A stretch of 14,583 nucleotides of DNA from Candidatus Hodarchaeaceae archaeon (GCA_030018135.1 JASEGJ010000025.1:1-14583), one strand, 5' to 3'; positions 1 to 14,583 are shown, counted from the first letter of the stretch. Program-made: numbers and translations. Notes: generated by a model from the sequence alone, not told the origin.

Positions 1-53
1 CCTGCGCAAGATTAGCTTTGACCATCAAGGCTTTTTAATTTTGCACACTCCTA

Positions 54-128
54 TTTGTTATAAATAAAAATTTGTTATAAATACAACAAAGATTTTATAT
101 ATGGGAAAATTGTTGTAAATATAACAAA
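54..128 (+). promoter_or_regulatory. Archaeal promoter (TATA box ~93-102) flanked by two imperfect 18-bp palindromes and an upstream half-site
   Basis: TTTTATATAT at 93-102 preceded by purine-rich CAAAGA (BRE-like). TTGTTATAAATACAACAA at 72-89 and TTGTTGTAAATATAACAA at 110-127. ATTTGTTATAAATA is directly repeated at 53-66 and 70-83. Confidence 0.7.
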
Positions 129-137
129 AGTGAGCAC

Positions 138-404
138 ATGAAGAAGATCCTCCTAGTCTGGGACGTCAAGAGCAAGGGCTCGCCAGCAACGCTCTTCTAC
201 CGCGCCCTCTGCGGTTACGATTACCCGACGAAGTCTGGCAAGAGCCACTCCAATGGGGTCCTCGACGAGATCCCCGACGGCGTCTGGGAATTCATAAACC
301 GTAGCACCCTGCTGATCGAGGAGGAGTACGCGAAGATGGTCGAAGAAATATTCAGGGAGTTCGGCAAACATTTGCTCTGGCACAGGTTCGAGGTGGAGGT
401 TTAG
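138..404 (+). CDS. Small hypothetical protein (88 aa), possible Cas2/VapD-like ferredoxin fold
   Basis: ATG start just downstream of the promoter; stop abuts the cdc48 RBS. N-terminal strand ILLVWDV resembles the Cas2 hhhhYDh motif and WEFINRSTLLI resembles the Cas2 xxhQxSVF strand. Fold call is by eye only. Confidence 0.7.
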   Translation: MKKILLVWDVKSKGSPATLFYRALCGYDYPTKSGKSHSNGVLDEIPDGVWEFINRSTLLIEEEYAKMVEEIFREFGKHLLWHRFEVEV

Positions 405-412
405 GGAGGTGA
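405..412 (+). promoter_or_regulatory. Shine-Dalgarno site of cdc48
   Basis: GGAGGTGA 5 nt upstream of ATG 418. Confidence 0.8.
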
Positions 413-417
413 TTTGA

Positions 418-5433
<5,016 letters not shown>

Positions 5434-5477
5434 GCCTTTTAAGGGAAAGCCGCAGAGTTAAGGCGGAGGTCAAAAAC

Positions 5478-5801
5478 TTGGCGCAAATTTTCGCGAGCAG
5501 TTTGCGCGGCATGAACGTCCTCACCGATAGGGGTCTGCAGGTTGGGCGGCTTTACGACATGCTCGTCGACGAGGAAAACGGCAGGATCCTTTCGCTTGTG
5601 GTTAAATCCGTGACCAAGGAAACGCTCGAGAACCTCCCAAAGGACAGCAGCGGTAATGCCCTGTTGCCGTTTAGCTCGGTCATGGCAATTCGCGATCACA
5701 TCATCGTCAATGAGCGGGTTCTGATGATCCAGCAGCTCAAGCAGCAGCCGCCCCAAAAATCGACCGCGGAGCCAACGTTCGGCGAGCCACCGCTGCTGTG
5801 A
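5478..5801 (+). CDS. PRC-barrel domain protein, similar to archaeal cell-division CdpB (CdpB1-like)
   Basis: TTG start with GGAGGT at 5465-5470. PRC pattern LRGMNVLTDRGLQVGRLYDMLVDEENGRILSLVV...LLPFSSVMAIRDHIIV, then a Q/P-rich tail. Confidence 0.85.
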   Translation: MAQIFASSLRGMNVLTDRGLQVGRLYDMLVDEENGRILSLVVKSVTKETLENLPKDSSGNALLPFSSVMAIRDHIIVNERVLMIQQLKQQPPQKSTAEPTFGEPPLL

Positions 5802-6488
5802 TCACCACCCGAAGTGTAACCTAATCGCAAGCTCGCTCGGCAGACCCGCGGCCTCTATCTTTTTGGCCGTGCGCTCGATTTCGTACTCAACTCTCTCTTG
5901 CTTGACGCCTACTTCATCATCTATCGACAGAAGCATATAGCTCGCGCGGGCATCTCGGTCGCGGGGCTGCCCAATTCCTCCGGGGTTCAGGATGAGCTTG
6001 CCTTGGATGGTGCGCCGCATAGGCACATGGGTATGGCCCAGCACTATGATGTCCGCATTGACATCTCGCGTTAGTTCGACGAGCTCGCGGTTTGACAGGT
6101 CCGGAAAAACATATTCGAAGAGGGGGTCCCGCGGGCTCCCGTGGACCACGTAGATGACTTTATCACCACAGGTGAGCTTCAGTTGCTCCGGCAAGCCGCG
6201 GAGGTACCTGGTATTATCATCTTGCATGTTGTCCGCGGTCCAGAGCACGGCGCGGGCGGCGCTCGGGTTGAACCCGGCCACATCTCGCGTTATCGCGCCG
6301 TAGTCGTGGTTGCCCATGACTGTTTGGATGCCCCTTGACCTGGCGAGGGCGATTACCTCATTCGGCTCCGCGGCATAGCCGACGAGGTCGCCAGCACAGA
6401 TCAGCTTGTCAACTTTCGGCATGTGCTTGAGCACCGCTTGAAATGCCGCAAGGTTTGAGTGCACATCAGCTATTACTCCGATTTTCAC
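5802..6488 (-). CDS. Calcineurin-like metallophosphoesterase (YfcE/MJ0936-like), ~228 aa
   Basis: Motifs DVHSN, GDLVGY, GNHD, HGSP, GHTH, NPG. Probable GTG start at 6488 (MKIGVIADVH) after GGTGG. The ORF-track extension to 6566 runs through AT-rich intergenic DNA. Stop abuts the PRC-barrel stop. Confidence 0.9.
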   Translation of the reverse strand: MKIGVIADVHSNLAAFQAVLKHMPKVDKLICAGDLVGYAAEPNEVIALARSRGIQTVMGNHDYGAITRDVAGFNPSAARAVLWTADNMQDDNTRYLRGLPEQLKLTCGDKVIYVVHGSPRDPLFEYVFPDLSNRELVELTRDVNADIIVLGHTHVPMRRTIQGKLILNPGGIGQPRDRDARASYMLLSIDDEVGVKQERVEYEIERTAKKIEAAGLPSELAIRLHFGW

Positions 6489-6584
6489 TGGACCACCGTT
6501 TTGCAAAATGCACGACTTTAGATAAAAGCATGCATAAATTAAACTAAGTTTCCTTAAATGAAACAAAATTAACTTGGCAAAAGG

Positions 6585-7275
6585 TCAGCGGTGGAGCTCC
6601 AGTATTTTGGCTATCGCCTCAGCGACGCCCCTTCCGTAGGGCTCCGCTGTGACATGGGTGCAGACCTTTTTTTACCGCCTCGTCGGAGTTCGCCACGGCA
6701 AAGCTGAGCCCTGCGACCTCGAGCATTTCGATATCGTTCAGCGCATCGCCGATCGCCGCCATTTCAGCCGTGGCTATGCCGAGCAGCGAGGCGACCTTGC
6801 GCAGAGCATCCCCCTTGTTTACGTACGGGTTCTTGATGTGGATCGCGAAGCCCGAGTCCACCGCCGCCAACTCCAACCCCTCGCGGCGGAAGACGTCCAT
6901 CGCCTGCTCAGCGGTTATCCCGCGCTCGAGCGTCAGGCCGGTGAGGCGCATGCTCGAGCTCCTAGTCTGCCGCAGGGCGCCGAACGCCCGTTCAAGCGCG
7001 GCCAGCCCGCGATCCGCCTCTACCCTGTCGCCGAGCAGGTGCTCGCGCCCGCTGGTGCGGTCAAATACCACCCCGCCATCCTCGGCGATGAGCGGGCCGG
7101 ATGTGCCGAGCAGCGTCGCAGCCGCCTCGGCGAAGCACAGCGGATTGCCCGTGGAGAGCACGACGGGCAAGCCCTCGTCCTCCGCCCTTCGAACCGCCTC
7201 AACTGCGGCCACATCGAGCCTTCTGTTTCTGAACGTCATGGTACCGTCGATATCGATGGCTACAGCCCTGATCAA
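6585..7275 (-). pseudogene. HAD-IIB phosphatase (archaeal phosphoglycolate phosphatase/SPP-like) with a 1-nt frameshift near the C-terminus; pseudogene or sequencing error
   Basis: TTG start at 7275 (MIRAVAIDIDGT, HAD motif I), STGN motif II, NKGDAL, GDALNDIEML motif IV. Removing one base from the T7 run at 6667-6673 restores the tail VKKVCTHVTAEPYGRGVAEAIAKILELHR* ending at 6585 (229 aa). As given, the frame stops at 6619. Confidence 0.8.
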
Positions 7276-7288
7276 AGTTTCAACCCGG

Positions 7289-8239
7289 TTAGTCCCTGAT
7301 GCCCTGTTCGGTGATGACGAAAATGGACTCGCCCTCCGGCAAGTTAGGGCTGTCGACCACGCGCGCGATGCGCCTGCCCCCCTTGGACTTTCGCAGGTAG
7401 ACGCGCGTCGTAGCCGAGTGTCCGAGCACGTGTCCGCCGATCGGCCGCGTCGGATCACCGAAGAACAGGTCAGGTCTCGCCTGCACTTGGTTCGTCACAA
7501 ATACTGCGATGTCCTTCAGGTCAGCTATCCGGTGAAGGGTCAGCAGGTGCCTCGCGAGCTTCTGCTGTCTATCAGCCAAAGTTCCCCTCCCCACGAACTC
7601 GGCTCGGAAGTGGGAGGTCAGCGAATCGACCACAAGGAGCCGCACCCCCTCCTTCCCGATTATCTCCTCGGCCTTCTCCGCTATCAGCAGCTGTTGGTCT
7701 GTATTATACGACCTGGCGACCAAGATGTTCCGAAGCGCATCCGTCGGGTTGAGCCCAGCCCCGGCCGCCATATCCAGGATCCGCTCGGGCCTAAAGGTGT
7801 TCTCGGTGTCTATGAAGACCGCCTTGCCGCTCAGGCCCCCCTGCTCGGGCGGGAGCTGCACGTTCACGCAGAGCTGGTGGGCCAGCTGGCTCTTGCCCGA
7901 GCCGAACTCCCCGAAGACCTCGGTGATTGCCCTTGTCTCGATGCCCCCCCCGAGCAAATTATCGAGCTGCTTGCCGCCGGTGGTTATCCAGCCTATTGTC
8001 TTCCTGCGCTCCAAGACCTTATCTGCCGTTACGAAGGTTCCAATCTCCGCCGCCTTTTTCGCGGCTTCGATGATCTTCTTCGCCTGAGATTCCCCGATCT
8101 CGGCCGCCTCGCGGAGCTCAGCCACAGTCGCGACGGCAATCGACTCAACGGTGCCGTAACCGGCCTCGCGGAGCTTCTCGGCGGTTGCCTCACCGACCCC
8201 GGGCAGTCCCTCGATCGATATTCCCTTCCCCCCGGCCAA
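7289..8239 (-). CDS. radA: DNA repair and recombination protein RadA
   Basis: N-terminal HhH ([15 protein letters not shown]), Walker [20 protein letters not shown], Walker [29 protein letters not shown]. Start is TTG 8239 (GGAGG 7 nt upstream) or in-frame ATG 8257. Confidence 0.97.
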
Positions 8240-8267
8240 ACTTGCGCCTCCGTTCATTTTTCGATTT

Positions 8268-10331
8268 TCATGCTTTTATTCTTTCCAGTAGTTCGCGCGC
8301 TTCCTGTTTTGGATCTGACGGCTGCACATCATCAACCCTGAGCTCAAGTTGGCCGAAGTACTTATCGTACCTGGTGGTCCCGACGAGGATGATCTCCCGG
8401 CCGATCAAACTGAACCTATTGTAAAGCTCAATCAAGTCGGGAGTTTTTTTGAACTGCTCGAACAACTGCTGCGCGCTCATGTTCAGGAGCCTCTCCGCGG
8501 CCTTCCCGAAGAGCGCGGCGCGGATGTTGCCCGTACCGTCGTCCACCACGAAGCTCAGCACCGCGCGATGTTCCGGCGTCACGACCTTCCCGCACTCCTC
8601 GCACAACAAACTCGTATCCACGCTCCCGAGGCTTCGGCCGCACGAGGGGCAGACATCGAACAACGGACGCCTGTGAAATACTCGCACGATCGTGCCGCGC
8701 ACTTGGATGTGCATGCCCTCCTTTTGGAGCGAGCCGATGTCGACGCGCTCCGGCTTGGCAACGACCATCGCGAGCACATCAGCGGGGGGGAGCTCTTCGA
8801 CCACGGCCGGGTTGACCTCGAGACGACCCTGTTTGCCGAGGTGGATTTCAGTTTGCCCAAAGAGCCCGACCGTGCTATAACAATTGACGAGTTTTACGAC
8901 ATCGCCCGCTTTGATCCCCTCGACCTGCTCGGCATGCTCCTGCCACACCGATGCCCCAGCGGTGCCGGTCTCGTCCCCCACCACGAGGGTTGCGACCTTC
9001 CCCCTGCTTCCGTCGGCGCGCGTGAACTCCCGCGGCCCTGCCACCTCCACGACCCTGCCGACCACCTCGAGTGCGTCCATGCCGGGCTCGACCTCGCCTA
9101 CCGCTATTGGACTTGGTTCAAGCTCGCCGACCGTCATGCCGGCCGGGTTGATTTCGACCCGAGCGGCTCGGCCGATGTGGACCTCGGGCCTGCCAGCTAG
9201 GCCCGGGCGCGCGTAAGCGTTGCGCACGAGCACCACTTCACCCGGCGATAGCCTTTGTGCGAGCTCGACAGCGCCGTCCCAAAATGAGGCGCGGATGGTT
9301 CCGGTTTCGTCTGCCAAAATTGCGCTTGCTACCCGCCCCACCGTGCCGTCATCGCGCTTGAACTCCTGCGGTTGGAATTTGCGCCTCACCCTGCCGACGA
9401 AATCGAGCGTCTGCATATCCGCCTCGATCTCCTCAACCTTCAACAGCCGTTCCTTCAGTTCCGGGAGTTCCGCGACCTCCGCATCCGGCGGGTTGAGCAA
9501 TATGCGCCCTCGCCATCCGAGGTGGAGTTCGGGCTTCTCGCGCAACCCTGGCCGCACGTAAGCATTTTCCAGCTTTATCACGTCGCCGCGCCTGACGTTC
9601 CGCACGGACTCCGCCTTCTCGTCCCACAGCGAGGCGCGCACGCTACCGGTTGAATCCATCAGCATGAGTGACGCGACCCTTCCAGTCGAGCCGTCGGGGC
9701 GCTCGAACGTTCGGGGCTCGCTCACGGCGACGACTCGGCCGAGCACGTCGACATCCGCAAGATCCGGCCGAAGGTCCGCAATTTTGACCCTCGCCTCCTC
9801 CAGCGGTGGCAGGTCGGCCGCGCGGGGGTCGTCCGGGTTGAGGATCACCGAACTGCGCTGGCCGGCGTTGAGCTCGGGCTGCTGGTTGAGCCCTTGGCGC
9901 ACGTAGGCACCCTTGATCTGCACCGCAATCCCCTTTTGAATCTCGCCCATCTCGACGAGCGAAACCTTGTCGTCCCACAGCACGACTCGAACCTGCCCGG
10001 TTCGATCTTGGAGCAAAAGATTTGCCACGCGTCCCTGCGAGCCGTCCAAGCGCTGGAAGGCCCGCGGCTCGTAGACGCGGACGACGCGCCCGACGATGTC
10101 GACCCTCGACATCCCGGGGATCAAGTCCTCTATGCGCAGCTCCCTGACCTCCGGCTCCTTCCTCACCAGCTCGATGCCGAGCTCGCGCCCGACGATGATC
10201 GCGGCACCCTCGGTGGTAACGAAGCCGCTCAACTCCTCCTGCTTCTGCCGGATGCGAGCCATGAGTTCGTCGTGACTGATTCCCGTGCGCCCCAGTATCT
10301 CGCTGACCATCTGCTCAAAATTCATGCTCAT
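8268..10331 (-). CDS. rpa: Replication protein A, large multi-OB subunit: N-terminal helical domain, four tandem OB folds, C-terminal OB fold with Zn finger (~687 aa)
   Basis: Four repeats of GRV...F.R.DG..G.VA...L/V.D.TG......W, then CPSC...CEEC and [12 protein letters not shown] 10331 has GGAGG upstream; the ORF track starts at 10361. Directly upstream of radA. Confidence 0.92.
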
Positions 10332-10582
10332 GAGCAGCCTCCAAGGATGTTGCTGACTCATGCCTTAAAGAAGTTTGGGGGAGAGGTGGGTGAAAGTAAT
10401 GATGTCCATATTGGTTTATCCGACTATTTTCAAAAATTTGGCTGGCATAATAGTGTCGACCCTCCGTCGGATTTCTCCCATAGGAAATCTTTGTCCTCTT
10501 GATCAATTTTACTGCATTTGGGATGACCCTCGATACCTCTTGGCTGGGACCACCTTAGGGTTTACCATTTTCAGAAAGGCAT

Positions 10583-10708
10583 CTAGCAGGTATCCCTGTA
10601 CGAAATTTTTCTCCTGAAAATCACGCGGGTTTCGTCGAGTTCATCTGCGGGGATTAAAAGCCTCAGCTCCCGCTTCCTCAGTAGATTCAAACTTTCCCCC
10701 CATGGCAT
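10583..10708 (-). CDS. Possible 41-aa small protein or 5' remnant of a decayed gene
   Basis: GGAGG (CCTCC on + at 10716-10720) 7 nt before ATG 10708. Reads MPWGESLNLLRKRELRLLIPADELDETRVIFRRKISYRDTC*. No recognisable motif. Confidence 0.25.
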   Translation of the reverse strand: MPWGESLNLLRKRELRLLIPADELDETRVIFRRKISYRDTC

Positions 10709-10887
10709 TAAGAATCCTCCAACATTTATTTCAATACTACACTAGTCCGATTCAAACTTTTCTACTCTTTGCGATGGTTGCTAGATGACCATTGGTCTGA
10801 TAAGAAATTGACCCGCCGTTGATCCATTCTAAACCAAACTAAAAAACATATAAGCAAATTGAAACTATCCCACAAGGAGGTTGACGC

Positions 10888-11367
10888 ATGCCATACTTAT
10901 ACGGCGACCCGCTCAAGTGCACCGGCTGCCGCATCTGCGAGCTGTATTGCAGCCTCTGCCACGAGCGCGTCCTGAACCCCAAGAAGGCGCGCCTCAGGGT
11001 GGTGAGGATGGAGCCCGCGATCGACAAGCCGATAGCCTGCCGACAGTGCGCGGATCCGCCCTGCGCGAAGGTCTGCCCGACGAATGCGATCGCGCGCAAT
11101 GCAGCGGCCGACATGGTGGCCGTCGACGAGGCGAAATGCATAGGTTGCGGCACATGCGTCGAGGCCTGCCCATTTGGGGCGATCTGGTTGCATCCCGAGC
11201 GAAAGGTTGCGATAAAATGCGATCTTTGCGGGGCCTGCGTCCCGCGATGCCCGGTGGGTGCCCTGAGTATCGTGACGGGAGAGCAATTTGCAAATCGAAG
11301 GCGGGCTGAGCTGATTGCCCGCTTGAAGCCCATCATGCTGGAGCGGGTTCGGGTCCCGAGGGATTAA
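10888..11367 (+). CDS. 4x[4Fe-4S] polyferredoxin (CooF/HydN/DmsB-like), probable electron-transfer subunit of the adjacent AOR
   Basis: 16 Cys in CTGCRICELYC, CRQCADPPCAKVCP, CIGCGTCVEACP and CDLCGACVPRCP. GGAGG at 10876-10880. 1-nt gap to the AOR gene. Confidence 0.93.
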   Translation: MPYLYGDPLKCTGCRICELYCSLCHERVLNPKKARLRVVRMEPAIDKPIACRQCADPPCAKVCPTNAIARNAAADMVAVDEAKCIGCGTCVEACPFGAIWLHPERKVAIKCDLCGACVPRCPVGALSIVTGEQFANRRRAELIARLKPIMLERVRVPRD

Positions 11368-11368
11368 A

Positions 11369-13279
11369 ATGCAATTCAAATACGGTGGCTACACAGGTCA
11401 GGTGCTTGAGGTCGATCTGAGCCGGGGAAAGGTCGTCGGTAACCCATTGGACCCTCTCCTAGCCAGGGAATACCTCGGCGGTGCTGGCTTCTGCTCCCGC
11501 GTCCTCTACGATGAAATTGGGCCGAAGACCAGACCGCTAGGTCCGGAAAACGTCTTAGTTATCGCCACCGGTCCGCTGACCGGAACGCTCTTTCCCCAAG
11601 CTTCGCGGCACGTGGTAGCGGCAAAATCGCCGCTCACGGGGATATGGGGCGAGGCTCATGCGGCGGGTCACTGGGGGGCGGAACTCAAGTTTGCTGGCTT
11701 CGATGCGATAATCGTCAGAGGTCGGTCGCCGAGACCGGTTTATCTTTGGATAGAGAATGGACAAGCCAAAATTAAGAACGCTCGACGGCTCTGGGGATGC
11801 GACGTTTACGAGACGGATGCGATGATCAAGGAGGAGTTCGGGGATGGGTCGATCAAGCTCCTCTACATAGGGCAGGCCGGGGAGAACCTCGTCAGGTTTG
11901 CTGCCGTCATGAACGACCTAGATCGAGCCGCTGCGCGGACGGGCATGGGCGCCGTGATGGGCTCGAAGCGCCTAAAGGCGGTCGCGGTTAGGGGCAGCCG
12001 GGACATCCCGATAGCGAAGCCTGAGAGCTACTTGAAGCTGATGGACGAGCTCCGCGAGAAGATGCTAGCCGACCCCTTCACGCAGGGGCGCGCGGACTAC
12101 GGCACGCCGAGCTTGGTGGAGCTCATGAATGAGATCGGGCGCCTGCCCACCCGCAACTTCCAGACGGGCGTCTTCGAGCACGCAGAGGCGATAGGCGGCA
12201 AAACAATAAGGAAGAGGTACTTGGTCAAGCCGAGGGCCGATTTCGCCTGCATTCAACGCTGCGGCCGTTACACCTGCGTGCCCGAAGGACCCTACGCCTA
12301 CATCGGCGGAAGCCCGGAATACGAGACGCTTTCTTGCGTGGGGTCGAAGTGCGGCATCGGCGATGTCGAGGCGATACTGTACGCGCACCACCTCTGCAAT
12401 CGATACGGCATGGACACCTGCAGCTTCGGGGGCACGCTTGCCTGGGCTATGGAGTGTTATGAAAAGGGGATAATCACAAAGGACGACACGGGCGGCCTCG
12501 ACCTCAGCTGGGGAAACCACGCATCGATGGTCGAACTCGTGCACATGGTCGCACGCCGGAAGGGCTTCGGCAATATTTTGGCCGAGGGCAGCTACCACGC
12601 GGCGAGGAAGGTAGGCCGTGGAGCTGAGGAGTACGTGATGTGCATCAAGAAGCAGGAGATAGCTGGGCAGGATGGCCGCGCTCAGAAATCAATGGGCCTC
12701 GGAAATGCTACCGCAGCGAGGGGCGCAGACCACCTCTACGCATTCCCGGTGCTCGATGAGGTAGGATTCGAGAAGGCGATACGCGAGCGCTTTGGGGCGA
12801 AGTACCTGCCGGAAATAGGTGAGAAGCTCAACCCCAAATACAAGGGATTGATGGTCAAGGAATGCGAGGATTTTGCGGTGGTGGTGGAGTCGGTCGGCGT
12901 TTGCAAGTACGGCACGATGATACCCCCCACCTTCTTCTATTCAGATATTCTGAGGGCGCTCAACGCGACGACGGGCATGAGGCTCACCGAACGAGAGCTG
13001 CGCAGAATAGGCGAGCGCATCGTTAACCTCAACCGAATGTTCAACGTCCGTGAAGGCATAGCACGAAGGGATGATACGCTGCCGGAGCGCCTGCTGAAGG
13101 AACCAGCCCCTGATGGCCCGCCCAAGGGACATGTGGTCGAGTTGGATCAGATGCTCGACGAATATTACAGGCTGCGCGGCTGGGACGTTAAAACGGGCCT
13201 CCCGACGCGCGGTAAACTTAGAGCACTCGGGCTTGAGTTCACTGTCAAGGACTTGCCTCGGCGCAAAGTCGCCCGATGA
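11369..13279 (+). CDS. aor: Tungsten-family aldehyde:ferredoxin oxidoreductase (AOR/WOR), 636 aa
   Basis: KSPLTG, LKFAGFDAIIVRG, GQAGENLVRFA, AARTGMGAVMGSKRLKA, PEYET, RGADH, DDTLPER and EYYRLRGWD. Substrate subfamily cannot be determined by eye. Confidence 0.95.
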   Translation: MQFKYGGYTGQVLEVDLSRGKVVGNPLDPLLAREYLGGAGFCSRVLYDEIGPKTRPLGPENVLVIATGPLTGTLFPQASRHVVAAKSPLTGIWGEAHAAGHWGAELKFAGFDAIIVRGRSPRPVYLWIENGQAKIKNARRLWGCDVYETDAMIKEEFGDGSIKLLYIGQAGENLVRFAAVMNDLDRAAARTGMGAVMGSKRLKAVAVRGSRDIPIAKPESYLKLMDELREKMLADPFTQGRADYGTPSLVELMNEIGRLPTRNFQTGVFEHAEAIGGKTIRKRYLVKPRADFACIQRCGRYTCVPEGPYAYIGGSPEYETLSCVGSKCGIGDVEAILYAHHLCNRYGMDTCSFGGTLAWAMECYEKGIITKDDTGGLDLSWGNHASMVELVHMVARRKGFGNILAEGSYHAARKVGRGAEEYVMCIKKQEIAGQDGRAQKSMGLGNATAARGADHLYAFPVLDEVGFEKAIRERFGAKYLPEIGEKLNPKYKGLMVKECEDFAVVVESVGVCKYGTMIPPTFFYSDILRALNATTGMRLTERELRRIGERIVNLNRMFNVREGIARRDDTLPERLLKEPAPDGPPKGHVVELDQMLDEYYRLRGWDVKTGLPTRGKLRALGLEFTVKDLPRRKVAR

Positions 13280-13340
13280 ATTAGCTGACGGGCTTTCCGG
13301 ATATTGCAATGCATTGAGATATTTTTCTGATTTTAGACAA

Positions 13341-13352
13341 ACTATATATAGT
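13341..13352 (+). promoter_or_regulatory. TATA box of the candidate ncRNA
   Basis: ACTATATATAGT preceded by GACAA. TATATATA (13343-13350) ends ~22 nt before the first stem base at 13373, which fits archaeal promoter spacing. Confidence 0.6.
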
Positions 13353-13372
13353 ATACATGTTAAACAATAACC

Positions 13373-13603
13373 GGCGGGGATGGAAGCCTACAGAGGCGGC
13401 CGAACCGGAGCCTACGGGCAACGGGGAGTCGTGAAAAAACCTAGGCGAAAAACTAGGGTTTGTCGCGGATAAACGCCTGGAAGCAGGGCGTGAGGTAGCG
13501 GCTGTGGGAAAAAGACCCCAACATGAAAAAGCGGCAGACGACGGAATTGGTCGAGACTCCGAAGTTTGCCGGGGGAGTAGTGGAAGGGTCGAAGTCCCCG
13601 CCA
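13373..13603 (+). ncRNA. Candidate ~230-nt structured non-coding RNA of unknown family
   Basis: Closing stem GGCGGGGAT (13373-13381)/GTCCCCGCC (13594-13602). Nested stems GGAGTC/GACTCC and GTTTGTCGC/GCGGCAGAC plus several hairpins. G-U pairs and A-rich loops work on the + strand. No credible ORF. Confidence 0.7.
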
Positions 13604-13604
13604 C

Positions 13605-13612
13605 TTTTTTTT
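13605..13612 (+). terminator. Oligo-T (T8) archaeal-type terminator
   Basis: TTTTTTTT 2 nt after the 3' strand of the closing stem. Confidence 0.6.
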
Positions 13613-13646
13613 AGATTATCAGAAAAGCTCAAGTAGCTTCTAAGTT

Positions 13647-14545
13647 TTGAGTAAACTTATGATCGCTACCAGCGCTGGTTCCGGCAGGTACGAGGATATC
13701 GTCACCGCCTTAGGCAGATTGAAGCGAAAGCCCAGCAAAAGGTTGTTGTTGAAACCGAATCTAGTCGGAGGCGGCCTGGCGGCGACGCATGTCGATGCGG
13801 TCAGGGCGGTGTTGGATAGCATGGATGTGGATCTCATAGCCGAGGGCAGCAGCGTCGACACGTTTGGGCTTTATTCCATGCTCGGTTACAGAAAGTTGGC
13901 GCAGGAATATGGTGTGGACCTCGTCGACATAAATCGGACGGACGAGTGGAGGGAGATAGAATTCACCGCCATCGACGCACGCAAGGTTAAAGTCAGGGTC
14001 TCAGAGTTCTCGCGAAAGTGGAATGTAATTTCCTTAGCGTTGCCCAAAACCCACGACCACGCCATCGTCACGCTGACGCTCAAAAATATGTTGGGATTCG
14101 TGCACCCCCAGGATCGCGGATTGGTCCACGGCTACGCTGCCACCTTCGGTAAGTTGATGAGGATAGCGCCGTTGAGGAAGGTTGCCGCACGCCTCTCGAG
14201 GTTTAGGTCGCTTAGGCGGTTATATTCCTCCACGGAGGTCGAGGAAAGGGCGTATTTACTCGGCGCCAGAGTTGTCCATAAAAACATCGTGGCACGCTCA
14301 AGTTCGCGATGCCGAAGCTCGGCATAATAGATGGCTTCGTGGGCATGCAGGGAGAGGGACCAATCGGCGGCGAACCTGTTGAGTGGAACATGGCGATAGC
14401 TGGCAACCCAATCGAGTGCGATGTGTTTTGCGCTCACAAGATGGGTTTTGATCCAACGGATGTCGGGTACCTACACTACCTTAGGGCGCCAGGGATAGAC
14501 GAGATAAAAGTTGTGGGTGACGAAATCCCGGTGCCGTTCAAATAA
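13647..14545 (+). pseudogene. DUF362-family protein split by a 1-nt deletion; pseudogene or sequencing error
   Basis: LLKPNLV, THVDAVRAV, IAEGS and PKTHDHAIVTLTLKNMLG in the first frame; IIDGFVGMQGEGP and D...A..MGFDP..VGYL in the second. Adding one base at 14295/14296 (GCA C-G CTC) gives ...KNIVAxLKFAMPKLGIIDG... and a 299-aa protein. Start is TTG 13647 or ATG 13659. Confidence 0.8.
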
Positions 14546-14583
14546 AGACCTCCACCCAAGCTTCTAGCCCACCTGCCCCGCCG

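What the first reader, a model, noticed from the sequence alone, without database searches (positions are those of the whole stretch)
13373..13612. Candidate novel ~230-nt multi-branched archaeal ncRNA with its own promoter and terminator
Seen: a GC-rich island in AT-rich flanks between a TATA box and T8. Nested long-range stems: 13373-13381/13594-13602, GGCC 13398-13401/GGTC 13587-13590, GGAGTC 13425-13430/GACTCC 13555-13560, and GTTTGTCGC 13458-13466/GCGGCAGAC 13531-13539. Hairpins: GCCT-acag-AGGC (13386-13397), CCTAG-gcgaaaaa-CTAGG (13440-13457), ACGCCTG-gaag-CAGGGCGT (13473-13491), TGTGGG/CCCAACA (13503-13523) and GAC/GTC (13540-13552). A C(UACG)G hairpin (13410-13419) is mutually exclusive with GGCAA 13417-13421/TTGCC 13566-13570, hinting at a switch. 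G-U pairs and GAAAAA linkers indicate selection on + strand RNA. It lacks RNase P, SRP and tRNA signatures. Inference: either a stand-alone structured RNA or a leader/attenuator for the DUF362 gene starting 35 nt after the T tract; the tungstoenzyme and Fe-S neighbours suggest a cofactor or metal ligand.
Basis: partly seen in the sequence, partly recalled or inferred. Interest (0 to 1): 0.85.

Follow-up and report, generated by a model that had tools for sequence, protein, structure and literature searches.

The report
New structured RNA family in Hadarchaeota
The flagged stretch is a real, separately transcribed gene for a roughly 230-base folded RNA that belongs to no described RNA family, occurs only in the archaeal phylum Hadarchaeota, usually in two to four diverged copies per small genome, and has no known function.

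Summary
Window 13373-13602 (+) is a genuine structured non-coding RNA gene. It folds far better than shuffles (z -4.9). It matches none of 4227 Rfam families. It is not RNase P or SRP RNA, which lie elsewhere in the same genome. Homologues occur in 51 of 66 genomes of the phylum and in at least 75 metagenome matches. Two independent sequence patterns scanned over 185,579 species found confirmed members only in records titled Hadarchaeota or loosely labelled archaea. On 63 distinct copies, 97.5% of cells pair and 43 of 59 pairs show compensatory changes. G-U outnumbers A-C 294 to 35, so the + strand is the RNA. Each copy has a conserved archaeal promoter and a T-run. Most downstream genes are convergent, so it acts in trans, not as a leader of the DUF362 gene. 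There are long (about 230 nt) and short (about 190-214 nt) subfamilies that share a core but differ in one apical module. Function is unknown; my best guess is a protein-bound scaffold RNA.

The parts
13335..13350 (+). Archaeal promoter: purine-rich BRE-like stretch (13335-13342) and TATA box TATATATA (13343-13350), centred about 26 nt upstream of the first G of the RNA
   Evidence: Read directly. In 70 aligned upstreams of homologues, A reaches 75-84% at -38..-34. A T/A-rich TATA (TTAAATA / TTTATAG) lies at -30..-23. Position -1 is C or T in 99% and +1 is G in 98%.
13373..13602 (+). The RNA itself (230 nt from the first to the last base of closing stem P1); the transcript probably continues through A13603-C13604 into the T-run
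   Evidence: CM R1 match 1-230 of 230, 240.7 bits. Fold z -4.91. 97.5% of cells paired and 43 of 59 pairs compensatory across 63 copies. GU/UG 294 versus AC/CA 35.
13373..13381 (+). P1 5' strand; pairs with 13594-13602 (9 bp closing stem)
   Evidence: Compensatory GC to AU or CG changes occur at three P1 pairs, and helix 1 is 100% paired.
13387..13508 (+). Domain I. P2 (13387-13393/13502-13508) and P2b (13399-13401/13494-13496) enclose a four-way junction with three hairpins. PA is 13405-13424 (GA/AA internal loop, UACG loop). PB is 13429-13468 (A-rich internal loop, GCGAAAAA loop). PC is 13473-13491.
   Evidence: Helices 2-6 are 97-100% paired, each with 3 to 8 pairs changed on both sides.
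13514..13590 (+). Domain II: P3 (13514-13518/13586-13590), P4 (13522-13524/13580-13582), P5 (13532-13538/13565-13571) and P6 (13542-13545/13558-13561)
   Evidence: Helices 7-10 are 88-100% paired, each with 3 to 7 pairs changed on both sides.
13525..13531 (+). 5' side (GAAAAAG) of the conserved P4/P5 internal loop. It lies opposite GAGUA 13575-13579. Together they resemble a loop-E / sarcin-ricin (AGUA/GAA) module.
   Evidence: Invariant A154-A157 and A204, U206, A207 in 63 copies; also kept in the short subfamily. The motif name is recalled from memory and was not tested.
13544..13556 (+). Apical loop of domain II (GAAUUGGUCGAGA here; family consensus GAAGUGGUCGAGA). It is almost invariant in all long copies and is replaced by unrelated short hairpins in the short subfamily.
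   Evidence: UGGUCGA is invariant and the flanking A, A, G and G nearly invariant in 63 copies. The loop is absent from the short variants.
13605..13612 (+). Oligo-T (T8) terminator directly after P1
   Evidence: At least 4 consecutive T within a few bases of the 3' end in 88 of 100 distinct copies, and at least 5 T in 64 of 100.

Best explanation
Window 13373-13602 (+) is one gene of a previously undescribed family of stand-alone, highly structured ncRNAs restricted to the archaeal phylum Hadarchaeota.

Shown:
- Each copy has a promoter-like BRE/TATA element upstream, with the first G of GGCGGGG the likely start, and a T-run immediately after the closing stem where archaeal termination is expected.
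- The RNA folds into a 9-bp closing stem that encloses two domains. Domain I is a four-way-junction domain. Domain II is an extended stem with a conserved loop-E-like internal loop. Invariant purine-rich linkers join them.
- Most genomes of the main family carry 2-6 CM matches (typically 2-4 full-length, diverged copies) at different loci.
- These copies fall into a long subfamily (about 230 nt, with an almost invariant apical loop GAAGUGGUCGAGA) and a short subfamily (about 190-214 nt, with a different apex) that share the same core.

Inferred mechanism. The RNA acts in trans as a stable RNA, most likely as the scaffold of a ribonucleoprotein. The shared core binds a common partner, either a protein or a small ligand. 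The apex of domain II is an exchangeable specificity module. The 3' U-tail next to P1 would suit an Sm-like protein.

My odds:
- real conserved structured RNA gene: 0.97
- new family: 0.9
- trans-acting rather than cis-regulatory: 0.75
- RNP scaffold with a modular apex: about 0.35

The molecular function is not known.
For: - Structure: z -4.91. RNAalifold on 40 copies gives 62 pairs, 45 of them with compensatory changes.
- Covariation on 63 distinct copies: 97.5% of cells paired against 84.6% shuffled; 43 of 59 pairs with double changes; covariation score 0.465 against at most 0.087 for structures slid by 1-3 columns; 0 of 500 shuffles reach any measure; all 10 helices have at least 3 covarying pairs.
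- Strand: GU/UG 294 versus AC/CA 35.
- Not a known RNA: 0 Rfam matches at gathering score in the window and only two chance-level matches at E<=10. RNase P RNA (204.5 bits) and SRP RNA (147.4 bits) lie on other contigs of the same genome. ARAGORN finds nothing.
- Distribution: blastn finds it in 31 of 41 relatives and the CM in 51 of 66 genomes of the phylum. The own genome has 3 copies.
- First pattern scan, 65 stretches: 61 titled Hades-/Hadarchae- or 'Hodarchaeaceae', 2 loosely labelled archaea confirmed by nhmmer, and 2 bacterial stretches not confirmed.
- Second pattern scan: 37 of 37 stretches from such archaea.
- 0 matches in viral contigs. 75 CM matches in the 80 metagenome loci returned. 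No CM match at E<=1 in 30 PolB loci titled as other phyla.
- Independent gene: conserved promoter, T-run, convergent downstream genes in 41 of 69 and 14 of 22 copies, and a conserved TATA-like element for PolB between the RNA and PolB.
- Modularity: long and short subfamilies share the core but differ in the domain II apex, and they split deeply in the tree.
Against: - No expression data: no RNA run was listed, so transcription, the ends and abundance are inferred from promoter and terminator conservation only.
- No partner protein was identified. The neighbours are unrelated housekeeping or metabolic genes: PolB, a Drg-like GTPase, a geranylgeranyl-reductase-like enzyme, AOR, glutamine synthetase, GDH, MoeA, CDF and Hyp proteins.
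- Four fairly complete genomes (90-95% complete; 9, 20, 10 and 150 contigs) have no copy at CM E<=1. In two of them the Drg-GGR spacer simply lacks the RNA. So it is not a universally essential housekeeping RNA.
- In the two families where the CM finds one copy per genome, the RNA always sits 21-33 nt upstream of PolB with its T-run in TATA position. This leaves room for an ancestral cis link to PolB.
- The RNP and modular-apex reading is inference from conservation patterns only.
Confidence: 0.6

Rival explanations
1. It is a cis-acting leader, either a riboswitch or an attenuator, that controls the gene downstream on the same strand. Here that gene is DUF362; ancestrally it is DNA polymerase B. 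Control would work by modulating termination at the T-run.
For: Same-strand genes follow at short distance in 28 of 69 long-set copies, 20 of them PolB. Families f2 and f5, where the CM finds one copy per genome, always show RNA - T-run - 21-33 nt - PolB start. The invariant junction purines and the size resemble large riboswitch aptamers.
Against: The next gene is convergent in 41 of 69 and 14 of 22 copies. The Drg-GGR locus copies and the tandem short-plus-long pairs have no same-strand target. A conserved AACTTTTAT TATA-like element for PolB lies between the T-run and the ATG in family f1, and in f2 and f5 the T-run plus ATA/ATT itself reads as a TATA box about 25-30 nt before the start. 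DUF362 is downstream only in this window; in L090 it is upstream of the RNA. No alternative pairing covaries.
Confidence: 0.1
2. It is a trans-acting sensor or sequestering RNA for a metal cofactor (tungsten or molybdenum pterin, or a metal ion), as the first reader suggested from the neighbouring genes.
For: AOR genes lie within 1.5 kb of 13 of 100 distinct copies, in both subfamilies and in several arrangements. MoeA is divergent from three short copies, and a CDF transporter and hydrogenase Ni-maturation genes adjoin others.
Against: The genome has 9 AOR paralogues in 1.1 Mb. The adjacencies are inherited by synteny and reduce to roughly two independent arrangements, so the enrichment is marginal. 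The most frequent neighbours (PolB, Drg, GGR) have no link to cofactors. The Moco RNA motif and all other Rfam riboswitches give no match.
Confidence: 0.08
3. It is a self-contained functional RNA without an obligate protein. Either it is a ribozyme, or it is an 'ornate' RNA that self-assembles into oligomers like GOLLD, ROOL or OLE.
For: 52 invariant positions lie mostly in junctions and loops. A palindromic UCGA sits in the invariant apical loop and again in the conserved GGUCGAA segment, which could support kissing contacts. The size and multi-domain fold are typical of such RNAs. Oligomeric ornate RNAs are reported in preprint 10.1101/2024.12.08.627333; I saw only its listing and abstract.
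Against: No covarying long-range or loop-loop pair was found beyond the helices in the mutual-information scan. The short subfamily lacks the apical loop. There is no biochemical evidence.
Confidence: 0.12
4. It is a divergent member of a known class: RNase P, SRP, tRNA-like or tmRNA-like, H/ACA guide, group I intron, or a guide RNA of a mobile or defence system.
For: The 5' GGCGGGG / 3' CCCCGCC-A ends and the GGGUCGAAGUCCC segment look superficially like a tRNA acceptor stem and T arm.
Against: There are no Rfam matches even at E<=10. RNase P and SRP RNAs are found elsewhere, and ARAGORN finds nothing. P1 covaries over its whole length and GGGUC covaries with GACCC 70 nt upstream, which excludes a T arm. 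No RT, TnpB/IscB, Cas or recombinase gene is among the annotated neighbours. There are 0 hits in viral contigs. Synteny with housekeeping genes is stable.
Confidence: 0.03

Closest known systems
Orphan large structured bacterial ncRNAs (raiA motif RNA, OLE, ROOL, GOLLD)
   Same: All are stand-alone genes with their own promoter and terminator. They have 200 nt or more, multi-domain folds with heavy covariation and invariant junction nucleotides, a lineage-restricted distribution and unknown biochemical function. The properties of those families are recalled; for GOLLD, ROOL and OLE I saw only listings and abstracts.
   Different: There is no sequence or CM similarity. This RNA is archaeal and confined to one phylum. 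It occurs as 2-4 diverged paralogues per genome in two length classes. No conserved protein-gene neighbour is seen, unlike OLE with its oap genes (recalled).
Archaeal RNase P RNA and SRP RNA (RF00373, RF01857)
   Same: They are stable archaeal RNAs of 200-320 nt, G+C-rich, with a closing helix and multi-helix junctions, and they are transcribed from strong TATA promoters.
   Different: Both are present as separate genes in the same genome. The candidate does not match either model. It is multi-copy and is missing from some fairly complete genomes.
Large riboswitch aptamers (cobalamin, lysine, Moco RNA motif)
   Same: Similar size. P1 closes a multi-way junction, with invariant purines in the junctions and a loop-E-like module (as in the lysine riboswitch; recalled). 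There are several copies per genome.
   Different: There is no CM match. Most copies are not in a 5' UTR. A T-run follows P1 directly, with no expression platform. No alternative pairing covaries.
High-GC ncRNAs of AT-rich hyperthermophiles (HgcC/E/F/G; multi-hairpin H/ACA guide RNAs)
   Same: They are archaeal, G+C-rich, stand-alone genes; some reach about 200 nt (recalled).
   Different: There is no Rfam match. The architecture is long-range closing stems around junctions, not serial hairpin-ACA units. The host genome is not AT-rich (55.5% GC).

Membership tests
Archaeal RNase P RNA (RF00373) | Match to the family covariance model above its gathering score; normally a single gene per genome | tested here: not met
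   No match in the window at gathering score or at E<=10. The genome's own RNase P RNA is at C41:16740-17026, 204.5 bits.
Archaeal SRP RNA (RF01857) | Match to the family covariance model | tested here: not met
   No match in the window. The SRP RNA is at C7:1427-1734, 147.4 bits.
tRNA-like / tmRNA-like RNA | Acceptor stem plus a T arm with a 7-nt T loop, detectable by ARAGORN | tested here: not met
   ARAGORN finds 0 genes in the window. The would-be T-arm segment GGGUC pairs with GACCC 13514-13518, with compensatory changes (AU 41, GC 12, GU 10; CG 42, UA 13, UG 8). The 3' CCCC run is used in P1.
Riboswitch / cis-regulatory leader | Location in the 5' UTR of a same-strand gene in most representatives | tested here: not met
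   The downstream gene is convergent in 41 of 69 and 14 of 22 copies. A conserved TATA-like element lies between the RNA and PolB.
Riboswitch / cis-regulatory leader | Mutually exclusive alternative pairings (expression platform) | tested here: not met
The T-run abuts P1 directly.
Riboswitch / cis-regulatory leader | Specific binding of a small ligand | not testable with these tools
   This needs in-line probing, ITC or SHAPE with candidate ligands.
Moco RNA motif (RF01055) and other Rfam riboswitches | Match to a family covariance model | tested here: not met
   The cmscan against all 4227 families gave only two chance matches at E<=10, v-snoRNA-1 and SOX2OT_exon3. The accession RF01055 is recalled.
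Group I intron (Rfam Intron_gpI) | CM match and insertion inside a host gene (rRNA, tRNA or protein-coding) | tested here: not met
   There is no match. The element is intergenic, with its own promoter and terminator.
Guide RNAs of mobile or defence systems (omega RNA/HEARO, retron msr, bridge RNA, tracrRNA) | Conserved adjacency to the effector gene (TnpB/IscB, RT, recombinase, Cas) | tested here: not met
   Pfam annotation of the recurrent neighbour clusters shows none of these. 0 hits in viral contigs. Only the recurrent neighbours were annotated, not every flanking ORF.
Archaeal H/ACA guide RNA (multi-hairpin) | Serial hairpins, each with a pseudouridylation pocket, a K-turn or K-loop and a 3' ANA box | tested here: not met
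   The consensus has 9-bp and 7-bp long-range closing helices around junctions, not serial independent hairpins. There is no Rfam H/ACA match. K-turns were sought by eye only.

The most novel reading that the evidence does not exclude
The family is the RNA subunit of an undescribed archaeal ribonucleoprotein or ribozyme. A fixed catalytic or ligand-binding core comprises P1-P2, the four-way junction and a loop-E-like module. Paralogue-specific apical modules act as adaptors for different targets. That would make it a phylum-specific RNA machine on the scale of RNase P or SRP, and one that was lost together with its partner in some lineages.
Probability: 0.15. Interest if true: 0.9.

Novelty: categorically new. 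Interest (0 to 1): 0.72.

Why it matters
Few large structured RNAs are known in archaea beyond the universal ones (rRNA, tRNA, RNase P, SRP) and the guide RNAs. This is a roughly 230-nt two-domain RNA supported by 43 covarying base pairs. A streamlined 1.1-Mb genome spends several strong-promoter genes on it. It is confined to an uncultured subsurface and hot-spring phylum.

It is a clean, testable candidate for a new RNA function: an RNP, a ribozyme or a sensor. The alignment and covariance model made here would let it be annotated in all Hadarchaeota genomes and metagenomes. The clear presence/absence pattern (51 of 66 genomes) makes a search for a co-distributed protein partner directly feasible.

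Tried and rejected
- RNA-seq evidence: the look-up of sequencing runs listed no RNA holder for 13300-13700. This says nothing about expression.
- Literature: five full-text searches and a term search inside preprint 10.64898/2026.10.21.760802 (passages only; 'Hadarchae' and 'Hadesarchae' occur 0 times) found no description of this RNA. One search was poorly designed: 12,491 papers held 2 of 6 terms, and none of the 15 listed held 'Hadarchae'. Supplementary files were not consulted.
- tRNA-like T-arm idea: rejected from covariation.
- Tertiary or pseudoknot pairs: the mutual-information scan with APC gave no convincing extra Watson-Crick pair. Column 57/99 may extend PB by one pair.
- Target search for the invariant apical loop: 132 or more wobble-tolerant complements in the own genome, so it was uninformative.
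- 'c7', a 775-aa ORF without a family that seemed to replace PolB in one family, appears to be the antisense ORF over PolB: tblastn labels those loci as PolB downstream, the Atlas recognition score is low, and Pfam and NCBIfam find nothing.
- AOR/MoeA adjacency as a functional clue: kept only as a weak lead.
Those changes coincide with changes in the true partners. From reading the alignment, it also fails in short copies such as GGCU with GAUC. An alternative pairing is therefore not strictly excluded.
- Phylogenetic profiling for a partner protein was not feasible, because only the own genome can be laid in the script box.

Full report
**Observation**

The stretch 13373-13602 on the + strand folds to -102.9 kcal/mol. 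Two hundred dinucleotide-preserving shuffles average -80.4 +/- 4.6, giving z -4.91, and none of the 200 folds as well. The reverse complement is clearly weaker, at z -2.96. TATATATA (13343-13350) lies about 26 nt upstream of the first G, and T8 (13605-13612) follows the closing stem. The window has no tRNA or tmRNA and no Rfam match at gathering thresholds. A permissive scan of 13250-13700 at E<=10 gave only two chance-level matches: v-snoRNA-1 at 17.7 bits against a threshold of 75, and SOX2OT_exon3 at 7 bits. The 'GC-rich island' is only local. The RNA is 51-58% GC in 80-nt windows, like the neighbouring coding sequence (56-60%) and the genome (55.5%). It is flanked by two short spacers of 31-39% GC.

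**It is neither RNase P nor SRP RNA**

The window is a whole 14.6-kb contig (C17) of a 1.1-Mb assembly that is 93% complete. That assembly holds a canonical archaeal RNase P RNA (C41:16740-17026, 204.5 bits) and an SRP RNA (C7:1427-1734, 147.4 bits) on other contigs.

**Homologues and structure**

blastn with 13360-13620 found full-length matches of 69-85% identity in 31 of 41 related genomes, often two per genome. RNAalifold on an alignment of 40 copies (A1) gave 62 pairs, 45 of them with compensatory double changes.

I then collected 63 distinct full-length copies, trimmed from P1 to P1 (A2), and counted the consensus structure on them:

| Measure | Observed | Control |
|---|---|---|
| Cells forming a standard pair | 97.5% | 84.6% after shuffling |
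| Pairs with changes on both sides | 43 of 59 | — |
| Covariation score | 0.465 | at most 0.087 for structures slid by 1-3 columns |
| Shuffles reaching any measure | 0 of 500 | — |

All ten helices have at least three covarying pairs. G-U/U-G cells outnumber A-C/C-A cells 294 to 35, so the + strand is the functional RNA.

**Anatomy in window coordinates**

- P1: 13373-13381/13594-13602.
- Domain I:
  - P2 13387-13393/13502-13508 and P2b 13399-13401/13494-13496 enclose a four-way junction.
  - Hairpin PA is 13405-13424, with a GA/AA internal loop and a UACG loop.
  - Hairpin PB is 13429-13468, with A-rich internal loops and a GCGAAAAA loop.
  - Hairpin PC is 13473-13491.
- An invariant AAAAAG linker.
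- Domain II: P3 13514-13518/13586-13590, P4 13522-13524/13580-13582, P5 13532-13538/13565-13571 and P6 13542-13545/13558-13561.

P4 and P5 are separated by a conserved internal loop, GAAAA opposite GAGUA. It resembles a loop-E / sarcin-ricin module; that name is recalled, not tested. P6 is capped by an almost invariant loop, GAAGUGGUCGAGA (GAAUUGGUCGAGA in this copy). Fifty-two positions are invariant in the 63 copies.

Four of the eleven agree with this structure: P1, the PB apical hairpin, PC and the UACG hairpin. The other seven, counted together, pair in 68.5% of cells, and 215 of 500 shuffles do as well. Their covariation score is 0.150 against a shuffled mean of 0.147.

TTGCC 13566-13570 pairs with GGCAG 13533-13537, not with GGCAA 13417-13421, so the suggested switch has no support. 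The GGCC/GGUC helix is compatible in 93.7% of long-copy cells but shows only one doubly changed pair. From reading the alignment printed, it also fails in short-subfamily members.

**Distribution**

- A covariance model (R1) finds three copies in the own genome: this one, C18:12071-12301 (239.6 bits), and a shorter 214-nt variant at C40:7690-7903 (134.1 bits).
- Across the phylum as held (66 species genomes), 51 have a match. Counts exclude the own genome:

| Family | Genomes with a match | CM matches per positive genome |
|---|---|---|
| f1 | 39 of 45 | mostly 2-6 (a few have 1) |
| f2 | 6 of 6 | 1 |
| f5 | 3 of 3 | 1 |
| f3 | 1 of 1 | 1 |
| f4 | 1 of 9 | 1 |
| f6 | 0 of 1 | — |

  All.
- A conserved-hairpin pattern scanned over one genome for each of 185,579 species gave 65 stretches. 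Sixty-one carry Hades-/Hadarchae- titles, counting two titled 'Hodarchaeaceae'. Two are loosely labelled archaea that nhmmer confirms. Two are bacterial, and nhmmer does not confirm them.
- A second pattern from a different part of the molecule gave 37 stretches, all from such archaea.
- Viral contigs gave 0.
- Metagenome contigs gave at least 120 stretches. In the 80 loci returned, the CM found 75 matches.
- The oldest locus appears to lie upstream of PolB, so I fetched 79 PolB loci and searched them with the CM. It matches upstream of PolB in 22 of the 49 loci with Hadarchaeota-type or unspecific titles. It matches in none of the 30 loci titled as other phyla or left unspecific (Hydrothermarchaeota, Altiarchaeota, Micrarchaeota and others). 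Twenty of those 30 hold the full 1.5 kb upstream.

**Gene organisation**

Seventy aligned upstream regions show an A-rich BRE-like block at -38..-34 and a TATA box (TTAAATA / TTTATAG) at -30..-23. Position -1 is a pyrimidine and +1 is G in 98%. Many copies at different loci also carry a further motif, ATATCTCCA, at about -54..-46. A run of at least four T lies at the 3' end of 88 of 100 distinct copies.

The next gene downstream is convergent in 41 of 69 long-set copies and 14 of 22 short-set copies.

Two loci dominate:

- Locus 'a': RNA followed by DNA polymerase B on the same strand. This includes all copies from families f2 and f5. In f1, AOR often lies upstream, as in this window.
- Locus 'b': RNA between a divergent Drg-like GTPase gene and a convergent geranylgeranyl-reductase-like gene.

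In f1 a conserved AACTTTTAT TATA-like element for PolB lies between the T-run and the ATG. In f2 and f5 the T-run plus ATA/ATT sits where PolB's TATA box should be.

The DUF362 gene follows the RNA only in this window; in L090 it precedes the RNA. The RNA is therefore an independent gene, not a DUF362 leader.

**Subfamilies**

A tree of 100 distinct copies splits deeply into two groups.

- Long copies are 220-231 nt and occupy loci 'a' and 'b'.
- Short copies are 188-213 nt.

Short copies keep P1, P2, the junction hairpins, the linkers, P3, P4 and the GAAAA/GAGUA loop. They replace the apical part of domain II with unrelated short hairpins. Some short copies sit about 80 nt upstream of a long copy in tandem at locus 'b', and an aligned promoter-like region precedes both members of such a pair. 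Other short copies lie near genes for glutamine synthetase, glutamate dehydrogenase, MoeA, a CDF transporter or AOR.

**Dispensability**

Four fairly complete genomes (90-95% complete; 9, 20, 10 and 150 contigs) have no match at E<=1, and a fifth (91%) has only a 13-bit chance-level match. Two of the four belong to a genus in which another species has two copies. In those two, the Drg-GGR spacer is simply short and lacks the RNA. When the RNA is absent, all paralogues are absent. That pattern is what one expects if a shared partner or pathway was lost.

**Interpretation**

Shown: this is a conserved, strand-specific, elaborately folded RNA gene family that matches no described family and is confined to Hadarchaeota.

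Inferred: it acts in trans. My preferred mechanism, at about 0.35, is a ribonucleoprotein scaffold. Its invariant core would bind a common partner, and the domain II apex would be a paralogue-specific module.

Rivals:

- a protein-free ribozyme or self-assembling RNA (0.12)
- an ancestral cis link to PolB (0.10)
- a cofactor or metal sensor (0.08). The AOR and MoeA adjacencies are suggestive, but this genome has 9 AOR genes.
- a divergent known class (0.03)

**Limits**

No RNA-seq holder was listed, so there are no expression data. Full-text searches found no description of this RNA. Subscription journals and supplementary files were not covered.

Noticed in passing
window 418-5433 (+): A 1671-aa CDC48/VCP-type AAA ATPase. 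It gives two matched stretches each to the intein-splicing and LAGLIDADG homing-endonuclease Pfam families, which suggests one or two inteins.
   Followed up: no
window 13647-14327 (+) and 14309-14545 (+): The DUF362 gene downstream of the RNA is split. The N-terminal part of the domain (profile positions 2-146) is in one ORF and the C-terminal part (157-199) is in an overlapping ORF in another frame. This could be a frameshift, a sequencing error or a pseudogene near the contig end.
   Followed up: no
own genome G000, contigs C1, C17, C19, C33, C42, C45: There are nine aldehyde:ferredoxin oxidoreductase (AOR) paralogues of 41-49% identity in a 1.1-Mb genome, three of them on contig C42 within 16 kb.
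   Followed up: partly
L019, L080, L072, L026, L048: the 21-33 nt between the RNA and PolB: In families f2 and f5 the RNA's terminator T-run, extended by ATA/ATT/ATG, lies about 25-30 nt upstream of the PolB start codon. It probably doubles as PolB's TATA box, so one element would be shared by two genes.
   Followed up: partly
about -54 to -46 upstream of many RNA copies, e.g. L036, L007, L019, L052: A motif ATATCTCCA (or AATATCCCA) recurs about 20 nt upstream of the TATA box in copies at different loci and from different paralogues. It may be an upstream promoter element or a regulator site that travelled with the gene during duplication. The three copies in the own genome lack a clear version.
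   Followed up: partly
L037 3386-3588 and 3069-3299 (-); likewise L098, L107, L056, L044: A tandem pair of a short variant (about 203 nt) and a long copy (about 231 nt), some 86 nt apart in L037. An aligned promoter-like region precedes both members. The pair lies in the Drg-GGR locus of one genus.
   Followed up: partly
L282 1288-1445 and L312 1252-1457: Two unusual copies lie directly upstream of PolB: a 158-nt version (76 bits) and a divergent copy of about 206 nt (44 bits). They may be decaying or further-diverged members.
   Followed up: no
L065 and L074 (record titles): Two records titled 'Candidatus Hodarchaeaceae archaeon', an Asgard family in the NCBI taxonomy, carry typical full-scoring copies of this RNA. 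The label is probably a mix-up with Hadarchaeaceae.
   Followed up: no
L045 2854-5178, L081 and L025: ORF cluster 'c7': A 775-aa ORF with no family, running antisense across the PolB gene in G+C-rich relatives. It is an ORF-calling artefact that briefly looked like a conserved neighbour.
   Followed up: yes
window 13281-13604 (-): A 107-aa ORF lies on the opposite strand across the whole RNA gene. Given the base-pair covariation and the G-U asymmetry that favours the + strand, it is almost certainly spurious.
   Followed up: partly
window 7289-8257 (-), 8268-10361 (-): RadA and a multi-OB-fold RPA gene lie a few kb upstream of the RNA, and PolB follows the RNA in relatives. Locus 'a' thus sits among replication and repair genes. 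I did not examine whether this reflects closeness to a replication origin.
   Followed up: no
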